Source: a phage. Taken from it: a DNA stretch of 64,000 bases. Under the pieces are notes generated by a model. The model saw only the letters and a program-made list of their open reading frames with translations. It ran no database searches and had not been told where the DNA came from. Position numbers and translations under genes: made by a program. Location: the NCBI GenBank assembly GCA_032986305.1, contig GCA_032986305.1_3672.1; one strand, 5' to 3'. Below are positions 1-64,000 of the stretch, one piece after another (positions within the stretch are counted from its first letter, which is position 1; the number at the start of each line of letters is the position of its first letter).

Positions 1-3000
1 GCGATGGTGAACGGTCTAGGTGCTAAATTATCAGTCATTGGGAATTTACAAAGGTCTGCTGCCCTAGTCACTGGTGAAGACCCTGTAGGGATAAACGAGG
101 ACTCACAAGATCCTAACTCAAACTGAGGTATTGCGACGTCAATCCAATCCCCTGCGGCGTGTTGAGAACCCTCCGGCGGGGCAATCTGGAACTGGCACCC
201 AATATTCATGTCAGAGGCCACTGCCTCAAACGTAGCAACAACCCTTATCCAAGCAGGTCCGGCTGTTTGCCATCTCTCAGCTTTTACTTTAATTCTCCCG
301 GCTGCACCACCTGTTGTTTTAACTTCAAGTGTTGACAGGTTAACATAGGCATCACCCTGGAATACTGTGGTGGATCCGTTATACATGTCGAATCTTACAC
401 GCAGTCTCTGGTGAGCTTTACCACCTCTTGCAATAATAGATCCAGTACAAAATTTCTCAGCACCTGTTACATCTGCACCTCGGGTGGCTGGAACTGTAGC
501 CAGGTTTAACGCCGTTGTTTCTACACCGGATACGTTGCTTACTGTAAATCTTGCACCTTTTGTGCCGTTGGTGTTTGTTACAGTGTTGCCGACCGTAATC
601 TGTGACTGGGCTCCCCATTTGCTCGGGTCTTCACTGTTAAGCATCAGATTTGTCCTTTGACCTTCAATGAGCAGACCATCTCTTTCGAAACGTGGTTGGT
701 TTGCCTGTGCAACAGCCATGACACCGCGCTTAGTGAAATATGTTGCTGTAGAAGGTCTGGAGAACACCATCTCACCTTCACCTAGTACAGGTTTTAGATT
801 AGAGGTTAAAGGCAACCACAGGTCAGGCATGACTGGGGCAGTTGTACTTTCTGGGAAGCTCGTTCTCTTCCAAGGGCTCCAGTTCATTCCGCTGCCAGTG
901 TTATTATAGTACCTTTCCCACGTTCCCCCAAGATACATTTTATATATCTGGACACAACCTGTACCTTCGTTGGCAGAGTTTCTAAGCACGATCAGCGTAC
1001 CAGCCATCTGCTGCCCTGGTGGGTAGTGTCTTTCCGCTGTGGCGTTGGCATTTGCCTCTTGATGGTAAATACCTTCGCGATCCGCTTTGTAATCGTTAAG
1101 GTCACTAGTCCCCAACCCTTGACCACGGTGCTGAATAACTTTGTTCCACGCTCTGTGGTTACCCTGCTCTATGGAACGGGTGTACAGCTGATCTAAACGA
1201 CCTGCCATCTGGAAAGCATAGTTTCCAGAAAACGCCACAGACAGACCGCCAACAACCATCGAACCTTCTGGCCCGTTGACGTTGCCAGCCATTATTTTGG
1301 ACGGATTATTATTTCCGAACTGGTTGTTCCAGTCTGCACCTGTGTGGCATACAAAACCACCAGGGGCCGAGAAAGTACCGTCTTTGTTGAAATTGTAGAA
1401 TCTGTGAGCGGAACCTACAACATCACGAACAATAACTTGACCAGCTTCTGGAGTAGACCTGAACTCTGCTTGGCCTTGGAGGCCAGCACCATTGCCGCAT
1501 TTAGAGGTAAACGTACCGTTAGTCAGGTCATCTGTCCCATCCGATGCGCACTGGAATCCTGCATTAGAGAATAACGCCTTTCTAGGACTGCCGTAGCACA
1601 AATAATCAATACCGTCTGCCCATAGCTCGACTTTTGGCATGTTCATTTTGCTCATCACCGCATAGCGTTCAGCAGTGCCTATATAGTGCCACTGTGTGCC
1701 GCCACCAGTGTAGAACCCAGAGGTACCTTTGAAGTCAACAATAGGTCTGGTGTTGGTATTGTTATCTCCAAGAACAGCCAGATTTAAATCTGCTGACTGG
1801 AGAGGTGCAACGAACTTAACACCGTCCTGATTGTTTGTTACAGAGCCAACTTGATAATCTTGCTCTCTGGTAAACACTTCGACAACATTTCTACTTGCGT
1901 ATATGCTGACAGGGAAAGCACGAGCCTCTGCATAGAAAGCAACATACTCTTGTTTACCCCTTGTCGGAGCAACCATCCCAAGAAGTGCTTTTTCATTTTG
2001 ATAGAAATTCACTACCCCGTAGAAAGAGTCCCCTCTATCTGTCCAACCGCCAGTTCTATAGTGGCACTGTAAGGTGGCGCAGTTCATAGGGTCACCGCCA
2101 GATGACGATCTGGTGACTAAGGTAATATCAGTGCCAGTTGCTGGAGCATAATACGGATCTGTTCTAACGATGATTGGGTAATATTTCCCATCTTCCATCC
2201 CTGCAGTTCTTGGCAGTGTTAAGAAATCTTTGACACCCGCAGCTATAGGAACTTTGAACAGATTCTGAGCATCTGCCAGGGTTGTAGCCCCTGTACCACC
2301 TGCAGCTTGAGGTAAAGGCTCCCACTTGGCCTTCCGGTTGTTATAAACACCCCACTCAAGCGTTCCTTCACCTTGCTCGTCCATACCGCCATCCCAGATG
2401 ACCATCTTGGCGGCTTTCTTAGATCCCCAGAAACCTCTTTCTGCTCCTGAACTGCGGATCCATTCTCCAAGTCCCCAGTTTGCCATCTGACCGTTCAGAT
2501 CACCAACCTGCATATATTTAGGACAATCTAAGACCCCATCCTCACGGAAACCTAAATATCTATGAGTTTCAGATCCTTTTGCACCTTTGTGCAGGTGGAT
2601 TGTTAACCACGCCCTATTGTCGTTTCTTACCTCGGAGTAGATCCTATAACCATGTTCAAGAACACCATCGGTGTTATATTTATCCCCATGGAGAATACCT
2701 GAAGCAGATTTAACATCTCCTGAGTATTGAGCTAAGTAAAGGTGCCCGAAAGCAGGGGAGTTGTTTTTACCAAGGCCGATATGAGATCTGAAGGTGTCAT
2801 CATTCCGAGGTCTGACCATCGGCTGCCATGCAGTCCACTGGTTTGTGTTGGCCTGATAGGTTCTCAAATACCAAACATCCACGTTAGAGAATGGATAGTA
2901 TTCCTGACGACAGCCTGTGCCACCGTTAGCATTGTTCTGCCAAACAATCAGGTGACCAGCACCAGAACCTGCAGGATAACCATTTGCCTCAGTTGCATTA

Positions 3001-4007
3001 GCAGTCATCGGCTGGTAGTATATGCCGTCCTGATTACCAGTCAAGTTATTGATATTGAAATTTTCCTCAAGGGCTGCACGTTGCTTATAGAAAGCACCGA
3101 TATTGATACGGACTCCAGCAGCATCTCTGGCTCCTGTACCGCCTTGCTCTATAGCAAGAGGTTGCCACGAGGCTGTTTGTTGGTTCCACATACCCCAACG
3201 ACCTGCTGCATCAAGCTGCAAGTACCCTGCCGTGTTTAAATCATCTCCGGCACGGATAACTGTTCTTGTTGGGTTGTTTGCCTCCAGGCGTTTAAATTCA
3301 TCACGAAGTGCTATTCTTTTTGTTGTTGCTACACCGTTGGTTACTGCAATGGTATACATGGCTCCAGAGGTAGCGCCACGGAAAACACCATCAACAGTCG
3401 TAGTATCACGACGAGATACCACACCGTTCAGAAATTTTTCACCAGCTGCTTCAGAAGGGTAGTTAGTAGTTCTTCCCTCTTCAATAACTGCAGGACCAAC
3501 AAAGTTGACAAGGTGAATAACATCACCTACAGTATGCACTGTACCAAAATCTACCCGCTGTGCAAGCGCTTTAGCATCGTTGGCTGTCTGAACCGTAACA
3601 TCCATTACATCCTGTACAGACTGCCCCTCGGCTGTCATGATCATAGATGCGCCAATGGTAGACTCCAGCTCCTCCCTTAAGGACGGGTCTGTATACACCA
3701 TCCATGCAGCGTCGGTGATCCCACCGTCAGAGTATGGTGAAGACAGTGCAGGAACAGTATGTGGAAATTCGCCTTTCCAACGCAGGTAGAGGTCTTCCTC
3801 TTCGAAGTAGGCAAAATCCATTGGGCCGTTTAACTTACCACCTTCCTTAAAGGAGATTACATGAGAAACAGTCCCATCCACATGGACAACATCGCCAATT
3901 TTTACACGACGGGTCAGGTCTGGTTGTTGAACAACCAGGTAATCATCCTCTGTCACTGCGGTAGTGGCAGGAAGAGATTCAATTCTGACAACTTTAATAT
4001 CAGCCAT
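1..4007 (-). CDS. large tail fibre/tailspike protein, 3'-truncated by window edge (at least ~1335 codons in window)
   Basis: ATG at 4007-4005 (reverse) with AGGAGA 6 nt upstream; spot translations in this frame (around 2030-2072 and 1-150) are stop-free and protein-like; absent from ORF track presumably because no stop lies inside the window; distal end of tail module. Confidence 0.5.
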   Translation of the reverse strand, partial: MADIKVVRIESLPATTAVTEDDYLVVQQPDLTRRVKIGDVVHVDGTVSHVISFKEGGKLNGPMDFAYFEEEDLYLRWKGEFPHTVPALSSPYSDGGITDAAWMVYTDPSLREELESTIGASMIMTAEGQSVQDVMDVTVQTANDAKALAQRVDFGTVHTVGDVIHLVNFVGPAVIEEGRTTNYPSEAAGEKFLNGVVSRRDTTTVDGVFRGATSGAMYTIAVTNGVATTKRIALRDEFKRLEANNPTRTVIRAGDDLNTAGYLQLDAAGRWGMWNQQTASWQPLAIEQGGTGARDAAGVRINIGAFYKQRAALEENFNINNLTGNQDGIYYQPMTANATEANGYPAGSGAGHLIVWQNNANGGTGCRQEYYPFSNVDVWYLRTYQANTNQWTAWQPMVRPRNDDTFRSHIGLGKNNSPAFGHLYLAQYSGDVKSASGILHGDKYNTDGVLEHGYRIYSEVRNDNRAWLTIHLHKGAKGSETHRYLGFREDGVLDCPKYMQVGDLNGQMANWGLGEWIRSSGAERGFWGSKKAAKMVIWDGGMDEQGEGTLEWGVYNNRKAKWEPLPQAAGGTGATTLADAQNLFKVPIAAGVKDFLTLPRTAGMEDGKYYPIIVRTDPYYAPATGTDITLVTRSSSGGDPMNCATLQCHYRTGGWTDRGDSFYGVVNFYQNEKALLGMVAPTRGKQEYVAFYAEARAFPVSIYASRNVVEVFTREQDYQVGSVTNNQDGVKFVAPLQSADLNLAVLGDNNTNTRPIVDFKGTSGFYTGGGTQWHYIGTAERYAVMSKMNMPKVELWADGIDYLCYGSPRKALFSNAGFQCASDGTDDLTNGTFTSKCGNGAGLQGQAEFRSTPEAGQVIVRDVVGSAHRFYNFNKDGTFSAPGGFVCHTGADWNNQFGNNNPSKIMAGNVNGPEGSMVVGGLSVAFSGNYAFQMAGRLDQLYTRSIEQGNHRAWNKVIQHRGQGLGTSDLNDYKADREGIYHQEANANATAERHYPPGQQMAGTLIVLRNSANEGTGCVQIYKMYLGGTWERYYNNTGSGMNWSPWKRTSFPESTTAPVMPDLWLPLTSNLKPVLGEGEMVFSRPSTATYFTKRGVMAVAQANQPRFERDGLLIEGQRTNLMLNSEDPSKWGAQSQITVGNTVTNTNGTKGARFTVSNVSGVETTALNLATVPATRGADVTGAEKFCTGSIIARGGKAHQRLRVRFDMYNGSTTVFQGDAYVNLSTLEVKTTGGAAGRIKVKAERWQTAGPAWIRVVATFEAVASDMNIGCQFQIAPPEGSQHAAGDWIDVAIPQFELGSCESSFIPTGSSPVTRAADLCKFPMTDNLAPRPFTI

Positions 4008-4042
4008 TCTTTCTCCTGAAAGGGGGCAAACAGCCCCCTATG

Positions 4043-6640
4043 TTAAAGGTACAATCCACGGTATTGAGCATAAAGTCCCAGACCGCGAAGGATTTCGCCA
4101 GAGTGATAGCCTACCGGATCAGAAACTGCCCAGCAGCCGTTTAAAACATTATCCCCGTTAATGAAGTGGTGCTTTTGCAGTAACTTCACACAGGCTTCTA
4201 CAACAATATCTATTTGAGGTATTGTCTCTGAATACCCGCACAGACCTAGCCAGCAGCAACCTGCAAGCCATTCACCTACCACCCACATCCTGTCCCCTCT
4301 GTCTTGATAAGAATATCCACCAGAGGTGTTAAAGTCTGTAGGTAGATTTCCTGAGTGAGAGGACTGGAATCTGTTGAGGAACCATGCCCATTTCTGGCAG
4401 AACAGGAACAGTCTTTCATCAACAGGTTCTTTATGTTTCTTAAGCTCATATAGTGTGCGACACGCAGCAACAAAGGCTCTTGATTGGAGTTTAGAGTTAT
4501 CTACCATCTCCCACCAACCAGTCAACCCCTCATTACCTCTCTGCCATACGTAGCGGGATGCAACTGGTCCTTCTGTTTTAAATGTGTTATTATACCAAAC
4601 TTGGGAGTCGTACATAAATCCAATCGTATTTGCCAATCTTTGACGATCTATGTTTTCCGCACCCATACAGTAGACTACCGGATATTGCATTCCGGGGTAG
4701 GGCCAATTTGGCCTTTCCTCTAGAAGATAATTTTCCTTATCTATCACCTTTCCGGCAGGGAACACACCTGGAGTGTGTCTGTATGCGCCTTGCTTGTAGT
4801 TTCTGACATAGCAATCACCAACCTTGGCTGTTGATTCTGTCTTGCTTGCCATCCATACACTAAACCAGATCAGATAAGCATCCCTATCTGCAACATAAAA
4901 TTGTGGCAGCGTGTTGACGCAATACAGATCGAACAAGCCATTGCCTATCTGCCTGTCGCTCAGATTGAAATCTACAGAGGTAATTCCTTTAGGGTTAGCA
5001 AAGAAAGGTTTAATCTCATCTTCTGTGTGATGAGGTTGTGTTGGGTCTAGTTTAAAATCACCTAGGGTAAGAGTTTCTGTTATCCATTGTCCATTAGTGG
5101 CATATAGATCAGCATACCATAACCAACGGTCTTTGTCAAGAAATTTGACCCTTATCATCTCATCATCTGATCGATAAGTTACTGAGTTTAAAGAAATCTC
5201 TCTTCCAAAATTGAAAGTTACCTTGCCTCTTGCTATGTTGCAACGGGTGAAGTTGTCGGAGTGGTTATAAATGTCGGTATCATACTGCATACTAACACTA
5301 GCGCCACCGCTTACGACAATGTTTTCCTCTTTTGGTAAGAGATACGGGTTACCATCTTTACCAACCACCTCTACGAAATCAGTAACCTTGGCAACTGTCT
5401 CTGTTACCTCTGCCCCTCCAAAAGGGACACCTATCCTATACTGTTTTTTGTTATTGTTGCCATCGTTAAGGATGAAGTGTGGCTGGAACAGAACCCCTTC
5501 TCCTCCGAAATTCATAACAATTTCAGCATCTCTGCCTATCTTGTATGTAGTCCCTTTTTGAATTATTTCGCAAGGCTGACGTGCGTTCATTCTAAAATTG
5601 ATATACCCGTCGCTGTCCCTGCTCATGACAGGAACTGTTCCTGCGACTAGACAAGTACCATCTGTGAACGGTGCCTTAATTAACGTGGTCTTTCTAAACA
5701 GTTTGTCGTAGGCATTTATATCGCTGAAATTAAGCAGCTTATTATAAGACTGCTTAAACGCGGTGTAATACTTTTCCTCACCTGTCAAGGTGTAGAGTTG
5801 ATAACAAGCGTCACACCACATTTCTTCCCCGTCCAACTCTGGGGCTTGATTGTCTGCAACCACGTTTATAGGATTTACAATTACAGGGGATCCAGCAGGT
5901 ATCACTGATCCACCCTGCTCTTGTGGCAATCTCACACAGTAGGTTACCTTGTGGCTGCCTGTAACACCCTTATCCTGCAGTTGGATTGTGCCGAACTCTA
6001 CAGACGTATGACCGCTGTCGGCTATGCTACCGTTAGCCCAATAGCGATTACCATCCCATGCTATATACCACTCAACCCACCAACTTAACCCAGATGTTGT
6101 CCAATTTGGGTTAGCATCTGTGCCGCCGTAAACATCAGAGTCTACAGTGTTTCTTCCTAGCACACCGTTATACGCTTGGAATGCCTTATCTAGGTATTCA
6201 CCCCATGTCGGAGATCCGGCTGGGATTTTTCCTCTACCATTGGTAAAAGACACCACTACATCTTTAAACCCGCCATGTGATGGAACCCCATCTGTGGATA
6301 ATGGGTAGTGGGACAATCTTTGCATTTTACTTTCTACTGCATAGGCACCCAGAAGATGACTGTTGTAGGCTTCCCAAGCTTCTTTGGCCCTATCTAGGTA
6401 AAAATCGCTTTTTGATGCCCTGTATGCCTCAATGTACCCCAGAATCAACACAGCCTGAGCTTCATGCATTGCCCAATCATTATTTATCTTACTTCCTGAC
6501 CAACCTGACGCTATAAGTCCATCCTGGTTTACCAGTTTGTTCTGCGTGGGGAGATTGGTAATGCCTGTGTTGTTATCGAGGCACTTCCTGTGCCCCTCAA
6601 TCATCTGAAATACGTTATCAATGTTGTGTTGAATACGCAT
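4043..6640 (-). CDS. tail fibre/tailspike protein (865 aa)
   Basis: long ORF with AGGAG RBS, directly downstream of baseplate genes; size and position typical of receptor-binding fibre. Confidence 0.5.
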   Translation of the reverse strand: MRIQHNIDNVFQMIEGHRKCLDNNTGITNLPTQNKLVNQDGLIASGWSGSKINNDWAMHEAQAVLILGYIEAYRASKSDFYLDRAKEAWEAYNSHLLGAYAVESKMQRLSHYPLSTDGVPSHGGFKDVVVSFTNGRGKIPAGSPTWGEYLDKAFQAYNGVLGRNTVDSDVYGGTDANPNWTTSGLSWWVEWYIAWDGNRYWANGSIADSGHTSVEFGTIQLQDKGVTGSHKVTYCVRLPQEQGGSVIPAGSPVIVNPINVVADNQAPELDGEEMWCDACYQLYTLTGEEKYYTAFKQSYNKLLNFSDINAYDKLFRKTTLIKAPFTDGTCLVAGTVPVMSRDSDGYINFRMNARQPCEIIQKGTTYKIGRDAEIVMNFGGEGVLFQPHFILNDGNNNKKQYRIGVPFGGAEVTETVAKVTDFVEVVGKDGNPYLLPKEENIVVSGGASVSMQYDTDIYNHSDNFTRCNIARGKVTFNFGREISLNSVTYRSDDEMIRVKFLDKDRWLWYADLYATNGQWITETLTLGDFKLDPTQPHHTEDEIKPFFANPKGITSVDFNLSDRQIGNGLFDLYCVNTLPQFYVADRDAYLIWFSVWMASKTESTAKVGDCYVRNYKQGAYRHTPGVFPAGKVIDKENYLLEERPNWPYPGMQYPVVYCMGAENIDRQRLANTIGFMYDSQVWYNNTFKTEGPVASRYVWQRGNEGLTGWWEMVDNSKLQSRAFVAACRTLYELKKHKEPVDERLFLFCQKWAWFLNRFQSSHSGNLPTDFNTSGGYSYQDRGDRMWVVGEWLAGCCWLGLCGYSETIPQIDIVVEACVKLLQKHHFINGDNVLNGCWAVSDPVGYHSGEILRGLGLYAQYRGLYL

Positions 6641-6641
6641 C

Positions 6642-7310
6642 TTAGATAGCTCCTGCTATAATCAGTGCCCCGTACCAAGTTAGCCCGTTGTCGTAGGTTT
6701 CTAACTTGAAAATATCTGTTGCACCAGCTGTAAATGTTAGGATAGGATCTCTTCCGTATGCCCATTTAACATTATCAGGCCAATAGACTTTGTTGCCTCC
6801 AGAGGTCTGAGTAATGCATACGGTTATAGTTCTCGCCACCCCTTCAAGGCCTTCTGTTTGATTTTCAAAAGAGATTGTGGTATTTGAAGTTAGTCGAACT
6901 TTAAAAGTGTCCGCAACTTCAAGATCCATATCAAGCTGACCACCAATAGATCCGTAATCAACTATTCTGCCAGAAGAAGTTGCAGCAAGCTCCCCAAAAA
7001 CAGACCAGGCTTTTGCAGACACACCCCCAGCACCCTCTACAGTAGAGTCTGGAAGGATTATTTTAGGATAATCCCCGTTCCACGTGTAGTAGCGCTTGGT
7101 CTCTGGGTCATAAGCAAAGTCCTTCTTGCTCTTAAGATAACCACCCTCTGTGAAATAGACTATTTTGGTAATGCTGAGATCGTTGACAACATCGTCAATC
7201 TTAGCCTTTCTTGTCCCATCAGTCTGATTGACAACCAAGAAGTCATCACTCAGGACTGTTTCTGCATCTTCAAGATCTGGAATTGGTATTGTAGGATAAG
7301 CTACAGCCAT
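6642..7310 (-). CDS. tail/baseplate-associated protein (222 aa)
   Basis: ORF tightly packed in tail module; no recognised motif. Confidence 0.35.
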   Translation of the reverse strand: MAVAYPTIPIPDLEDAETVLSDDFLVVNQTDGTRKAKIDDVVNDLSITKIVYFTEGGYLKSKKDFAYDPETKRYYTWNGDYPKIILPDSTVEGAGGVSAKAWSVFGELAATSSGRIVDYGSIGGQLDMDLEVADTFKVRLTSNTTISFENQTEGLEGVARTITVCITQTSGGNKVYWPDNVKWAYGRDPILTFTAGATDIFKLETYDNGLTWYGALIIAGAI

Positions 7311-7319
7311 GATTTCTCC

Positions 7320-8036
7320 TTAGTTAACATCAATAGCACGACCAGACTGGTTGGCAATAGCCTCATCATTAGAGGTAGCAATAACACCAGAGTATTCGCG
7401 CTCATCTGGAGCAAGCGTCCAGGTATTGCGGTTAATGGTTTGTTCTGCCTCGGTCATCAGCAGATCTTTATCCTGAGTCAACAGAGAGCCGACAGGGATC
7501 GGGTTTTCCATCTCAGGACCAGCATACTGGTTCCACCATGTGGCATCTCCGGTTCTAGGCAACCTGAAGTTGATCAGGTAATACAGTTTATTAGCCCACT
7601 TAATCCAACCTTCATCATCACATAGAGAGGTTGTCCCAGAATCAGGTTGTGGATAGGTAAACTGATCAAGACCTACGAAAGCAAGTCTTACAATCTCGTT
7701 CTCCTTGGTAACAACCTCAAAGAACGCTTGATATGTTCTCGATCTTCGATCCATGGTAGATTGGAAGTTTATGATGTTTAGCACATCCGGCTCTTGTCTT
7801 GCCACTTCCATAATCTTGTTATCAAGAACAGTCTTCATGACTTTCTTGCTAAGAAAGTCCATATAAGGGAAGCCAAACAATTCGTCAAAGTACCAGCTCC
7901 CTTTCCAGGTATTAAACCTCATCCACAGGCGCTGGCGCAGACTTACTTGGTTCGAGTCTATCAACTTAAGACCTTTGTCTATCGCCAAATCGCCTGTCTG
8001 TGGGTCCATCAATATATCACTATAAAGCGTAGCCAT
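7320..8036 (-). CDS. baseplate protein (238 aa)
   Basis: ORF in baseplate block; function from position only. Confidence 0.35.
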   Translation of the reverse strand: MATLYSDILMDPQTGDLAIDKGLKLIDSNQVSLRQRLWMRFNTWKGSWYFDELFGFPYMDFLSKKVMKTVLDNKIMEVARQEPDVLNIINFQSTMDRRSRTYQAFFEVVTKENEIVRLAFVGLDQFTYPQPDSGTTSLCDDEGWIKWANKLYYLINFRLPRTGDATWWNQYAGPEMENPIPVGSLLTQDKDLLMTEAEQTINRNTWTLAPDEREYSGVIATSNDEAIANQSGRAIDVN

Positions 8037-8048
8037 GCAAGCCCTCTA

Positions 8049-8726
8049 TTAGTGCGGTCCACTTGTCTCACCATCAGGGCAAGAGTGGGTATGACCTTTA
8101 TATTCTGCATAGAATGAGTCCAAATCCACACCAGCAGCAGTTATGATTCTGCCCGATGGGTCTATTGTGGCACCATTCATTCTAATATTTCCGTCCACAG
8201 CAGCTCGTAAATTGGCAGCTCCGTTGGTGAAAGAAAACTCCCCGCTGCTGTCGCACCGTAATGTCCCACCGGGTGTTTGAAGCTCAAAATCACCAGAAGG
8301 TGTAAGCTTAAAATAAACCCTATCATTCCATAACTCTACATTATCAGGATCGATCTGCAGAGCGTTAGAGTCTGAATGAACAGAGGTTATTGCCCACCCT
8401 GGAAACAGGCCGTGAGTTTGTTGATCATCATTATTGTTTTCATTTCTCTCTGAAAACTGCAATCCTACAACATCTCCAGCCTTAATAGGAAGTGTTAACC
8501 TTGCCTTCCCACTGTTTGCAGACATCACCTGGATTGGCACATCATAGATAAGAGGGTATCTCTCAACATCTCCGTCATCAAACGTGGTTTCAGCTATTGG
8601 CTGCACTGCTGCGGAGGGGATACTGTAATCTACACTGACAACTCTGGCCCTGATACTGGTGTGGTAGTCCCTCATTATTTTTTCTATAAAGGATCTTACA
8701 GCAGCATCTTTCCTATTTATTGCCAT
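8049..8726 (-). CDS. baseplate central spike protein, P2 gpV-like (tentative)
   Basis: 225 aa; C-terminal HxH motif (..GHTHSCPDG..) resembling the metal-binding apex of gpV-type spikes; position in baseplate block. Confidence 0.4.
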   Translation of the reverse strand: MAINRKDAAVRSFIEKIMRDYHTSIRARVVSVDYSIPSAAVQPIAETTFDDGDVERYPLIYDVPIQVMSANSGKARLTLPIKAGDVVGLQFSERNENNNDDQQTHGLFPGWAITSVHSDSNALQIDPDNVELWNDRVYFKLTPSGDFELQTPGGTLRCDSSGEFSFTNGAANLRAAVDGNIRMNGATIDPSGRIITAAGVDLDSFYAEYKGHTHSCPDGETSGPH

Positions 8727-9724
8727 TATACCTCCTCAGTTTTGTCAACAACTCCACCCACTGTTTCCCCAAGGCCAAGCTCTGTAGTGTAATCACCACC
8801 TTCTATGGTGCCCTTATGATGCACTGTGATCACCTTATAGAAGCCTGTGTACTGCCTGCTTTTAAGATAAATGGTGGACTCTGGGAGGATAGCTCCGTTG
8901 AGACATGTGGTTACAGTAAGACCAACATCCTCTCTCGGGTTTTTCTTTTTCTTACTTGTGCCACCTTTCGCAGCAGCTTTAGCTTTTCGTTTTTTAGCAG
9001 GTTCTGGGTTTTTAGGAGTAGGTGATCCGTGCATCCCAGATTCTGCACTTATTTCAAACACAGAATCCTTGAACCTTTTTCCAACCTTGGTCCAATACAA
9101 AGCCCCATCCTGAACGCTAAACGTCGAGTTGGTCAGCCTTGCAAACCTGCGGAGGTTCTCTGCAGTGTTTCCAGAGAAAGCCATAGAGTATTGCAAAGTC
9201 TGGTTTCCAAAACCAACAACCCTACCTTTTGGCAAGTTCATATCCTTCAGTAGGTCATTAAGCACAGAGTTCAGAGGTGTACCTTTCTGATAAGATCTTG
9301 TGCTTTGGCACTTAATGATGTTCTCAGTGCCATCCCCAAAGATGAACTTAGTTTTTCTGGTCGGGCCTTCCCATCTGTCCTCAACAAACTCTACAGTTCC
9401 AGAGAATATCAACTGGTTCTCATTATCATAGCCAGCCTCAAACATAACTGCAAGAGCATCAGCTTGATGCATATCTAGATAGTTAACTGTATCGTCAGAC
9501 AGGTTGTAAACTGTCACATAGCCTTTGTTTGGCTCTTTGGTATTGTCCTTTTGTATGTCAAACTCTATATTGGCAGCACCAGTGTCCGAACTAATCTCAT
9601 AAACTCCGGAATCACTCTCTCCTTTCTTTTCAACAGATTTTGGGATATTGGTTTTTGATTTACCGCCATGTTCTACAGGACGACCAAACAATAATCGCCA
9701 TGTTCTACGTCTGTACTCTGCCAT
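8726..9724 (-). CDS. baseplate/tail protein (332 aa)
   Basis: ORF with lysine-rich segment; position in tail module. Confidence 0.35.
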   Translation of the reverse strand: MAEYRRRTWRLLFGRPVEHGGKSKTNIPKSVEKKGESDSGVYEISSDTGAANIEFDIQKDNTKEPNKGYVTVYNLSDDTVNYLDMHQADALAVMFEAGYDNENQLIFSGTVEFVEDRWEGPTRKTKFIFGDGTENIIKCQSTRSYQKGTPLNSVLNDLLKDMNLPKGRVVGFGNQTLQYSMAFSGNTAENLRRFARLTNSTFSVQDGALYWTKVGKRFKDSVFEISAESGMHGSPTPKNPEPAKKRKAKAAAKGGTSKKKKNPREDVGLTVTTCLNGAILPESTIYLKSRQYTGFYKVITVHHKGTIEGGDYTTELGLGETVGGVVDKTEEV

Positions 9725-10104
9725 TATTCTAACCCTTGCTGTTCCTTGTAAAGATCAACTGGGGTACCGTATACAAGTTGCAGCTCAGACCTTGCTCCAA
9801 GGTTGTATCTTCCAACCCTTCCCCAATATTGATCGTCTTTAAACGACAGCACCATCAATCTACCTTTCGGTAAATCGTCTCTGTAATGCAGTCCGTCTAG
9901 AATATCTTGACAAGCTGTTACTTTTCTAGTTACTAAAGGGCTGTCACCTACCGGACCAAGAGATAACCACCAGGACTCATCCCTCTCATTCCATTGCATA
10001 CGCATTTCATACGTCTCATTGTCTAAAACAACACGCATGGTTTGATCAGGAAAGCCGTCAATGTCCCACACAAAGGTGATTATGCACCAATCTTTAAGTT
10101 CCAT
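9724..10104 (-). CDS. tail protein (126 aa)
   Basis: ORF, start overlaps upstream stop; position only. Confidence 0.35.
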   Translation of the reverse strand: MELKDWCIITFVWDIDGFPDQTMRVVLDNETYEMRMQWNERDESWWLSLGPVGDSPLVTRKVTACQDILDGLHYRDDLPKGRLMVLSFKDDQYWGRVGRYNLGARSELQLVYGTPVDLYKEQQGLE

Positions 10105-10117
10105 TACACGCTCCCCC

Positions 10118-11002
10118 TTATTTTCCGTTAACTTTGTTGTAGTTTCCCTGCTCAGATGGGACTATGGTAGAAGGTCTTCCATATTCCTGATAATACCAAT
10201 CAGCAGCAGATTGGGTAACACCGTTTTCATCCGTCCACATCATAGATTTGTATGGCTGCCACTCTTCTGCGGCATTTGTGGATGCAGTGTCTGCAAATGC
10301 CCCTGTGTCCCTCTTGTTACCTACGTTACTGCCATTCTTACAGTCGTTGACAGCACCTTTTTGCTGGGTCTTGCCTACTTTCTTAGGGTTGCTGTATACA
10401 GTTGCATTAACAACCTTGTTCAAGTAGAATGTGCGGAACTCTGTAAGTTCTACATCAAACACCATCGCAGCACCTTCACCAACAGACTTGTTGGCAGAAA
10501 GGCTGGTTATGATGTAGTTCTCAAGGAGTCTTTCCTCGGTAACCAAAGAAACCAACTGGCGCTTATTAATGATCTCAGTCAAAGCCTCCAGTGCAGCGCC
10601 CGGTCGCATAGATGCTGCAGGGTTTTTAGAGTCAGTATTCCTGTCAATGTAGTTTTGCTCATAGATTATATGTGGTGATGTATTTACCCTGCCAGTAAAA
10701 GAAAATACACCATCTTTAATTACAGCGTGGTCTGACAGGGTAGATTTATCTTCCACCGCAAAATCAGTCTTATCAACAGTATGTTTGAAAGAGTAGTTCT
10801 CAATCTGATCGAAGATGATGGCAAGATCGTTAGTAAAGTTTTTACCCTTCATCTCCGTATTGCGACCACCATAGTTAAGACCGCTGACAAACATAGTGTA
10901 CTTTACATCGCTTTCAGTTTGCTGTTCTGCCTTTTCAGCCTTTGGAGATTTAACCTCTTGAGGCTTGTACAGGTCTTTTTCATCAACTATATTGCTTGGC
11001 AT
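10118..11002 (-). CDS. tail protein (start moved to internal ATG with GGAGAGG RBS)
   Basis: ORF track 10118-11029; internal Met (MPSNIV..) has a better RBS. Confidence 0.35.
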   Translation of the reverse strand: MPSNIVDEKDLYKPQEVKSPKAEKAEQQTESDVKYTMFVSGLNYGGRNTEMKGKNFTNDLAIIFDQIENYSFKHTVDKTDFAVEDKSTLSDHAVIKDGVFSFTGRVNTSPHIIYEQNYIDRNTDSKNPAASMRPGAALEALTEIINKRQLVSLVTEERLLENYIITSLSANKSVGEGAAMVFDVELTEFRTFYLNKVVNATVYSNPKKVGKTQQKGAVNDCKNGSNVGNKRDTGAFADTASTNAAEEWQPYKSMMWTDENGVTQSAADWYYQEYGRPSTIVPSEQGNYNKVNGK

Positions 11003-11065
11003 AACCTCTCCAGGACACTCCGATACCATCTAAATATTGTATCATAAAATAGCCGTTTTTACAAC

Positions 11066-11096
11066 ACCGATAAAATAAAGGGGGCCGGAGCCCCCC
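11066..11096 (-). terminator. intrinsic terminator downstream of tape measure gene
   Basis: GC stem (GGGGG..CCCCC, 11080-11096) followed on the minus strand by a U-rich tract. Confidence 0.45.
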
Positions 11097-11109
11097 TGTG
11101 TGCTGTTTA

Positions 11110-13452
11110 TTACCAAAGATCTGTTGACATAAAGTTAATATCTTTGTTATTCTCCCACTCAAGTTTTGCATCAAGTATTTTGCTAAACTCCCCCTCATCT
11201 ATTGAAATCGTGATTTTGCCATCACTGATCTCTAAAGGTAGCATTTCCATAGTTCTTAATTGAGAAGCAAAACCAGGACCACCCGGCAACGGAAGAGTCC
11301 CTCCCGGTAAGGTGTCCAAAGGATCAACAAACCCGTTACCTCCCGATATGATATCTTTGCGAATCATATCGCTGATAGTATCCAGTTGCTGATTTCTCTC
11401 ACTCAGCGGGTTGAAACGGTCATTAAATAACTCCCCGGCACTTAATATTGTACCGATAATACCAAGCTTCCCAAGCAGGCCAACTTTACCGCCAGGTGTC
11501 TTGAGGCCACCTCCCCCTTTTCCTGCCGCACCACCACCACCAGATCCTTCTGTGGTAGCTGCACCTGCACCTGCTGCTCCAGCTGCGCCTCTTATAGAAC
11601 TAAGGAATTTGAAGGTTTTTACAAGCATAGATGCCATGACAAAACCTTTTGTCAGGGCGTTCACTACCAGCATGATGGCAGCAGCAAACCCTGCCCATTT
11701 AGCATAGCTAAAGGTGTCATTAAGCTCTTCAGAATATTCCTTCGTCTTAGCTGTTATGAATCCCCATTTAATCCCCCATTCAAGGAAAAACATGCGGATC
11801 TTGACTATGGTATTGTTTAGTTCACCAACTACCCAGTTGAGGCCTCTCATAAACCCGCTAACAAAATCACCAGAGGCATCCCACACAAATTGCAAAGTCT
11901 CACCTGTGCGAATCAGTGTATAATAGAACTCTGTTAATTCATCAGCCCAACGGGTGAACAGCTTCTGACGAGATAGTTCGATGAAGGTTTTCAGCCTGTT
12001 TTCTGCCAGTACGTTAGACTTCTGCATTCTTTCATAACCAGCTGCAGATGCCTCGTTCATGTACTTAGCCACATACTTCATGATCTTGGCTGTTTTAACC
12101 TCACCTTTCTTCATCATGTCCATGAACTGATCCATGGATAGTTCAGAAAGACCAAAAGCCTCTTTGGTGGCTTTGATAAAAGGTTCGTATGCACCAGGCA
12201 ATGCTTCAGCAAGTTGTTGCTTCAGTTCTTCGGACATTACCTGTCCTTTACCGAGCATTTGCTGGATTGCCATGATGCCACGCTGGTATTTTACCTCATC
12301 GGCACCGTAAGCAGCAGCATACTGTGAGTATGCAGAGAATAGCTCATGCACCTCTTGATTTGTCATCTGGTTTTTGGCGTTTACCGCCATCTGGGCGTAA
12401 CCTTGAAGACCAGATTTGAGATCAAAACCAAGACGCATAGCCTCTTGCTGGACAAACGCAACCTCACTGTTGGCTTTGTTTGGATCTCCAGTAACAGCAG
12501 TAAGAGCAGCACTTGCCCCCTCCATCATGTGACCAGATCTGTTCACAGCAGTAAATCCAGAGAAAGCCGTATACGCAGCTGTTGCATTAATAACAGATCT
12601 ACGTAAGTCTCTCATGGCATCGCCTAGTGTAAGCGTTTGGCTGGTGGCGCTTTTAAATCCAGACTGCAGCGCTGACAGGTGGGCGTTAAAGGTTGACTTT
12701 TTCATCTCCCCGCGAGCAAACCTGGACTCTAACTCTGAGTATCCTGGCAAGCTTCCACGGAATCCGGCTCCATACTTGGCAGAAAGTCTTATCGCAGAGT
12801 TGTAGAGGTGGGTTCTCCTTGCCTCACGATCCGACATAAGCCTATTATCCATACCAGCTTTACTGTCTCTTCTTAGCTGTCTATGATAACGATTCATAGC
12901 GGCTGTTTGAGCTTTCACAAGGTTAGGGTCGGAAGCCACACCACCCATATTAGGGTTACCTGGGATATACTTGAAAGATTTGGCATTAGCCAGAACTCTT
13001 GCCTTGGGTGCCTTATAACCGCCGTAAGACACTGGTGTAGATTTGGCAGCCTTTTTGGCCTCTTTAGCTTGCTGCTGGTAGAACTTACGCATCCTAGCCA
13101 TTTCTGGATTTTTAGCGGTAAGATTACCCACAGCTTGTTTGCGTCTCGCGTTCTCCCTACGTTCTATTGCAGCCCTTACTGCAGCCTCTTTCTTGGCTTG
13201 TGCTACGCTCTCCCTGTGCAGTTTAGCATTTGCCTGAGATTGCTGTCTGGCAACCCGTTGCATTGTTTGCTGGGTTTTAACAGCCACTGCCTGCCATCTA
13301 CTCATTGGGTTGGCTGAGTTAAAATCCTCGCCAAGTTTCCTGAACTCCCTCCCAATACTGCGAATTTTCTCTACAGCTTTTTTGTAGGAGGAGTTCTCTA
13401 TCTCAAAGCCAATCTTGTTGACTGTTGTGGCAACTATTTTGTTTGTAGCCAT
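11110..13452 (-). CDS. tail tape measure protein (780 aa)
   Basis: long ORF immediately after chaperone pair; coiled-coil-like Ala/Gln/Lys-rich N-terminal half and Gly-rich segment; canonical position. Confidence 0.7.
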   Translation of the reverse strand: MATNKIVATTVNKIGFEIENSSYKKAVEKIRSIGREFRKLGEDFNSANPMSRWQAVAVKTQQTMQRVARQQSQANAKLHRESVAQAKKEAAVRAAIERRENARRKQAVGNLTAKNPEMARMRKFYQQQAKEAKKAAKSTPVSYGGYKAPKARVLANAKSFKYIPGNPNMGGVASDPNLVKAQTAAMNRYHRQLRRDSKAGMDNRLMSDREARRTHLYNSAIRLSAKYGAGFRGSLPGYSELESRFARGEMKKSTFNAHLSALQSGFKSATSQTLTLGDAMRDLRRSVINATAAYTAFSGFTAVNRSGHMMEGASAALTAVTGDPNKANSEVAFVQQEAMRLGFDLKSGLQGYAQMAVNAKNQMTNQEVHELFSAYSQYAAAYGADEVKYQRGIMAIQQMLGKGQVMSEELKQQLAEALPGAYEPFIKATKEAFGLSELSMDQFMDMMKKGEVKTAKIMKYVAKYMNEASAAGYERMQKSNVLAENRLKTFIELSRQKLFTRWADELTEFYYTLIRTGETLQFVWDASGDFVSGFMRGLNWVVGELNNTIVKIRMFFLEWGIKWGFITAKTKEYSEELNDTFSYAKWAGFAAAIMLVVNALTKGFVMASMLVKTFKFLSSIRGAAGAAGAGAATTEGSGGGGAAGKGGGGLKTPGGKVGLLGKLGIIGTILSAGELFNDRFNPLSERNQQLDTISDMIRKDIISGGNGFVDPLDTLPGGTLPLPGGPGFASQLRTMEMLPLEISDGKITISIDEGEFSKILDAKLEWENNKDINFMSTDLW

Positions 13453-13506
13453 GCTTTCCTCATAATAAAAAGGGCCAGATCCCAGAAAAGGAATCCGGCC
13501 CTTAGA

Positions 13507-14240
13507 TTATCCTCTCCTGCGTTTAGCTTTCGCAGCAGCTGCGGCAGCCTTCTGCTCCCGCTCCATTTCCCTGTTTTGGACGGTATCTAGGAATTCTTCG
13601 ATATCAAGATACTCACAGAGCTTCAGGAAATACGCCATATCTGCAAGATTTAGCGATTCAAAATTTTCCCCTTTGAAATTCTTGAGCACCCTGCACCAAA
13701 GAAAGTCGAACCAGTTAAGTGAACTGTTCTTGGCTGCCCACTCACTGGCCCTCACAACAACCTTGCTTATTCCTGCTCTTCCGGAGTCTGATCCAGATTG
13801 TTCACCTGCTGGATCATACCCATCTGCTGTAACATCTCCAGAAGGCTTCCTAAACCGTCTTGTGTGAAAAAACAGCCGTAGTTAACCTCCAGAACCTTAC
13901 CTGCCAGCTTAATCATCTCTAGCAGATGCCCTGCAAACACAACATCAGGGTTAAGCTTATCCACACCATCCACGGTAATATCTTCGAACAAGATTTTAAA
14001 TAACTCTTCAATAGAGTTGTCATCAAGTTCTTGGAACAGGTAAGCCAGGGCTGTAGGAAGGACCTCTGCCATATTCTGACCGCCTGAGAGAATAGATCCA
14101 CCGATAGCACCTAGCGGGACAGCCACAATCTTACCGATTTTAGGCATGTTTTTCATTGCTTTCATCGGTCCCCAGTGGGTGATCACAAAGTTGTGCCCTG
14201 CTAAATCAATCTCTGTTGTAGGTCTAAAATTTATAGCCAT
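13507..14240 (-). CDS. tail assembly chaperone frameshift product (G-T-like fusion via -1 programmed frameshift)
   Basis: -1 frame is open from the heptamer TTTTTTC (reverse of 13866-13872) through ORF 13507-13755; read by hand the shifted frame continues ..FHTRRFRKPSGDVTADGYDPAGEQSGSDSGRAGISKVVVRASEW.. Confidence 0.5.
13767..14240 (-). CDS. tail assembly chaperone (G-like, 157 aa)
   Basis: ORF between tail tube and tape measure genes; overlapping -1 frame ORF downstream. Confidence 0.55.
   Translation of the reverse strand: MAINFRPTTEIDLAGHNFVITHWGPMKAMKNMPKIGKIVAVPLGAIGGSILSGGQNMAEVLPTALAYLFQELDDNSIEELFKILFEDITVDGVDKLNPDVVFAGHLLEMIKLAGKVLEVNYGCFFTQDGLGSLLEMLQQMGMIQQVNNLDQTPEEQE
13866..13872 (-). 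other. slippery heptamer U UUU UUC for -1 ribosomal frameshift
   Basis: X XXY YYZ pattern in the G reading frame (codons tgt ttt ttc). Confidence 0.45.
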
Positions 14241-14350
14241 TTTATAGCATCCTTATTAGTCATGTTGTGCACCATATTTGTGTATTTTACCATGATTATG
14301 GTGCATTGTCAATTTAACCTTTCAAGCAATTCAAGAACGTGTGTCAAAAC

Positions 14351-14384
14351 CATAAAAGCAAAAAGCCCCACCCGAAGGTGAGGC
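14351..14384 (-). terminator. intrinsic terminator after tail tube gene
   Basis: minus strand GCCTCACC-TTCG-GGTGGGGC hairpin followed by TTTTTGCTTTTAT. Confidence 0.5.
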
Positions 14385-14402
14385 TTATGCTAAAGTGTGC
14401 CC

Positions 14403-14876
14403 TTAGATAATACCTGCAAGACCTGCGAGGCCAGTAAGAGCACCAGTGATGTTATCACGGTTGAGCCATGCATCCAGAATACCGATATCCCAGTCCAATT
14501 GACCTACTTCGGTTCCGTAAGTCAGGTCAGGCTGTTTCTGGATCCAACCAATTGTGGAAATACCAGGACCCTGGCTACCTTCCAGCAGAACCGGGAAGAA
14601 TACCAGGCCAGTAATCGATGCCTGTTTCTGCCAGTCAGAAAGGTAAGCGTTCCATACAGAAGTGTTCTGCAAAGATACAGTCATAACACCAGATTGGTTA
14701 CGAGACAGGGCCGCAGACATTTCGCCATCCACACCAACGTGAGGGTAGATGTTATCTTCATTTCTTGAAACAACGATCTTGGTGTCAGCAGCGAAGCCAG
14801 TGACACGCTGCTGCATCAGGTACAGTTTGACCTTTTTAGGGTCATAAGCATAAGGAGTTAAAATTTGAGTTTCCAT
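14403..14876 (-). CDS. tail tube protein (157 aa)
   Basis: small ORF immediately downstream of the 458-aa sheath-sized gene; AAGGAAG RBS. Confidence 0.55.
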   Translation of the reverse strand: METQILTPYAYDPKKVKLYLMQQRVTGFAADTKIVVSRNEDNIYPHVGVDGEMSAALSRNQSGVMTVSLQNTSVWNAYLSDWQKQASITGLVFFPVLLEGSQGPGISTIGWIQKQPDLTYGTEVGQLDWDIGILDAWLNRDNITGALTGLAGLAGII

Positions 14877-14886
14877 CTAGTCTTCC

Positions 14887-16263
14887 TTATTCAGTCATTG
14901 CAACAGCATTGGTGGATTTAGAACCAACTTTGTCCAGAAGGACGTTGATCCGGATACGAACGAAGTGCAGGGCGTTGTTATACACCAGTTCTACTTTCAC
15001 ACCTTCCAGAACACGAGCAGCCAACTGATTGGTTGGGATCTCTGCACGTTTAGGAACTGTGATGATCGGGTCGTAGAACACATTGTTGTCTTCGTCAAAA
15101 CCTGTCAGGATCGCGCCATTCTTAATGCCAGTATTGATCGGGTTGTTCATCAGAACAGACTTGATAACCGGAAGATCATCATCAGACATCTTCATGCTTA
15201 AACCCATATTAGAGCGACGATGCATGTACCCAAACATAGATTCTTCAGATCTGAACTTGATCCAGTGTGCAAAACGAATAGCGTCTGCATACTGACCTGA
15301 AGCACACTTGCCTTCCCAGAAAGCGCCAACACCGTTAATCATTCTGTAGAAGTTAACGTGGTTTTCCCAAATCGCCATACGCTGAGTTAAAGTCAGAGAT
15401 GGTGCAATCACACCAGGCATCTGTTTTAAATGCAAGCTGTCGCCATAGGACGGATCGTTAGATGCCATAGCGCCTATGATACCACCCTCTGGAAAATCTT
15501 TATCAGCACGAGGATCGTACATGCCAACACTGTCATATTGTGCAGCCATCAGTTTGGTGGCGATGTTATTATCTTTACCCGTCACATCTTCTGCAGTAGA
15601 GTAGACATGCAGCTTGTAGTTAGCCTGAGCCCACTTAGCACATGCTTCAATGTCGGTGTGGTCTTCATGGCACAGGAAGTACCAATTGTCACGCTCAGCA
15701 TTGATCTTATCAACTACTGTAGAAGGTTTTTCAGCATTGGCGATATTTTTGATTGTATAGTTACCAGTATGGTAACCAACAGTACAGTCACCAGTGATGG
15801 TGATAACACCATCGGCAGCCTCTACAGTGATATCGTCCAAGTTATCATCTGCTTCGATCTTAGTCTTCATTGACTCTGCAATCTGAGTTGCACCTGTTCC
15901 ACCAGAGATAGGTACTATCAAAGAAGTATTGTAGCTACCTTTTGCAATAGTCATTACGACATCGGTATCAGCTGCGGCAGCAATACCTTTAAAATCTACA
16001 GTGGTCTTTTCTTTGGCCTGTCTGCCGATCATAACGTATTGTGGAGGGAATACACCACCAAAAGCTTTTGCTGCAAACTCATACGCTGCAGAGCCTTGTG
16101 CGAAACCATCTTCCACCATCTGATCCAGCTCTGCATATACGCGAGCTCGCTCAGTAAAGTTGTTGTGGATAGCGATGAACAGGGGAGTTTCGAAACCTAC
16201 AGTGTCAATAGGCTGGGTTCCGAGGTTAACTGTAACATCTACCACTTTATCTAAATATGGCAT
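14887..16263 (-). CDS. tail sheath protein (458 aa)
   Basis: size and position (before tube, chaperone, tape measure) typical of contractile-tail sheath. Confidence 0.55.
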   Translation of the reverse strand: MPYLDKVVDVTVNLGTQPIDTVGFETPLFIAIHNNFTERARVYAELDQMVEDGFAQGSAAYEFAAKAFGGVFPPQYVMIGRQAKEKTTVDFKGIAAAADTDVVMTIAKGSYNTSLIVPISGGTGATQIAESMKTKIEADDNLDDITVEAADGVITITGDCTVGYHTGNYTIKNIANAEKPSTVVDKINAERDNWYFLCHEDHTDIEACAKWAQANYKLHVYSTAEDVTGKDNNIATKLMAAQYDSVGMYDPRADKDFPEGGIIGAMASNDPSYGDSLHLKQMPGVIAPSLTLTQRMAIWENHVNFYRMINGVGAFWEGKCASGQYADAIRFAHWIKFRSEESMFGYMHRRSNMGLSMKMSDDDLPVIKSVLMNNPINTGIKNGAILTGFDEDNNVFYDPIITVPKRAEIPTNQLAARVLEGVKVELVYNNALHFVRIRINVLLDKVGSKSTNAVAMTE

Positions 16264-16335
16264 TTGTTTCCTCTTAATATCTGTGCACGGATATCAAACA
16301 CGCAGTGTAATCATTACACTACACAATTATAACGA

Positions 16336-16887
16336 TTACTGACCACTGTCTGTAACCGCTTTACCAGAATTGGGTGAAGGGAAGTGTGTGGTTATTTCAG
16401 CCTTAATTCCCTGAAGATCCTCAAAAGCCCCAATGTCTGTTTCAACAAACCTTACGTTAAATGTCAGCATCACAGTGGCTCTATTTTCATACGTCTGCTT
16501 ATTCAACGGCACTCTTTGAGGTGAGATTGTTGAATTGTTAGAGTAGGCAAAGCACGATCCCAGAGGGAAATACTTGTCATAAAACATTGGAAGGTTTATT
16601 GCTTGCAATACTCTGCTAAGTGCAGCATATGCCCTGCCACGATAAGCTGTTAGCAGATAGGTAACAGTGTAGCTGTGGGTGACATAAGCATTACCCTCTG
16701 CATCTTGAAACTCATTATCTTCCCAAGTGGTAGGATTGATCGCCAAGGTTTGTAAAAGTACAAACTCACCTTCCGGCTTCGGTATGGTAGAGCTTTCTGC
16801 CAGAACTACAGTTCTTCCTGTGGCAACCTTGACAAGCTTAGCAATGGTTGTTTCAAGATCAGAAAAAACTTTTTCGAAAGCTTCCAT
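16336..16887 (-). CDS. virion structural protein (183 aa)
   Basis: ORF between head and tail modules. Confidence 0.3.
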   Translation of the reverse strand: MEAFEKVFSDLETTIAKLVKVATGRTVVLAESSTIPKPEGEFVLLQTLAINPTTWEDNEFQDAEGNAYVTHSYTVTYLLTAYRGRAYAALSRVLQAINLPMFYDKYFPLGSCFAYSNNSTISPQRVPLNKQTYENRATVMLTFNVRFVETDIGAFEDLQGIKAEITTHFPSPNSGKAVTDSGQ

Positions 16888-17312
16888 CAGTTTTCTCCTT
16901 CAGGCTCTTCTACCACAAAAAATCTATATCTCCCACCACCAGAGGTAACATATGCATCGCATTTTAAAACGGTAAACCATTTCAAGTCACCACGGATGTC
17001 AGGAAGTTGAATTTGATCAGCCATTGCATATGTTCCTTCATCTGGACTATACAACTTGGTTGAGGAGTAAACTGTAAAAGCCTCGTACTGTCTGTCACCT
17101 TCAGGGTTTATTTGAGAGGAGTAATCTTTGGCTGCCCTTCCTGTCAACGGCTGCACAACACACTCTAAGACATCAAACTCTTCATACTCAAGTTCTAACC
17201 CCTCGTTGGCAAAAGGGCCACCAACTGTTTTGTTATACACTCTGTGGCGACCTTTGAATGTTTTACGAGGTATTAGTCTGTTCTTTCCTATCAGCTTATA
17301 ACCTGCTGCCAC
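16887..17312 (-). CDS. virion structural protein (141 aa)
   Basis: ORF; start overlaps upstream stop. Confidence 0.3.
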   Translation of the reverse strand: MAAGYKLIGKNRLIPRKTFKGRHRVYNKTVGGPFANEGLELEYEEFDVLECVVQPLTGRAAKDYSSQINPEGDRQYEAFTVYSSTKLYSPDEGTYAMADQIQLPDIRGDLKWFTVLKCDAYVTSGGGRYRFFVVEEPEGEN

Positions 17313-17328
17313 TCAACCCCCTTATTTT

Positions 17329-17799
17329 TTACTGTCCGATTTTAAAGGTTGCAGATTCAAGCAGCACATCGTAATGCCGCATAGCCTCGTTGAAGCCTTT
17401 CTCTTGTGCCCACTGCTCGCTAACAGTAGGATTACTAAACTGCCCAGCCTCAATAACAAACTGGATAGCTTTGGCCCCTGTGTCCCCCATCTGCTTAAGA
17501 ATAGCCTCTGCACTTGATCCTCTAGCCATAGCTCTCAACAATTTTTCTGTCAAGGTCTGTAGTTGAGTGCTGTGAAATGCAAAGGCTGTCTCCATGAAAT
17601 TGCGAACAGGCAGCCCGTTCCAACCGAAGTTGTGAATGGCTGCCAATGTTGCCATATTTAAGCCTGACGGGTGAGGTTCGTCATAAAAGCCGTAGGTTAT
17701 TGTTTTACTTTCAAGTCTCACAAGTTCTTTGTAGAAGCGATCTAAACGCTTTAGGTTGAACCTTGTTTGACATCTAACCTTTAGCATTATATCCCTCAC
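17329..17799 (-). CDS. head-tail connector/completion protein (156 aa, tentative)
   Basis: position only. Confidence 0.3.
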   Translation of the reverse strand: MRDIMLKVRCQTRFNLKRLDRFYKELVRLESKTITYGFYDEPHPSGLNMATLAAIHNFGWNGLPVRNFMETAFAFHSTQLQTLTEKLLRAMARGSSAEAILKQMGDTGAKAIQFVIEAGQFSNPTVSEQWAQEKGFNEAMRHYDVLLESATFKIGQ

Positions 17800-17840
17800 T
17801 AATGTATTTTACCACAAAGATACATCAAAAGCAACAATTT

Positions 17841-18461
17841 TTAAAAACTGCGTTTGCGTCTTGGGTGGCGAGGAGGTTGGTTATTTAGACCACTGATAGG
17901 TGTAATACCCTGGACATCGAACGGCCCGTTGCTGTTTTCATTAAATTTAACCCGAATTCCTTCATCTACACGAACACCACCAATGATAATCATTCTGCTG
18001 TAAGCATCTAGCTCAGAATCTACATAGTCTGGGTGTGCCAGCAGCCAATCAAGGAAATCTTTCCATTGAGCGTAGGAAGATCCGCCACGAATCTCTATGG
18101 TCTCATCACCTATTTTTTCCAGACGGGAAGTTATACTTGCATTACCGCTGGACACTTCCTGCATCATCAGCCACCGCACAAGTTGCACAAGCACATTGTA
18201 CTTAAGCAGAGGTAGCTTATCAGGATCTGCCGGATAATTTAGTTTCAACTTCTCCATGTCAAGGAATGTTTTAATTACCTCATCAGGGAGAGTTTCCTCA
18301 TCAACATTGCCGAGCAACAACCTCATAATATTAATAAGAGGTTGGTCTGGATCAGGTTCCGGAAGTACAGGATCTTCTTTTGGTGGTTCTTCTGGGGTAT
18401 CGACTACACCATTATGGTTAGGCGGGGACGGGATAATCTCTTCATCTTCATACCATGCCAT
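17841..18461 (-). CDS. virion structural protein (start at internal ATG with GAGGT RBS)
   Basis: ORF track 17841-18518; MAWYEDEE.. start has an RBS; Pro/Glu-rich N-terminal region. Confidence 0.3.
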   Translation of the reverse strand: MAWYEDEEIIPSPPNHNGVVDTPEEPPKEDPVLPEPDPDQPLINIMRLLLGNVDEETLPDEVIKTFLDMEKLKLNYPADPDKLPLLKYNVLVQLVRWLMMQEVSSGNASITSRLEKIGDETIEIRGGSSYAQWKDFLDWLLAHPDYVDSELDAYSRMIIIGGVRVDEGIRVKFNENSNGPFDVQGITPISGLNNQPPRHPRRKRSF

Positions 18462-18520
18462 TTGAAAATACCTCGTAAAAATAAAGCCCCATTCCTGATT
18501 TGGAAGGGGCCTTAACAAAA

Positions 18521-19360
18521 TTATGCCAGTGCAGCCTCAAAATCTTTCATCATATTTTGGAAAGTTTTTGCCTTACTTAAGGTAACACCGTGCTCTTTGG
18601 CGAAGGTTTGGAGTGCATCTTTTGAACCACTTTTGTCATCTTCGTTGTTAAGAGCTGCAGCCTGCTGCAGTATGGCATCAATATCATTGTGAGAAGATCT
18701 TGATTCTTGTGCCTGTTCAGGCTCCTGCTCAGCACCTCCTGGTGCAGCCGGATCTGGAGATTCCTCACCACCAGGTTCAGTAGGACCTACAGGCGGCTCC
18801 GGCTCTGGTTCAGGCGGTGGAGCTATCGTAGAGACAAGTCCAAGATTTACAACCTGAGAACGTTTCTTAGGCCACTCAATGGTGAAAGTTTGGGTATCTT
18901 CTTCATAAACAACGTTGCATTGCTCATCGTTTATGGTCACTTTTTTGGGCATCCCTTCAGGGTCCCACAGATGACCTTCTGCTACGGAAACCTTGAAAGC
19001 AGCATCTACCTCTTTAAACACCGAAGGAGTGAGTGTAATATTGACATCACCGCTTTGAAGTGTTAAAGTGCTTTCATCAAGATTTTCTGTGAAGAACAGA
19101 AGAATAACACCCATACGGATGGTTGAAATGCCTGTATCAATTGGCAGGCCTGTGTGTTTTGCAATCTTCTCGAAGAAGTCTACAATCGTTCTGCATGGAT
19201 AGTGAACACTTCCAATAACGAACTCTGTTGGTGGAAGCAGGGCTGATAAACCAACATTGATTTCTGGATTGTATTGTGCTAAAAATTGATAAAAACTTAA
19301 CTGATTGTTGAAAACTCTTAATAGAGGATCATACTCGACTGGATATACGGCTCTCTTCAC
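18521..19360 (-). CDS. virion structural protein (279 aa) with PEPEPEPP linker
   Basis: ORF directly downstream of major capsid gene terminator. Confidence 0.3.
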   Translation of the reverse strand: MKRAVYPVEYDPLLRVFNNQLSFYQFLAQYNPEINVGLSALLPPTEFVIGSVHYPCRTIVDFFEKIAKHTGLPIDTGISTIRMGVILLFFTENLDESTLTLQSGDVNITLTPSVFKEVDAAFKVSVAEGHLWDPEGMPKKVTINDEQCNVVYEEDTQTFTIEWPKKRSQVVNLGLVSTIAPPPEPEPEPPVGPTEPGGEESPDPAAPGGAEQEPEQAQESRSSHNDIDAILQQAAALNNEDDKSGSKDALQTFAKEHGVTLSKAKTFQNMMKDFEAALA

Positions 19361-19381
19361 GGGACACTCCTGTTAAACCCT

Positions 19382-19417
19382 AATAAATAAAAAAGGGGAG
19401 GGGAGAACCCCCTCCCC
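19382..19417 (-). terminator. strong intrinsic terminator after major capsid gene
   Basis: GGGGAGGGG/CCCCTCCCC stem followed on minus strand by a 6-U run. Confidence 0.6.
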
Positions 19418-19441
19418 ATATGGGATGAATCACATTAGTGA

Positions 19442-20464
19442 TTATTCACTTTTCAGAGTTACTTTAACAACCAGCTCTGGGCGGGTGTTAACTGCCAGCA
19501 TGGAAGTTTCAGATTCGATTTTCTGTTCTCTCAGGTAGGCAGAGTGTTTATACCACATATACAGCTCTTGAGCTGGGGTATTTGCATCTTCCAGAGTGTC
19601 AGCCGGAGCAAAGTGCAGCTGGAACATCTGATCGATACCCATAGGCATCAGACGAGCCTCACCGTCCGGAATGTTGCCAGAGATGTCTTCGATGAAGGTC
19701 ATACCCTTGTGTTCAAACACACGGTAAATGCTCTGTTCACCACCTGCACCCAGACGACGACGCAGCGGTTCCTGAGAAGAGCTGTAGTAGGTGTAAGCCA
19801 GCTCTACCAGCGGGTGATGAACCAGTGCTGAGAAGAATTTCGGAGAGCACAGCGCGATGATGTTATAAGCACCAGCGTTGTCACCAGCCTGCAGAGCAAT
19901 GTGCAGACGTGCATCTTCGATTACTTCCATCGGGTCCTGTGCTGCATTTTTAGGATCGATTTCGATAGATTTCTGGGAAACGCCCCACAGTTTGTAATAG
20001 TCATACTGACAGGTGGTGTCGCCAGGGGCATATGATTTACCCAGAACTGCAGCAAACAGCGCTTTTTCACGCAGAGTTTCGTGGGTCAGACGGATACGAC
20101 GAACCACACGGGTAACTACGTCCTGAACAGTTTTCGGTGCATCAGGGGTGAAGTAGCGACGGAAGTTCTGAACATCTGCAGCGGTGATGCCTTTATCCAG
20201 CGGGAAGAACGGGATGTTCAGGTTTTTGATCTGAGCACGTTCGCTACCAACGTAGTTACGTTCACCACCACGGCGACGTGCAGCAATATCACCAACCACT
20301 TCATCTGCACGTTCAATCTGTGCGATTGTTGAGGTGCCTAGATGAGTTTCAAACAGATCCATACCAGTGATCAGTCGGAATTGGCGCGGAACCAGTTCAA
20401 GAGTAGCACCTAAATCAACAATACCAAAATCATCTTTACGGGTGTTAGCCATTATTTTCTCCAA
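19442..20464 (-). CDS. major capsid protein (lambda gpE-like size, 340 aa)
   Basis: 340 aa ORF after a 124-aa decoration-like gene and scaffold; GGAGAA RBS; followed by strong terminator (high expression unit). Confidence 0.6.
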   Translation of the reverse strand: MEKIMANTRKDDFGIVDLGATLELVPRQFRLITGMDLFETHLGTSTIAQIERADEVVGDIAARRRGGERNYVGSERAQIKNLNIPFFPLDKGITAADVQNFRRYFTPDAPKTVQDVVTRVVRRIRLTHETLREKALFAAVLGKSYAPGDTTCQYDYYKLWGVSQKSIEIDPKNAAQDPMEVIEDARLHIALQAGDNAGAYNIIALCSPKFFSALVHHPLVELAYTYYSSSQEPLRRRLGAGGEQSIYRVFEHKGMTFIEDISGNIPDGEARLMPMGIDQMFQLHFAPADTLEDANTPAQELYMWYKHSAYLREQKIESETSMLAVNTRPELVVKVTLKSE

Positions 20465-20498
20465 ATAACTTTAAAATTTATTTCCCAAAGATCTAGGA

Positions 20499-20873
20499 TT
20501 ATTCCTGAACTTTGTTGCCTTTGGCTTCAAGCGCTGCCAGAACTGCTTCAGCTGCCGCTGTGCCGCCAGCAACTTTCAAATGAGCTTTAGCGAAGGTTAC
20601 ACCGCGAACAGCAACAACCAGCTTGTACTTCTCGCCAACTTTCAGCGGTTCTGCAAGATTTACACGACCAGCAGAGTCGGGCAGAAGCGCACGGTCAACC
20701 AGCACACCAAAGGTGTCTGAACCATCTTGATTAGCCAGAGTACCGGTTTTGGTAACTACTGCGCCAGCAACGTGATCAGCAGTGAGAGTGATTTCAATTT
20801 CTTTAAAGTTGAAACCTGCATCGCTAGAATCAACTTTGCCGAGCACGATATCAGAATATTGAGTGGTGATCAT
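20499..20873 (-). CDS. head decoration protein (lambda gpD-like, tentative)
   Basis: 124 aa ORF immediately upstream of capsid gene. Confidence 0.45.
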   Translation of the reverse strand: MITTQYSDIVLGKVDSSDAGFNFKEIEITLTADHVAGAVVTKTGTLANQDGSDTFGVLVDRALLPDSAGRVNLAEPLKVGEKYKLVVAVRGVTFAKAHLKVAGGTAAAEAVLAALEAKGNKVQE

Positions 20874-20894
20874 TATTTTCCCCTATTAAACAAA

Positions 20895-21875
20895 TTATTT
20901 ATTGGATTCTTTACGTGCGCGAGCCAGAGCTTTAGCGACGTTTTCAGCAATAATGTCTTCAGCAGATTTAGCAATGTCGTCCACCACGACATCACCATCT
21001 TTACCTTGCTCTGTGGTTGCGAACTCTTCTTTAGCTTTTTCAACTTTAGCTTCCAGTTCAGCAATACGAGCTTGAGCTTTTTCCAGCAATTCAACAACAG
21101 GGGCGTTAGCTTTATCCAGCATGAATTCGACCAGAGGTGCGTGGTCTTCTTCAGTGGTGAAGCTTAACGCCTGAGCTTTTTCCAGCATTTTAGCTTTTTC
21201 AACTTCTACCTGAGCCTTGATGATTTCTTCAGCTTTTTCATTGGTAGCTTTCAGTTCTTCGAACTGTTTCAGCAGGTCCAGGTACTCTTGAGACTTGGTT
21301 ACGTCTTCCACCGGATTCTCCTCGGTATTTGCGGATTTATCAACATTGTCCACAGCGTCTGTAACAACTTCTTCTGTGGTTTCCTGTGCCGCTTTAATAA
21401 GTTTCCCTTCTTCATCGAAGAGATCAGCGGTCATCTGCTCAAAAACTTGTTGGGTTTTCAACAGAGTGTATTGGTCAACAATACTTAAATCTTTACCTTC
21501 TTTAGCAGCTTTGTGAATGGTTACGTTATCACAACGTTCTTCTAACCACTGCACACAAGCCTCTGCATCAGCCTGTGCCCACTCCCAATCTGGGTGTTCT
21601 TTTGCCCAAGCTTCTTCCTCAATCTCGAACCCAAGCAGGTGAGCCAGTGCCTTAGCATCGTCATACCACATATCGAAAAAACGACGCAGGTATTCTTCAA
21701 AGCTAAGTTCAACAGTAACTTGGCGAAGAGCCTTAACGATATCCTCTGTTAACTGCTCGGGCTTAAGATCGCTCTTCATTAAAAGAGATACAGGCCTATT
21801 GTTAGCGCTATAGCCTTGCGCCTTGTGGCACAGGGCAATCCCTTTCTCTTTAATAGTGATTGTTTTTTCAGACAT
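20895..21875 (-). CDS. head scaffolding protein
   Basis: 326 aa, acidic, Glu/Lys/Ala-rich coiled-coil-like C-terminal half; between portal and capsid genes. Confidence 0.45.
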   Translation of the reverse strand: MSEKTITIKEKGIALCHKAQGYSANNRPVSLLMKSDLKPEQLTEDIVKALRQVTVELSFEEYLRRFFDMWYDDAKALAHLLGFEIEEEAWAKEHPDWEWAQADAEACVQWLEERCDNVTIHKAAKEGKDLSIVDQYTLLKTQQVFEQMTADLFDEEGKLIKAAQETTEEVVTDAVDNVDKSANTEENPVEDVTKSQEYLDLLKQFEELKATNEKAEEIIKAQVEVEKAKMLEKAQALSFTTEEDHAPLVEFMLDKANAPVVELLEKAQARIAELEAKVEKAKEEFATTEQGKDGDVVVDDIAKSAEDIIAENVAKALARARKESNK

Positions 21876-22290
21876 TACTCATTGCCCTCTTCTACAACAC
21901 TGATCCCGAAGTTTACGTTGGTGATCTCGCCAGTTTCTTCATCAACATTGCCAGTTGCCTGAATGCTTAGTCCACCAACAATGCCAGCCTTCTTAGCTTC
22001 CCATAATTCAGGATTGTTGTATTTAACTTTAGCAACCCAAGAGCCAGCCTTGATGACCTGCTCAGTACCAATTACCACAACATCAAACTCTTCTTGAATC
22101 CACGTCTTTTCAATAGTGAATGCATCTGTGGAGGTCAAGTGGAAAAGGTTTTCAGAAACTAGGCCTGCGGCGTATGCTGCGTCCCAATTATCTTTAGCCT
22201 TTTTGATGGTGTCTTTACTCATCCACTCACCGTGAGCGTCTTTAGTGTCCGGTTCGTAGATGATTTCGTAGGAAATCATTTCTTCCTGTG
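21875..22290 (-). CDS. head morphogenesis protein (start uncertain)
   Basis: ORF track 21875-22447 overlaps portal 3' end; internal ATGs with weak RBS. Confidence 0.3.
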
Positions 22291-22361
22291 GCATCTTATT
22301 CCCCATGTGGATTATTTTATCACGCCAAAGGAGGTTTTGCAACCCCCTGTGTTGATAATTT

Positions 22362-23918
22362 TTAATTTTCCATGTTGGATATGGAATTATCTCTGGTTGA
22401 TGACATCTTAGAAGTGCCGTTGCCAGTGGATCCTGCAGCCATTCCATCGCCAGCCCTACTGATGTCCTGGCCCAAGAGCTTCATTAGCTCTTCCTGATCC
22501 ATGTCCTCGTCAAATCTTTCATCAAACCCACCTACTTCAAGAATCTTATTAATTACTGCAGGAGTTTTTGGCAAGTAACCTACAGCACCGATCCTCTGGA
22601 CAAACTTGGAGAAGCTCTCCATGTCCACCTCTTCAATCAGGCCAGGTTTCAGTTTAGGCATATCATCATCTTCAAGGATGATACCATTCAATGCCAGAAG
22701 CTGTGGAATAAGATCTTTATTGAAGGCCTCAGTGATAATATCTATATCACGCTGAACAAAATGACCATGGATAGACTGTTTTGACTCAGACAGAGAGAAG
22801 GATCCGACGTTATCGTTACCGAGGTTAATAAAGCCAGCACCGAAACGGTCAAGAATCGCCTTCTTACGGGCATCAATCAAATCTTTAGTTGAATACTGCT
22901 TGCCCATACCGTCAACCCCCTTCAGGGTCATGGAGTAAAGCTCTTTACCAGACTTATCTCTATCAGACGGAAGTATAAAGAAACTTTGCTCCCCACTATG
23001 GGCGTTTGCTGCGTCAAGCATAAGATCTGCAACCATTCTCCCTTCCATTGAATTCGGGTCAATACTGGCCTTGTTCAAAATATTGGAAGGAATTTTCAGC
23101 TCAAGCACACCACCAAGGTCTTTGGAACAGCCAACAACCTCAAGGTTTTCAATCAAAACTTTCTCACGGAAAGATCTGTAGCAACCTATCATCGGTGACA
23201 CACCTGCAGGGTTAGATTCTGTTCCTGACAGAGTCATGAGCATAAGCTTTTTAGCAGGGATGAAAATTTCAGGCTCATTAAAGCCTTTTGAAGGCATTGC
23301 AGCAAGAGGTCCAGCCCAGCGTGCATTCTGAGTGTTTAGAAATGCATTAGGTGACTGATAAATACCTGTCAGTGTTCTACTATTCTTGTCAAAGACAAAC
23401 GGCTCTGATCTGGACAGACTGGCCTGAGGTCGGAATGCAATTTTATCAATAAGGAGCATCCCGGCATATTTACCTTCTTTCTCTCTGCGGTATACTTTCT
23501 CAAACAGTGAAAAACCATACTCGTTAAAGGTAGCTGCGCTTCTTGCAATATCCCGAAGGGTTTGTTGGTTTGCTAAATTACGCAAAGAATACTCTATAAG
23601 CTCGGCAGCTTTCTTAGAGTCTTCACTTTTAACATTATAAAGGATCTTAAAATCATTGAATGCTTTCGTGATGAAAACATATTTTGTATCTAAGGCAGTA
23701 GCAACTGTGGAATCACATTTCATAGTCTCCACTGTGGCAATCAGCTGAGGCCAACGCAATTCCTCAACCATCATAGATTGCGATTCTGCCATGATTTGGG
23801 AAAGTGCGCCAGAACCGATCTCACTCATACGAACATTATGAGTTGGTGCGCCTGCGTTCCCAGATTTATTCACAGTTTTGGCTGTGGCGTTGTGTTTCCT
23901 GCGGTTCTTTTTGGACAC
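22362..23918 (-). CDS. portal protein (518 aa; start GTG or downstream ATG)
   Basis: size and position between terminase and scaffold; annotated start is GTG. Confidence 0.6.
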   Translation of the reverse strand: MSKKNRRKHNATAKTVNKSGNAGAPTHNVRMSEIGSGALSQIMAESQSMMVEELRWPQLIATVETMKCDSTVATALDTKYVFITKAFNDFKILYNVKSEDSKKAAELIEYSLRNLANQQTLRDIARSAATFNEYGFSLFEKVYRREKEGKYAGMLLIDKIAFRPQASLSRSEPFVFDKNSRTLTGIYQSPNAFLNTQNARWAGPLAAMPSKGFNEPEIFIPAKKLMLMTLSGTESNPAGVSPMIGCYRSFREKVLIENLEVVGCSKDLGGVLELKIPSNILNKASIDPNSMEGRMVADLMLDAANAHSGEQSFFILPSDRDKSGKELYSMTLKGVDGMGKQYSTKDLIDARKKAILDRFGAGFINLGNDNVGSFSLSESKQSIHGHFVQRDIDIITEAFNKDLIPQLLALNGIILEDDDMPKLKPGLIEEVDMESFSKFVQRIGAVGYLPKTPAVINKILEVGGFDERFDEDMDQEELMKLLGQDISRAGDGMAAGSTGNGTSKMSSTRDNSISNMEN

Positions 23919-23937
23919 AAGCTTTACCCCTCAAAAC

Positions 23938-23970
23938 AGTATAACAAAATAGCCCTCGTGTTAGAGGGCT
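23938..23970 (-). terminator. terminator-like hairpin between terminase and portal genes
   Basis: AGCCCTC..GAGGGCT stem followed by AUUUUGUUAU on minus strand. Confidence 0.3.
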
Positions 23971-24020
23971 AGTATCTCCGATTACTCTATTCTACCACAT
24001 CTAATTAAGATTGGCAACAC

Positions 24021-24827
24021 TTAGATAAAACGCTTGAACATAGAAGGTGATGAGATTGATGGAATCACACAAGGAAGTGCTACCTCCTCTTTCTCCAGGA
24101 AATTAATTGCAGAAGCTACACAGTCAGCCCAGTCGTCTTTTCTGTTAAATGTTGATCTTTCCCCGTTGAATTTTTCAAGTTCAGTCAGAAATGCTTCCAG
24201 AGTATCAGGATGGAAACTGGATTTTACAATCCTAACCATTCCTTGTTGGGCAAGATTGGCAAAAGGTGAGAACCTTGTCAGTTTAGATTTGTTGGAAGGC
24301 ATTGGGTCTTCTTCAACCCTAAACCCTTCGGCGAGCAAGGATCTGGAGGATGTTAAGAACTCACTCTTACCTGCCTGACCGGGGTCCACAGAGAATACGA
24401 TTATACAATCATCACCATCAAACTGCGCCTGTTTCCTGATGATCACATCTCGTTCACCAGCCTTTTTACAGAACTTGCCTTCCAGACCTGTGGAATACCT
24501 CCCGTCATCCACGTTTTCAGGACAATAATCCCCTGACAGGTAATAAAAGCCGTCGCTATCTTTACTTACCTTAACACTGGCGGTAAAGTCAGGAAATTTA
24601 TTACCGGAAGTTCTGTCGGTTCCTGCCTTATCCCATGCCCTGCAAGATACTGATCCAAGGGGTACTCTATCGGCATCACGAAGGAAAGATCTTTGAAAAT
24701 AGTTTGCACCCTCAGGCTTTGCAAACCAGTTGCCATGAAGAAGCTGGGCTTTTTCAAGCTCGGGCAGACCTTCAAGAAAAGCAAGGTATTCTGGGTTGTC
24801 TCTCAAGCAGACAGGATTATCGAATCC
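24021..24827 (-). CDS. terminase large subunit, exon 2 (nuclease domain); 5' boundary approximate
   Basis: 261-aa ORF; continues the reading frame of exon 1 after removal of the intervening intron. Confidence 0.65.
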   Translation of the reverse strand, partial: GFDNPVCLRDNPEYLAFLEGLPELEKAQLLHGNWFAKPEGANYFQRSFLRDADRVPLGSVSCRAWDKAGTDRTSGNKFPDFTASVKVSKDSDGFYYLSGDYCPENVDDGRYSTGLEGKFCKKAGERDVIIRKQAQFDGDDCIIVFSVDPGQAGKSEFLTSSRSLLAEGFRVEEDPMPSNKSKLTRFSPFANLAQQGMVRIVKSSFHPDTLEAFLTELEKFNGERSTFNRKDDWADCVASAINFLEKEEVALPCVIPSISSPSMFKRFI

Positions 24828-25804
24828 TTATATTCAAAGGTGGTCGCAACACCACCTTCCGCACCTTTACGTGCTGCTGCATGTTACCATGCAGAGTAGA
24901 CTATATCACCACCCATTTCAGGGTGCTTCGCTTTTCGAGCGCCATAAGCTTGCGCCCTACTCCCTCTCGGGATAGTCGTTGAACTACATTACCAATCGTA
25001 ATTGTTTGAAATATAGGTGTAAGTCTTACGGTCTTTTATTCCTTTAACAACACTAAAACTTACTCCCCACTTCTTAGCTATTTTATTTACACACAAGACC
25101 TTATCACTAAGATCCTCGCAGATACCTATTATCTTGTGCTCACTTATCCGATTAGAGGTTGGCACTTTTCTAAAGTTAAACTCTTTAGAAATATCTGGGT
25201 ATACTGAGCCATTCTTTATACCACTTACAAGTGGTTGATTGACACCAAACATTTCACAAATGTCTTTTACCCTTGCGCCTTGCTCTAACAGCCTACATAT
25301 TTCAAGAGCAGTGGCATCATCCAGGGACCTGTATTTATTGACATAGTCCTTTTTAAGTCCCATTTCATGAGCGTGATGTGTGTTTTCCTCAGGCGTTGTC
25401 CACTCAAGGTTCCATGCGGCGTTATTCAACTTATTACCATCTAGGTGGTTTACTTGAGTTTTCACGCTGGGATTGTCATTATCAACAAAAGTCATAGCAA
25501 TCACTCTGTGAACGAGCACTTGGAACTTTTTACCGTCCTCGCACAAAGTTACCATAGCATAGCCAGTCTTTTTCTGCACATTAGGATGGAGGAATTTATT
25601 AGAATACAGACTGTAAATTCTGCCATCGTATGTAGCACAATAATGATTGTAGCCTAAAAAGCCTAAATTTTTCATTTCAAACATCTCCCTACTACAGGTT
25701 CGGAAGGGTAATTATAGCTGCTGATTGTCCGTTTAGCAATCGGATTTCCCAGCAATTAACGAAGTTATTCGACGTGCATTTCTGCACGAAGCCACTATCA
25801 TTTA
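24828..25804 (-). mobile_element. group I intron in terminase large subunit gene, carrying an HNH homing endonuclease ORF (boundaries +/- ~20 nt)
   Basis: R-like GTTCAACGACTATC (reverse of 24962-24975) and S-like GATATAGTCT (reverse of 24897-24906) core elements; 3' core nearly identical to the nrdD intron at 53500-53545; interrupts a single terminase reading frame. Confidence 0.65.
24989..25675 (-). CDS. HNH homing endonuclease (intron-encoded)
   Basis: motif ..VHRVIAMTFVDNDNPSVKTQVNHLDGNKLNNAAWNLEW.. (HNH_3-type); ORF lies inside the intron; stop 12 nt before the R element. Confidence 0.7.
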   Translation of the reverse strand: MKNLGFLGYNHYCATYDGRIYSLYSNKFLHPNVQKKTGYAMVTLCEDGKKFQVLVHRVIAMTFVDNDNPSVKTQVNHLDGNKLNNAAWNLEWTTPEENTHHAHEMGLKKDYVNKYRSLDDATALEICRLLEQGARVKDICEMFGVNQPLVSGIKNGSVYPDISKEFNFRKVPTSNRISEHKIIGICEDLSDKVLCVNKIAKKWGVSFSVVKGIKDRKTYTYISNNYDW

Positions 25805-26547
25805 ATGGTTGCGCCTATAAACGAGAATGACAACGGTCTTGGCTTGATCTCCACACCCAGTCCGTTAACCGTGGTGTATTTCTCTATCAACTCTTCTTTA
25901 GAGTCTCCCCAAATAAATTCACCGTCGCGTCGGATAAAATATCTTTTCTTACCGCATTTCTCCGGATCTGGATACCCTTCATCGTCCAACCACCATCTAA
26001 CCAGTTTGGCAAGCATGTGTTCTGAATCGGGGTTACAGCTGATAACCATTCTTGATGGATACTTTGACTGAGATCGCAGACGAGACATCAGATAGTCTAT
26101 CTGCTCCCATTCGAACTGCGTTCCCTCATCGAAGCAAACCATGGTGTACTCAAGCCCTTGATGGTTAAGCTTATCTTGTACATACTCCATGTGGCAGTAT
26201 TTTACAACAGCTCCCTTTTTGCTCCTATCCCACTTGCCAGTGTTCGGATCAAACCGTGGAAAAATGAACTTATGATCCTTCTCTCTGAACTTTGGCTTAA
26301 TGTTTTCAGGCAGATCACTATAAATAGCTACTGCTTTAGGCCATAGTCCACCCTCACCTTCCAACTGTGGGGTTGTTCTTCGGAACATAACCACAGAGCT
26401 GTGGGGGTCATCAATAATTTTAAGCGGCATCAACTGCAAGAGGAACGACTTGCCAGACCCTGCGGCACCGCCGATTACCAAAATATCTGCATCATTTTCG
26501 AGGATCATCTTCTGCTTTTCAGAACACGGTCCGTAAATCTTAGACAT
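25805..26547 (-). CDS. terminase large subunit, exon 1 (ATPase domain); 3' boundary approximate
   Basis: Walker A GGAAGSGKS near the N-terminus; ORF ends at a stop lying just inside the intron. Confidence 0.7.
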
Positions 26548-26834
26548 TAACCTCTCTCCTTTGGAAAAAGTGTTCTAATATAGTCTTGCAAAATGATCAA
26601 TTTAGCTCTATCATTGCTACAAGACAGATTATTATCCCTCATAATGCCAGAGTTCACTGCATCTGGCGCACCTTTCTTCAAAGGCATAGCTTTAGCAGGT
26701 GGTTTCATGGCACCTTCCGGGGGCTTAACAATCAACCTTCCTACATCTGGAGGGTCAATCTTGTATTCTTTCTCAACACTGGTTGCACACCCACATAATA
26801 ACAAGCACGCAATAAACAGTGTAGCAACTCTCAT
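26547..26834 (-). CDS. o-spanin-like outer-membrane lipoprotein
   Basis: signal peptide with L-C-G-C lipobox, Pro-rich periplasmic part, 95 aa; overlaps upstream gene by 4 nt. Confidence 0.45.
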   Translation of the reverse strand: MRVATLFIACLLLCGCATSVEKEYKIDPPDVGRLIVKPPEGAMKPPAKAMPLKKGAPDAVNSGIMRDNNLSCSNDRAKLIILQDYIRTLFPKERG

Positions 26835-27229
26835 CGATCCTCCTGATTGATACTCTCATTATAAATATCTATAAGCTGATCAGGAAGTGTTGACTTCTTA
26901 CCTTCAGGTGATTGGAGGTAGATAATCTGCTTTTCTCTACCTTCCCTCTCAGCCATATTTAATTTATCCTGCAGATCAGAAAGAGATTTTTCAAGGTTTT
27001 TAACCTCCTCTGCGTGGCCCATTTTAATTTTGTCGGCCTGCTTTTGTTGCTGATCAAGGATCCGTTCCCACTTTAACTCTGTTGCTGACACACCCTCTTG
27101 GTAGGCATCATTAAGCTTAGAGTTAAACCAATACACGGCCCCAAGATAAGCTGCACCTATAGCCGCTGCAAAAACTAAACCTTTTATGATCCCTCTATAC
27201 CTACTCAGCCATGTTAAACCTGAAATCAT
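26831..27229 (-). CDS. i-spanin-like protein
   Basis: N-terminal transmembrane helix followed by a charged coiled-coil-like region, 132 aa; paired with the lipoprotein gene. Confidence 0.45.
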   Translation of the reverse strand: MISGLTWLSRYRGIIKGLVFAAAIGAAYLGAVYWFNSKLNDAYQEGVSATELKWERILDQQQKQADKIKMGHAEEVKNLEKSLSDLQDKLNMAEREGREKQIIYLQSPEGKKSTLPDQLIDIYNESINQEDR

Positions 27230-27244
27230 TTTAAGGCTCCAGAA

Positions 27245-27278
27245 ACGAAAAAACCCCGCAGCTATACAGCTAACGGGG
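27245..27278 (-). terminator. intrinsic terminator between tRNA region and spanin genes
   Basis: CCCCG..CGGGG stem then TTTTTT on minus strand. Confidence 0.45.
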
Positions 27279-27334
27279 CGGGTTAAAATTGAGTAACCTA
27301 AATAGATCGAAACTAACTAAAAGGAGACTAATAC

Positions 27335-27603
27335 TTATCGAGGCACTCGGTGGATGATTCTAACAGTAACTGCATTTTCATTCATCAAGTATGCATCTAC
27401 ATCTCTGTAAATATAAAACTTCTGCTCACTATCAACAACACAAGCTACCGCCCCTTCAGAGTTGTCTTCAAAAAAGACCACCACTGCATCGCAGCTGAGT
27501 TCATGATATGACTCTCGAAGATTTACAGCCAGAGGATTGAAATCGTCACGAAAATCTACAGTATTTGTTGGATTTACACGCTCTACAATTTTAAGTGTAT
27601 ACA
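27335..27603 (-). CDS. hypothetical protein (89 aa; start moved to internal ATG)
   Basis: ORF track start overlaps tRNA-Pro; internal MYTLK start has AAGGAA RBS. Confidence 0.35.
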
Positions 27604-27649
27604 TTTTAAAGGTTCCTTTTGTGTGTATATGTTTAAAGTATAACTGAAA

Positions 27650-27726
27650 GTGGTCTCCACGGAGTGATTCGAACACTCGACCTCCTGATCCCAAATCAGG
27701 CGCTCTACCAAGCTGAGCTACGCGGA
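27650..27726 (-). tRNA. tRNA-Pro (anticodon UGG)
   Basis: hand-folded cloverleaf: acceptor CTCCGCG/CGTGGAG, T-loop TTCGAAT, anticodon loop TTTGGGA, CCA encoded. Confidence 0.8.
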
Positions 27727-27737
27727 GTATTTACTAT

Positions 27738-27812
27738 TTGGTGGCCCTGGGTGGAATTGAACCACCGTCTGGCGATTATGAGTCGCTTGCTTGAACCTTC
27801 CAGCTACAGGGC
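27738..27812 (-). tRNA. tRNA-Met (anticodon CAU; elongator or Ile-lysidine type)
   Basis: acceptor GGCCCTG/CAGGGCC, T-loop TTCAATT, anticodon loop CTCATAA, CCA encoded. Confidence 0.75.
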
Positions 27813-27813
27813 C

Positions 27814-27889
27814 TTGGTGCTGATGGCAGGACTTGAACCTGCAACCTATTGATTACAAATCAATTGCACTACCAATTGTGCTACATCAG
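27814..27889 (-). tRNA. tRNA-Thr (anticodon UGU)
   Basis: acceptor GCTGATG/CATCAGC, D-stem GCAC/GTGC, anticodon loop TTTGTAA, T-loop TTCAAGT, CCA encoded. Confidence 0.8.
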
Positions 27890-27894
27890 CAAAA

Positions 27895-27993
27895 AGGTGC
27901 TAGGCGGTGGAATCGAACCACCTATGTATTCAACGACTACCTCGTCTATTTTCAGGATTAAAAATCCTCGCCCTTGCCAAAGGGCTTACCTAG
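27895..27993 (-). tRNA. atypical tRNA-like gene, possibly tRNA-Lys (anticodon UUU) with ~30-nt extra region; may be a pseudo-tRNA
   Basis: perfect 7-bp acceptor pairing GCTAGGT/GCCTAGC, canonical T-arm GGTGG-TTCGATT-CCACC, D-stem GCCC/GGGC, 4-bp anticodon stem with loop TTTTTAA, but ~99 nt long and no CCA. Confidence 0.35.
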
Positions 27994-28091
27994 CTCAGTA
28001 TGTTGACCATGTTGCTAGTCGGCGATGACGACTGTAACATTTGATAATCCGGTTCTGCTTCCGGCTTTCGCTTAATTACAAGGTCAACAAT

Positions 28092-28182
28092 GTGGCGGAG
28101 AGTAATGGAATCGAACCATCATCGAGTCATCCTCAATGGGACGGTTTTCAAGACCGCTTGAGCACCATTGCTCCCTACCCTC
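28092..28182 (-). tRNA. tRNA-Ser (anticodon UGA), long variable arm
   Basis: acceptor GGAGGGT/ACTCTCC, anticodon loop CTTGAAA, extended variable arm, discriminator G, CCA encoded. Confidence 0.7.
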
Positions 28183-28189
28183 CTTTATA

Positions 28190-28218
28190 AATTATACTGA
28201 TAATGACACTGATTTTCG
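28190..28218 (-). promoter_or_regulatory. sigma70-like promoter upstream of tRNA-Ser
   Basis: minus strand TCGAAA-N17-TATAAT, -10 ending 7 nt before the tRNA 5' end. Confidence 0.4.
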
Positions 28219-28296
28219 AGCAGTTAGTGACTAGTATAAACGACGATAAATATCAATGCCATTATCTGTATTATTTACGCATCTAAAAATATAAAT

Positions 28297-28383
28297 TTGG
28301 TGGGGAGTGGTGGAGTCGAACCACCCGAGTCGCAATGACAATAGATTTACAGTCTACACCGCTACCTCTACGGGATAACTCCC
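28297..28383 (-). tRNA. tRNA-Tyr (anticodon GUA)
   Basis: acceptor GGGGAGT/ACTCCCC, anticodon loop CTGTAAA, long variable arm, T-loop TTCGACT, CCA encoded. Confidence 0.75.
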
Positions 28384-28387
28384 CAAT

Positions 28388-28462
28388 TTGGCACCCCGTA
28401 CTGGACTCGAACCAGTGTCAACGGCTTAGAAGGCCGCTGCTTTATCCACTAAGCTAACAGGG
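28388..28462 (-). tRNA. tRNA-Arg (anticodon UCU)
   Basis: anticodon stem-loop GCGGC-CTTCTAA-GCCGT, T-arm ACTGG-TTCGAGT-CCAGT, CCA encoded. Confidence 0.7.
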
Positions 28463-28559
28463 CACTGGGTGGCTTTCTTTTACACCTTAGCCGCCAGAAA
28501 AGGTGGGAGACCATGTTTACAATATTACACTGTTAAGCAAAGTTTGTCAAGAAAATATT

Positions 28560-28898
28560 TTAGCTATTGCTAACAGGCTGTATTTCTGTAGTAAATGGCA
28601 TAAAAGGTGCTGGTTTTTCAGCCTCTTCCACTACCATCTCTTCCTCTTCACCAAACATCTCATCATATTCTTCCTGCATTCGGTCTGCCTTATCAAGAAC
28701 ATACTCTGCAATGCTTTGACGAATATTTTGTTTGGTTTTCGGGTCCAACATCAGCTCTCTTAAAACTTTGTGAGCTTCTGGAACCATCGCTATAAAAGAT
28801 TCCTTCATATCAAGGATGTTCTTCTCTAGCTGAATGGCGTTGGACTCCTCTTTCAGAGGTCTGCCTCTACGGCGACGCTTTTTAGTTGTATCCGCCAT
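28560..28898 (-). CDS. hypothetical small basic/acidic protein with AT-hook-like KRRRRGRP motif
   Basis: start moved to MADTTKK.. with GGAGGA RBS; acidic C-terminal tail. Confidence 0.4.
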   Translation of the reverse strand: MADTTKKRRRRGRPLKEESNAIQLEKNILDMKESFIAMVPEAHKVLRELMLDPKTKQNIRQSIAEYVLDKADRMQEEYDEMFGEEEEMVVEEAEKPAPFMPFTTEIQPVSNS

Positions 28899-28904
28899 GT
28901 TTCC

Positions 28905-29200
28905 TCCATTATCACGTGATAGGTGGATTTTATCATAGCAAATACTGATTGTCAAGTTCGCCGCAGGGTGGTATTCCCTGCGACTTGTCCAGCGTCCTGG
29001 ACCAGCAAGACCCAACAAGTGGGTTACCAGAGGCCTATTACCCGCGCTTCGGCTCGACCTTGTTACAGGTTGGCTGGGGTCACATCGTCATGTGCTGGCT
29101 GCCCCTACCATTTTAAGTGTGGTGCACTATCAAGCCCTCTAAGGGGAACTCAGCCTTCTCCGAACCCTGTTTCAAAGCATCCAGAGATAAAGCCATCAAA
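28905..29200. ncRNA. GC-rich non-coding island, candidate structured RNA (strand and function unknown)
   Basis: GC content visibly above flanking DNA; hairpins CGCAGGG..CCCTGCG and GTCCAG-CGTC-CTGGAC; only an Arg-rich implausible ORF spans it. Confidence 0.25.
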
Positions 29201-29244
29201 TTCATCTTTAAATTGGATATTCATCATGATACACGAAAACAACC

Positions 29245-29487
29245 TCATTGTAAAGCACAAATAAATAAAACATACTTAATTTGTTTGTTATCAGGCTCAG
29301 GGTAGAAGTAGAAGATCTTGCTATCACCGATCTGAACACCACCATCCCAACAACATAGCCCATAACCTGTATTCATACAAGCTAAGTCGTTGGCAAAATC
29401 TATTGCATCATCCAGTGCACGAAATTCACCTTCATCTTCTAAATAATCCTCATTCATGGAACGAAAAACGAGCTTAACCTTAAACAT
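29245..29487 (-). CDS. hypothetical protein (80 aa)
   Basis: ORF only. Confidence 0.3.
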   Translation of the reverse strand: MFKVKLVFRSMNEDYLEDEGEFRALDDAIDFANDLACMNTGYGLCCWDGGVQIGDSKIFYFYPEPDNKQIKYVLFICALQ

Positions 29488-29563
29488 AGCATTACCTGTA
29501 GACCTCGTAAGTTAAAATTGCATCACATCATATTGCAGATCTTATCAGGTAACACTATTTTTG

Positions 29564-29773
29564 TCAACAGATTCCGGCCTTATCCTTCCTGTCTGCGTAT
29601 TCTTTAATCGCAACCTCATCTGCATTAGTGACCAGGTCTTCAAAGTAACTCTCAAGCTCCTCGTCAATGTCAGGAGACCAGCCCTTTTTCCTGTCAGTGT
29701 GAATCGCAGACTTGTTAAACTTAGTACAGTTCTTTGCTACCGGATTGTTCATTAAGCACCCCTCAGCGTTCAT
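29564..29773 (-). CDS. hypothetical protein (69 aa)
   Basis: ORF only. Confidence 0.3.
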   Translation of the reverse strand: MNAEGCLMNNPVAKNCTKFNKSAIHTDRKKGWSPDIDEELESYFEDLVTNADEVAIKEYADRKDKAGIC

Positions 29774-30341
29774 AGTAAATCTTATTTAACATTACCTCAT
29801 CCTTTGCAGAAAGGATATCTAGATATGCATCACCGAATCTACCTGCAACAACCTCTGCATGATACATCACTTCGTTAATATCGTCAAGAGGGATAACTGG
29901 ATGACCGTATCTCTCTGAGTATTGTCTCAGAGTGCGATGTAGGGAGTCATCATCATAGGCAGACTTTTTAATATCGCAAACACGACGAATAGCCTTGATG
30001 TCGAAAAACCCTGTACGATACCAACCAAGAAAAAGGTTTCGTGCAGTGTCAACATCTACATCAATACCATTAAGAACCTTATCTACAAGATAGCTGTCAT
30101 CCTTTGGACCAGCTTCCTTAGTGCGAATGTAGTTGCCATCTTTTCCAGGTGACATCTCCTTCTCATCACCAACCTGCATGCCATCATTTGGCGGTGTTAG
30201 CCACTTATCCGGATGCTTACGATCACGAGCGTTAGAATGATTACGCTGGAAACCAGGCTTCCACTTGAAAGTTTTCTCCATCTGTTCTTCATTCTGATAA
30301 CGTTTTGCAATCTTTTCACGGTCATCTTTGCGTGAACCCAT
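29763..30341 (-). CDS. hypothetical protein (192 aa)
   Basis: ORF with GAGGAGG RBS. Confidence 0.4.
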   Translation of the reverse strand: MGSRKDDREKIAKRYQNEEQMEKTFKWKPGFQRNHSNARDRKHPDKWLTPPNDGMQVGDEKEMSPGKDGNYIRTKEAGPKDDSYLVDKVLNGIDVDVDTARNLFLGWYRTGFFDIKAIRRVCDIKKSAYDDDSLHRTLRQYSERYGHPVIPLDDINEVMYHAEVVAGRFGDAYLDILSAKDEVMLNKIYYER

Positions 30342-30454
30342 AGCTGCCTCCTCTTCAAGTTATAGAAAAACTCACTGTATCACTTTGTAACGAGCTTTTC
30401 TATCAAACTGGTGCGATTGCATTACCTGGTATAGTTTATATAGCTGTGGAGCGA

Positions 30455-30710
30455 TTTAGGGGCCTTCTTGTCAGTTTCCACACATAAACTTCATCCAAGC
30501 TCGCGCGGGAGGCTCTCAACCGACTCCTTACGGCGCTGGCAAGCTTTCGTCGGTGGTCCACATCAGTGCTCGGCCTTTGGCCTGCGCTATCGCTTCGCTC
30601 CCACACATGTTAACAGACCTGCATGTATGCACTTCTGTTATTGTGTGCACCAAGGAGGCCCGGCATCTCGCCCCTCGTAGGCGAGTGCCAATGAAGGGCC
30701 GACACTACCT
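30455..30710. ncRNA. GC-rich non-coding island, candidate structured RNA (strand and function unknown)
   Basis: ~250 bp GC-rich block between AT-rich DNA; hairpins CTCGCC..GGCGAG and GGCC-TTT-GGCC; GGGGCCTTC at one end nearly complementary to GAAGGGCC at the other; only a low-complexity ORF. Confidence 0.25.
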
Positions 30711-30843
30711 ATAGTAAGTAATAATTTTAAAACATGGTACTTAGGATCTAGTATATTCTACATAAGTTAAGTATATGTACTTAGTACCATAAGTACTAGA
30801 TCTTTTATTTTTTATTATTTAGTTATTTTAGTTATATTCTTTA

Positions 30844-30927
30844 TGTGTCCGTATCACGGACAGTTAGTGTCCGTATTACGGACAGATGTGTCCGCGTGAC
30901 GGACAGTAGTGTCCGTATCACGGACAG
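30844..30927. repeat. four tandem ~21-22 bp palindromic repeats GTGTCCGT-N3-5-ACGGACAG (operator or iteron array)
   Basis: copies centred at about 30854, 30876, 30898, 30918; each is a 7-bp inverted repeat; 20-22 bp periodicity; AT-rich palindrome-rich DNA lies next to it at 30720-30840. Confidence 0.6.
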
Positions 30928-31001
30928 TTACTGACCTCTGTTCCAGAGCGAACATAAAACATACGAATCCTTATAGTACAGATATTTAAGTTTTTACTGG
31001 T

Positions 31002-31352
31002 CTAACCAGTTGTTGACATTCGAATAACCTCTTCTGGTGGCAAAACTTTGGAAAATGTACATCTTTTACCTCTCCCTTGTGTGGATATTTCAACCACTCC
31101 TGCACATTCTAAAGTTTTAACACACGCTGCTGCTTTTGTTTTCTTTATCCCAACATCTGCTGCAATTTTCCTTGTGCTGGGTGTGAAGCGTGAATTTCCT
31201 CCAAGCTTATACCAGTTGTGCAGGTAGCAGTATACGATCTTGTCATATAAGTCAAGAACAACAACCTCCCCAGTTGTGTCATTCAAAACTTTTGACATAG
31301 ACAGTATTTCAAGGGGGACTTTAAGATATAGCAGCTTATCCCCATCTTTCAT
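31002..31352 (-). CDS. small helix-turn-helix-like DNA-binding protein (tentative)
   Basis: 116 aa; segment ..STRKIAADVGIKKTKAAACVKTLECAGVVEI.. resembles an HTH; gene ends ~75 bp before the palindromic repeat array. Confidence 0.35.
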   Translation of the reverse strand: MKDGDKLLYLKVPLEILSMSKVLNDTTGEVVVLDLYDKIVYCYLHNWYKLGGNSRFTPSTRKIAADVGIKKTKAAACVKTLECAGVVEISTQGRGKRCTFSKVLPPEEVIRMSTTG

Positions 31353-31399
31353 ATCTCCTGATTCTCCTTGTGTGGCAATTTTCTTTAAAATAGCAGGGA

Positions 31400-31954
31400 T
31401 TACTCCCCGCTGTCAATAGCAAGACTCATTGCAATACGGTATGCCTCTTCTAATGGTAAGAGTCTCCCCCACACATCCCAACCGACATCAAACTGCCTGC
31501 CAAACAACTGCTGTGTGGTTCCGTGAGCATGACCGAACAGTTGGACTGATCCGTGAGGCTTTCTGTTCCACTTTGCAAACTGGTAATGGCTCATACAGAT
31601 CAAATTCTTGTTGTGGCGAAGCTCGTAATAATCTACAACCTCATGACCGAACTCTTTCATAATTCTGACAGTCGTCCTTGTGTCATGGTTACCACGAACA
31701 AGAATAATATGTCCGTTCAACATATTTAGAACATCTGGGAGCAATTTGTTGATATTCTTATCATTAGTGCACGCAATATCTCCCAAGTGAAACACAGTGT
31801 CTGCAGGTGACACAACAGAGTTCCACTTGGTGATGATTCCCGCATTCATACTGTCAAGATTGTGATCATACTGAGATCTGTGTTTTTGACATGAATCGAA
31901 CTCCATGACCCGCTGGTGGAGAAAGTGTGTGTCGCTTGTTACAAAGTATTTCAT
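31400..31954 (-). CDS. calcineurin-like metallophosphoesterase (start at internal MKYFVTSDTHF)
   Basis: motifs D-x-H (SDTHF), GDIA, GNHD, GHAH in canonical order. Confidence 0.6.
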   Translation of the reverse strand: MKYFVTSDTHFLHQRVMEFDSCQKHRSQYDHNLDSMNAGIITKWNSVVSPADTVFHLGDIACTNDKNINKLLPDVLNMLNGHIILVRGNHDTRTTVRIMKEFGHEVVDYYELRHNKNLICMSHYQFAKWNRKPHGSVQLFGHAHGTTQQLFGRQFDVGWDVWGRLLPLEEAYRIAMSLAIDSGE

Positions 31955-31961
31955 ACATTCC

Positions 31962-32372
31962 TCATTTAAGTTTAATGCAGTTTTTAAGCTGGCGTTCCAT
32001 ACGATCCACAACCCTGTCTGGAACATCATGAATGCTTTTATTACCATGGCGGTTTTCAACCACGATCACGGTATAACTATACCCATGACTGATCGCCATG
32101 TCAATATATTCTTGCACATATTTTTCTTTTGTAAACGTATTACTTACCACGATACGGTCGTATCCCATACGCATCATATCTTCTACGTTATCTTTGCACC
32201 ATTTTGCTGCAAGTGTTACTTTACTTGCATCCCAGTTATAATTTCCATCATCGTCGTACCAGAACATGTCGTTCTCAAAATGTGGATACAGACCGTCTAA
32301 AGATAGCGCATTTGCCAGTGTTGATTTGCCAGACCCTGGCAGACCACGCACGATATATAGCATTTTAGACAT
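31962..32372 (-). CDS. P-loop polynucleotide kinase-like protein (T4 Pnk kinase-domain-like)
   Basis: Walker A ..IVRGLPGSGKST.. near N-terminus; start MSKML with GGAGGA RBS; adjacent to phosphatase and divergent from RNA ligase. Confidence 0.55.
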   Translation of the reverse strand: MSKMLYIVRGLPGSGKSTLANALSLDGLYPHFENDMFWYDDDGNYNWDASKVTLAAKWCKDNVEDMMRMGYDRIVVSNTFTKEKYVQEYIDMAISHGYSYTVIVVENRHGNKSIHDVPDRVVDRMERQLKNCIKLK

Positions 32373-32400
32373 AGTAATCCTCCGTTTTAATTTCAACGAT

Positions 32401-32429
32401 AGTATACCTGACTGTTTTGTTAATTTCAA
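32401..32429 (-). promoter_or_regulatory. sigma70-like promoter for kinase-phosphatase operon
   Basis: minus strand TTGAAA-N17-TATACT. Confidence 0.45.
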
Positions 32430-32432
32430 GTG

Positions 32433-32461
32433 TTGACACTAGGTTATTTGTGTGGCAGGAT
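32433..32461 (+). promoter_or_regulatory. candidate early promoter (good -35 TTGACA, weak -10)
   Basis: TTGACA at 32433-32438, back to back with the divergent minus-strand -35. Confidence 0.3.
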
Positions 32462-32472
32462 AGGCTGACAAA

Positions 32473-33408
32473 ATGACAAATGAGGAACGTATGATGAAGT
32501 ATTTTAATGCAGATGACCTAGTAGACAAAGGTCTTGTAACCAGTCGGTATTATCCAGATCTTGGATTAAAGATCTATAAATATGCCAGAAAAGTATTCTA
32601 CAACAATCTGTGGCATTTGTCTCCGCGTTTACTGGAGTGCCGAGGTATTGTTGTTGGCAATGAGGGGAATGTTGTGGCATGGCCTTTCACAAAAGTATTC
32701 AACTTAGGAGAAAACTCCACCAACCTACCGGACAGTAAACTTGTTACTGCGGTAGAGAAAAAGAACGGATTCCTTGGTGTGGTATCATCTCATAAAGGTG
32801 AACTATTGTTCTCAACAACCGGATCTCTTGATTCTCCATATTGTAACCTCACAAAGGAAACCATCCAAGAGCAATGTGGTAATTTAGATCTTATCAAGAA
32901 GGTTATGGGCAATGAAAACATGACATTCATGTTTGAAATTTGTCACCCTTCAGATCCGCATATTGTTCAGGAAGATCATGGCGCATATTTGATAGGTTGC
33001 AGATATAATGATTCTGGAATAATGCTGCCAGAAGCAGCTTTAGATGGGATTGCCAAATACCTTGGCGCAAAACGTCCTCACACTGTGCGTGAAATTCCGT
33101 TCAGCTATGCAAAAGAATTGGCTGCAGAAACAAGAGGTGAAGGGTATATGATTCGTAAGCCTTACTACCCTTATGATCTGCAGCTGAAGATCAAGTCTCC
33201 ATACTATCTGGCACGGAAGGCCGTAATGAGGGGTAAAGCTTGGAAGATTTGGGATGATGATATCTTTAAACGTGTTGACGAAGAGTTTTACGGCATGGTA
33301 AACTTCATTCGTAGCAATTACACAGAAGATGTGTGGAACTGCCTACTGGAGCAGGAACGCAGGGAGATACTCGACCACTATTTCCACAACGAGGACTATA
33401 TGCAATGA
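32473..33408 (+). CDS. RNA ligase, T4 Rnl1-like (alternative start at 32491)
   Basis: recalled T4 Rnl1 motifs: ECRGI, FNLGEN, nucleotidyltransferase motif I KKNG (K-x-[DN]-G), EGYMIRK..LKIKS. Confidence 0.6.
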   Translation: MTNEERMMKYFNADDLVDKGLVTSRYYPDLGLKIYKYARKVFYNNLWHLSPRLLECRGIVVGNEGNVVAWPFTKVFNLGENSTNLPDSKLVTAVEKKNGFLGVVSSHKGELLFSTTGSLDSPYCNLTKETIQEQCGNLDLIKKVMGNENMTFMFEICHPSDPHIVQEDHGAYLIGCRYNDSGIMLPEAALDGIAKYLGAKRPHTVREIPFSYAKELAAETRGEGYMIRKPYYPYDLQLKIKSPYYLARKAVMRGKAWKIWDDDIFKRVDEEFYGMVNFIRSNYTEDVWNCLLEQERREILDHYFHNEDYMQ

Positions 33409-33755
33409 AGAAGTTGATTGTGTGGCTGGATGATTTGAGAGATCCGTCAAATTATGGACTCCCAGACGCTGTTTGGCTGAAGAATTCCTCCGAGTTTATG
33501 GATTTTATTAACGATAATGGAAAGCTCTACAGACGCGTTTCTGAGTGGCATATGGACAACGACTTAGGAGAAGTATTCGAAGGATATGATTGCCTATCCA
33601 TGTTGGAGGAAAAATTTGTATTCGGTAAGCCTCCCGTGGTTGACAACGTGAAGATTTTCGTACATACTTCTAATCCATCAGCGGCTCGTAAATTCATGCT
33701 TGCAGCTGACTCGTTTAAAAAGTTTGGAATAGAGATTAAACAAAACATCTACTGA
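33405..33755 (+). CDS. hypothetical protein, possibly flavodoxin-like/receiver-like fold
   Basis: 116 aa; KKLIVWLDD start and later DxD and VHTSNP segments loosely resemble a receiver-type domain; ATGA overlap with ligase stop. Confidence 0.3.
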   Translation: MKKLIVWLDDLRDPSNYGLPDAVWLKNSSEFMDFINDNGKLYRRVSEWHMDNDLGEVFEGYDCLSMLEEKFVFGKPPVVDNVKIFVHTSNPSAARKFMLAADSFKKFGIEIKQNIY

Positions 33756-33763
33756 GGACACTT

Positions 33764-34525
33764 ATGCGACGACTGATTATTATCTCCGGTGCTGGTTTGA
33801 GCGCTGAATCTGGTATTCCCACTTTCCGATCTGGTAGCACTGCAATGTGGGAGAATTTCAGCATCGATGAGGTGTGCAACATCCACACCTTTGCCAAGAA
33901 CTACTATAAGGTGCATGACTTTTACAATGCACGTCGTGTAGCTCTGGGCAGTGTTGATCCTAACCTTGCACATCTTCGGATCGCTGAGTGGTATTCCCGC
34001 TGGTCTGGTCGTGTGATCAACCTTACCACCAATGTAGATGATTTGCTGGAGCGTGCTGGTGTAAAACATGAAGATATTTTACATGTCCACGGGTATTTGC
34101 CTGAAATCACCTACGAAGATGCTGAAGGTAATGATGTAATTAAAAATATCGGATACACGGAGGTAGATACAGGTAAGTATACCTGGGTTAAGCCCAATGT
34201 AGTGTTCTTCGGTGAGGTTGCTCCTAAGTATACAGACATGTATGACCTGTTGACATCTCTCACAAGCAATGATATGGTGATCCTGGTAGGTTGTTCTAAC
34301 ACAGTTATTAATTTTAACTGGGAATTGTTTCCTGCTACTTGTAAAGGCACAAAACTGCTGATTGTAAACAAGTATGATTCGCAGAGTGCAGATGGAAGTG
34401 GCATTTCACGTAGCGACCTTTATCAATATGAGGATCGCGGGATCCCTGTATGGTTTAACGGTGCTGTTGACGCTTTCTCTGATAAAGTATTTATTGAAAC
34501 TGTAGAAAACTTTATGGAACTTTAA
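33764..34525 (+). CDS. SIR2-family (sirtuin-like) NAD-dependent enzyme
   Basis: motifs GAGLSAESGIPTFR, TNVDDLLERAG, catalytic-type HG, VFFGE; no obvious zinc-ribbon cysteines. Confidence 0.65.
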   Translation: MRRLIIISGAGLSAESGIPTFRSGSTAMWENFSIDEVCNIHTFAKNYYKVHDFYNARRVALGSVDPNLAHLRIAEWYSRWSGRVINLTTNVDDLLERAGVKHEDILHVHGYLPEITYEDAEGNDVIKNIGYTEVDTGKYTWVKPNVVFFGEVAPKYTDMYDLLTSLTSNDMVILVGCSNTVINFNWELFPATCKGTKLLIVNKYDSQSADGSGISRSDLYQYEDRGIPVWFNGAVDAFSDKVFIETVENFMEL

Positions 34526-34538
34526 AAGGAGACCTTTA

Positions 34539-35252
34539 ATGCTGAATACTAAACTGATCGACAACCTGGAAAAACTGTCTCAGCCTGAAAACTACCTTTG
34601 GTCTGCCAACTGGGTGGAAAACTGGAACCGTGTGGCAGCTAAGGTGAAAAAATCATACACACCATTCGAATTACAGCTTAGCTTCATTGAGGAAGAGTTC
34701 AATGAAGTTTTGGAAGAGCTGGAGAAAGGTGATGGTGGAGATCACTTGCTAAAAGAGGCCTGCGATCTTCATGTTGTCACAAGTTATGCCGCTTATCTTG
34801 TTAATGACAATCACGAAAAGTGGTCAAACCTGTTTGATAATCCACGAGGTATTAAGTTCAAGATTGGTGAGTTCTATGATACACTGATCGCTGCGAAAAA
34901 CACCTCTAAGCAAAGAGCGTCTGCTTACCGCTTAGCAGAGTTGTCAACAGCTTTGCTGTTCCAGCTTCGCGGAGATGTGTGCGGGATGATGCGTAAGGTT
35001 CTCAAATCGAATGACAGCAAGTTTGCACGGGTCAACCATCTACGGTATTCACACGGTGCCAGTGCAGATATGCCTGCTGAACAACTCATCGAGTTGGAGA
35101 TTAAAGATCTTGAGCGACGCTTTGATGGTCGATATGAAGGTTTTGTTGCTAAGGAAGAATTCTACAACGGTAATAAAGTTATCATATTCCTTGACAGTAA
35201 AGGTAAGATCATGAAGCCTTCAAGCTTCAAGGATGTAACAGGGTATATTTAA
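34539..35252 (+). CDS. hypothetical protein, possibly MazG/HisE-like nucleotide pyrophosphohydrolase domain
   Basis: N-terminal EExxE-type acidic helix pattern (..FIEEEFNEVLEELEKG..); weak. Confidence 0.3.
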   Translation: MLNTKLIDNLEKLSQPENYLWSANWVENWNRVAAKVKKSYTPFELQLSFIEEEFNEVLEELEKGDGGDHLLKEACDLHVVTSYAAYLVNDNHEKWSNLFDNPRGIKFKIGEFYDTLIAAKNTSKQRASAYRLAELSTALLFQLRGDVCGMMRKVLKSNDSKFARVNHLRYSHGASADMPAEQLIELEIKDLERRFDGRYEGFVAKEEFYNGNKVIIFLDSKGKIMKPSSFKDVTGYI

Positions 35253-35259
35253 CAACATA

Positions 35260-35285
35260 GCCGGGATCACCCGGCTTTACTTGTT
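35260..35285 (+). terminator. intrinsic terminator
   Basis: GCCGGG-ATCA-CCCGGC hairpin followed by TTTACTTGTT. Confidence 0.45.
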
Positions 35286-35624
35286 GTGGAAAGTATGCAA
35301 GTGAGGCAGATAGTTATGTACAAGCACTCTAGAGATCTTGAAAACGATGCTGTGTTTGGGGATCAGATGAAAGAGTTGGTTAAACTCATAGGCAGGATAG
35401 AGGATAAGTTTGACACTAAGATCTACATCGACAGCAAAGTATTCAACCACAAAATATGGACAAATCTGTGTGTTGGACTACATGGAGATAAAGATGTTGT
35501 AAATTTAGTTGTAATTAAGTTCATAGTGTGGCAGAATAAGACTATACGTTATTCCGATCCACACTTACTTGTTTATCCTATAAAAGACCTACTACAGAAA
35601 GAGGACTGCAATGCCGTTATTTAA
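35286..35624 (+). CDS. hypothetical protein (112 aa)
   Basis: ORF only. Confidence 0.3.
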   Translation: MESMQVRQIVMYKHSRDLENDAVFGDQMKELVKLIGRIEDKFDTKIYIDSKVFNHKIWTNLCVGLHGDKDVVNLVVIKFIVWQNKTIRYSDPHLLVYPIKDLLQKEDCNAVI

Positions 35625-35880
35625 TCTTGCTAAACCTGTAGAAGCCCACCAGTTTGACGGAAGCTCTTCATCAGTATCTGATCTGCAACGGTGGATTGAT
35701 ACAGGTGTGTTTACATCGTCACCTGTTCGGACCAGAGATCTTCGTCGCATGTGTGAGCTTGTCGAGCCTTTTGGTAACCTTGTCTTGTACCAAGGAGATT
35801 GGCTAGTTGACTTTATGGGAGACTGGTTGGTAATGAGTAAAGAAGAGATGTTTAAAATTTTTAAGGAAGAGGCCGAGTAA
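35611..35880 (+). CDS. hypothetical protein (89 aa)
   Basis: ORF, overlaps neighbours. Confidence 0.3.
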   Translation: MPLFNLAKPVEAHQFDGSSSSVSDLQRWIDTGVFTSSPVRTRDLRRMCELVEPFGNLVLYQGDWLVDFMGDWLVMSKEEMFKIFKEEAE

Positions 35881-37163
35881 TGCATCAAATCAAAACAACA
35901 CTGTACGCACTGAACAAAGATGGCAGCTACCAACAGTGGAAAGTATTCACTGATGGCGAAAAGGTTATCGTAGAGTTTGGCAAGCTTGACGGTAAATTGC
36001 AGTACAAAGAGACGGTATGCACACCTAAGAACGTAGGTCGTGCCAATGAGACTACAGCTGAGCAACAGGCCGAGCTTGAGGCTATCAGCAAGTGGGAAAA
36101 ACAAGTCCGTCTGGGGTATGTTGAAAACATGGAAGATTGCGAGCAGGGTGTTGATCTTTTACCCATGCTGGTGCATGACTACCTGAAGCGTGGCAAGGCA
36201 CTTAAACTACCTTGCTGGATCTTGCGTAAGTTAGATGGCCTTCGTCTGCTTGTTGTTTTCCAAAATGGTGAGCCTAAATTTATTTCCCGTGGTAATAAGT
36301 CCTACCCTATTCAAGGAAAGCTTTTAGAGCAACTTCGTTCTTTCCATTCTACCACTGGGATTAAACAACTTGATGGGGAACTATACATTCATGGTCTTCC
36401 TTTGCAGAAAATAGTGTCTCTTGCTAAACGGTGGCGAACACAGGAAGAGATTCAGGCCGAGATCGATAAAGACTATGAGGCAGATAAAAAACGCCGTCAT
36501 ACCGCAATTAAGGCAGGCTTATCAACATACAAAAACTTCAACAAGGTAGATATTCCTGTCGATGTTGAGCCTGTTCGTGATGATTTGCGTTACGGTGGGT
36601 ACTGTAGCTACGATCTTGAGTATCACATTTTTGATATTCCTAGCGACAAGGTGTGGTGGGATCCAGAAACAGAGTCTGGACGCTGCAAGGATCTTATGGA
36701 TGCAGAGGATACCGTTACCACTCTGATGCTTGACCATATCAAGGTTGTTGACGCAGAGCTTGCGTACACAGTTGATCATTGCGAAGAATCTGTTGGTATA
36801 TTCATGTCCGAAGGATATGAAGGTACTATCATGCGTAATTTCTGCGGTAAATATGAGTATGGTCAGAGAACATCTGAAGCATTGAAATGGAAAAAGTTCA
36901 ACGACGCAGAGGTGAAAGTTATTGACGTTGAGAAAGATAAGAATGATGAAGGTGTTCTTATCTGTGTTGACAAGGAAGGTGTTGTTGTTAAAATGAAGAT
37001 GAAAGGCACGCACGAGGAGCGTAGCTATGACAGGATGCAGGAAATGATCGGCAAGTTTGTCACCTTCAAATATCAAGCAAGGACAGAAGACAACAACTAC
37101 CAATTCCCTGTCGGTATCTGCGTCCGAAATGTTAACCCAGACACTTGGGAGGTGCTGGAATAA
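35880..37163 (+). CDS. ATP-dependent DNA ligase
   Basis: motif I K-L-D-G-L-R (..ILRKLDGLRLLVV..), motif IV/V-like EGTIMR and LKWKKF, OB-fold-like C-terminus. Confidence 0.65.
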   Translation: MHQIKTTLYALNKDGSYQQWKVFTDGEKVIVEFGKLDGKLQYKETVCTPKNVGRANETTAEQQAELEAISKWEKQVRLGYVENMEDCEQGVDLLPMLVHDYLKRGKALKLPCWILRKLDGLRLLVVFQNGEPKFISRGNKSYPIQGKLLEQLRSFHSTTGIKQLDGELYIHGLPLQKIVSLAKRWRTQEEIQAEIDKDYEADKKRRHTAIKAGLSTYKNFNKVDIPVDVEPVRDDLRYGGYCSYDLEYHIFDIPSDKVWWDPETESGRCKDLMDAEDTVTTLMLDHIKVVDAELAYTVDHCEESVGIFMSEGYEGTIMRNFCGKYEYGQRTSEALKWKKFNDAEVKVIDVEKDKNDEGVLICVDKEGVVVKMKMKGTHEERSYDRMQEMIGKFVTFKYQARTEDNNYQFPVGICVRNVNPDTWEVLE

Positions 37164-37316
37164 TTTAGGTATGCTTAGTAGATAACGGTAGCCAATTGAA
37201 TAAGTGTTTTCAATTTGCACCTACATATACCCTGATGTATGCACTGTGCAACCTAGCCACACCACACAGTGGTGCTGATCGGGGCCTCGTTATGAGTGAA
37301 CTGGAGAGTATGAAAA

Positions 37317-37787
37317 ATGAAACTTGATAAAAATGTTCAACGAAAAGCTTTCTTGGATATGATCGCATATTCGGAAGGCACAGATAATGGTAGACAACCA
37401 ACTAAGGATCGGGGATACGATGTCATAGTTGGTGGCAAGCTGTTTAGCGATTACAGCAAGCATCCAGGTGTGTACGTTAAGCTAAATGCTAAACTTACCT
37501 CCTCCGCTGCTGGGCGTTACCAGGTTTTGGAGAAGTTTGCTAAACACTACATGGAACAGTTAGGATTGCCAGATTTTGGCCCTGCCAGTCAGGACAAGAT
37601 TGCGTTGCAACTGATCCGTGAGTGCAAGGCTCTCTCCGACATTGACGAAGGGCGTATCCACGAGGCTATCCATAAATGCCGTTCCCGCTGGGCTTCGTTA
37701 CCTGGTGCTGGATATGGTCAGCATGAACAGAAGATCGAGAAGTTGATCGAGGTGTTTAAAAAGGCAGGCGGTGTTGTCCTTGATTGA
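37317..37787 (+). CDS. endolysin, lambda R-like lytic transglycosylase
   Basis: close match to recalled lambda R sequence along most of its length (QRKAFLDM..SEGTDNGRQ..GYDVIVGG..DYS.HP..AGRYQ..WASLPGAGYGQ). Confidence 0.85.
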   Translation: MKLDKNVQRKAFLDMIAYSEGTDNGRQPTKDRGYDVIVGGKLFSDYSKHPGVYVKLNAKLTSSAAGRYQVLEKFAKHYMEQLGLPDFGPASQDKIALQLIRECKALSDIDEGRIHEAIHKCRSRWASLPGAGYGQHEQKIEKLIEVFKKAGGVVLD

Positions 37788-37790
37788 TCA

Positions 37791-37819
37791 TTGACATAAC
37801 CACACGGACGTGGTATTGT
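37791..37819 (+). promoter_or_regulatory. sigma70-like promoter
   Basis: TTGACA-N17-TATTGT. Confidence 0.45.
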
Positions 37820-37850
37820 TACCTCATAAAATGTTTAGCAGGGTTTAACC

Positions 37851-38057
37851 ATGAAAGATTTTCTGTTGGCAATTTTGTTCATGGCAGCATGTCTGGCCTG
37901 TGGTGTCGTGTTTGCAGGTGAAACAGCGTATCTTGTCGATGTATATCGGGACAATGGTAAACGTATTTGCCTTTATGAGACAAGTCAAGGTGAGCTCTAC
38001 GAGCTTGTGAAACAAGGCGAGGCTGGATCTTGTCCTCGCACCCATTTCTTTGAATGA
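37851..38057 (+). CDS. small secreted or lipoprotein-like protein (68 aa)
   Basis: hydrophobic N-terminus with Cys in lipobox-like context. Confidence 0.35.
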   Translation: MKDFLLAILFMAACLACGVVFAGETAYLVDVYRDNGKRICLYETSQGELYELVKQGEAGSCPRTHFFE

Positions 38058-38066
38058 GGAGAATAC

Positions 38067-38531
38067 GTGGAAGACGGACGTTTAATGAAGTCTGAACGCA
38101 GGCTTATTGTGCAACTGATCCCAGAAACAGCTTGGTATAATAACCTCCGAAACGCTGTGAAGAAGAGTGAGTGGGATAAGATCCGTAAGAAGTGCTACAG
38201 AGAAGCCAACTACACTTGTGAGGTGTGCGGAGGCAAAGGCAGCAAACACCCTGTGGAGTGTCATGAACTTTACACTTTCGAAGAGGGAGTGATCCGGCTT
38301 GTCGGACTGATAGCGTTGTGCCCGGATTGTCACACATCGGTGCATCCTGGGTTAGCAAATATCCGTGGGAAGTATGCTCAGGCAGTTAGTCAGTTAGCTA
38401 AGGTGAATAAGATCACCAAGGGTATGGCGGAGGCCTATTACCGAGACTGCTTTGCAGAGTGGCGTGAGCTTAGTAAAGTTCCAGAATGGAAGACTGACTT
38501 TTCGTGGATAGAGGGTTACCTTGATGGCTAA
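38067..38531 (+). CDS. HNH-type (His-Me finger) nuclease-like zinc-binding protein
   Basis: C-x2-C .. H-x .. L-x2-L-C-P-D-C-H pattern (CEVCGG..ECHEL..LCPDCH). Confidence 0.4.
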   Translation: MEDGRLMKSERRLIVQLIPETAWYNNLRNAVKKSEWDKIRKKCYREANYTCEVCGGKGSKHPVECHELYTFEEGVIRLVGLIALCPDCHTSVHPGLANIRGKYAQAVSQLAKVNKITKGMAEAYYRDCFAEWRELSKVPEWKTDFSWIEGYLDG

Positions 38532-38814
38532 GAAACCTGTAAAAGAGAAATTTGATAAGACAGCTTTTGTATTCGATACACCTTTGGACGATATCATCAG
38601 AGGTATGCAAGACTTGTATCGGAAGGCTGAATCTGAGCAGCTGTCAGAATCAGAGCTTTACTGGTTGGGTTGGTGGGAGCTTAATCTACCTAAAGCTGAA
38701 AGATCTGATCTAAAAACCGTTAAAACGTGTGCCCAAGAAAATGCTGCACTTGGAATTTACCACAAAAGAAAAAGATCAACAAAAAGCTCTCCAAGAAAGA
38801 CTAAAAAGTCTTGA
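38521..38814 (+). CDS. hypothetical protein with basic C-terminal tail (97 aa)
   Basis: ORF only. Confidence 0.3.
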   Translation: MMAKKPVKEKFDKTAFVFDTPLDDIIRGMQDLYRKAESEQLSESELYWLGWWELNLPKAERSDLKTVKTCAQENAALGIYHKRKRSTKSSPRKTKKS

Positions 38815-38840
38815 CAAATGAGTCTCTGATCTGATATTAT
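38811..38840 (+). promoter_or_regulatory. sigma70-like promoter
   Basis: TTGACA-N18-TATTAT. Confidence 0.45.
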
Positions 38841-38873
38841 CAGTTAACTATTTATTAACTAGGAGAACTAGGT

Positions 38874-39182
38874 ATGCTTAAAATTTTTATTGTTGAAGAT
38901 AAAGATATCGTCCAGTTGTATGCAAATGAGAATCACAAAGGTATGATTCTGAAGAAGGCAAAAAACCTTCATGAAAACACAATTCAACCGGGTGATGTAA
39001 TTAAGATCTGTGGTTATATGATACCAGACTCCTTGATGAAAATAACCCACCACTGGGGGTCTAATCCGTTCCTTTTTGAAAAGTATTGGGATGTTGAGTC
39101 ACTTATTGCAGAGAGTGATGATGCATTTCATTACAGCATCCAACCATCTTGCAGAATAACTAACAGGAGGGGCTTTGAGTAG
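38874..39182 (+). CDS. hypothetical protein (102 aa)
   Basis: ORF with RBS. Confidence 0.3.
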   Translation: MLKIFIVEDKDIVQLYANENHKGMILKKAKNLHENTIQPGDVIKICGYMIPDSLMKITHHWGSNPFLFEKYWDVESLIAESDDAFHYSIQPSCRITNRRGFE

Positions 39183-40314
39183 AGAATATCCACTTATTGA
39201 ATCTGTAGATTGTCTTGCTGATCTTCTCGAACCTGACGCTATAGTTTATTATGACTTCGACCAGGTTGCATATCAAGCTGCGGCAAGTTGTGAAAAAAGG
39301 ACAATTGAGGTAACACACAAAGCCTCCGGACGCAAGAAGATGTTTAAAACACGAACAGAGTTCTGGGGGCGGCAGAAAAACACCGTTGGTGGTTGGTTAA
39401 AAGCTGAGAATACCAACCGTGAAGCCGCATGTAAAAAGGCTGGAAAGGAGTTTATTCCGTGGACACGCGAAGATTTCGATGTCTTGGATATCCAAACCCC
39501 TGATCCTGTAGAGAACTGCTTACACACAATTAAGTGTAAAGCTAATGCAGTTCTTAACTATCTTGGTATTCCGGAAGAGCGATGTGTCGGGGTGTTGGGA
39601 GGCACAGGTAACTTCAGACTAGATCTTCCAATGCCGGAAAGATACAAAGCCAACCGTAACAATACTCTTCGACCACTGCTGCTTGGAGATGCAAGACAGT
39701 ATCTCCAAAAGCAGTATAATGCTCAAGTGATCAACGGTATCGAGGCTGACGACTGGTTAGCTATCCAGCAATTTGAAGGTTGGAACCACTACCAAAAAAC
39801 AGGAAAGTTCAACAAGTTTATTATCTCTATTGATAAGGACCAAAGAACACTACCGGGGCTTGTGTTCGATCCTATGCGAAACGATAAGGGAGATTTTGTA
39901 AGGGAAACCCCTATGCTGATCGATAACGGTATGGGGAACATCTTCATGAAGCCTAATGGAGAGGTTGGTGGTTACGGAATGCTGTTCTTCGGATACCAAA
40001 TGCTGTGTGGTGACTCTGCTGACAATATCAAGCCGTATCAAGGACTTATCGGTAAGGGTAAGTTCGGGGATGCCTCAGCATTCTACCTACTGTCTCAGTG
40101 CAGCACTCCAAAGGAGATGTGGGTGGCTATTATTGATCAGTACAAGAAGTGGTTCCCGAAAGGTGTTGTTAAGTACACTGATTTCAATGGTATTGATCGT
40201 AGAATTTCCGTAGGTCAATGGATGAGTATAATTTTTGACTGTTTGTATATGAAGCGAACATTCAATGATCAGACAAAACTTGTTAACGTTCTTAGAAATG
40301 TTGGAGCAATTTGA
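39175..40314 (+). CDS. 5'-3' exonuclease / flap endonuclease (FEN-like)
   Basis: GIEADDWLA acidic motif and LCGDSADNIKPYQGLIGKG helix-hairpin-helix-type motif. Confidence 0.6.
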   Translation: MSREYPLIESVDCLADLLEPDAIVYYDFDQVAYQAAASCEKRTIEVTHKASGRKKMFKTRTEFWGRQKNTVGGWLKAENTNREAACKKAGKEFIPWTREDFDVLDIQTPDPVENCLHTIKCKANAVLNYLGIPEERCVGVLGGTGNFRLDLPMPERYKANRNNTLRPLLLGDARQYLQKQYNAQVINGIEADDWLAIQQFEGWNHYQKTGKFNKFIISIDKDQRTLPGLVFDPMRNDKGDFVRETPMLIDNGMGNIFMKPNGEVGGYGMLFFGYQMLCGDSADNIKPYQGLIGKGKFGDASAFYLLSQCSTPKEMWVAIIDQYKKWFPKGVVKYTDFNGIDRRISVGQWMSIIFDCLYMKRTFNDQTKLVNVLRNVGAI

Positions 40315-40646
40315 TGACTAAAAATTCTGTAGATAGTGCAATTATGGAAGCTGTTTTTGAGGATGATCATACAACAGGGACCATTAAAACAAAAAATACA
40401 TTTATTGTTGCCACAGGTATGTGGCGGTTGTATGAAGATGACACTATTGCATACATCTTGTATACTGATGATTACGCAGATGATCGTGTATGGTCTGCTG
40501 TTTTAAAAGAGGATTGTGAGCTGATTGAGGGCGAGCGGTTATGCATGTTCACCAGTGTGGAAACAGATGTTAAGCTTTGCTCTCTCGTCTTGTTCAAAGA
40601 TAAGGCTTATGCTCCTGATGAAGGAGAGGAGGATGAGGAAGCATGA
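40311..40646 (+). CDS. hypothetical acidic protein (111 aa)
   Basis: ORF only. Confidence 0.3.
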   Translation: MMTKNSVDSAIMEAVFEDDHTTGTIKTKNTFIVATGMWRLYEDDTIAYILYTDDYADDRVWSAVLKEDCELIEGERLCMFTSVETDVKLCSLVLFKDKAYAPDEGEEDEEA

Positions 40647-41272
40647 GAGAGCGCCTATTATCCATAGACCAGTCGTTGACACACACAGCTTGCGTTGTAT
40701 GGGACGATGGAAAGCCTGTTCATAAGGTTGTGTTACGAACTCAAAGCTCATCTGCAAAAGAGAAGAAACCAGGGACGGTTTCTTTTGCAACAGCTGCTGA
40801 GCGTATTGACTGGATCTGCAAACAGGTCAGATATTATATCCACACGCACGGAGTTGACACCGTGGTTATGGAAGGGCTTTCCTTTGGATCACGCGGAGAT
40901 GCCACACGTGAACTGGCCGGGTTGTTTTACGGTCTTGAAATTATGCTTTGGGATGCCTTAGCTGATTGTGAAAATGACGGCCTGTTTAAGGTCCACACAG
41001 TGACACCAACAACTGCCAAAAAGTTTGCTCGCAGTCATCTTCCTGAAGAACTTGCTTTTGAGGAGAAGAAAAAGCTTGACAAAAAGACAGGTAAAGAGCA
41101 TACTGTGAAGAAACCTGTTACAATGGATAAAAAGTTGATGGTTAAGGCCTGCGAAGTATCTGAACCGGGGTTCCTAGACGGGATCAATTTGGTACAAGGT
41201 AAGGCCGATCTCGCAGATGCTTATTGGATAGGCAGGGCTCATCTGGAGGGATTATCGCAAAGCGTAAAATAA
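40643..41272 (+). CDS. RuvC-like Holliday junction resolvase
   Basis: N-terminal LSIDQS..ACVVWD, VVMEGLSF, ADAYWIG segments matching the RNase H-fold RuvC acidic-residue pattern. Confidence 0.5.
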   Translation: MRERLLSIDQSLTHTACVVWDDGKPVHKVVLRTQSSSAKEKKPGTVSFATAAERIDWICKQVRYYIHTHGVDTVVMEGLSFGSRGDATRELAGLFYGLEIMLWDALADCENDGLFKVHTVTPTTAKKFARSHLPEELAFEEKKKLDKKTGKEHTVKKPVTMDKKLMVKACEVSEPGFLDGINLVQGKADLADAYWIGRAHLEGLSQSVK

Positions 41273-41829
41273 GAAAGAAAGCTGTCAAAGCCCCAGTTCA
41301 TAACGGGTGGTTAAAAGATTCTAAGGACATAGCCAACTTTCGAAAAGAATTGTCAGAGGAGCAGGATGGTCTTGATCCGATCTTGTGCGAGCCACTTCGT
41401 AAGCCTTGTTTAGATCATGATCATCTGACTGGTCGTTGCAGGGGTGTTTTGTCTCAGTGCACTAATACCTTTGAGGGGTATGTGCTTAAATACTGGATGA
41501 AATACTGTAACGAGTATACAGATTGCAGTTTATCAGAGGCGTTGCGCCGGATGGCTGACTATTTGGAGAAAGACTACAGCGACTTCCCGCTCCACAAAAA
41601 CTACAGAGATGATATGACAAAGTTCTTGAGGAGATGCTCTAAAGCTACGATTATTGCACGAGCAGAATCAGATCTCAATCTTGTCATTAATCCGGAGTGC
41701 ACCAAGCATGAGGCTATTGAGTTCTACATGCAGGAGTTTATAAAGAAAACTGAGGAGAGAGATTTCTATGGGGATGAAAAAGGTATTCAATCCTTGCGAC
41801 TCAGTCCTGATCAGGATGAAATACCGTAA
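41224..41829 (+). CDS. endonuclease VII-like (T4 gp49-type) junction-resolving nuclease; start uncertain
   Basis: signature ..CLDHDHLTGRCRGVLSQCTN..; annotated start is TTG overlapping upstream gene. Confidence 0.55.
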   Translation: MDRQGSSGGIIAKRKIRKKAVKAPVHNGWLKDSKDIANFRKELSEEQDGLDPILCEPLRKPCLDHDHLTGRCRGVLSQCTNTFEGYVLKYWMKYCNEYTDCSLSEALRRMADYLEKDYSDFPLHKNYRDDMTKFLRRCSKATIIARAESDLNLVINPECTKHEAIEFYMQEFIKKTEERDFYGDEKGIQSLRLSPDQDEIP

Positions 41830-41989
41830 CTGGAAAGGTGTTGTTGCAGATCGCTGCGTTACTGAGCCTAATTTATGGTTTGGCTCTACAGAGTATCATA
41901 AAGAAGAGCAGTGGTTGATGCGTGCCTTCGATGTAGACAAGGGCGAATATCGTGACTTCGCTTTAAAAGACATTCTTCAGTTTTACTAA
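41768..41989 (+). CDS. hypothetical protein (73 aa)
   Basis: ORF only. Confidence 0.3.
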   Translation: MGMKKVFNPCDSVLIRMKYRNWKGVVADRCVTEPNLWFGSTEYHKEEQWLMRAFDVDKGEYRDFALKDILQFY

Positions 41990-42001
41990 GGAATCTTAAC
42001 G

Positions 42002-42985
42002 ATGATGACAAAGTTAACTCTTGAGCAAATTTTAACACTAAAGCAACAGGGATACACTAATAGACAAATTGCTCGTGAATTTTTAGGCCGTGAGTCACGT
42101 GAGAGCTGGATCCGACTACAGCTTAAACGTGCACAAGAGAATATGTCAGAGATTGTAGGAGAAGCAACGGAGCGCTTCCTTGAAGAGCACAAAGGTGCTA
42201 AAGTTTGGGTGTATGATACAGAGACATCCCCAACAAACGGCTGGTTCTTTGGGCACTATAAGACCAACATTCAAACCTGTGGTATTGAAGTTATGCCTTA
42301 TATGCTAACTTTCGCAGGTAAGTGGTTAGACAGCCCTAGTGTGGTTGACTGCGCTCTTCCAGATTACAAAATGTGGGATGAGGATATTCACAATGATCTC
42401 GAATTGATTCAGGATTTGTGGTATTATCTGGATAAATGCGATGTCGCAGTAGCCCACAATTCAGGTTTTGACTGCGGGTGGGCCAACCAACGATTTGCAT
42501 TTCACGGGTTGCCTCCAACAAGCCCCTACAAAGATGTTGACACCCTTAAAATGATCAAAAAGGCATTCCGTTTGAATGCAAACACTTTGGAGTATGCATG
42601 CAAATACTTCCAACTGGCCCGACAGAAACTGATTGATCACACATTTGAAATGTGGATCAAGTGTGTCCATGGCGATCTTGAGGCATTTAAACAGATGCGG
42701 GAGTATAATGTTGGTGATATCCTGTCTCTGGAAGGACTGTATTTGCTGGCTCGCCCGTTTGCTAAGCAGCACCCAAACATGTCATTGTACTACCAGGACG
42801 AGGAGCCAAAGGTTCGTTGCCCACGCTGTGGTGGAGAACACTTTCACGAGGAAGAAGCTTTGGCATATACTCAGCTGAGTGCATTTAAAACATACCGCTG
42901 CGAAGGTTGTGGATCTGTTGTTCGTGACCGTAACAACATCCGTACCAGAGAAGAAATGAAAAACACCCTGATTCAGATAATCTAA
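42002..42985 (+). CDS. DEDD-type 3'-5' exonuclease with N-terminal HTH and C-terminal zinc ribbon
   Basis: HTH-like GYTNRQIAREF; exonuclease motifs VWVYDTETS, AHNSGFDCGW, YNVGDILSLEGLY; CPRCGG..CEGCG. Confidence 0.5.
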   Translation: MMTKLTLEQILTLKQQGYTNRQIAREFLGRESRESWIRLQLKRAQENMSEIVGEATERFLEEHKGAKVWVYDTETSPTNGWFFGHYKTNIQTCGIEVMPYMLTFAGKWLDSPSVVDCALPDYKMWDEDIHNDLELIQDLWYYLDKCDVAVAHNSGFDCGWANQRFAFHGLPPTSPYKDVDTLKMIKKAFRLNANTLEYACKYFQLARQKLIDHTFEMWIKCVHGDLEAFKQMREYNVGDILSLEGLYLLARPFAKQHPNMSLYYQDEEPKVRCPRCGGEHFHEEEALAYTQLSAFKTYRCEGCGSVVRDRNNIRTREEMKNTLIQII

Positions 42986-42993
42986 CAATTATA

Positions 42994-43021
42994 GGGAGGC
43001 TTGCGCCTCCCTTTTCCTTTT
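42994..43021 (+). terminator. intrinsic terminator
   Basis: GGGAGGC-TTGC-GCCTCCC then TTTTCCTTTT. Confidence 0.55.
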
Positions 43022-43030
43022 GGAGGCACT

Positions 43031-43849
43031 TTGAGCAAGAAAGAGTCCAACGACAAATATTACACAAACCCTGAGTATGCAGAATATCTTGTTGGTAAAG
43101 TAAAAGACAAGTATGGGAATTGTGCATACGTTGAGCCTTCTGCTGGAAGGGGTTCTTTTTCAAAACTATTTTCAAAGATACTGTCGTACGATCTAGTACC
43201 AGATCCTGAATTTGAAGGACCAACACAGTGCATTCAGGCAAACTTCTTGGAGGTGCATCCCAAGGCAGATGTCTTCATAGGTAACCCACCATTTGGCAAG
43301 AATTCATCTTTAGCTTGCAAATTCTTTAACCATTGTGCATCATTGCTAGAGCTTGGCGGGGCTATAGCCTTCATATTGCCACGGACATTTGAAAAAATAT
43401 TTTTTGCAAACAAACTGGACATGTCTATGCACCTTGTCTACAGCGAAAGGTGCCCTAAGAACTCGTTTTTACTTAATGGCAAACCTTACGACGTGCCATG
43501 TGTTTTCCAAATTTGGGAGAAAAAGGCGTGCAATAGGGATCCTGTAGAGATTGGAGAGAATAAGTTATTTTCTTTTAGCACTCCAGATGACTACGACTTC
43601 TGTGTAAGACGTGTTGGGTATAATGCTGGAAAAGTATTGGGGGATGATGACCCAAAATCTGAAGAATCGACATATTTCATAAAATCTTTAGTTGACGGTG
43701 TTGACAGAGTGTTTGCCGAATGCTATTCTTCTTTTCAAGAAGAAGCAGGTAAGACTGCTGGAATGAAGAGTATAGGCAAGAAAGAACTACAATACATTTT
43801 GGAGACCCGGTATGATCAAAAGCATAGACTTGACCAAAGAACTTACTGA
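43031..43849 (+). CDS. DNA N6-adenine methyltransferase (TTG start after terminator)
   Basis: motif IV FIGNPPFG, motif I-like EPSAGRGSF. Confidence 0.55.
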   Translation: MSKKESNDKYYTNPEYAEYLVGKVKDKYGNCAYVEPSAGRGSFSKLFSKILSYDLVPDPEFEGPTQCIQANFLEVHPKADVFIGNPPFGKNSSLACKFFNHCASLLELGGAIAFILPRTFEKIFFANKLDMSMHLVYSERCPKNSFLLNGKPYDVPCVFQIWEKKACNRDPVEIGENKLFSFSTPDDYDFCVRRVGYNAGKVLGDDDPKSEESTYFIKSLVDGVDRVFAECYSSFQEEAGKTAGMKSIGKKELQYILETRYDQKHRLDQRTY

Positions 43850-44270
43850 TGCAAAAGCTTTTGGTGAGACAGCGGTACAAAGAGGCCAGGCGATGGGACT
43901 GGCACTACCTTTCGTCTTAAAAGAGCACTTTACAGATTTTCAACTTATCAAAGGTGATAAGGGAATGCTTATCCTGGAGCATAAGTTGAGTAAGAAACGC
44001 TACAAAGTTGTTTTTAATTCTAAAGCCCCAACAAAACTTGGATTCAGAACTTACAATCTCAACCCATCCTATACTAAGGGTGTTGGAAGGGTAGAACAAC
44101 AGCATTTCAGTGCTAGAGCTTCTTTAGCCCCTTTGATGCTAAATTTCTCAGGGGTGGCTTTAGGATACCTTGATAAGAAAAGAGTTCTTCATGTCCGTTT
44201 CACAGACTTTGTAACGCTTTTAGCTAACAACGAAGTTGATGAAAAGGGACGTGTAAAAACAAACTTCTAA
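43812..44270 (+). CDS. hypothetical protein (152 aa)
   Basis: ORF only. Confidence 0.3.
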   Translation: MIKSIDLTKELTDAKAFGETAVQRGQAMGLALPFVLKEHFTDFQLIKGDKGMLILEHKLSKKRYKVVFNSKAPTKLGFRTYNLNPSYTKGVGRVEQQHFSARASLAPLMLNFSGVALGYLDKKRVLHVRFTDFVTLLANNEVDEKGRVKTNF

Positions 44271-44285
44271 TAACGCATAGTATGA

Positions 44286-44489
44286 TTGGAGACCGCAATG
44301 ACACTAAAGTTAACAATTACAGACAGCTTTTCAGAAAACTTTATCCCAGAAATGATGGGTAAGATGCGATCATTGCTTGATCAGATTGAGGAAGCTGTTT
44401 GGGAAGACGATGCTGTAGTGGCTAACGAGCTAGTAGATAAGTGTAAAAGTATTATTGATGCAGTTGAAGAATATCACGGAGGTTTTTGA
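44286..44489 (+). CDS. hypothetical acidic protein (67 aa)
   Basis: ORF with RBS. Confidence 0.3.
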   Translation: METAMTLKLTITDSFSENFIPEMMGKMRSLLDQIEEAVWEDDAVVANELVDKCKSIIDAVEEYHGGF

Positions 44490-45103
44490 TGGATATTATT
44501 GTTCTTAACGCCCCACCTAGCAGCGGCAAGGATCACATTGCAGATCTCTTGTTGGAAGCTATTCCTAACTCACACCACCGTGAGGTTAAGGAGATGCTCT
44601 TCAGTGTGGCAATTAAGGCAGCTGGTGTAACTCCTCAACTCTGGAATGCACTTTATGACCGCCACTACAAAGAAGAGCCTTGCCCTTTCTTAATGATAGA
44701 CGGCAAGCATGTTTCTCCGCGAGAGTGGATGATCCATTGTAGTGAAAATCTGATTAAACCTATCTTTGGTGAAGATGCTTTCGGTAAGGCCGCAGTCACA
44801 TCCTTGAAGAAAGATTTCCCTAAAGGTAAAGGGGTTGTTGTTTACTCCGATGGTGGATTCAAAGAGGAGCTGGCATGCCTTAGTGAGTACGCATACAGCA
44901 CAGGTGGAGATCTGTTGTTGTTCCGTATTCACCGTGTCGGATATGACTGGGGAAATGATTCCAGAACCTATCTAAGCCTGGAAAAGAACGGAATAAAAGG
45001 GATTGAGTTCGATGTTGTAAATCCTGAAGGTGCACCTTGGGAATGTGCATCGGAGATTGTGTGCAAGTATATTGATGCTAAAGAGGCCCAAGAAGAATGT
45101 TAA
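44486..45103 (+). CDS. P-loop nucleotide kinase-like protein (possible dNMP kinase)
   Basis: N-terminal ..IVLNAPPSSGKD.. P-loop-like; in nucleotide metabolism cluster. Confidence 0.4.
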   Translation: MMDIIVLNAPPSSGKDHIADLLLEAIPNSHHREVKEMLFSVAIKAAGVTPQLWNALYDRHYKEEPCPFLMIDGKHVSPREWMIHCSENLIKPIFGEDAFGKAAVTSLKKDFPKGKGVVVYSDGGFKEELACLSEYAYSTGGDLLLFRIHRVGYDWGNDSRTYLSLEKNGIKGIEFDVVNPEGAPWECASEIVCKYIDAKEAQEEC

Positions 45104-45690
45104 TCGGAATTGATGTAGATTTGACACTGGTAGATTCAGGAACAGCATGGTGGGAGTGGTTGGAGCGTTTGTATGGTCCAGCCAGTAAGACAGTCGTTAA
45201 ACCTTCTAATGGGCTGATGTATTACGATCTGTCAAAGTATTGGCCTGATCGCCCCAAAGAAAACATCATAGGACCTTTTGATTTCTGGAGTGATCCGTTC
45301 CTCTACGACTTTCTTAAGCCTGAAGAGGGGGCTATTGAGGTTATGAAAGATTTGGTGGCTCGCGGTCACAAGCTCGCATTTATCTCGGTATGCAAGAAAG
45401 GTCACCTTGCATCTAAATCAAGGTTCTTAAAGCGCTGGACCAGTGATTTTATGGATCTGGATGATCACACCCAGGGTCACGGCTTCTACGCCACACATTT
45501 CAAAGGTAATGTGGCTGTAGATGTTATAATTGATGACAGGCATGAATACCTGAACCAATTCGCTTCACGACCTGAAGTTATTAAAATCCTAAAAGACACG
45601 CCTTATGAGCAATTCGAAGAGTTAAAGGTCAGTGTTGACTATACCGCTAATAGCTGGTATAAAATAGGAAAGTTTTTAGAAGGTATTTGA
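45097..45690 (+). CDS. HAD-superfamily phosphatase (possible 5'-nucleotidase)
   Basis: N-terminal DxDxT motif (GIDVDLTLVD). Confidence 0.45.
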   Translation: MLIGIDVDLTLVDSGTAWWEWLERLYGPASKTVVKPSNGLMYYDLSKYWPDRPKENIIGPFDFWSDPFLYDFLKPEEGAIEVMKDLVARGHKLAFISVCKKGHLASKSRFLKRWTSDFMDLDDHTQGHGFYATHFKGNVAVDVIIDDRHEYLNQFASRPEVIKILKDTPYEQFEELKVSVDYTANSWYKIGKFLEGI

Positions 45691-45691
45691 A

Positions 45692-45892
45692 ATGGGCAGA
45701 TGTTCTAAAGGTGGCGATCCTGTAGTCAGATACGGTGACTGGCTAGAGGTGTATGATCTGGGAGGTAAGCTGGTGTATGCCTCCAGGATCACCCAAGACA
45801 TGTGCTCCGATATGTTCAACAGATACCTTGCATTTAAGGCTAACATAAACCCAGACGAAATTTCCAAAATTAAAACAAGGAGAGCTAAATAA
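45692..45892 (+). CDS. hypothetical protein (66 aa)
   Basis: ORF only. Confidence 0.3.
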   Translation: MGRCSKGGDPVVRYGDWLEVYDLGGKLVYASRITQDMCSDMFNRYLAFKANINPDEISKIKTRRAK

Positions 45893-46875
45893 TGCTAAAA
45901 CTGTGCACTGCAAAGATCATTGCTGACAGCATTTCCGAGAAAGGTAAGCGTATCACCACTTTTGAGCTAGAGTATCCTCGAATTATTCACTCAGAGCTTA
46001 TGACACATCGAGTGTTCAGCCGAAACGCCATGTCTTCCCGTGCAGTGCCTGTAGGCAAGATGCTACAACAGATTGTGGAGAATCCGGCAATGCCAGTTCG
46101 CTTCGGTGTAAATAAGCGAGGGATGGAAGATGGTGGGAAGCACGATCAAAAGATCCGTGTAGAGTACACCGACATGGAGCTAACTCCTGAAGAGTTTTGG
46201 AAAGAAGCTGCAAAAAACGCCGCTTGGCATGCAGAGAAGTTCGCCCTTGCTGGTTACCATAAGCAAGTATGTAACCGCTTAGTGGAGCCGTTTCAGCGCA
46301 TGAAAACAGTTGTAACAAGCACAGAGTGGAATAATTTCTTCCATCTCCGTTGTTGGCACGATGCTGACCCTACTATTCAGATGTTGGCTAATTGCATGTG
46401 GGAGGCTCTTATGAATAGCACTCCTGAAATCCTTAAACCGGGTCAATGGCACACTCCATATGTAGAGCACGTTTATTTGGACGGAGAGTTTAACTACGCT
46501 GTACGTGACACAGAAGGAAAGCTCTGTATTCTCGATACTAAAGAAGCTCTGTCTATTAGTGCTAGTTGCTGTGCACAAGTATCTTATCGAAATATTGACA
46601 GCACGTTTGAAAAGGCAGATAGTGTGGCTAAAAAATTGATTGGTGGGGATCGTATTCATGCAAGCCCTTACGAGCACCAGGCAACACCTATGGATCACGA
46701 TAACGCAATGGAACGTTTAAACTACTATCTATCTTCATGTGAAATCACACAAGACAGCTGTGTTTGGCAGGAAGGTGTAACCCATCAAGACCGTGATGGT
46801 AAATTCTGGTCTGCCAACTTTTGTGGGTGGGTTCAGCACAGACAACTGCTTAATAACCACTTTGTGAAAGGTTAA
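45892..46875 (+). CDS. thyX: flavin-dependent thymidylate synthase ThyX
   Basis: ThyX signature ..MTHRVFSRNAMSSRA.. (RHR-x-S-type motif); ~330 aa. Confidence 0.8.
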   Translation: MLKLCTAKIIADSISEKGKRITTFELEYPRIIHSELMTHRVFSRNAMSSRAVPVGKMLQQIVENPAMPVRFGVNKRGMEDGGKHDQKIRVEYTDMELTPEEFWKEAAKNAAWHAEKFALAGYHKQVCNRLVEPFQRMKTVVTSTEWNNFFHLRCWHDADPTIQMLANCMWEALMNSTPEILKPGQWHTPYVEHVYLDGEFNYAVRDTEGKLCILDTKEALSISASCCAQVSYRNIDSTFEKADSVAKKLIGGDRIHASPYEHQATPMDHDNAMERLNYYLSSCEITQDSCVWQEGVTHQDRDGKFWSANFCGWVQHRQLLNNHFVKG

Positions 46876-46904
46876 TCCTATCACAGCGATAGGTAACTTT
46901 TGTG

Positions 46905-46933
46905 TTGACTAATAGTATCAGATAGTCTATAAT
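46905..46933 (+). promoter_or_regulatory. sigma70-like promoter
   Basis: TTGACT-N17-TATAAT. Confidence 0.5.
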
Positions 46934-46973
46934 AATGGCTCACTTTGTTGGTGAGCCAGAAATGGAGACAGAT

Positions 46974-47435
46974 ATGAGTAATGTTATGATTCCTAAAAAG
47001 ACATTTATTTCAGTTACTTTAGATTTCCTAGCTACCGTCCCTGGGTTTAACGTTCGCACACGAAACGGTCTCCGAGCTGCACTCTTCACCGTAGGGTTTG
47101 ATTTAAAAAATATTGATGTTCTTCGTGGAAAAAACGTTAGATGCAAAAATAAGCCAACCCATTATCGAAAGGCAGATGTATTTGCTGGTGTCATGCGTGC
47201 AGACTTTAGATACCCACAAATGTATAACGGTGTAGATATTTTAGATGTAGATAAAGCACCTGGTGAGGCAATGCTTGTTCAAGATCTTCCGTATGATATC
47301 TCTGTAGAGGATCGTGTTAATGTAAGAAAGTATACAAAACAATCTGAAAAGGCTGAAGATATTCATATTGTTGATGAACCTTTCAATTTTGAAGATCTGC
47401 ATCGCCTGGAAAAATTATTCGGTATTGAAAGCTAA
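46974..47435 (+). CDS. hypothetical protein (start at ATG after promoter)
   Basis: ORF track start 46935 would precede the predicted transcription start; MSNVMIPKK start has GGAGA RBS. Confidence 0.3.
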   Translation: MSNVMIPKKTFISVTLDFLATVPGFNVRTRNGLRAALFTVGFDLKNIDVLRGKNVRCKNKPTHYRKADVFAGVMRADFRYPQMYNGVDILDVDKAPGEAMLVQDLPYDISVEDRVNVRKYTKQSEKAEDIHIVDEPFNFEDLHRLEKLFGIES

Positions 47436-47445
47436 GGTGGTGAAG

Positions 47446-47676
47446 ATGAGTCATAACTCCAAGTGGAAGGATCTTGGTTTTGCAAGTCGGGCAGAATATG
47501 TTGGTTGGCTTTGGTTCAACGGCCTGACAAACGATATTAAAATGTATGATGATGTTTATTATGATGAGTATACAGGTAAAATTATAAATATCTCTGTAGA
47601 AGAGGATACCTTTATTCAGCAAGATACTGATACCTGCCTTGATAAATACGTTAATGAAGTGGAGGAAGCAAATTGA
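47446..47676 (+). CDS. hypothetical protein (76 aa)
   Basis: AAGGTGGTG RBS before MSHNSKW. Confidence 0.3.
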   Translation: MSHNSKWKDLGFASRAEYVGWLWFNGLTNDIKMYDDVYYDEYTGKIINISVEEDTFIQQDTDTCLDKYVNEVEEAN

Positions 47677-49988
47677 TCACCAAGGTAATTAAAAGCAACG
47701 GATGTGAAGTGGCATTCGACCCAGAACGTTTAAATAAGGCAGCTATTTTCGGTGACGACGGTAACGGCAATTGGTCACACATTGCACTGGATGCATACAA
47801 ACGACTGTATGATGGATGTACAACCAAAGAAGTTAACCAAGCTATCATAGACTCCTGTGTTAGCCGTAAAGACGAAGCACATTCCCGTATGGCTGGTCGT
47901 GTTCTTATTGGTCAGATTTATAAAGAGGCTTTTGGAGGGTTTACAAAGATCCCTTCCTTACCATCATTTTACAACGACATGGTTGAGAAAGGGTATTGGG
48001 AGGATATGGGTTATAGCTTTACCGAGCTAAATACTTTAGACGCTGTTATTGACCACAGCAAAGATCTCGGTTACGGCTATGCAGTCCTTAAACAGTTTCG
48101 CGACAAATACGGGATCAAGGATACTCTTAAAGACACCCTGTTTGAATCTCCCCAGATGATGTTTATGGGGATAGCAATGGCTGTCATGAAGAATATGCCG
48201 AAAGAACGTCGTATCAACGATGTTGTAAAATTATACACTTATCTGTCCGACTTAAAGATCAATGCTCCGACACCGTACTTAAACGGGCTGCGCACAGGTA
48301 AGACAGGGTATGCATCTTGTTGTGTAATAAAAGCGGATGATACAGCAAAATCTATTGGTGTGGCACGTGAAGTTGCGTACACAATGACGGTTAACCAAGC
48401 AGGTATCGGCTACTATTTATCATCAAGATCTGCAGGCGATGGTGTTCGTGGTAACACTATTAAACACATGGGTAAGATTCCATATTATCGAGGTATTGAT
48501 GCTGGGGTTAAGGAGAACAGACAACAATCGCGTGGCGGTTCTGCAACAGTATCATTCCTTGCACTAGACCCGCAGATTGATGAGCTAATCCGTTTGAGAA
48601 ACCCTATGACTGTTGCTTCAAAAAGAATCAACACCATGGACTACTCTATAGGTATTAATAGGTCGTTTATCAACCGTGTGGCTAAGAATTTAGATTGGAT
48701 GCTTGTTTCTTATAAGCACGCTCCTCAACTGCATGAAGGTATCTTCACCATGTCTATGGAGGAGTTTGATGCAGAGGTTGATCGTATCGCTAAAGATGAC
48801 AGTATTCCTAAAACATGGATCCGAGCTAGAGATCTTGCTGTTGAGCTGATCACGCAGCGTACCGAAGTGGGGAGGCTGTACGTATACTGGACAGATGAGA
48901 TGAATAGACATACACCTTTTAAAGATGTGATCTACTCAAGTAACCTGTGTGCAGAAATAGCCCTCCCGACAAAAGGCTATTCAGATATGCGTAATATCTT
49001 CAAGTACGATGCTGATGATGGCGAGGTTGCATTGTGCTTCCTGTCATCTCTTGTAGCTGGAAGGGTTACCCCAGAGGAGTATGAGGATGTTGCATACTAC
49101 ACGGTGCTTATGATTGACAATGTTATGGAAATCATGACATATCCGTATGAAAATATGGAGAGCACTGTTAAAAAACGCAGATCCATCGGGGTTGGCCTTA
49201 CCAATGTTGCACATTTTATTGCCAGCCACAAGGTTACTTACGGATCTCCTGAAAGTAAACAGCTTGTTCACGATCTTGCAGAACTTCACAGCTACAGCTT
49301 GCATAAGGCAAGTTTACGGTTGGCAAAAGAGCGTGGTGTCTGCGAGTGGATGCATAAAACAAAATATCCAGAAGGTTGGTTACCAATCGACACCTATAAC
49401 AAAGAGGTAGATAGCGTGGTGAAAGATCCTTCTCTTAAACAGGATTGGGAAGGGTTACGTAAAGAAATCATTGAAAATGGTGGGCTACGTAATAGCGTTC
49501 TTGAAGCATATATGCCTAATGAAAGCTCTTCGCTGGCAACAAACACCACTAATGGGGTTTATCCTGTCCGTGAGCACATTATCTTTAAAAAATCGCCACA
49601 AGGGCAGGTGCTGTTTATCGTTCCTGACTATGATGAGTTGAAAGAGTATTACACCTCGGCTTGGGACGTTGATACTAACGACATGATCGATATGTATGCT
49701 GTGATTCAAAAATTCACAGGTCAGGCAATCAGCGCGGATTTATACATAGACTACACCAAGTTGAAAGATGGTAAAATTTCAATGAAGGAGCAGCTAGGGT
49801 ACCTTATCCGTGCCACTAAATTCGGGATGAAGACATGGTATTATTTAAACTCTAGGGTTGGTGCTGGTGACTCCTTGGCAGAGGAACTTCATGCCAAGAA
49901 ACAGGCTGAAGATGAAACCAGAAAGAACTACCCTTTGATTGCAGATAGTTCAGTTGAAGATCCGTATTGCGAAAGCTGTGCACTATAA
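47673..49988 (+). CDS. nrdA: ribonucleotide reductase class Ia large subunit NrdA
   Basis: 771 aa; active-site motif SNLCAEIALP, C-terminal redox cysteine pair YCESCAL. Confidence 0.85.
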   Translation: MITKVIKSNGCEVAFDPERLNKAAIFGDDGNGNWSHIALDAYKRLYDGCTTKEVNQAIIDSCVSRKDEAHSRMAGRVLIGQIYKEAFGGFTKIPSLPSFYNDMVEKGYWEDMGYSFTELNTLDAVIDHSKDLGYGYAVLKQFRDKYGIKDTLKDTLFESPQMMFMGIAMAVMKNMPKERRINDVVKLYTYLSDLKINAPTPYLNGLRTGKTGYASCCVIKADDTAKSIGVAREVAYTMTVNQAGIGYYLSSRSAGDGVRGNTIKHMGKIPYYRGIDAGVKENRQQSRGGSATVSFLALDPQIDELIRLRNPMTVASKRINTMDYSIGINRSFINRVAKNLDWMLVSYKHAPQLHEGIFTMSMEEFDAEVDRIAKDDSIPKTWIRARDLAVELITQRTEVGRLYVYWTDEMNRHTPFKDVIYSSNLCAEIALPTKGYSDMRNIFKYDADDGEVALCFLSSLVAGRVTPEEYEDVAYYTVLMIDNVMEIMTYPYENMESTVKKRRSIGVGLTNVAHFIASHKVTYGSPESKQLVHDLAELHSYSLHKASLRLAKERGVCEWMHKTKYPEGWLPIDTYNKEVDSVVKDPSLKQDWEGLRKEIIENGGLRNSVLEAYMPNESSSLATNTTNGVYPVREHIIFKKSPQGQVLFIVPDYDELKEYYTSAWDVDTNDMIDMYAVIQKFTGQAISADLYIDYTKLKDGKISMKEQLGYLIRATKFGMKTWYYLNSRVGAGDSLAEELHAKKQAEDETRKNYPLIADSSVEDPYCESCAL

Positions 49989-50026
49989 TTTTAAAGGGGC
50001 TTCGGCCCCATTTTAGAGGTAGAATA

Positions 50027-51115
50027 ATGGCTGTATTTAATGCTGAGAACACCGCTCATAAAACTGGTGACTATCCGCTGTTTCTGGGACAGCAAATGGG
50101 TATGTACGACTCTATCAACAAAAAATATCCACAACTGTTCGAACTGTACAAAAAACAAAAAGAACAAGACTGGGCAGAGGATGAAGTGGATTTGTCGCAA
50201 TCTATTTCAGATTTTGTAACATGCTCCAAGTCAACTTATGATGTGATGGTGCAGACCTTGATGTGGCAATGGGAGGCTGATAGCGTTGCGGCAAGATCGA
50301 TCATCTGCCTCTTTTCACCATTCATCACTAATAGTGAGCTTTTCACTCTATTGATGAAACAGTCAGAGATTGAAGTTCTTCACGCGCTAACTTACTCAGA
50401 GATTGTTAGACAATGCCTCCCCAATGCCCGTGAGATTATAGAAGAGATTCAGGAAAACCAAAACGTTCTGAGCAGATCTGGCGTTATTGTCAAATACATG
50501 CAAGAGCTTGAGGTTATTGGTGCAAAATACCGACTGGATCCTTCTAGTGTTGAAGAAGATATTGTGCGGAAATGCATTCTTAGAGCGCTTTTTGCACTTT
50601 TAGCCCTGGAAAGTATTGAGTTTATTGCAAGTTTTGCATGCACTTTCGCAGTAGCTGAACAGGGTATTTTTGTTCAGGTGGCGCAGCTTGTTCAAAAAAT
50701 CATGCTTGACGAAATGCTACATTCGAAAGGTGATTTTGCCATCATTGATATCCTGCTTAATGATCCGGCATGGGAGAAAAGCTTCCTTGAGATAAAAGGG
50801 GAGTTAAAAGAGATTCTTGATGAAGTACGAACCAAAGAGTACGGTTGGAGTGACTATATTTTCAGCGAAGGAAGAGCGATTATAGGTCTTAACTCACCAT
50901 TGCTTAAAGAATGGGTTGACTATAACTGCTCACCGATTTATGATTACTACGGCATCGACAAAGACTTTGTGCCGCCAACAAAGGACCCTCTACCGTTTAT
51001 GCAGGTGTGGATGAAACCTTCATTGCAACAGACGGCGAACCAAGAAATGTCGAACACTGACTACCGCGTCAACACAACTGTTAATGACGCTGAAGAAGAA
51101 ATTTGGGAGTTTTAA
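50027..51115 (+). CDS. nrdB: ribonucleotide reductase small subunit NrdB
   Basis: immediately downstream of nrdA; ~360 aa; start ATG with GAGG RBS. Confidence 0.75.
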   Translation: MAVFNAENTAHKTGDYPLFLGQQMGMYDSINKKYPQLFELYKKQKEQDWAEDEVDLSQSISDFVTCSKSTYDVMVQTLMWQWEADSVAARSIICLFSPFITNSELFTLLMKQSEIEVLHALTYSEIVRQCLPNAREIIEEIQENQNVLSRSGVIVKYMQELEVIGAKYRLDPSSVEEDIVRKCILRALFALLALESIEFIASFACTFAVAEQGIFVQVAQLVQKIMLDEMLHSKGDFAIIDILLNDPAWEKSFLEIKGELKEILDEVRTKEYGWSDYIFSEGRAIIGLNSPLLKEWVDYNCSPIYDYYGIDKDFVPPTKDPLPFMQVWMKPSLQQTANQEMSNTDYRVNTTVNDAEEEIWEF

Positions 51116-51118
51116 TAC

Positions 51119-51397
51119 ATGAGCTGTGAAAAATCTTTTTTCTTTATTATTTACGGTAAAGATAACTGCCCACATTGTGTAAGAGCAAAAGAATTTGCAG
51201 TCAGTAAAGGTCTGCCTTTTGTATATAAGACACTTGGCGAGGGTTACACAAAAGAAGAGCTTATTGAGAAGTGCAGTCCAATCGTACCCAGAACGTTGCC
51301 GCAGATCTTCTTAGAAAGCAATCTTGAAAGTGCCCATATAGGCGGTGCCGACGATTTCATCTCTTTTGTTAAGAATGGTTTTGGAGAGAAAAAGTGA
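51119..51397 (+). CDS. glutaredoxin/NrdH-like redoxin
   Basis: CPHC active-site motif (..YGKDNCPHCVRAKEF..). Confidence 0.7.
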   Translation: MSCEKSFFFIIYGKDNCPHCVRAKEFAVSKGLPFVYKTLGEGYTKEELIEKCSPIVPRTLPQIFLESNLESAHIGGADDFISFVKNGFGEKK

Positions 51398-52254
51398 AAG
51401 TTGTAAAACGGGACGGTAGAGAAGAGGTCTATAACGGAATTAAGGTGATCAAGGCGGCAGAGTCCGCCTTACTTGAGTCTGGACATACTGAAGAAGAAGC
51501 TTACCGGATCGCCTGCGCGGTTAATGAAGTTGTTGCTAACAATCTACCAACCGACCAGTGCACGATCTCTGTAAAAAATATCCATATCCTTGTTGAAGAC
51601 GCTCTTATGGATATGGGTTTAAAATGTGCAGCCAGAGAATACATCCAGTATAGGCAGACAAGAGATAATAACAGAGAGGCAGGTGGAAAACTGCTTGCAG
51701 ATATTAGTGGCTTCTTGGATCGCACTTGTGATGAATTTACAAAAGAAAACGCAAATAAGCCTACCAATCATGTACACACTCATCGTGACCTGCTTGCAGG
51801 CATCCTTAGCAAACACCTTGCATCAACACAGATCCTGCCAGACCGTGTCTCAGAAGAGCACAATAAAGGCTTCATCCATGTGCATGATCTTGACTACTTG
51901 ATCAGTCCGTTAACAAACTGTTGTTTGGTAAATTATCCAGATATGTTGGAAAACGGATTCAACATTGGTAACGCCCATGTCAGTAAGCCGAAGTCAATAG
52001 GGGTTGCAACAACAATCCTTAGCCAAATTTCTAGTGCAGTAGCTAGTGCTCAGTATGGGGGTCAGACTATGAGCCATATTGATCATTATCTGGCACAGTA
52101 TGCTGAGGCGACCTATGAGAAGAATCTTAAATTTTGCCAGGAACACTGGTTGCCAGATGCTGAGACTGTTGCAATGCAAATGACAGATAAAGACGTATTT
52201 GACAGCATGCAGACTTTGCTCTATCAAATCAATACGTTAACCTCTGTCAACGGT
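51394..52254 (+). CDS. nrdD: anaerobic ribonucleotide reductase NrdD, exon 1 (GTG start)
   Basis: N-terminal ATP-cone-like MKVVKRDGREEVYNG..; reading frame continues into exons 2 and 3 after intron removal. Confidence 0.7.
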
Positions 52255-52568
52255 TAACAAACTGGCCGTTTTAAAACTCTGCTAACCTCAGTATGAGGGG
52301 TCAGCTGATCGCTGGCTAACGGGGAACGCTAAGGCGAAAGCTATGCCAATCCCGTGACTAGCTTCACAAGGAGTGAGGCGGTTGTAACGACTAACCTTTT
52401 GGTGTAGGGATTATGGAAGATTCCGAAACGCAGAGGTCTGATTAAGAATCACACGGTGTGATTTCAGGCAAGAGATAGTCTGGCCTTGTGGAAACATAAG
52501 GGTGGGGACCGCAAACCCCTTTTATCACATTAAGTTTAGGTCTGGACACCTCAGTATTTGGTAGAATG
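52255..52568 (+). mobile_element. group I intron 1 in nrdD (ORF-less, ~314 nt)
   Basis: non-coding insertion between in-frame nrdD segments; R-like AACGACTAACC (52386-52396), S-like AGATAGTC (52473-52480); 5' exon ends in GGT, intron ends AATG; homologous to the other two introns. Confidence 0.55.
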
Positions 52569-52811
52569 ATTACCAAAAACTACTTGAAAGTCCACAAAAT
52601 GGGTCTTGGTGAAGAATGTATCACACCTGTGTTCCCTAAAGTGCTGTTCTTCCTAGAAGAGGGTGTCAACATGAACCCTGGAGATCCTAACTATGATTTG
52701 AAACGTTTAGCTCTGGAATGCTCTGCAGAGCGGATTTATCCTGACTTTGTTTCTGTTCCACTAAATCGTAAAGTGACAGGCTCGACAGATGGCAAAGTAA
52801 CGAGCATGGGT
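52569..52811 (+). CDS. nrdD: NrdD exon 2
   Basis: encodes ..VFPKVLFFLEEGVNMNPGDPNYDLKRLALECSAERIYPDF.. matching recalled class III RNR sequence; ends in GGT before intron 2. Confidence 0.6.
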
Positions 52812-53573
52812 AAACTATAACTGCTCATGTAAAATCTATCTAAACGGGGAAACTCCAGAACGGACAATCCCGTGCTAAACGTAACAGAACTCCTGACCAA
52901 GAGGAGTCCTGAAATGAGAAAACAAATTCGTGATTTTGAAGGTTATGAAATTGACGAGATGGGCAATGTTTATTGCACCCGCTACGAAAATGAAAGAATT
53001 ATTCATTCGTGGGAAGAGATAAACACAGGTTACCGTCTTGTTAGGATACGCAAGAACAAAAAGACTGTTTGCCTAAGGGTTCACAGACTTGTTGCTGAAG
53101 CGTTCTTACCAAATCCAGACAATTTACCCTATGTTAAGCACAAAGGGGACAACAGGAAAGATAACAGTGTATACAACCTTGAGTGGGGAGCTTGCCCAGA
53201 CAATACGCAAGAAGGATACAACAACAACTGTTATGCTTTTTACACAAGATGCCACGGTGTGAAAGCCACCAACAAATTAACTGGTGAGGTTTTCCACTTT
53301 AAAAGTCTGAGATGTTGTGCTGATGTTTTAGGAGTGGATAGAAAAAGAATATCTGCTATCCTGAAACGTGGTGCGCCTAATAACTATGATTACGAGTTCT
53401 GTTACGAAATGCCTAACGACTAACCGTGATGAATGTAGCGGTGTAGGGTGTAAGCCGATGACACTCGAAATGGTAGACACACTAAGTGTGAAGATATAGT
53501 CTGATCTGCATGGGAACATGCAGCAGCACGTAAAGGTGCGGGGGTGGACTTGCGAACCACCCTGAACATAATG
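52812..53573 (+). mobile_element. group I intron 2 in nrdD, carrying an HNH homing endonuclease ORF
   Basis: R-like AACGACTAACC (53415-53425), S-like AAGATATAGTC (53491-53501); 3' core near-identical to terminase intron; exons rejoin as ..TSMG|CRSFL.. Confidence 0.65.
52915..53423 (+). CDS. HNH homing endonuclease (intron-encoded)
   Basis: GAGGAG RBS; motif ..RVHRLVAEAFLPNPDNLPYVKHKGDNRKDNSVYNLEW..; stop codon lies inside the intron R element. Confidence 0.7.
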
Positions 53574-54536
53574 TGTAGAAGTTTCTTATCGAAATATAGC
53601 GACCCTGTAACAGGCGAGGAGAAATACCTTGGCAGATTTAACTTAGGCGTTGTTAGCCTTAACCTGCCAATGATTGCGGCAAAAGCCAAGACGGAAGGTG
53701 TTGATTTCTTTGCAGTTCTTGACGAATACTTGGATCTTGCATACGAGGCTCACCTTGTAAGGGTTAATCGTCTAAAAGGAACAAAGGCAGGGCAGAACCC
53801 CATCATGTGGTGTGAAGGCGCTCTTGCTCGCCTGGATCCTGAAGAGAGTGTTGATAAACTCTTCTATGACGGGTACGCTTCCATCAGTATTGGGTATATT
53901 GGTGTGTATGAAACCTGTCAGATTTTGGGTAGAGAGGGTGACAAGGCTTTAGCTCTTGGAATCCTTCAGCACATGAGAGATGCTTGTGAGCGATACAAGA
54001 AGGAAAGTAGACTAGCGTTTAGCTTGTACGGCACTCCTTCTGAGAGTCTATGCTATAAAGCTGCAACCTGTCTGGATCGTGAATATCCGGAAGTGTTGAA
54101 GCACGAGCATGAATATCTCACCAACAGTTTCCATCAGCCAGTATGGATAAATAGCTCTCCTTTTGATAAGTGGGAGTATGAGGAAGGTTTTGCTATGATC
54201 TCCTCTGGTGGCAACATCGGATACGTAGAAACACCTAACCTGAAAAACAACCTGGATGCTTTAGAGGCTCTTGTTGACTTCGGGTATAAACATATTATGT
54301 ACTTCGGTATAAACCAGCCTGTTGACCAATGCTTCAAGTGCGGTTTCCAGGGAGAATTTAAAGCCTCTCCAAGAGGTTTTATATGCCCTTGTTGTGGAAA
54401 CCATGAGGAGGGAACGATCAGTGTAATTAGACGTGTGTCTGGATACCTTTCCAGTCCTAACTCCCGTCCTTACAATAAAGGTAAGCAAGCGGAAGTTATA
54501 GAACGGGTTAAGCACTATGGAAGTTGTAGTTGCTGA
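53574..54536 (+). CDS. nrdD: NrdD exon 3 (glycyl-radical C-terminal part)
   Basis: CRSFL..GRFNLGVVSLNLPMIA, C-terminal Cys cluster CFKCG..CPCCG and glycyl-radical-like RRVSGYL. Confidence 0.7.
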   Translation, partial: CRSFLSKYSDPVTGEEKYLGRFNLGVVSLNLPMIAAKAKTEGVDFFAVLDEYLDLAYEAHLVRVNRLKGTKAGQNPIMWCEGALARLDPEESVDKLFYDGYASISIGYIGVYETCQILGREGDKALALGILQHMRDACERYKKESRLAFSLYGTPSESLCYKAATCLDREYPEVLKHEHEYLTNSFHQPVWINSSPFDKWEYEEGFAMISSGGNIGYVETPNLKNNLDALEALVDFGYKHIMYFGINQPVDQCFKCGFQGEFKASPRGFICPCCGNHEEGTISVIRRVSGYLSSPNSRPYNKGKQAEVIERVKHYGSCSC

Positions 54537-54539
54537 TAC

Positions 54540-54569
54540 TTGACAGAAGCCACAAGGATGTGGCATACT
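54540..54569 (+). promoter_or_regulatory. sigma70-like promoter
   Basis: TTGACA-N18-CATACT. Confidence 0.4.
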
Positions 54570-54602
54570 TGGCTAATCTATGAGAACCAAGAGGGATCAA
54601 AG

Positions 54603-55559
54603 ATGCCTAGAGGAAAACAACTTACAACTGAAGAATTTACAAAAAGAGCTAGAGAAGTACATGGCGATAAATATGACTATTCAAAAACCGTATATAAAAC
54701 TGCTAAAAGTAAGGTTGTAATTGTATGCCCTGTTCATGGTGAGTTTACGCAGATCGCTGGACATCATATCCTTGACGGTAGTGGGTGTCCTAAGTGTGGT
54801 AGAGTGCCAGTAGGCAATAAGCTTAGAAACGATTCTAGTGATATTATCAAAAAATTTGTAAAAATCCACGGTGACACCTATGATTATTCTAAGGTTGAAT
54901 ATGTTAACTATAAAACTCCTGTAAAAATTGTATGCCCTGAGCACGGAGTGTTCTTGCAATCCCCATCTAACCATTTGAAAGGCCAAGGGTGCCCTGAGTG
55001 TAGTAAACTCATTAGCGCAGCAAAAAGGAATAAAGGCCCTGAATTCATAGAAAGAGCCAAAGAAATCCATGGCGATAAATATGACTACTCTTTTGTAGAT
55101 TATATGACTTGCGAAGATAAGGTAGAGATAATCTGCAACACTTGTGGAAATCACTTCACCCAGACACCTTCTTGCCACCTGTCTGGTCGTGGATGCCCTA
55201 AATGTGCCAAAAACGGTTTCTTATCTCACAACTATGGGAAGCTTTACCTCATGGTTGATAACTTAGAAGCGCCAACACTTATGAAGATTGGTGTGAGCGT
55301 CAATGTAGAAGCGAGGAAGGGAAGGATATTAAGAGCATCCAAGAAGGCTGGTGCAGGTATTTATGATCTCCACATAGTAAAAACATGGGGCGGATCGACT
55401 GAAAACATGCTGAGTGTAGAAAAATCTGTGCATGAAGCCTTCAATAAGTATAAAATAAACTTCTCTAAAGTATTTAGTGGAAGCACTGAATTCTTTCACT
55501 ACAGACCTGAAGTGTTTAGCATAGTGGAAGCAGTATACAAAGAGATCTGTGGTAAATGA
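54603..55559 (+). CDS. free-standing homing-endonuclease-like protein: three zinc-finger repeats plus C-terminal T5orf172/GIY-YIG-related domain (tentative)
   Basis: three repeats of HGDKYDYS..C(P)..HG.F..H..G.GCP.C; C-terminal ..GKLYLMVDN..KIGVS..HIV..; between nrdD and nrdG. Confidence 0.45.
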   Translation: MPRGKQLTTEEFTKRAREVHGDKYDYSKTVYKTAKSKVVIVCPVHGEFTQIAGHHILDGSGCPKCGRVPVGNKLRNDSSDIIKKFVKIHGDTYDYSKVEYVNYKTPVKIVCPEHGVFLQSPSNHLKGQGCPECSKLISAAKRNKGPEFIERAKEIHGDKYDYSFVDYMTCEDKVEIICNTCGNHFTQTPSCHLSGRGCPKCAKNGFLSHNYGKLYLMVDNLEAPTLMKIGVSVNVEARKGRILRASKKAGAGIYDLHIVKTWGGSTENMLSVEKSVHEAFNKYKINFSKVFSGSTEFFHYRPEVFSIVEAVYKEICGK

Positions 55560-55611
55560 TCGTAGAAAGATACACATGTCTTAAATATGCTATTAACTAA
55601 GGAGGTGCAGT

Positions 55612-55728
55612 ATGTCATCGGGTATCTATAAAATCTGCAAGTGCGGTTGTCATTGTAATCTTCGTTGGTGCAAGGCACTGGACGATTTTATTTGGCATTG
55701 CCCTAAATGTGATGCGGAGTATCTATGA
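55612..55728 (+). CDS. small Cys-rich (zinc-ribbon-like) protein, 38 aa
   Basis: AAGGAGGTG RBS; MSSGIYKICKCGCHCNLRWCKALDDFIWHCPKCDAEYL; ATGA overlap with nrdG start; below ORF-track size cutoff. Confidence 0.4.
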   Translation: MSSGIYKICKCGCHCNLRWCKALDDFIWHCPKCDAEYL

Positions 55729-56198
55729 ATATTGCCGGATACACAGAAATATCTTACACCGAAGGGCCAGGTATTAGAACTGCCTTATGGGTATCTGGGT
55801 GCCCACACGCTTGCCCTGGTTGCTTTAATCAGGCATTTTGGTCAAAAGATAAGGGGAGAGAGTTTACTGAAGAAGACTTGCAAAAAATCTTGTCAGATTT
55901 AGATAACCCGTCTGTGTGCGGTATCTCTCTGCTGGGTGGAGAACCCTTAGCATACTATAATGAGCCAGATATTATTAGCCTGATGGAGAAAATTAAGGAA
56001 AAATTTGGTGACAAGAAAACTATTCTTGTATATACTGGGTTCACATTTGACCATATCTCTAGTGATGTTCTTAAACTGGCTGATATCATCATTGACGGTA
56101 AGTATGTAAAAGATTTACCAACCAAGAAACCGTTCCGAGGTAGTGATAACCAAAGAATGTTTAAAAAAGTATCAGGCGGTTGGGTTCAGGTAGACTAG
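55725..56198 (+). CDS. nrdG: anaerobic ribonucleotide reductase activating protein NrdG (radical SAM)
   Basis: 157 aa; N-terminal Cys cluster ..WVSGCPHACPGCFN..; adjacent to nrdD. Confidence 0.65.
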   Translation: MNIAGYTEISYTEGPGIRTALWVSGCPHACPGCFNQAFWSKDKGREFTEEDLQKILSDLDNPSVCGISLLGGEPLAYYNEPDIISLMEKIKEKFGDKKTILVYTGFTFDHISSDVLKLADIIIDGKYVKDLPTKKPFRGSDNQRMFKKVSGGWVQVD

Positions 56199-56201
56199 TT
56201 G

Positions 56202-56231
56202 TTGACAAAGCTTTGTTAAGTTGGTTATAAT
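56202..56231 (+). promoter_or_regulatory. sigma70-like promoter
   Basis: TTGACA-N18-TATAAT. Confidence 0.5.
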
Positions 56232-56260
56232 TGTCGTAATGAAAGCAGAGGAGGTGCCAA

Positions 56261-56374
56261 ATGGCTAAAAAAGCCTTGAAGAAGGCGTACAAGAAAGAGA
56301 TTGCGCTTGAGCTTAAGAAAAAACACAAGCGTGAAAAGAAACATCATGAGGATGAAGAGGGGGTGCAACAGTGA
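56261..56374 (+). CDS. small highly basic protein, 37 aa
   Basis: GAGGAGG RBS then MAKKALKKAYKKEIALELKKKHKREKKHHEDEEGVQQ; below ORF-track cutoff. Confidence 0.35.
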   Translation: MAKKALKKAYKKEIALELKKKHKREKKHHEDEEGVQQ

Positions 56375-56721
56375 CACAAGAACGTATCGATTTGGCTAAT
56401 AAGTTTGTAGATCTCATTTTGCCACGGTTAGTTACTCAACATGCAGACGCTATTTCTACTAATCTTGATGGCTTACGCCTAATGCTGAATCGCACAGATG
56501 ACCCTCGTATTCGGGCTGATTTAGAAGCCTCTGCCAACAAACTGGAAAAGTTCTTGCAAGTAGATACGCAAGAGGCCTTACACAAGATTATGGTGGAAGG
56601 TTTCTCTAAAGAATTTACCATTAAAGAGCTTAAGGAGCTGATCCACCAAGAAGAGATGAATATCCGAGTTCAGGCTGTTGCAAGCAGCATGGAAGCGGCT
56701 ATTGAAAAACTGTTGCAGTAA
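56371..56721 (+). CDS. hypothetical protein (116 aa, GTG start)
   Basis: ORF overlapping upstream stop. Confidence 0.3.
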   Translation: MTQERIDLANKFVDLILPRLVTQHADAISTNLDGLRLMLNRTDDPRIRADLEASANKLEKFLQVDTQEALHKIMVEGFSKEFTIKELKELIHQEEMNIRVQAVASSMEAAIEKLLQ

Positions 56722-56759
56722 AAGTGCTTGGTACATCTCAATCTGAAAGGAGTCCCAAC

Positions 56760-57548
56760 ATGGGTCGAGCTAAAGAAACAAAACGCATGCGTGATGAAGC
56801 TAGAGAGGCTCGCAAATCTGATCGCCTGCGTAAGGCTGCTGAGAAATTTGCTGACGAACGAGAGCACACCGCTCCAGCTCTCCGACCAATGAATAAGAAG
56901 CAGCAAAAGTATCTTGATTATCTAGGGTCACGTAAGATTATTATTGTAAACGGTGTGTTTGGATCCGGTAAGACATTCATGGCATCTGCATATGCAGGTG
57001 ATCTTCTGCGTAAGAACGAGATTGATAAGATCATTGTTGCACGTCCTTATGTACAGACCGGAAAATCAAGCGGATACAAACCGGGAACGTCAATGCAGAA
57101 GCTTTGGCCTTACCTTCGTAGTATGATGGACACTATTTGTCGTCGTGTTGGCAAAGGTGCTTTTGCCGCAATGCTAGGAGACGGTCAGAACAGCCGTATC
57201 GAGATTTGTGAAGTTGAAAGCATTCGTGGTCGTAGTTTCGATGAGCGATGCTTTGTCCTGATTGACGAGGCACAGCAAACTAACCCTGAAGAAATGTTGT
57301 CAATTATCACAAGGATCTCTGATCAGGCAACCCTTGTAATTATGGGCGATAATAGCCAACGTGACATCCCTGGTAAATCTGGCCTTGCATGGGTGACGGA
57401 TTTCTTTACTCGTCATCCAGATCCTGAGGTTGGAATGATCAGCTTTGATAGTCCAGACGATGTCGTTCGTTCCGGGTTGGGTCGTCAGATTGCACTCAAT
57501 CTTATTGAGGATCGTGCAAATCATATTTGGACCCCTGTTTCCGAGTAA
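56760..57548 (+). CDS. PhoH-like ATPase
   Basis: Walker A GVFGSGKT, Walker B-like LIDEAQ; start ATG with GAAAGGAG RBS. Confidence 0.6.
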   Translation: MGRAKETKRMRDEAREARKSDRLRKAAEKFADEREHTAPALRPMNKKQQKYLDYLGSRKIIIVNGVFGSGKTFMASAYAGDLLRKNEIDKIIVARPYVQTGKSSGYKPGTSMQKLWPYLRSMMDTICRRVGKGAFAAMLGDGQNSRIEICEVESIRGRSFDERCFVLIDEAQQTNPEEMLSIITRISDQATLVIMGDNSQRDIPGKSGLAWVTDFFTRHPDPEVGMISFDSPDDVVRSGLGRQIALNLIEDRANHIWTPVSE

Positions 57549-57555
57549 TACAGAA

Positions 57556-57580
57556 GGGTGGTTATTCCACCCTTAAATAT
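57556..57580 (+). terminator. terminator-like hairpin
   Basis: GGGTGG-TTATT-CCACCC followed by TTAAATAT. Confidence 0.35.
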
Positions 57581-57592
57581 CTAAAACAGTTG

Positions 57593-57621
57593 TTGACAAA
57601 TAGGCAAGCTTTAGATATTAT
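57593..57621 (+). promoter_or_regulatory. sigma70-like promoter
   Basis: TTGACA-N17-TATTAT. Confidence 0.5.
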
Positions 57622-57649
57622 TATCGGACAAAACAAGGAGGAGGACAGT

Positions 57650-57961
57650 ATGGCTACAATACAAGAGAAACTGAATAAAATATACTGCCTGTTTGTCTAT
57701 AACGGCGAGACAATTTTGGCAAATAAAGGATCCAAGAATGTGTGGATCAAGGACAGTGGTGGTAATATAATCAACTTAGCGTTGCTACGTGAGCGCCGAC
57801 ACAGATTCTTTATCGAGTCTCGGATTATTGAAAGCAGCACCTGCTACAGAACAGGCGATAAAGTAATTGTTGACAATGATACGTGGTATGTGGTAGACTG
57901 GCAATCATTGAGTTGTGATGCTTCTGACAATCGTAAGTATTCCATAGTGATTGCTAAATAA
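57650..57961 (+). CDS. hypothetical protein (103 aa)
   Basis: strong AAGGAGGAGG RBS before MATIQEK. Confidence 0.4.
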   Translation: MATIQEKLNKIYCLFVYNGETILANKGSKNVWIKDSGGNIINLALLRERRHRFFIESRIIESSTCYRTGDKVIVDNDTWYVVDWQSLSCDASDNRKYSIVIAK

Positions 57962-58021
57962 AGGTAAATGTGAATCAGGTTTAAATAAATAGCTTTCAAC
58001 TTCCAATATTAAGGATTTCTC

Positions 58022-59071
58022 ATGAATTTAACACCTCGCAGCACCATGGTACACGGCATGAAAGAAAAACAGAACGGTTTCGAACCTATGAGTAATAAAA
58101 TGTTTGGTATGCCGGGCGGTATCATGGAAACATACAGCTACCCAACACCTGTTGTTGACCACGTTCTTTATATCGACGATTTGGAAGACCTACAGGATCA
58201 TATGTCTCGTCTGCAGACGATCCGTATGGCTCAGCCGGAAGAAAGCATTCGGGTAATCATCAATAGCCCTGGGGGTTGCGTGCACATTGCAATGGCTTAT
58301 CTGCAGGCATTCCGCGAGTCTCAGGCAAGCGTTGTTGCACATGCTGAAGGGATGTGCTGCTCTGCTGGAACAATCCTATGGCTGGGTTGCAAAGAACGCA
58401 CCGTGGCTCCGGACACAGAGTTTATGTTCCACTACTATCAAGGCGGCACTTATGGTAACGGTGTGAACATGAATACTCAGGTCAGCTACTGGAAAAAACG
58501 TTTCGAACGCCTGATCGAAAAATACTACGGTGGGGTGCTTACAGAAGATGAGATCGCATCCATCACAGCTGGTGGCGAAGTGTGGTTGGACGGAGAAGAG
58601 CTGGCAGCACGCACTGGAGCTATTATTCTGGATGAAGGCAACATACAACGCATCCAGAACGGACAAAAACCGAAAAAGCTTCTGGCAAAAGGTGATGAAG
58701 AAGGCGTGTTAGGTGAAGCAGGTCTTCCGGAGATTCACCAGTGCACATCTTTAGATGAGTTAGTTCATGCTGTTGAATCTGCAAAAGCGGGTGGTTCGAA
58801 AGGTGATGTTCACACTGTGTTCCTGAATCTGCAGATGGAGAGTGGCGAGACCGTCAGAATTGCCCTGGGTGAGATTACTTCAGAAGATCTGCAGAGATTC
58901 TCTGTCGTTGAACTTCAGGATATTCTGTCTCAATTGAAGACTACTCTGAACGGCGGTGAAGAGGTTAAGGTGAAAGATAAGACTCGCAAGCGTCTGGTGG
59001 ACAATATTATTAAAACAGCAAAAGAGCTCAATGAAAAAATCCTGGGTGCAGGAATTGTCGAAGAAGCTTAA
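58022..59071 (+). CDS. ClpP-family serine protease-like protein with C-terminal extension
   Basis: ..IINSPGG.. motif, Ser in GMCCSAGT, His in MFHYYQ; 349 aa. Confidence 0.55.
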   Translation: MNLTPRSTMVHGMKEKQNGFEPMSNKMFGMPGGIMETYSYPTPVVDHVLYIDDLEDLQDHMSRLQTIRMAQPEESIRVIINSPGGCVHIAMAYLQAFRESQASVVAHAEGMCCSAGTILWLGCKERTVAPDTEFMFHYYQGGTYGNGVNMNTQVSYWKKRFERLIEKYYGGVLTEDEIASITAGGEVWLDGEELAARTGAIILDEGNIQRIQNGQKPKKLLAKGDEEGVLGEAGLPEIHQCTSLDELVHAVESAKAGGSKGDVHTVFLNLQMESGETVRIALGEITSEDLQRFSVVELQDILSQLKTTLNGGEEVKVKDKTRKRLVDNIIKTAKELNEKILGAGIVEEA

Positions 59072-59084
59072 ACATTAATTCTAA

Positions 59085-59108
59085 AGCCCTCTTCGGAGGG
59101 CTTTTATG
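59085..59108 (+). terminator. intrinsic terminator
   Basis: AGCCCTC-TTCG-GAGGGCT then TTTTAT. Confidence 0.55.
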
Positions 59109-59122
59109 ATCTGGAGATTTGC

Positions 59123-59656
59123 ATGACTTGTGCTAGAAAACCTGATGAACAACGTAACGCCTACGATGAGTATGTGACACCGGAGTGGTGTGCAGAAGGG
59201 CTGTATGACCTTATTCCGTTCCCAGAAGACTGGACCTACTTAGAGCCTTGCAGGAATAGTGCCTCAGGTGTGTTCTACTCCCGTATGCCGTTAGGATCTG
59301 CATGGGGAGAAATCCAAGAAGGTGTTGACTATCTGAATACAGAATACAACCATGTTGACTGTATTATCACCAACCCACCATACAGCCTGGCTCGTGAGTT
59401 TGTAGACAAGGCGTTGAAAGATGCTGACGTAGTTATTATGCTTTTGCGTCTTAATTTTCTGGAAAGCAAAACCAGATTCGAATGGTGGCTTGATAATGCA
59501 CCTACCACTGTGATCACAATATCTAAGCGCCCGTCATTCCAATCCAATGGTAGAACGGATGGGCAGGCATATGCATATTTTGTATGGGACAAGAAAAACC
59601 GTCTAGACTTGCCGCCATTTATGTGGTTGGCACCACCAGAGGCAGACTTGAAATGA
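59123..59656 (+). CDS. small DNA methyltransferase (N6-adenine type, motif IV NPPY)
   Basis: ..CIITNPPYSLA..; 177 aa. Confidence 0.5.
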   Translation: MTCARKPDEQRNAYDEYVTPEWCAEGLYDLIPFPEDWTYLEPCRNSASGVFYSRMPLGSAWGEIQEGVDYLNTEYNHVDCIITNPPYSLAREFVDKALKDADVVIMLLRLNFLESKTRFEWWLDNAPTTVITISKRPSFQSNGRTDGQAYAYFVWDKKNRLDLPPFMWLAPPEADLK

Positions 59657-59937
59657 AAATGAGTGCTAAGGACAAGTTGCACCAGTTAGCGCTAAAACGT
59701 CCTGTAACGCTCCCTGACGAGCTTAACTCCATTTATGATGCGATTGTAGGGGAGATACAAAATAAAGCGTTAGCAGGCTTTCTGGGATGCGGATTTTCGA
59801 TAAATCTACCCTCACATCTCTCAGATTACTTCCCACACATTGTTGGGGATTTGAGGGCAGGAGGTCTGCAGGTGGATGTTGTTGGCATCTCTCCGGAGAA
59901 AAATAACACAGTTGCCTACTTGACAGTGACCTGGTAG
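59653..59937 (+). CDS. hypothetical protein (94 aa)
   Basis: ATGA overlap with methyltransferase stop. Confidence 0.3.
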   Translation: MKMSAKDKLHQLALKRPVTLPDELNSIYDAIVGEIQNKALAGFLGCGFSINLPSHLSDYFPHIVGDLRAGGLQVDVVGISPEKNNTVAYLTVTW

Positions 59938-59974
59938 TAGTGTATTTTGTTTTCAACAAGAGGGGGGGTCATCC

Positions 59975-60214
59975 ATGTATAAGTCATTTTCAATTTACTC
60001 AAGACAGGCAAAACACTACACAGAGATTCTGATCACTCAGAAAAAATCTGTAGAAGGTGAGTGGGAATATCATCATAAAATGTTGCGTCCAGACTGGGTT
60101 TTTGATAGACTTATTGCTATGATCCCTCTTGGAGAAGTATACCCTATGACAGGCCATAGGGATGCTTGGGATTTAATTGACTATATAGATTCATTTAAGG
60201 AGCCCAGTGTATGA
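59975..60214 (+). CDS. hypothetical protein (79 aa)
   Basis: ORF only. Confidence 0.3.
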   Translation: MYKSFSIYSRQAKHYTEILITQKKSVEGEWEYHHKMLRPDWVFDRLIAMIPLGEVYPMTGHRDAWDLIDYIDSFKEPSV

Positions 60215-60609
60215 AGATTGAGATCACTAAAGAAGGTAAGAAAGTGTCTGGAGACTATGCAACAGTAATTCGAGATTTAATGTTTGAAACCACCAAGTTC
60301 GGCACATCTAAAGTTGGTCAAACTGTTAGTGTGCAAGGTAATATCGTCTCAGGAGAGAAGATAATCATCGTAATAAAAGGCCAGGACCCTGTAGAAGGGA
60401 CAGTGGGCCGAGGAGGCTACCTGTGTATCTCTGAAGAGCCTCGTATGCTAGTTGCTGATAACTCTACAGGTAAAAAGCGGGTATGTAACACGGACGAGGT
60501 GATGATTATCTATCCAGTCAACCCAGATGATCCGGCAACATGGATTGTGGGAAATGAAATCTTCTCTTTAGAAGAGTTATCCTTCCCAGCTCCGCGCTCT
60601 GTTCAGTAA
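60211..60609 (+). CDS. hypothetical protein (132 aa)
   Basis: ORF only. Confidence 0.3.
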   Translation: MKIEITKEGKKVSGDYATVIRDLMFETTKFGTSKVGQTVSVQGNIVSGEKIIIVIKGQDPVEGTVGRGGYLCISEEPRMLVADNSTGKKRVCNTDEVMIIYPVNPDDPATWIVGNEIFSLEELSFPAPRSVQ

Positions 60610-60648
60610 TAATTTATCTTACCAGGGACGGTAGAAGTAGGAGGTAGC

Positions 60649-60882
60649 ATGAAAGTTAAATTTCTTACAGATTTAGGGTACCCTTCCTTGGTTGACTGCA
60701 TTGGTAAAATTGTGGAAGCAAAACGGCTATCTGCAAACGATAATGTTGTCATGGTTAAGGGAAAAGATTTATTAGCTGCAGGTGCAGAGTCTGGCAGGAT
60801 CTCTCCTGACTATACATATTACCTATCTTTAAGTAATCTACCAGAACGAGGTGGCAAAGGCCTTGAAGTTGTGGAGGAGTGA
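60649..60882 (+). CDS. hypothetical protein (77 aa)
   Basis: GGAGG RBS. Confidence 0.3.
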   Translation: MKVKFLTDLGYPSLVDCIGKIVEAKRLSANDNVVMVKGKDLLAAGAESGRISPDYTYYLSLSNLPERGGKGLEVVEE

Positions 60883-61412
60883 CAGGTATGCTTCTTATTA
60901 ACTGGGAAGACCTCTATGGGGACAAAGACCCTGTTGCGTTTGTTGATCGTAGATGGAGATATACTGAAGAACAACTGGCTGCAAAAAATTTAACTGCGAA
61001 ACGCAGAAAGATCATCCAGTGCAAGTATAAATACGCACAGTTTGCTGCAAAAGTGTCTCCACAAATCGAGAGCTTTGTGCTTAAATTGTATGACGAGTAC
61101 CTCAAATTCAGATTGGATTTTGTACAGGTATACCGTACACAGTTGCGCCCAGATACTAGCATTTGTAGATGGAAGGTTGTTTGTGACGGTAAAGATTTGC
61201 CGCTCAGCTTGACAATTGAGCAGCGTTGTGGGTATCATGAGTGCGGTCTGTATGAGACTTGGGATGTCATTGTAGATCCTGCTAAGTACCTGAACACGGA
61301 GGAGCTGGAATATATCAATAAGGTTATTCTAGATATGTTTTTCAGCTACACCTGTGAAAACTCCAAGAAAGAACGGGATACTTTTCTTGACACCATAAGC
61401 AACCATCTGTAG
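60879..61412 (+). CDS. hypothetical protein (177 aa)
   Basis: ORF only. Confidence 0.3.
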   Translation: MTGMLLINWEDLYGDKDPVAFVDRRWRYTEEQLAAKNLTAKRRKIIQCKYKYAQFAAKVSPQIESFVLKLYDEYLKFRLDFVQVYRTQLRPDTSICRWKVVCDGKDLPLSLTIEQRCGYHECGLYETWDVIVDPAKYLNTEELEYINKVILDMFFSYTCENSKKERDTFLDTISNHL

Positions 61413-61442
61413 TATACAATTTAACCTACAAAGGGAGGGCTA

Positions 61443-61679
61443 ATGAGTATAAATGTTGTGTTAATAGGTTACCTGGTAATATCCGTTATAACAGCGGTAT
61501 TCTTGACAGGTATATGCATCGTGTCCAGACGAAGGGTGAAGTTTGATGATTTTATCACCATCATCACTGCTGCACCTTTTTGGCCTGTTGTTATCTTCAT
61601 AGTGATAATGTGTCTGGTTGATTACTACAAGAATATCCGTAAGGAGAAAAAGGAGAGTAGAGATGGATACCGCACCTAA
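61443..61679 (+). CDS. small membrane protein, two predicted transmembrane segments (78 aa)
   Basis: two hydrophobic stretches; AAGGGAGGG RBS. Confidence 0.35.
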   Translation: MSINVVLIGYLVISVITAVFLTGICIVSRRRVKFDDFITIITAAPFWPVVIFIVIMCLVDYYKNIRKEKKESRDGYRT

Positions 61680-61815
61680 AACTATCTATGCTGTTCTTAA
61701 AGAGATTGCGTTCTACGCAGATCTTAGCAAGGCACCTTTATGGGAAAAGAGCATGTATTTAAAATGGTGCGTTAATTTAGGGAGACCTTCTAGTGTTTCA
61801 AGCCATGTTTATTGA
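61663..61815 (+). CDS. hypothetical small protein (50 aa)
   Basis: AAGGAG RBS before MDTAPK. Confidence 0.25.
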   Translation: MDTAPKTIYAVLKEIAFYADLSKAPLWEKSMYLKWCVNLGRPSSVSSHVY

Positions 61816-61898
61816 GATGCTATCCGGGGTATTGTTACTGGTAGCCATCTTAGGTGGTGCAGTTCTGATGTATAACTATCTTGAAAAAGGAGACAGCA

Positions 61899-62084
61899 AT
61901 GGTAAAAAATAAATCTTTAGAGCAGGCTGAAAACCTTCTCCACGAGCTGGTAAAGGAGTGGAAAGTTGAATACTCAGATTTTAATGCACGAGAGGGTGAA
62001 GATTATTGGCCTACGGAGCGCTCAGAGGGAGAGTGGTATCAAGATTTTATAGAATGGCTATATCAGACGTGTGATGAGGGGTGA
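61899..62084 (+). CDS. hypothetical protein (61 aa)
   Basis: AAGGAGA RBS before MVKNK. Confidence 0.3.
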   Translation: MVKNKSLEQAENLLHELVKEWKVEYSDFNAREGEDYWPTERSEGEWYQDFIEWLYQTCDEG

Positions 62085-62542
62085 CGATGTTTGTTAAATA
62101 TGTAAAAACGTGCCTCAACAATCTTGGTAGAGAGCATTGGTACACCTTGCTTGAAAAAGGAGAAATTTTAACAAAATCTGGAAAGATAACTTTGATACCC
62201 TTGGACGATAAAGATCCGTCACTACTTATCATAGATGATTACGTTACAGGTGTGTCGTACGAGGTCTCTGTGGAGAGGTTAATACGTAGATCTGGAGGTC
62301 CTTATGACCGAAGAGAGTATGTTTTCGATTCTGTTACAGAGAAGGAAGATCCGTCTCTAATGTTTAGGATGGTAATCAGGGATATGAAATCATCTATAAA
62401 TAGGATCGTAAAGGACATTAAGGAGCCTTTTAGGGTAAAAGTTAAGAAGTTTTTTGATTCTAAGATTAACATACTTGCCGTTGTGCTAGGCGTAATTCAA
62501 CTTCTGTTAATTTTGCACTATCTTGAACTGTTGTTTAAGTAG
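62081..62542 (+). CDS. hypothetical protein with C-terminal hydrophobic segment (153 aa)
   Basis: ORF only. Confidence 0.3.
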   Translation: MTMFVKYVKTCLNNLGREHWYTLLEKGEILTKSGKITLIPLDDKDPSLLIIDDYVTGVSYEVSVERLIRRSGGPYDRREYVFDSVTEKEDPSLMFRMVIRDMKSSINRIVKDIKEPFRVKVKKFFDSKINILAVVLGVIQLLLILHYLELLFK

Positions 62543-62602
62543 CGTGCAATAAGGCACAAAGGATGTGCCATAATTAAATAGGTTAAGAAAGAGGTAGAGA
62601 GA

Positions 62603-62968
62603 ATGACAAATATTAAATCGATATTAAAATGGGTAGCTGCTATGGGGCTGGTAACCGTCGTGGCTTTTATAGGGTACTGGGTTTGGGAAACTGAATTAAA
62701 AGATATCGGATATACCAGTCTTGAGAGCAAGGCGTGTATTGGCATAACCGATGCATTCAGGCAAAATGCCATGGATCACGAATGTGTCGATGCAGATATA
62801 GATGAGAAACTGTCTAAGGACAAAGATTTTTACCATGGTCATGCCTTGCTTGATAGTGGTGACACTGTAGAATTCTGGTCGTGGTTCCGTGAAGATGGAA
62901 CAATAAAGACAGCAGTAAAGATTTCCAACAAAGAGTTAATGCTGTTGCAGCAGAAGGAGGTGCAATGA
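62603..62968 (+). CDS. hypothetical protein with N-terminal signal/anchor (121 aa)
   Basis: hydrophobic N-terminus; GAAAGAGG RBS. Confidence 0.3.
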   Translation: MTNIKSILKWVAAMGLVTVVAFIGYWVWETELKDIGYTSLESKACIGITDAFRQNAMDHECVDADIDEKLSKDKDFYHGHALLDSGDTVEFWSWFREDGTIKTAVKISNKELMLLQQKEVQ

Positions 62969-63252
62969 TTTGGATATCCTACACTGATGGCACCATGCTG
63001 TATACTGCAGGTACTAGGTATGAAGTCCAGGAGGACGATAAAAAATTTATCGTAAAAACATTTGACAAGGACGACAACCTTTTGTTAGAATTGACTTACA
63101 AGGTTGGGGAGGTATCTAGCATCCAATTGGATTGCGGTCATAAAGATAACCCGCTCAAGAAACCTGGGGTAGGTAAAGCTTCAGAAGAACGCCTGTCTCG
63201 TATTGCAGAAAGCGTTTCTGCACAAAAATCTAAGAAGGGGACTAGAAAATGA
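62965..63252 (+). CDS. hypothetical protein (95 aa)
   Basis: ORF only. Confidence 0.3.
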   Translation: MIWISYTDGTMLYTAGTRYEVQEDDKKFIVKTFDKDDNLLLELTYKVGEVSSIQLDCGHKDNPLKKPGVGKASEERLSRIAESVSAQKSKKGTRK

Positions 63253-63443
63253 AAAACTTACGTTTTAACACTTATTACTACAACACTTTGAATGATTTGT
63301 ATTATATTATTCGAAGTAAAAGTCCTGAAACAGTCCTATTCTGCCGCGAACCTTTCAAAGGAGAGGAAGTAGAGTCTGAGATGAATGTTAGCCATATTAC
63401 CTCTTTGTTGCTCTCAGGTGCAATGGAAGAAGCAATATTCTAA
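63249..63443 (+). CDS. hypothetical protein (64 aa)
   Basis: ORF only. Confidence 0.25.
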   Translation: MKNLRFNTYYYNTLNDLYYIIRSKSPETVLFCREPFKGEEVESEMNVSHITSLLLSGAMEEAIF

Positions 63444-63460
63444 ACCGGGCGGGAGGGTTT

Positions 63461-63646
63461 ATGAAGCACTATTGCCTGTTTGGTAGGATGGGTGTAGAGT
63501 GTGATTGGGTTTTCTTAAAACTTGTCAGCATCCGAGAGTCAATCCCAGAGGAAGAGCAAGAAAGTGAGCTGATGTCATGGATCAACTATTACGGCAACAC
63601 TTTCCGGTATGTCAAAATGGAAGGGCTGCCAAGCGAGGATGATTGA
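63461..63646 (+). CDS. hypothetical protein (61 aa)
   Basis: ORF with GGGAGGG RBS. Confidence 0.25.
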   Translation: MKHYCLFGRMGVECDWVFLKLVSIRESIPEEEQESELMSWINYYGNTFRYVKMEGLPSEDD

Positions 63647-63648
63647 TT

Positions 63649-63738
63649 ATGATTGCATCAATATTAACGTTTATGGGTGGCGTGGCAGTCGGATTCATTA
63701 TTTGCCTGTTTATAGTGATTATGTCTATGCGAGGCTGA
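63649..63738 (+). CDS. small hydrophobic peptide (29 aa)
   Basis: MIASILTFMGGVAVGFIICLFIVIMSMRG; below ORF-track cutoff. Confidence 0.2.
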   Translation: MIASILTFMGGVAVGFIICLFIVIMSMRG

Positions 63739-63741
63739 CTT

Positions 63742-64000
63742 ATGAAACTGTTCGAGTGGTTTAAAAAGTTTAAATATCGGGCCGTTGCTGTATCGAAATG
63801 GACCGTCCGCTGGGTGGACAATGATGGAACACAAATTCCCGGTGATCAGGATACCGGATACTGGGTTATGATGGAGAACGGATTTGGGAAAAGGAAGTTT
63901 AAATGTGTTGGTGCTCCTACTCTTTTAAATGTTAGAAGTGTGCCAGGGTACAGCACTATGGTTGTTTGGGAGCTATCCGGTGTTCCTCCTGCCAATGTGC
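63742..64000 (+). CDS. hypothetical protein, 3'-truncated by window end
   Basis: ATG at 63742, frame open to the window end. Confidence 0.3.
   Translation, partial: MKLFEWFKKFKYRAVAVSKWTVRWVDNDGTQIPGDQDTGYWVMMENGFGKRKFKCVGAPTLLNVRSVPGYSTMVVWELSGVPPANV

Follow-up and report, generated by a model that had tools for sequence, protein, structure and literature searches.

That phage genes for ribonucleotide reductase contain group I introns is textbook knowledge. The T4 nrdD (sunY) intron, which has the endonuclease I-TevII, is an experimentally established group I intron and lies in the same host gene, and in the same conserved NrdD region, as the intron described here. Related phages differ in whether they have it (PMC2988022). 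The intron of T4 nrdB, with its defective I-TevIII, is mobilised in trans by MobE (PMC2988022). In phage rV5, terL is divided by introns into three segments, and one of these introns contains a homing endonuclease (Kropinski et al., 2013; PMC3606486). The rV5 terL introns belong to the same phage group as the present intron and to a different gene; the rV5 genome paper reports introns in terL only and does not mention an nrdD intron (PMC3606486), and a search of the literature found no paper on nrdD introns of rV5-like phages.

The window, i.e. the whole stretch of 64,000 nucleotides analysed here, is a Vequintavirus genome sequence (rV5-like coliphage). The genus Vequintavirus comprises rV5-like myoviruses with genomes of ~137 kb, and around the intron the sequence has 93-98% identity with Escherichia phages from this genus. 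The gene set around it consists of nrdA, nrdB, a glutaredoxin gene, nrdD and nrdG, and the interrupted gene is nrdD, the gene for the large subunit of the class III (anaerobic) ribonucleotide reductase. With a probability of roughly 90%, positions 52255-52511 are a group I intron (intron 1) of subgroup-IA-type architecture that interrupts nrdD, has no endonuclease gene and is likely to descend from a form that lost one. The nrdD exons and the three introns of the window are as follows.

51394-52254, plus strand: nrdD exon 1, ending ...TLTSVNG with the codon GGU (ORF list and translation)
52255-52511, plus strand: nrdD intron 1, an ORF-less group I intron of 257 nt, last base G52511 (omega-G)
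52512-52811, plus strand: nrdD exon 2, QTPFITLSLGLDTSVFGRMITKNY...GKVTSMG, lacking a start codon upstream of the ATG at 52566
52812-53573, plus strand: nrdD intron 2 (762 nt), between Gly387 and Cys388 (MG and CRSF), with an HNH ORF at 52914-53423 in P6
53574-54536, plus strand: nrdD exon 3 (ORF list; comparison with T4 NrdD)
about 25803-24804, minus strand: terL intron, the third intron of the window, with an HNH ORF at 25684-24989

Intron 2 splits the MGCRSF loop, which we take to be the catalytic cysteine loop on the basis of the T4 NrdD structure; it is absent from phages AlexBoehm and Mangalyan.

Intron 1 is inserted between Gly287 and Gln288 of NrdD (NG and QTPF). It is preceded by a U (the last base of GGU) and its terminal base is G, as the splice-site rules for U and G prescribe, and its first codon, immediately after the GGU of exon 1, is an in-frame UAA. 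In phage phiWec191, which has no intron, exactly 257 nt are missing at this site, where ...GTCAACGGG is directly followed by CAAACCCC... and the protein reads without interruption ...SVNG-QTPF.... The omega-G boundary was placed at G52511 because of the reading frame and of this 257-nt gap. A boundary shifted by one base (52254-52510) would reproduce the intron-less sequence GGG-CAA literally, and both versions encode Gly; it was rejected because it leaves a G before the 5' splice site and a C as the last intron base.

The original prediction had described an ORF-less group I intron at 52255-52568, 314 nt long. The start at 52255 was correct, and so was the absence of an ORF (no ORF of at least 60 aa was found inside intron 1 by the ORF scan), but the 3' end was not: the intron ends at G52511, and the last 57 nt of the predicted element are NrdD coding sequence. 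The predicted end coincides with the first ATG of the downstream ORF (52566-52568). Positions 52512-52565 are in-frame exon 2 and encode the conserved NrdD residues QTPFITLSLGLDTSVFGR, followed by MITKNY.... These residues align with NGQTPFVTITFG of T4 NrdD, and the start of exon 2 prolongs the T4 NrdD alignment without a gap (the T4 sequence there is EVNTLFSSNGQTPFVTITFG); exon 1 is 44-46% identical to T4 NrdD (tblastn). The exon 2 frame is open from 52500 and is closed upstream by a UAA at 52497. The element thus lies inside nrdD and is no intergenic spacer between two genes, the outcome that would have refuted the original prediction.

The Rfam group I model (RF00028) matched 52245-52501 with 29.2 bits (E = 1.9e-4 in a 7-kb search). 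This score is below the gathering cut-off of 50, which is a detection threshold and not a structural criterion. At the gathering threshold Rfam found no intron in the window, and the introns were detected in E-value mode alone. It should be noted that the two HNH-bearing introns of the window also reached just 35.3 bits, so that the generic Rfam model evidently under-scores phage introns of this kind.

The secondary structure assigned to intron 1 is listed below, all elements being on the plus strand; P2 is absent. The term ORF+ allele denotes the endonuclease-bearing form of the intron found at the same site in other phages.

52249-52270: P1, exon AACGGU (52249-52254) paired with the internal guide GCCGUU (52265-52270), loop UAACAAACUG
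52277-52282: P3, 5' strand CUCUGC, pairing with GCAGAG at 52430-52435
52286-52298: hairpin hpA, CCUCA-GUA-UGAGG, from the minimum-energy fold
52300-52316: hairpin hpB, GUCAGC-UGAUC-GCUGGC, from the minimum-energy fold, covarying (A-U / G-C / G-U)
52319-52355: P4 (ACGGGG/UCCCGU) around P5 with a GAAA tetraloop cap, invariant between alleles; the segment quoted in the original prediction
52356-52383: P6 (GACU/GGUU) and P6a (GCUUCAC-AAGGA-GUGAGGC), the latter covarying with respect to the ORF+ allele
52389-52393: P7, 5' strand GACUA, forming a pseudoknot with UAGUC at 52476-52480, invariant, collinear with the T4 nrdD intron core
52394-52424: P7.1 (ACC-UUUU-GGU) and P7.2 (GGGAUU-AUGGAA-GAUUCC), between P7 and the 3' strand of P3
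52430-52435: P3, 3' strand GCAGAG
52436-52469: P8, outer GUCUGA/UCAGGC and inner AAUCACA-CGG-UGUGAUU, the site of a 534-nt HNH ORF in the ORF+ allele
52470-52480: J8/7 (AAGAGA, 52470-75) and P7 3' strand, together AAGAGAUAGUC (Rfam consensus AAGAUAUAGUC)
52484-52501: P9, CCUUGUG-GAAA-CAUAAGG with a GNRA loop, U-A to C-G and G-U to G-C with respect to the ORF+ allele
10 nt ending at G52511: 3' tail of the intron
52504-52519: possible 4-bp helix over the 3' splice site, intron GGGG (52504-52507) with exon-2 CCCC (52516-52519)

The pseudoknotted P7 and the exon-dependent P1 were read from the sequence and placed by hand. All the other helices assigned by comparison (P3, P4, P5, P6a, P7.1, P7.2, P8 and P9) are recovered in the unconstrained minimum-energy fold of the 257 nt, whose energy is -89.2 kcal/mol as against -71.4 +/- 4.5 for dinucleotide shuffles (z = -3.98; none of 200 shuffles was as low). 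The P3 placement of the Rfam alignment (CGCUG-GC/CG-CAGAG) is mismatched, and CUCUGC/GCAGAG, which is perfect, covaries and is present in the free fold, was preferred to it.

Base pairs were counted in an alignment of five distinct sequences, namely four ORF-less variants and the diverged ORF-bearing allele. Standard pairs occupy 98.4% of the cells, compared with 35-44% when the 3' partners are slid, and five pairs are changed on both sides (one each in P3, hpB, P6a, P8 and P9); such values were reached by none of 500 shuffles. P3, for example, is CUCUCC/GGAGAG in the ORF+ allele (G-C to C-G) and contains a U-G wobble in AlexBoehm. Since MAFFT misaligned hpB, P6a, P7.2 and P8 in the ORF+ row, the counts for these helices are conservative. 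On the other hand, the covariation comes essentially from two lineages, ORF-less and ORF+, and therefore each compensatory change counts as one event. Within the ORF-less population, four of the five stem substitutions keep a wobble pair, and the fifth (U to C, in L001) opens the closing pair of hpA. The helix over the 3' splice site is GGAG/CUCC in the ORF+ allele, a single covariation event that gives no more than a hint of its existence; P10 is 2 bp only. The P3-P9 core, whose absence would have refuted the original prediction, both folds and covaries.

In P1, a U52254-G52265 wobble is present at the 5' splice site, and the guide sequence tracks the exon among the alleles: GCCGUUU is found with AAACGGU in the ORF-less sequences L001, L004 and L007, and GCCGUUG with CAACGGU in the ORF+ alleles. 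In the phage of the window the ORF-less guide is found together with a CAACGGU exon; exon 1 there fits the guide of the ORF+ allele rather than that of the intron itself, and as a result P1 is limited to 6 bp with a terminal C-U mismatch. This combination suggests a recombinant flank.

Subgroup IA is reportedly defined in the classification of Michel and Westhof. One of its features, the presence of P7.1 and P7.2 between the 5' strand of P7 and the 3' strand of P3, is found at 52394-52424; a short J3/4 of about 3 nt is not, as 36 nt with two hairpins separate CUCUGC from P4. The T4 nrdD intron has the same layout as intron 1, with GACUA, P7.1, GUAGGG-P7.2-CGAAAC, the 3' strand of P3, P8 and AAGAnAUAGUC (AAGAUAUAGUC) in this order. 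The two introns differ, however, in several respects. The insertion site in T4 is 32 nt upstream, in the Tyr codon between AYEY and EVNTL, whereas that of intron 1 is between NG and QTPF. In the T4 intron the core is followed by a gene for a GIY-YIG endonuclease, while intron 1 lacks an ORF and the gene in its ORF+ allele is of the HNH type and lies in P8; in addition, the T4 intron has no hairpins between P3 and P4, where intron 1 has two.

The distribution of the intron was examined by BLAST against 50,697 phage records. With intron 1 alone as the query, 43 records were matched: 14 contain full-length ORF-less copies (99.2-99.6% identical), in 28 the alignment is limited to nt 1-141 (86.7% identity), and one Bacillus phage record has 50 nt of P4-P5 in common with intron 1. 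A query consisting of the spliced junction matched 195 records, 118 of them at 80% identity or more. In this close set (~118 records), 14 have the ORF-less intron, 28 the ORF+ intron and ~76 an empty site; among the matches listed, all 77 of the more distant Phapecoctavirus- and Justusliebigvirus-type records are uninterrupted. The comparison with intron-plus and intron-minus relatives that had been recommended for this site thus found both, and the ORF+ allele as well. Intron 1 is one of three alleles at the nrdD site in Vequintaviruses, i.e. empty, ORF-less and HNH-bearing. The presence of intron 2 is independent of that of intron 1, and all combinations of the two occur.

The ORF+ allele (FFH2, Mangalyan, phita32, slur16, FV3 etc.) is identical to intron 1 in insertion site, P4-P5, P7 and J8/7. 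It is 797 nt long, 617 nt standing in for positions 52396-52469 of the window, and its 534-nt ORF in P8 encodes a 177-aa HNH_3 / I-HmuI-like protein (Pfam). It also differs from intron 1 in the guide GCCGUUG, in P3 (CUCUCC/GGAGAG), in the length of P7.1 and P7.2 (8 bp and 9 bp, against 3 bp and 6 bp in ORF-less intron 1) and in other synonymous exon-2 bases beside the site. The true ORF-bearing counterpart of intron 1 is this allele, which is the same intron and occupies the same position of nrdD in 28 records of sister phages; its HNH gene is in P8, that of intron 2 in P6.

The original prediction had left open whether the ORF-less intron lost its endonuclease gene or represents the ancestral form, and of the two it is the first that is favoured here, on the strength of a putative remnant of the HNH gene in P8:

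52444-52463, plus strand: AAGAATCACACGGTGTGATT, putative remnant of a lost HNH gene, compared with AAGAATCAAACTATGTGATT (codons 9-15 of the HNH gene of the ORF+ allele)

The remnant lies in the inner P8 hairpin and is identical at 17 of 20 positions to the collinear HNH codons of the ORF+ allele, a score equalled by 4 of 5000 shuffles. The corresponding codons encode ...SNYVI within Y-x-IDE-x-GNVY, an N-terminal motif that is also found in the HNH protein of intron 2; the two HNH proteins are homologous (29% identity, E = 3e-8). Because the motif is shared with the intron-2 protein, the 20-mer would belong to the endonuclease gene and not to the ribozyme. On the evidence of the 20-nt remnant and of the shorter P7.1 and P7.2, loss of the HNH gene followed by trimming of P7.1, P7.2 and P8 is favoured by about two to one over the ancestral form. 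Such a history fits the cycle of gain, decay and loss discussed for homing endonucleases (PMC2988022). It would not have been a recent one-step deletion, because the ORF-less and ORF+ cores have diverged by 13%; there are also several indels, and the ORF-less form is no simple derivative of the known ORF+ form.

The opposite polarity, in which the ORF-less intron would be ancestral and the HNH gene would have been inserted later in the P8 loop, in the lineage of FFH2, Mangalyan, phita32 and others, its frame being extended upstream through a pre-existing P8 hairpin, is unlikely, although it has some points in its favour. In metagenomic relatives of this intron lineage the ORFs are located after P6 and not in P8, so that P8 must at some stage have been free of an ORF; the 17-nt hairpin is present in both alleles and could be structural; and the two alleles, 13% apart, are not connected by intermediates among the 42 records. 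However, the 20-mer covers codons of a motif characteristic of the endonuclease family, and the reduction of P7.1 and P7.2 in the ORF-less form is what would be expected of secondary streamlining. The choice between loss and gain hangs on the one 20-nt similarity, by which loss is favoured.

As regards mobility, intron 1 shows the pattern of a mobile intron, being patchily distributed at one site in close relatives and more conserved than its flanking exons. A comparison was made with the diverged IMG/VR contig L007. Intron 1 is 98.4% identical in the two phages, with 2 changes in 109 unpaired positions, while the last 600 nt of exon 1 are 79.3% identical overall and 51.5% at third codon positions; for exon 2 the values are 90.7% and 76%, respectively. 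Considering that exon 1 is near-saturated at synonymous sites, an intron identity of 98.4% points to recent horizontal spread, and intron 1 appears, from these divergences, to be far younger than the surrounding nrdD in at least one of the two phages. The high conservation of the intron could in part reflect constraint rather than transfer; yet the loops are conserved too.

Having no endonuclease gene apart from the 20-nt remnant, intron 1 cannot home by itself. It probably passed from one phage to another, diverged one through recombination during mixed infection, possibly aided by an endonuclease acting in trans, the candidates being the HNH proteins of the ORF+ allele and of intron 2, which lies only 300 nt downstream. 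Intron 1 probably moves by ordinary recombination, by repair of breaks made by the ORF+ HNH protein, or by co-conversion with intron 2. The T4 nrdB intron is similar to intron 1 in being an intron of a phage ribonucleotide reductase gene that is incapable of homing alone, and it is by analogy with it that a trans route is proposed. The T4 intron, however, keeps a truncated ORF, whereas the ORF of intron 1 is gone save about 20 nt, and here mobilisation in trans is what we infer. If this is true, the spread of intron 1 would be a naturally occurring example of intron transfer that is assisted in trans and needs no endonuclease of the intron itself. In addition, the series of empty, ORF-less and HNH-bearing alleles, which occurs in easily grown coliphages, combined in all possible ways with an independent second intron at a distance of 300 nt, provides a natural test of the endonuclease gain-decay-loss cycle and of homing in trans.

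Intron 1 is in all probability spliced from the nrdD RNA, as judged from its boundaries and predicted structure. The transcribed RNA would fold into a core composed of P3-P8/P7 and P4-P6; exogenous guanosine would attack after U52254, which the guide GCCGUU holds in P1; exon 1, once released, would then attack after the terminal G52511, joining GGU to CAA; and removal of intron 1 and intron 2 would restore a single NrdD frame of 707 codons. In the diverged phage L007 the spliced NrdD, from which two introns are removed, is likewise intact, with 707 aa and 88% identity, and because its changes are almost all synonymous, phages that carry the introns appear to keep the gene under selection. The authors of the BASEL collection independently annotated the nrdD CDS of AlexBoehm as a two-piece join (PMC8594841), and the length of the join fits an intron of 257 nt. 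Intron 1 adds no new biology by itself, and the join is already annotated in at least one set of GenBank records.

It is, by contrast, highly improbable that intron 1 is a non-splicing relic or spacer and that nrdD is a gene in pieces, with separate translation of the fragments before they assemble. A gene in pieces has reportedly been found in phage Aeh1, where nrdA is split by mobE. In the present phages, such an organization could be read into several GenBank records that list nrdD_1, nrdD_2 and nrdD_3 as separate CDSs, and into the fact that splicing of intron 1 is something that we infer. However, because there is no in-frame start before the ATG at 52566 and the frame is closed by the UAA at 52497, separate translation of exon 2 would result in the loss of 18 conserved residues (QTPF...). 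Moreover, the helices of the ribozyme are maintained by compensatory or wobble changes, the boundaries fit the U/G rule, and intron 1 is exactly what the intron-less alleles lack. Splicing is thus the preferred reading, and it has a practical value for annotation: many rV5-like GenBank records present nrdD as two or three genes with a spurious ATG start, while the correct product is a single protein of 707 aa, obtained after removal of the 257-nt and 762-nt introns.

As to the relationship with the other introns of the window, the short motifs that the original prediction reported as common to both endonuclease-containing introns are real, but they are found in intron 2 and not in the terL intron. 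There are exactly two copies of CAATCCCGTG in the window, at 52347 and 52865; TAACGGGGAA is found at 52317 and AAACGGGGAA at 52842. Introns 1 and 2 have in common only five collinear core motifs of 9-13 nt (AACGGGGAA, CAATCCCGTG, TAACGACTAACC, GGTGTAGGG and AAGAnATAGTCTG), outside which nothing aligns (best E-value 0.009). No significant stretch was detected between intron 1 and the terL intron, the best being the 8-nt AACGACTA (E = 2.9), and no significant sequence similarity between intron 1 and the T4 nrdD intron. The core of intron 2, in contrast, is about 79% identical to that of the T4 nrdD intron over 120 and 60 nt (E = 2e-23 and 8e-9), and intron 2 and the terL intron have in common a 49-nt P9-P9.1 stretch (94%). 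The 3' core of intron 2 matches 597 phage records by BLAST, compared with the 43 of intron 1. By these sequence comparisons, the terL intron belongs to the T4-like lineage of intron 2 and not to that of intron 1, and intron 1 is a separate lineage, so that the idea of a degenerate copy of the neighbouring introns has to be abandoned. That intron 1 is a decayed copy of intron 2 or of the terL intron, transposed to a new site, is extremely improbable, for although the five motifs are exact and in the order of intron 2, the alignment does not extend beyond them, neither the terL nor the T4 nrdD intron gives a significant match while intron 2 clearly resembles T4, intron 1 has no P9.1/P9.2 and has two extra hairpins before P4, the HNH protein of its ORF+ allele is only 29% identical to that of intron 2 and is encoded in a different loop, and the two introns have very different numbers of matching records.

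The J3/4 junction of group I introns normally forms core base triples. In intron 1 the 5' strand of P3 is not next to P4, as hpA and hpB intervene. A search of the literature found nothing relevant on hairpins between P3 and P4 of group I introns. A scan of IMG/VR for the pattern returned one contig with the exact pattern and 3 viral and 12 metagenomic loci with a relaxed pattern. The introns of metagenomic and Bacillus-phage origin (L008-L019) have a P4-P5-P4' segment, ACGGGGAAnGCUAAGnCGAAAGnUAnGCCAAUCCCGU, that is near-identical to that of intron 1, and also the same order of elements, i.e. P3 5' strand, AAC, hairpin, GUGU, hairpin, GCUAA and P4. Their P3 covaries (CAUGGUG / CGCCAUG, UGUGGUG / CGCCACA, CUCGGUG / UGCCGAG and ACGCAUU / GGUGCGU). 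Outside P4-P5 their similarity to intron 1 is low; they are located in other genes of AT-rich phages, and most of them, unlike intron 1, have GIY-YIG, HNH or other ORFs directly 3' of P6. As far as can be judged from sequence, therefore, the two-hairpin module with a covarying P3 seems to recur in introns of gut, rumen and Bacillus phages together with different endonuclease families. One may tentatively go further and regard intron 1 as a distinct IA-type branch, with a two-hairpin J3/4 domain and P2 apparently replaced, that has spread among Vequintaviruses in ORF-less form and with assistance in trans; taken as a whole, this proposal is rather doubtful. If undescribed, the hairpin pair between P3 and P4 may be of interest to specialists in RNA structure. 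One of the relatives, L018, apparently has no P8, although its 3' half was judged by eye, and the introns L015 and L016 begin with UAAC or UAAU, like intron 1.

At window positions 52246-52270, the guide GCCGUUU of the ORF-less group I intron of nrdD (intron 1) lies opposite the exon-1 flank GUCAACGGU, a flank type that otherwise accompanies the ORF+ allele (the counterpart with an HNH gene in P8) and the intron-less alleles. In this phage, the combination leaves P1 with a terminal C-U mismatch; other carriers of the ORF-less intron 1 have the flank GUAAACGGU and a P1 of 7 bp. The mismatch between guide and flank suggests that recombination broke the sequence no more than a few bases away from the splice site of intron 1.

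The segment J3/4, which connects the 5' strand of P3 to P4, holds a conserved pair of hairpins (window 52286-52316 in intron 1). The same pair was found in an intron family from metagenomes and Bacillus phages (L008, L009 and L015-L018), whose members carry differing endonuclease types, and covariation in P3 spans the whole family. One relative of the intron-1 lineage is itself ORF-less:

about 2060-2400 of Ga0172378_10064487 (L018), minus strand: ORF-less intron

Here, only ~5 nt separate the apparent 3' strand of P3 from J8/7, and P8 therefore seems to be absent; either this intron is degenerate, or its 3' half has been misread in the present analysis.

Two other group I introns of the window are occupied by HNH genes:

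52812-53573: nrdD intron 2, 762 nt, with an HNH ORF (52914-53423) located in P6
about 25803-24804, minus strand: intron of the terminase large-subunit gene, ~1000 nt, with an HNH ORF (25684-24989)

The insertion point of nrdD intron 2 is exactly the Gly387/Cys388 boundary, in the MGCRSF loop. Its core is ~79% identical to that of the T4 nrdD (sunY) intron, but the insertion sites differ. A diverged IMG/VR contig (L007) contains nrdD intron 2 without the ORF (251 nt); the P6a hairpin of this copy differs very little from that of T4. The P9-P9.1 region of nrdD intron 2 shows 94% identity over 49 nt to that of the terminase-gene intron, whose ends were set only by the reading frame and by the requirement for U before the 5' splice site and G as the last intron base; the predicted exon junction reads ...SFIGATI|RDNPEYL...

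The following ORF was also found:

54540-55559: free-standing ORF of 339 aa, between nrdD and nrdG

It encodes DUF723/treble-clef zinc ribbons and a T5orf172/MUG113 (GIY-YIG-like) domain, and occupies the same intergenic position as T4 mobC. Phage 241Ecol014PP, although otherwise collinear, lacks this ORF, which is probably a further insertion of the homing-endonuclease-like kind.

About 20 records titled 'Campylobacter phage', with C. jejuni as the host (MG065644, MG065655, MG065658, MG065690 and others), contain nrdD genes 93-98% identical to those of E. coli rV5-like phages and display the same intron polymorphisms; their host assignment, or the purity of the samples, looks doubtful.

A tRNA region was also detected at the Rfam gathering threshold:

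27654-28463, minus strand: cluster of five tRNA genes

Weaker tRNA-like matches are present at 27898-27994 and 28097-28183.

Follow-up and report, generated by a model that had tools for sequence, protein, structure and literature searches.

A td-like group I intron in nrdD of an rV5-like phage, with an HNH endonuclease frame ending inside the ribozyme core

The window examined here, a stretch of 64,000 nucleotides of phage DNA, contains nrdD of an rV5-like (Vequintavirus) E. coli phage, and this gene harbours a mobile td-like group I intron of the IA type at positions 52812–53573 of the plus strand, on which all nrdD features below also lie. The element (intron 2 of nrdD, 762 nt) contains P7.1 and P7.2, which are typical of subgroup IA, lacks P2, follows U52811, and has G53573 as its last nucleotide. 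Both edges are fixed because an intron-less allele exists in phage AlexBoehm: the window reads ...ATGGGT(52811)/AAACTA...AATG(53573)/TGTAGA, whereas the uninterrupted allele reads ...ATGGGT/TGC..., and the length gap between them in BLAST is 762 nt, so that the interval proposed in the first-pass annotation corresponds to exactly one intron. Intron 1 of nrdD ends at 52511, as defined by an intron-1-less allele, which ruled out an end at 52538 considered by analogy with intron 2. The spliced gene (51394–52254, 52512–52811, and 53574–54536) encodes 707 residues with no internal stop. Judged at the sequence level, from the precise interruption, the frame restored on removal, the U–G pair in P1, the terminal G, and the conserved P3–P9 core with its P3/P7 pseudoknot, the element is a group I intron, predicted to self-splice. 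The splice-site pair in P1 is the wobble U52811–G52823; the homologues have U–G in 8 of 11 and U–A in the other 3. With Rfam at the gathering threshold, no intron was called in the window: the copy scored 35.3 bits against RF00028 (gathering score, 50), falling short because the ~500-nt ORF splits the intron and interrupts its core, and a permissive run placed the 3′ half of intron 2 wrongly, at the beginning of the model. The ORF-less homologues of phi92 and ECGD1, whose core sequence is the same, scored 70.6 and 70.4 bits.

Identity comparisons show horizontal spread of the intron, which is 100% identical where the exons are 92–98% identical, and 86% identical where the exons are at 66–74%. 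The start of exon 3 (53574–53633) appears to have travelled with it, as a putative co-conversion tract or a cleavage-resistant target: this segment is 100% identical to phiWec191, against 92.4% for the remainder of exon 3, and shows 84% identity with the uninterrupted AlexBoehm allele. The conservation of the intron over that of the exons, together with the putative co-conversion tract, indicates recent homing.

The ribozyme core could be traced helix by helix. P1 (52804–52830) is formed by the exon sequence GCAUGGGU (52804–11) and the internal guide GCUCAUGU (52823–30), with 90.8% of cells paired, and its loop carries a TAA in frame with the exon (52818–52820). The 5′ half of the core (52835–52875) comprises the 5′ strand of P3 (52835–40; compensatory changes in 4 of 6 pairs), P4 (52844–48 with 52869–73; 2 of 5), P5 (52854–56 with 52862–64; 2 of 4), and the 5′ GC of P6 (52874–75). 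The 5′ strand of P6a, CGUAACAG (52880–87, extendable to 13 nt, 52880–92), closes the loop that bears the ORF; this strand varies between homologues, in each case fitting the last codons of the accompanying ORF. The 3′ part (53423–53501) consists of P7.1 (53423–26 with 53439–42), P7.2 (53446–51 with 53461–66), the 3′ strand of P3 (53472–77), P8 (53478–82 with 53486–90), J8/7 (AAGAUA), and the 3′ strand of P7 (UAGUC, 53497–501), with covariation in P7.1, P7.2, and P8. The P9 region (53506–53573), which runs to the terminal G, contains P9 (53506–12 with 53517–23), P9.1 (53526–29 with 53536–39), and P9.2 (53542–47 with 53557–62), all three being assigned from the fold and the covariation set.

Among 11 introns, 97% of the cells were paired, against 31–41% with slid partners, a control that is biased in favour of the structure because the latter was derived from the window sequence; none of 500 shuffles was as good. 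Changes on both sides occurred in 29 of the 62 pairs, and compensatory changes were present in P3, P4, P5, P7.1, P7.2, P8, P9, and P9.2. P6 and P7 are invariant in this set, so that P7 has no covariation backing of its own; in the fold, GACUA (53418–22) pairs with UAGUC (53497–501). The minimum free energy (MFE) fold of the ORF-deleted intron recovered P1, P4, P5, P6, P6a, P7, P8, and P9–P9.2.

The P6a loop holds an ORF for an HNH homing endonuclease similar to I-HmuI (52914–53423; 169 residues plus TAA). The first-pass annotation had placed this ORF at 52915–53423; its end is right, and its start shifts to the ATG at 52914, the frame from 52915 containing eight stops. The frame from 52914 matches I-HmuI over its full length, in agreement with the proposed intron-encoded HNH protein. 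A phmmer search against I-HmuI (PDB ID: 1u3e) gave E = 1.8e-7 over residues 3–166, and Foldseek gave the same entry as the sole significant PDB match (E = 7.4e-11; probability, 1.00; TM, 0.53). The putative catalytic residues His76, Asn88, and Asn97 are invariant among 25 relatives. Pfam matches fall under the curated cutoffs (HNH_3, PF13392, 19.7 bits against 24.8; I-HmuI NUMOD-like, 20.2 bits against 27), and PF13392 is precomputed on homologues at 45–50% identity. Relative to VEcB, the ORF differs at 78 nucleotides, with none in the last 24 nt, and a dN/dS of 0.038 shows purifying selection; on these comparative grounds the ORF is functional. Were it instead a decaying, untranslated remnant, no conflict between translation and folding would arise, and the sub-cutoff Pfam scores, the known deletion derivatives (phi92, ECGD1, and two further loci), and the sequestered Shine-Dalgarno sequence described below would fit such decay. 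We consider this highly improbable in view of the low dN/dS across so many differences, the full-length sequence and fold likeness to I-HmuI, catalytic His/Asn/Asn included, and the recent homing implied by an intron far better conserved than its host gene.

The ORF shares its final 25 nt (53399–53423) with the ribozyme, as placed by the Rfam alignment, the fold, and the covariation. They supply the 3′ strand of P6a (CUGUUACG, 53399–406), the 3′ GC of P6 (53411–12), J6/7 (CUAAC, 53413–17), the 5′ strand of P7 (GACUA, 53418–22), and the first base of P7.1 (53423). The stop codon TAA (53421–53423) lies within AACGACTAACC (53415–53425), the R element made up of J6/7 and the 5′ strand of P7, and consists of the final two bases of that P7 strand and the first of P7.1. 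In the ORF-less homologues of phi92 and ECGD1, the Rfam model aligns UGCCUAACGACUA to the consensus gGUUCAaAGACUA (P6′/J6-7/P7). The proposal that the HNH stop sits inside an R-like core element is borne out by Rfam on the ORF-less homologues, the fold, and the 11-intron covariation, and the covariance model, named beforehand as the test that might move the core elsewhere, leaves it over the end of the ORF.

A second intron with an ORF interrupts the terminase gene (TerL) on the minus strand (24826–25804), as identified from the intron-less allele of FV3, Pfam, and Rfam (35.3 bits); the spliced TerL has 515 residues. The TAA of its ORF (24991–24989) is located 11 nt before the P7 GACTA (24977–73), 8 nt upstream of AACGAC, and 4 nt upstream of GTTCAACGACTA. 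The first-pass annotation described the same arrangement here, with the ORF ending 12 nt before the R element; the distance is roughly right, but the stop falls in the 3′ strand of P6a, not in P7. The terminase intron is thus similar, not identical, to that of nrdD.

The overlap of ORF and core in nrdD is real, yet it is an already known arrangement with nothing categorically new. Overlap of this kind is a well-established trait of phage group I introns, T4 td among them, and the first-pass presentation of it as unusual does not hold. The T4 td intron with I-TevI has a homologous core that shares AAATGCCTAACGACTA, the terminal CUGAACAUAAUG, and the P3–P4 sequences with the window, and its ORF likewise occupies the P6a loop, the 3′ end giving P6a′, P6′, and J6/7 up to P7. 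In T4, 20 nt at the end of I-TevI make P6a/P6/P7 (PMC3073962), compared with 25 nt in the nrdD intron. In both, the ribosome-binding site lies in a hairpin and an in-frame exon stop is found just within the intron. They differ in the host gene (td and nrdD), in the endonuclease (GIY-YIG and the unrelated I-HmuI-like HNH), in P2, which is absent from the nrdD intron, and in the late promoter, none having been identified within the latter. I-TevI ends at GCC TAA in J6/7, whereas the nrdD stop lies 7 nt further in, at P7/P7.1, and in a different reading frame. The DNA polymerase introns of the Bacillus phages SPO1 and SP82 encode endonucleases of the same family as the present one and of like size (I-HmuI and I-HmuII; 174 residues against 169 here); the SPO1 ORF sits in P8 and overlaps it by 9 nt (PMC3073962, Table 1), unlike the P6a–P7 overlap in nrdD, and the host gene and intron lineage also differ. 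The Bacillus thuringiensis nrdF intron has a GIY-YIG ORF in P6a with a 56-nt overlap with P6a/P7/P7.1/7.1a (PMC3073962, Table 1). By this published description it is like nrdD in being an IA intron of a ribonucleotide-reductase gene with a P6a ORF that runs through P7 into P7.1, and it differs in the endonuclease family, the longer overlap, and the bacterial host. Within the phage group of the window (Vequintavirinae), an HNH-bearing terminase intron has been described in rV5 (Kropinski 2013), and HNH introns of terL, polymerase, nrdA, and nrdB of phage CB7 splice by RT-PCR (Buttimer 2020). For the nrdD introns of Vequintavirus and Justusliebigvirus, our literature search found GenBank annotations only (joined CDS; "spliced variant" in phi92) and no structural or ORF-overlap analysis.

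The Shine-Dalgarno sequence of the ORF, AGGAG (52902–06), 7 nt upstream of the ATG, is covered by a predicted hairpin, CAG-A-ACUCCU...AGGAGU-C-CUG (52885–52911). Its MFE in the window is −11.7 kcal/mol (z = −2.53; 3 of 200 shuffles equally good), a moderate advantage over shuffles; the signal is weak in VEcB (z = −0.85) and F98 (z = −1.7), and the hairpin of the terminase intron (z = −0.13) does no better than shuffles. Hairpins of differing sequence cover the site in VEcB, F98, and GEC_vB_B1, and in silico the Shine-Dalgarno bases are paired in both the nascent and the full-length ensembles of the four homologues. A promoter scan restricted to sigma-70-type sites found none upstream of the ORF that would explain its expression. 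A ribosome completing the ORF would unwind P6a, P6, P7, and P7.1, which would prevent splicing in the way known from T4 td, where premature translation of I-TevI lowers splicing according to the summary of Gibb & Edgell (2010) in a review (PMC3073962). From this analogy we infer that translation and core folding would compete in this intron too. The in-frame TAA two codons inside the intron would halt ribosomes arriving from the exon, and the hairpin around the Shine-Dalgarno sequence, folding upon transcription, would keep translation of the ORF rare; the predicted sequestration suggests that such competition is probably held down and not constant.

Alternatively, the overlap might have evolved for regulation and not as a by-product: pairing of P6a with the end of the ORF would open the Shine-Dalgarno hairpin, so that translation would begin only once the complete intron had been made and folded, or termination in P7 would time splicing. 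In the window and VEcB, P6a can be extended to 13 consecutive pairs, which then run into the 5′ arm of the hairpin, the fold of the ORF-deleted mini-intron picked this extended P6a, and the P7 stop is retained as TAA or TAG across three lineages. Against these observations, the Shine-Dalgarno zone stays mostly paired in partition-function folds of nascent and full-length RNA, in F98 and GEC the P6a strand and the hairpin occupy separate stretches, and the copies of Felix O1-like phages, with an earlier stop, work. Selection for the stop is also unneeded, since the A or G at its third position occurs in ORF-less introns as well. We regard regulation as an unlikely origin of the overlap. One specific version, a riboswitch in which the 13-bp P6a (52880–92 with 53394–406) frees the Shine-Dalgarno sequence once the 3′ end of the ORF has been transcribed, was dropped because accessibility barely shifts (unpaired probability from nascent to full-length RNA, 0.23 to 0.34 in the window and 0.23 to 0.40 in VEcB; unchanged in F98 and GEC) and the strands are non-overlapping in the latter two. 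Nor did the purine at the third base of the stop codon give evidence of selection for termination: A or G also occupies this position in ORF-less introns, where it changes together with its partner in P7.1. That first pair of P7.1 is A–U in 5 sequences and G–C in 3, which makes the stop TAA in the former case and TAG in the latter.

The relatives of the intron, found better with a DNA pattern for P7/P7.1 than with the HNH protein as query, which gave only one near-identical locus, form a series of stop positions. In ORF-less relatives, the core reads TAA ATG CCN AAC GAC TAR, with two in-frame stops. Copies of the same HNH gene in Felix O1-like phages end at the first of these. In the window, VEcB, and Vibrio F98, the first-stop triplet is GAA, and in another copy TTA, so that five more codons, (E/L)MPND, are read; the base G53406 of the window is T, giving the TAA stop, in the ORF-less and Felix O1-like relatives. 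The stops of the series lie within P7 or upstream of it by 8, 9, or 40 nt, and an unrelated NUMOD3 ORF at another locus terminates at the same GAC TAA. Proteins of the family stop directly past NNYDYxFEY(I/V), with (E/L)MPND added by the window-type proteins only. AlphaFold (pLDDT, 88.6) models residues 160–164 as the last strand and residues 165–169 as coil of lower confidence; the five-residue tail EMPND is probably an unstructured appendage, whose sequence would be dictated by constraints on the RNA.

From this pattern, the origin of the overlap looks like the loss of an earlier stop, a natural case of "core creep", in which a stop changes to a sense codon and the ORF reaches the next in-frame stop of the core, with extensions of varying length (Edgell, Chalamcharla & Belfort 2011, BMC Biol 9:22; PMC3073962, which also covers the hairpin at the ribosome-binding site and the splicing defect). 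The endonuclease would at first have ended at the earlier core stop, a state that Felix O1-like phages retain, and a single substitution, giving GAA here and TTA in another lineage in place of TAA, would have extended the frame to the P7 stop. The proposal came without a comparable set of stops, and the nrdD family displays the predicted pattern; the present case departs from the proposal in that the lost stop belongs to the core itself (UAAAUGCC) and the short form already overlaps P6a′. As for later uses of the term core creep, those found were in papers on fungal mitochondrial introns.

The direction of change between TAA and GAA rests on outgroup parsimony rather than on a resolved tree, and the opposite polarity deserves consideration: the long form, with its P7 stop, might be ancestral, and the short form of the Felix O1 type might have arisen by a G-to-T nonsense mutation, with no creep involved. 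The two states are one base apart, and the three HNH lineages are about equidistant (41–52% identity), so that a tree alone gives no polarity. Other evidence makes an ancestral long form improbable. All five remnant-free ORF-less introns have TAAATGCC, with T, not GAAATGCC, and T is found there also in T4 td, whose ORF is unrelated. Remoter members of the endonuclease family, in other introns, end directly past the conserved motif; two distinct replacements (GAA and TTA) are most simply derived from TAA; and ORF-deleted derivatives of the long form retain GAA, which indicates that loss of the ORF does not recreate TAA.

A mobile td-like intron with an ORF running through P6a′–P7, an origin of that overlap by creep, and rare translation is, taken as a whole, likely the best explanation of the locus. 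We lean, by a little, towards a broader reading, in which the nrdD intron family is a stepwise record of creep, the last step having lost the core stop, probably at least twice independently, and GACUA-R serving as a back-stop. The window is one codon short relative to F98 and GEC, which leaves the exact mutational path ambiguous. If the broader reading is true, the stop positions of intron ORFs would be set largely by the stop-codon content of the core strings and not by selection on the protein, and GACUA-R at the P7/P7.1 junction would stop any ORF that entered P6 in that frame, as the unrelated NUMOD3 ORF ending there illustrates. The ORF-less, short-ORF, long-ORF, and ORF-deleted forms, all at one site and in culturable coliphages, provide a clean comparative series for core creep, and the same series is usable to measure the splicing cost of a ribosome terminating within P7.

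For annotation, nrdD is a single gene for 707 residues in three exons, and terL is a single gene in two exons. Many relatives in GenBank list the pieces of nrdD and terL as separate "hypothetical" or partial proteins.

By its sequence, the window can be assigned to an rV5-like E. coli myovirus (Vequintavirus), with a nrdD region 93–98% identical to those of many rV5-like phages (BLAST against phage genomes). Three consecutive ORFs of the window cover successive parts of the Pfam NRDD model (1–154, 180–263, and 263–562), and nrdD is therefore split by two insertions. The second was delimited with the allele of phage AlexBoehm, which lacks it: AlexBoehm reads ...ACGAGCATGGGT/TGCCGGAGT..., and the window ...ACGAGCATGGGT(52811)/AAACTATAA...ACATAATG(53573)/TGTAGAAGT.... 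Because of this junction and a BLAST length difference of exactly 762 nt, the coordinates proposed at first for intron 2 (52812–53573, + strand) are exact. The first insertion (intron 1; 52255–52511, + strand; 257 nt) is an ORF-less group I intron with boundaries taken from the intron-1-less phage phiWec191; it has an in-frame TAA at its start, a G at its end, and an R-like string, GTAACGACTAACC, at 52387–52399, and its Rfam score, only 29.2 bits, is below threshold. The three exons joined encode a 707-aa protein with zero internal stops.

At the gathering threshold, Rfam reported no intron over the window, whereas its permissive mode gave three sub-threshold group I matches, located in intron 1, the 3′ part of intron 2, and the terminase gene. 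Intron 2 is missed at threshold because of its 500-nt ORF. The same intron occurs, at the identical insertion site and with the ORF absent, in the Justusliebigvirus phages phi92 and ECGD1, and these copies score 70.6 and 70.4 bits, respectively (gathering score, 50). In their Rfam alignments, UGCCUAACGACUA falls on the consensus P6′/J6-7/P7 segment gGUUCAaAGACUA, and GAAGAUAUAGUCU on the J8/7–P7′ segment; the same strings are present in the window, so that the covariance model places the core where it had been proposed. Minimum free energy (MFE) folding of the window intron without its ORF also recovered P1, P4, P5, P6, P6a, P7, P8, P9, P9.1, and P9.2, with P7 formed by GACUA (53418–53422) and UAGUC (53497–53501). 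Covariation was scored in 11 ORF-deleted mini-introns (window, phi92, Vibrio phage F98, Salmonella phage GEC_vB_B1, six IMG/VR contigs, and T4 td) on a structure built by hand, with the P3/P7 pseudoknot as well as P7.1 and P7.2. Paired cells amounted to 97.0%, against 31–41% with the partners slid by 1–3 columns (the structure was taken from the window row, favouring it in the slid control); both sides changed in 29 of the 62 pairs, and the observed score was attained in 0 of 500 shuffles. P7 and P6 are invariant in this alignment, and are therefore backed by conservation and the model, not by covariation.

The first-pass annotation had placed the HNH ORF at 52915–53423; its TAA end (53421–53423) holds, whereas the start is 52914, as reading from 52915 yields 8 stops. 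In frame from 52914, the ORF encodes 169 aa with the C-terminus ...YEFCYEMPND. Its final 25 nt (53399–53423, + strand) are core sequence of intron 2, comprising the P6a 3′ strand (CUGUUACG, 53399–53406), the GC of P6′ (53411–53412), J6/7 (CUAAC, 53413–53417), the P7 5′ strand (GACUA, 53418–53422), and the first base of P7.1 (A53423), the last base of the ORF. As claimed, the stop codon lies in the catalytic core, with U53421 and A53422 in P7 and A53423 in P7.1. In the ORF-bearing Justusliebigvirus VEcB, the stop is TAG and the P7.1 partner is changed from U to C (ACCG/CGGU to GCUG/CAGC).

Comparison with the real T4 sequence revealed long stretches identical between the td and window introns, among them AAATGCCTAACGACTA and the 3′-terminal CTGAACATAATG. 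I-TevI of T4, an unrelated GIY-YIG protein, is likewise encoded in the P6a loop and has AAT GCC TAA as its final codons, ending in J6/7, 2 nt before GACUA, whereas the window ORF uses another frame of the td string (ATG CCT AAC GAC TAA) and terminates 7 nt deeper. The last 20 nt of I-TevI are part of P6a, P6, and P7 according to the review of Edgell, Chalamcharla, and Belfort (PMC3073962), which tabulates further overlaps, e.g., 56 nt over P6a/P7/P7.1 in the B. thuringiensis nrdF intron; a second review agrees (PMC3984707). Given both reviews, the overlap and the inferred conflict between translation and folding are established knowledge of a kind unsurprising to a specialist, and the modest added interest lies in the comparative series, in culturable coliphages. 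Altogether, intron 2 is a genuine group I intron of the td-like kind, carrying an I-HmuI-type HNH gene with its stop in the catalytic core.

The comparative series consists of 24 IMG/VR loci from a scan for the P7/P7.1 string, phage-database matches, and three metagenomic contigs. Introns without an ORF or its traces occur at the same nrdD site (L010, L029, and L032) and elsewhere (L011 and L020); in these, a short P6a hairpin is followed by TAAATGCCNAACGACTAR, holding two in-frame stops (TAA ATG CCN AAC GAC TAR), and T4 td likewise has T at the first position of the first-stop triplet. At the same nrdD site, Felix O1-like phages have an HNH ORF of the same family (50% identity), which ends at the first stop (...TAC ATC TAA), with ATG CCG AAC GAC TAA in frame beyond it. 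The first-stop triplet is GAA in the window, VEcB, and F98, and TTA in a metagenomic copy (P0006/L035), and in all four the ORF runs to the P7 stop, giving the C-terminus ...(E/L)MPND; in more distant same-site members, the stop lies 8 nt (L038) or 40 nt (L039) before P7. The published "core creep" proposal holds that a lost stop lets the ORF extend to the next in-frame core stop (PMC3073962). Loss of the stop in UAAAUGCC would let the frame continue to the stop built into P7/P7.1, and core creep is the simplest reading of the stop series, which closely fits this little-tested hypothesis. Either triplet, GAA or TTA, can be reached from TAA in a single step, which points to more than one stop-loss event, while a sequential path would also be possible. 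Among 120 relatives, family C-termini lie 0–2 residues from the conserved NNYDYxFEY(I/V) motif, and only 5 sequences carry MPND; in the AlphaFold model, the last strand is YEFCY (160–164) and EMPND is coil, with lower confidence in the last block. The window ORF is one codon shorter than those of F98 and GEC_vB_B1. Since an unrelated ORF of ~279 aa with a NUMOD3 motif and a nuclease motif of the HH..N..H type, located in another group I intron (L014, 3816–4655; IMG/VR 3300021431_002738), ends ...KKCND on the same P7 GAC TAA, this stop is a general back-stop.

Each lineage has a P6a 5′ strand of its own, complementary to the last codons of its ORF (5′ and 3′ strands: CGUAACAG and CUGUUACG in the window and VEcB, CAAAGUAUU and GAAUACUUUG in F98, GAUGUA and UACAUC in GEC_vB_B1, and UGUAGGAC and GUUCUACA in T4 td). 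The introns of phi92 (L003, 1489–1800) and ECGD1 (L002) are deletions of the long-form ORF, keeping GAA, the last ORF codons, and the ribosome-binding-site (RBS) hairpin, and the phi92 deletion is bounded by two CTG repeats. Two Felix O1-like contigs (L019 and L022) have in-frame short-form deletions leaving a 12-codon mini-ORF, MPNNFEYEFEYI. These four are snapshots of endonuclease-gene loss.

In Pfam, the HNH protein scores below the curated cutoffs for both HNH_3 and the I-HmuI NUMOD-like domain, and phmmer against PDB sequences matched I-HmuI (1u3e) over the full length (E = 1.8e-7). I-HmuI was also the sole significant PDB match (Foldseek E = 7.4e-11) of the AlphaFold model (mean pLDDT, 88.6), for which 25 relatives were used; His76, Asn88, and Asn97 are invariant in the family alignment. 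The window and VEcB genes differ at 78 nucleotides and only 15 amino acids (dN/dS, 0.038), and the gene is under strong purifying selection. None of the 78 differences falls in the final 24 nt (~3.7 expected at the average rate), consistent with a double constraint on protein and RNA. Intron 2 is 100% identical to that of phiWec191 (exons, 92–98%) and 86% to that of VEcB (exons, 66–74%), and behaves as a mobile element. The first ~60 nt of exon 3 (53574–53633, + strand) are 100% identical to intron-bearing phiWec191, against 92.4% for the remaining exon 3, and co-travel with the intron; they show many synonymous differences from the intron-less allele, whereas the exon 2 end is identical in both. 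This stretch is either a co-conversion tract on one side only or a target resistant to cleavage.

A ribosome terminating at 53421–53423 would keep P6a′, P6′, J6/7, P7, and P7.1 single-stranded, and the ribozyme could not fold meanwhile; for this conflict, we infer ribosome occupancy of the core from the T4 precedent. It may be limited by an in-frame TAA (52818–52820) two codons inside the intron, which would stop exon-derived ribosomes, and by a hairpin (52885–52911; −11.7 kcal/mol) with the Shine–Dalgarno (SD) AGGAG (52902–52906) in its 3′ arm, which would limit ORF translation. This hairpin has z = −2.53 (as good in 3 of 200 shuffles), the SD is also occluded by hairpins, differing in sequence, in VEcB (z = −0.85), F98 (−1.68), and GEC_vB_B1 (−3.20), and the SD zone is mostly paired in predicted ensembles of nascent and full-length RNA. 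A scan for sigma-70-type sites found no such promoter upstream of the HNH ORF. P6a is extendable to 13 uninterrupted bp across the 500-nt ORF (52880–52892 with 53394–53406), a stretch that overlaps the SD hairpin in its 5′ arm; its sequence is identical in VEcB and thus provides no covariation evidence, and its action as an SD-freeing switch was unsupported by folding predictions. In the long-form metagenomic copy L035, the ATG is 3 nt downstream of the P6a 5′ strand (GCTAAGGGTAAGAAAATG), and the RBS would likely be part of P6a itself, an alternative way of occlusion.

The terminase intron (25804–24826, − strand; 979 nt), bounded by the intron-less FV3 allele, yields a 515-aa TerL after splicing in silico; rV5 was previously reported to carry an intron in its terminase gene (PMC3606486). 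Its HNH ORF is a distant relative of the nrdD one (29% identity over the nuclease domain). The same arrangement had been ascribed to it, and this stands insofar as the ORF lies in the P6a loop and its TAA (24991–24989) inside the P6a 3′ strand GGUAAU of the closing stem, but P7, 11 nt downstream, is not overlapped.

Between nrdD and nrdG, a 339-aa ORF (54540–55559, + strand) matches Pfam T5orf172/MUG113 (GIY-YIG-like), DUF723, and a treble-clef zinc-ribbon; in AlexBoehm, this position is occupied only by a hypothetical gene of 117 nt. The 339-aa product is a candidate homing endonuclease of the free-standing type, adjoining the intron-rich nrdD. About 20 unannotated GenBank MG0656xx "Campylobacter phage" records (host, C. 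jejuni) are 97–100% identical to the E. coli Vequintavirus region, intron included, and their host assignment looks doubtful. Five tRNA genes are clustered at 27654–28463 (− strand), with a sub-threshold match to the tRNA-Sec model at 28097–28183 (41.2 versus 47 bits) and a weak tRNA with a long extra arm at 28303–28382.

Follow-up and report, generated by a model that had tools for sequence, protein, structure and literature searches.

A predicted T5orf172-class homing endonuclease gene in the nrdD-nrdG spacer of an rV5-like coliphage

The gene that lies between nrdD and nrdG in the phage DNA analysed here (a stretch of 64 kb, which we call the window) is, with a probability of roughly 80% as judged from sequence comparison, a free-standing homing endonuclease gene of the T5orf172 class. 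It resides on a cassette which some Vequintavirus genomes have and others lack at a single exact site, the genomes being otherwise about 97% identical. Its product is predicted to consist of three treble-clef-type zinc-finger modules, arranged like beads on a string with flexible linkers, and a C-terminal nuclease of the GIY-YIG superfamily. That we are dealing with a selfish, mobile endonuclease gene of a phage family described before, in this case in an rV5-like coliphage, is well supported by these comparisons.

Both the architecture and the association with ribonucleotide reductase genes have already been described by Barth et al. 2023 (PMC10448857), and they are ordinary for a large virulent phage. 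The window gene leaves the knowledge of the T5orf172 endonuclease class unchanged; its practical value is that of a tractable test system for homing. It provides a clean, well-delimited T5orf172 cassette in widely used E. coli phages (rV5-like, BASEL collection), and with crossable isolates that have empty sites, exact junctions and shuffled alleles, cleavage, target, over-transmission and the recognition rules of the zinc fingers become testable.

Genomic setting and start of the gene

The window region is 92-98% identical to many Vequintavirus genomes, and by this similarity the phage is a Vequintavirus, i.e. an rV5-like E. coli myophage. The gene order is nrdB, glutaredoxin, nrdD, the endonuclease gene, a Cys-rich ORF of 38 aa, nrdG, two small ORFs and phoH. 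The preliminary description had placed the gene between nrdD (stop at 54536) and nrdG (start at 55725). This holds, with the refinement that the gene lies 5' of the 38-aa ORF, and the ORF list and the sequence also confirmed the coordinates given for it (Table 1).

The reading frame is intact and runs from an ATG to a TGA stop that lies within its coordinates. A Shine-Dalgarno sequence, GAGGG (54591-54595), is spaced 7 nt from the ATG at 54603. Two alternative in-frame starts exist upstream, TTG 54540 and ATG 54558, the latter being the one chosen in the phiWec189 annotation. The alignments with homologues begin at about residue 5 of the 318-aa form and none reaches further upstream, and the codons upstream of 54603 are spacer sequence that is also found in genomes without the gene. 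Hence 54603 is the likely start. The two upstream starts were set aside, as no alignment extends upstream of 54603 and the Shine-Dalgarno sequence fits this position.

PHROG 681 ("endonuclease") matched across the full length of the protein (1.3e-67), and the NCBIfam scan of the protein gave no model match. Annotations of the gene within the Vequintavirus group vary between "hypothetical protein", "putative homing endonuclease" and "putative GIY-YIG nuclease family protein"; the endonuclease assignment corrects the first of these labels in phiWec189.

Table 1. Features of the endonuclease cassette and its surroundings, in window positions
Feature	Position	Strand	Remarks
Left flank co-inherited with allele A	54435..54567	+	last 102 nt of nrdD and 31 nt of spacer; identical in all three carriers
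Promoter-like site TTGACA-18-CATACT with upstream TG	54540..54569	+	straddles the left junction; consensus match only
Hairpin GCCACA-AGGA-TGTGGC	54549..54564	+	RNA fold; directly 3' of the nrdD stop, followed by the left junction
Inserted cassette	54568..55599	+	1,032 bp; replaces about 18-22 nt (TTATTGACACACAGTGAG...) of the empty site
Putative homing endonuclease CDS	54603..55559	+	318 aa + stop; Pfam/PHROG/NCBIfam scans; 100% aa identity to phiWec189 BDU13544.1
Zinc-finger module 1	54621..54797	+	aa 7-65; ligands C42-x2-H45...C62-x2-C65; DUF723/CapR-type match
Zinc-finger module 2	54828..55001	+	aa 76-133; ligands C111-x2-H114...C130-x2-C133; DUF723 best at aa 97-134
Zinc-finger module 3	55035..55205	+	aa 145-201; ligands C178-x2-C181...C198-x2-C201; DUF4379 at aa 170-203
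Predicted T5orf172/MUG113 (GIY-YIG superfamily) nuclease domain	55233..55550	+	aa 211-316
Conserved 38-aa Cys-rich ORF, right flank of the insertion site	55612..55727	+	from sequence; annotated in relatives; overlaps the nrdG start

Domain organisation of the protein

Three tandem zinc-finger repeats had been noticed in the preliminary description, and the motif, the ligands and two Pfam families above their curated cut-offs bear this out. Each repeat contains an HGD(K/T)YDYS motif and two zinc knuckles. The repeats are pairwise 45-53% identical, with alignment scores 13-16 standard deviations over those of shuffled controls. In the region of the repeats DUF723 scored 39.7 bits (cut-off 20.9), and DUF4379, a "probable treble clef zinc finger", scored 37.8 bits (cut-off 24.5). 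Among the aligned homologues 11 of the 12 zinc ligands are listed as invariant, the exception being C181. The model of module 1 comprises a helix, a beta-hairpin and a knuckle (pLDDT 80-88). By analogy with CapR (PMC10448857), the modules are putative sequence-specific DNA binders.

In the C-terminal part (aa 215-304) Pfam found MUG113 with 28.6 bits (cut-off 22.3) and T5orf172 with 26.6 bits (cut-off 20), both of the GIY-YIG clan. A model of the isolated C-terminal domain has a GIY-YIG-type alpha/beta fold, and in the fold search it resembled the GIY-YIG nucleases Slx1 and I-TevI. Thus the T5orf172/GIY-YIG relationship proposed from first inspection agrees with both the Pfam thresholds and the predicted fold; the Pfam search assigned nuclease families and no non-nuclease family to this domain. 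The fold search with the full-length model (pTM 0.39) gave meaningless matches only, because the domains are flexibly linked, and among the PDB sequences no match was found up to an E value of 10.

Nine residues are invariant across eight full-length homologues: Y215, K228, G230, R238, E273, G293, T295, E296 and F298. Going by their positions, Y215 belongs to the first "GIY" strand, K228-I-G230 to the second strand and R238 to the first helix, and E296 is part of a G-x-T-E-F motif. Judged by motif position, the catalytic Arg (R238), the metal-binding Glu (E296) and the first-motif Tyr (Y215) appear to be retained. Their equivalence to R27/E75 of I-TevI and to E180 of Odn is suggested by the position and order of the motifs rather than by a residue-level structural superposition. 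For the nuclease domain, dN/dS was 0.23 against allele B and 0.17 against allele B2 of the same site (see below); values of about 0.2 indicate that the domain is under purifying selection.

Relatives of the nuclease domain occur outside the virulent phages as well. Seven of 5,426 complete E. coli genomes contain a gene for a "zinc-ribbon domain-containing protein" (for example NZ_CP030768.1, 4290113-4290474) whose nuclease-domain part is 67-70% identical in nucleotide sequence, and the phages mEp013 and mEp021 have a gene resembling it. Hence the domain is common to this virulent phage, other phages and bacterial chromosomes. In the wider database such repeats are also fused to a C-terminal PF04480 domain (JGI "very-short-patch-repair endonuclease") instead of T5orf172.

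A second copy of the endonuclease gene is absent from the whole 64 kb window. In phiWec191, a second T5orf172/zinc-finger paralogue, 39% identical to the window protein, lies directly 3' of phoH (locus L005, 8330-9259). SophiaRose (L004, from 7061) and navn (L003, from 7633) have a gene of equal length at the corresponding position, which in SophiaRose is the annotated GIY-YIG nuclease.

Insertion site and its occupancy

BLAST comparison with the empty-site phages RudolfGeigy and phiWec191 placed the breakpoints at 54567/54568 and 55599/55600, between which these two phages have about 20 nt. The empty site reads ...GCCACAAGGATGTGGCATA, followed by TTATTGACACACAGTGAG and then by CTAGGAGGTGCAGTATG, which leads into the small ORF. 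At the window junctions the left and the right sequence of the empty site are kept and flank the 1,032 nt, which are made up of a 35-nt leader, the endonuclease gene and a 40-nt tail.

To survey occupancy, a 256-nt empty junction was used as the query against all phage records. It matched 122 records. The site is uninterrupted in 92 of them, and about 27 related records are occupied, with identical breakpoints in all (query positions 115/138). Roughly a quarter of the phages bearing the site are occupied and the breakpoints are constant.

Around the cassette, no intron signal appeared when 50000-58000 was scanned with Rfam; the group I intron matches in this range are confined to nrdD (52245-52501 and 53418-53523). 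The cassette sits in an intergenic spacer, so that the gene is not intron-encoded in the manner of I-TevI, and its initial designation as free-standing is confirmed. The suggestion that it is a homing endonuclease gene likewise gains support from comparison: the site is empty in most relatives, divergent alleles occupy identical breakpoints, and the flanks are recombined.

The small ORF to the right of the site (MSSGIYKICKCGCHCNLRWCKALDDFIWHCPKCDAEYL) overlaps the nrdG start in the sequence ATGA, and the Pfam scan assigned it to no family. The region 55612-55727 has an 84.5% nucleotide match in the unrelated podovirus vB_EcoP_ACG-C91. In rV5, APECc02, ime, isim, WalterGehring, Mangalyan and PMBT16 (L088, L090, L091, L092, L084, L085 and L101), one or two extra small ORFs are found between the 38-aa ORF and nrdG. 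They are 105 and 237 nt long, the 237-nt one being mis-named "minor capsid protein", and the window has none of them. The gap between nrdD and nrdG is therefore a hot spot for several independent insertions or deletions.

Several GenBank records of the MG0656xx series that are labelled "Campylobacter phage" (A147, D1, A142 and others) are rV5-like Vequintavirus genomes, 95-96% identical to the region, and two of them (L098, L099) are flagged UNVERIFIED. The Campylobacter host label is probably wrong.

Alleles with a common nuclease and shuffled zinc fingers

The site is not occupied by one gene. By sequence its occupants fall into at least six alleles: A (the window, phiWec189 and the metagenome contig L007), B (navn, A147, D1 and PMBT16), B2 (JEP1), C (SophiaRose and O157 typing phage 14), D (WalterGehring and nom) and E (Mangalyan). 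Overall the products of the other alleles are 47-52% identical to the window protein, and in the phage database no relative outside allele A exceeds 53%. In IMG/VR no close relative of the protein was found, the best matches (about 54%) covering the repeats only.

The nuclease half is more alike between alleles than the remainder (76-84% nucleotide identity). The zinc-finger arrays vary, with three or four modules in differing order. Module 3 of the window protein is 72% identical to module 2 of the WalterGehring and Mangalyan alleles, i.e. by sequence one module stands at different positions of the array, and module 3 is also nearest to B2 module 1 and C module 3. The nearest relative of module 2 is module 2 of the navn allele (53%). 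A second module type, CxxC...W (DUF4379-like), is at position 3 in B and D and at position 2 in B2, and allele E looks like D modules 1-2 followed by B2 modules 2-3. Judged by these alignments, the alleles share the nuclease domain and the zinc-finger modules are shuffled.

A speculative extension, which we regard as rather improbable, is that the nrdD/nrdG spacer holds a natural allelic series, with one nuclease domain joined to various shuffled zinc-finger arrays, whose members re-specify, or compete for, targets in and around the end of nrdD. The recoded part of the glycyl-radical coding region that accompanies all five sampled B-type alleles (see below) would fit this. If this were true and each module read a definable DNA word, the series could yield a recognition code for DUF723/CapR fingers. 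It would then also allow homing by a T5orf172 endonuclease to be tested directly for the first time, and this with E. coli phages that are easy to handle.

Movement of allele A and its flanking DNA

Allele A was found in one of 50,697 phage records (phiWec189) and in one metagenome contig. The phiWec189 cassette differs from that of the window by 1 nt in 1,032 (99.9%), with a protein identity of 100%, and the contig copy differs by 3 nt; across the three genomes the allele is 99.7-99.9% identical. As sampling of IMG/VR through NrdG gave two loci only, the population comparison was done base by base on a sample of 24 loci from GenBank and metagenomes.

The carriers have different backgrounds: nrdD is uninterrupted in phiWec189, and that of the window has two intervening sequences. 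Between these two phages there is a single mismatch over 54393-56143, and outside this range there are 2-6 mismatches per 100 nt on both sides; overall, their flanks diverge by 2-3%. The stretch 54393-54567 (175 nt) is 100% identical solely in phiWec189, the next best among 175 records reaching 96.6%, and the flank SNP G54546 is exclusive to the allele A carriers among the 24 loci. With the metagenome contig, identity starts at 54435; the left crossover thus differs from pair to pair. We considered reading the entire 1.75-kb tract shared with phiWec189 as a conversion tract and rejected this for its right side: nrdG is just as invariant in phages that have another allele or no cassette, so that the boundary on the right is not readable.

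These patterns suggest that the cassette moved recently between genomes together with a short left flank. That the nuclease was the cause of this movement is our proposal, and the mosaic pattern could also arise from ordinary homologous recombination between co-infecting phages without a nuclease.

Loss and decay are a usual part of the life cycle of homing endonucleases. The gene could accordingly be placed at this stage, as an inactive or decaying relic that once homed and now moves by general recombination and by hitch-hiking with the nrdD/nrdG region; the rarity of the allele (one phage record of 50,697 and one contig) and the large share of empty sites would fit. Yet such a relic seems unlikely, since its reading frame is intact, every residue that is invariant in the family is kept, and dN/dS is about 0.2 across alleles. 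Moreover, no more than 3 nt separate any of the three copies of allele A, as would be expected after recent spread and not after long decay.

Candidate target site

If the gene is an active homing endonuclease gene, as we prefer to read it, the following course can be proposed for a mixed infection. The zinc-finger array would bind a long asymmetric site in a genome without the cassette, most likely the intact spacer between nrdD and the small ORF, and the nuclease domain would cut near the bound site. Repair of the break by recombination with the cassette-bearing genome would then transfer the cassette, along with part of its flanks, to the cut genome. As insertion takes away about 18-22 bp of the spacer, the carrier genome would be self-immune, provided that the junction lies within the target.

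Apart from the cassette itself and the allele-specific G54546, no flank polymorphism cleanly splits empty from occupied sites in the 24 loci. Two nrdD haplotypes exist at 54374-54436, with nine synonymous differences in seven codons for ISVIRRV and with NHEEGT alternating with CHDEQY. As a target or immunity mark of allele A they were rejected, because each is found together with alleles A, C and D as well as at empty sites, and neither goes with a particular cassette allele. The intact spacer, which is conserved in every empty site and disrupted by every cassette, is the simplest remaining candidate.

The B-type carriers present a different picture. All five (L003, L006, L098, L099 and L101) have 12 substitutions within 38 nt (54443-54480), with one amino-acid change, a cluster that is absent from all 19 other loci. 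The segment encoded there directly follows the glycyl-radical Gly. In four of the five the nrdD C-terminus is replaced, and a terminator-like hairpin and a new promoter-like site follow. This is the pattern that one would expect if the B-type enzymes cut in this stretch and were inherited together with an nrdD end resistant to them.

Expression signals and the possibility of a regulator

The promoter-like site at the left junction is the best sigma-70-type match in the region (10 of 12 positions). Empty sites have an identical -35 box and spacer, then CATATT, then the small ORF and nrdG, and in phage Gotham a predicted promoter is annotated at the corresponding place. The hairpin 3' of nrdD is conserved in empty and occupied sites alike (24 loci) and is an annotated terminator in phage Murica. 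A scan between the endonuclease gene and the small ORF found no terminator-like site. With the cassette behind the promoter-like site and no terminator-like site following, the gene is probably co-transcribed with nrdG and the operon not interrupted; the cassette appears to sit in the 5' leader of the small-ORF/nrdG transcript without ending it. In the predicted fold of the leader RNA, both the Shine-Dalgarno sequence and the AUG lie in base-paired stretches (z -2.9 relative to shuffled sequences). Such pairing would recall the translational control of other phage endonuclease genes.

The promoter-like site adjoining the cassette also bears on the idea that the protein is a DNA-binding regulator, whose zinc fingers would tune nrdG or other genes through the adjacent promoter region while its nuclease is vestigial. 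[quoted passage not shown] However, Barth et al. ascribe no nuclease domain to CapR (PMC10448857), whereas the nuclease domain of the window protein is complete, conserved and under purifying selection. As far as the sequence tells, the protein is therefore not CapR-like in function. A regulator would also leave unexplained why the cassette is all-or-none at a single site with many shuffled alleles, and we consider this reading very improbable.

Comparison with known systems

The classical GIY-YIG homing endonucleases, the Seg proteins of T4 (SegA-G) and I-TevI, have an N-terminal nuclease, and the DNA-binding part of I-TevI consists of a zinc finger and a helix-turn-helix/NUMOD. In the window protein the order is reversed, with zinc fingers at aa 7-201 and the nuclease at aa 211-316. 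Its DNA-binding modules differ, and it lacks the canonical second Tyr as well as the His/Tyr of the first helix. The reversed order, the other DNA-binding modules and the lack of an intron rule out that it is of the T4 Seg type or the I-TevI type.

Much closer are the T5orf172 proteins with repeated CapR/DUF723/DUF4379 zinc fingers, whose genes have been noted near those for ribonucleotide reductase and which are regarded as putative homing endonucleases (PMC10448857). Like gp165, gp174 and others of Vibrio phage ICP1 (PMC10448857), the window protein has tandem zinc fingers at its N-terminus and T5orf172 at its C-terminus. As with the ICP1 genes, the gene is free-standing and lies beside essential genes including ribonucleotide reductase, and its modules are repeated and shuffled; such modularity is general among T5orf172 endonuclease genes according to Barth et al. 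2023 (PMC10448857). In contrast to the ICP1 genes, it belongs to a Vequintavirus lineage of E. coli, which is absent from that paper. Barth, Dunham and Seed 2023 regard homing of T5orf172 genes as experimentally unverified (PMC10448857); compared with the systems treated there, the empty site, the exact breakpoints and the allelic series at a single locus can here be read directly.

Among the T5orf172 members found here, Odn (Gp88) of ICP1 is the sole one with in vitro cleavage data, and it is a distant relative of the window protein. It cleaves DNA in vitro, an activity that is lost in the mutant E180A (PMC8263062). The usual first-helix His/Tyr is missing from Odn and the catalytic Arg and Glu are kept (PMC8263062); the window protein, which belongs to the same nuclease family, resembles it in both respects, as far as its putative catalytic residues can be assigned. 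The two differ in how they would bind DNA: Odn has a RepA_N domain that was taken from a satellite, and its target is the replication origin of this satellite (PMC8263062), whereas the window protein has zinc-finger repeats.

The example of Odn raises the question whether the window gene, too, is a site-specific nuclease repurposed against co-infecting phages or a satellite, the patchy distribution then reflecting selection for a benefit. Purifying selection on the nuclease domain would be consistent with such a role, and so would the relatives of this domain in seven E. coli chromosomes (67-70% nucleotide identity), by which exchange with elements of host genomes occurs. Against this, Odn binds through RepA_N and has no zinc-finger repeats, no target outside the phage was found, and PADLOC gave no significant match to a defence model (best E 0.006). 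The one exact site, either empty or occupied, and the co-inherited flank are typical signatures of homing. Hence we think a nuclease directed at competitors unlikely, and favour the homing endonuclease.

Further observations in the window

Relative to nrdD of phiWec189, nrdD of the window is interrupted twice, at 52254-52510 and at 52812-53581. The first intervening sequence (257 nt) contains no ORF, while its counterpart in JEP1 has one. The second (770 nt) contains an ORF of 183 aa (52872-53423) with weak, sub-threshold HNH_3 and I-HmuI NUMOD-like matches. Both gave sub-threshold Rfam matches to group I introns (29 and 35 bits; gathering score 50), and their presence varies independently among relatives.

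Further downstream in nrdD, an orphan patch of 100 nt (54293-54392), which encodes the C-terminal zinc-ribbon segment QCFKCGFQGEFKASPRGFICPCC, differs from all 24 loci at about 30 positions, several of them amino-acid-changing. With queries of 181 nt (54270-54450) and 79 aa, the best matches in the 50,697 phage records were 83% in nucleotide and 88.6% in amino-acid sequence, and the flanks are 96-100% identical.

Two ORFs downstream of the locus are unrelated to the cassette. The one of 177 aa (59123-59656) has weak, sub-threshold matches to adenine methyltransferases of the Dam/EcoRI type, and the one of 349 aa (58022-59071) has a clear match to a ClpP-like protease domain.
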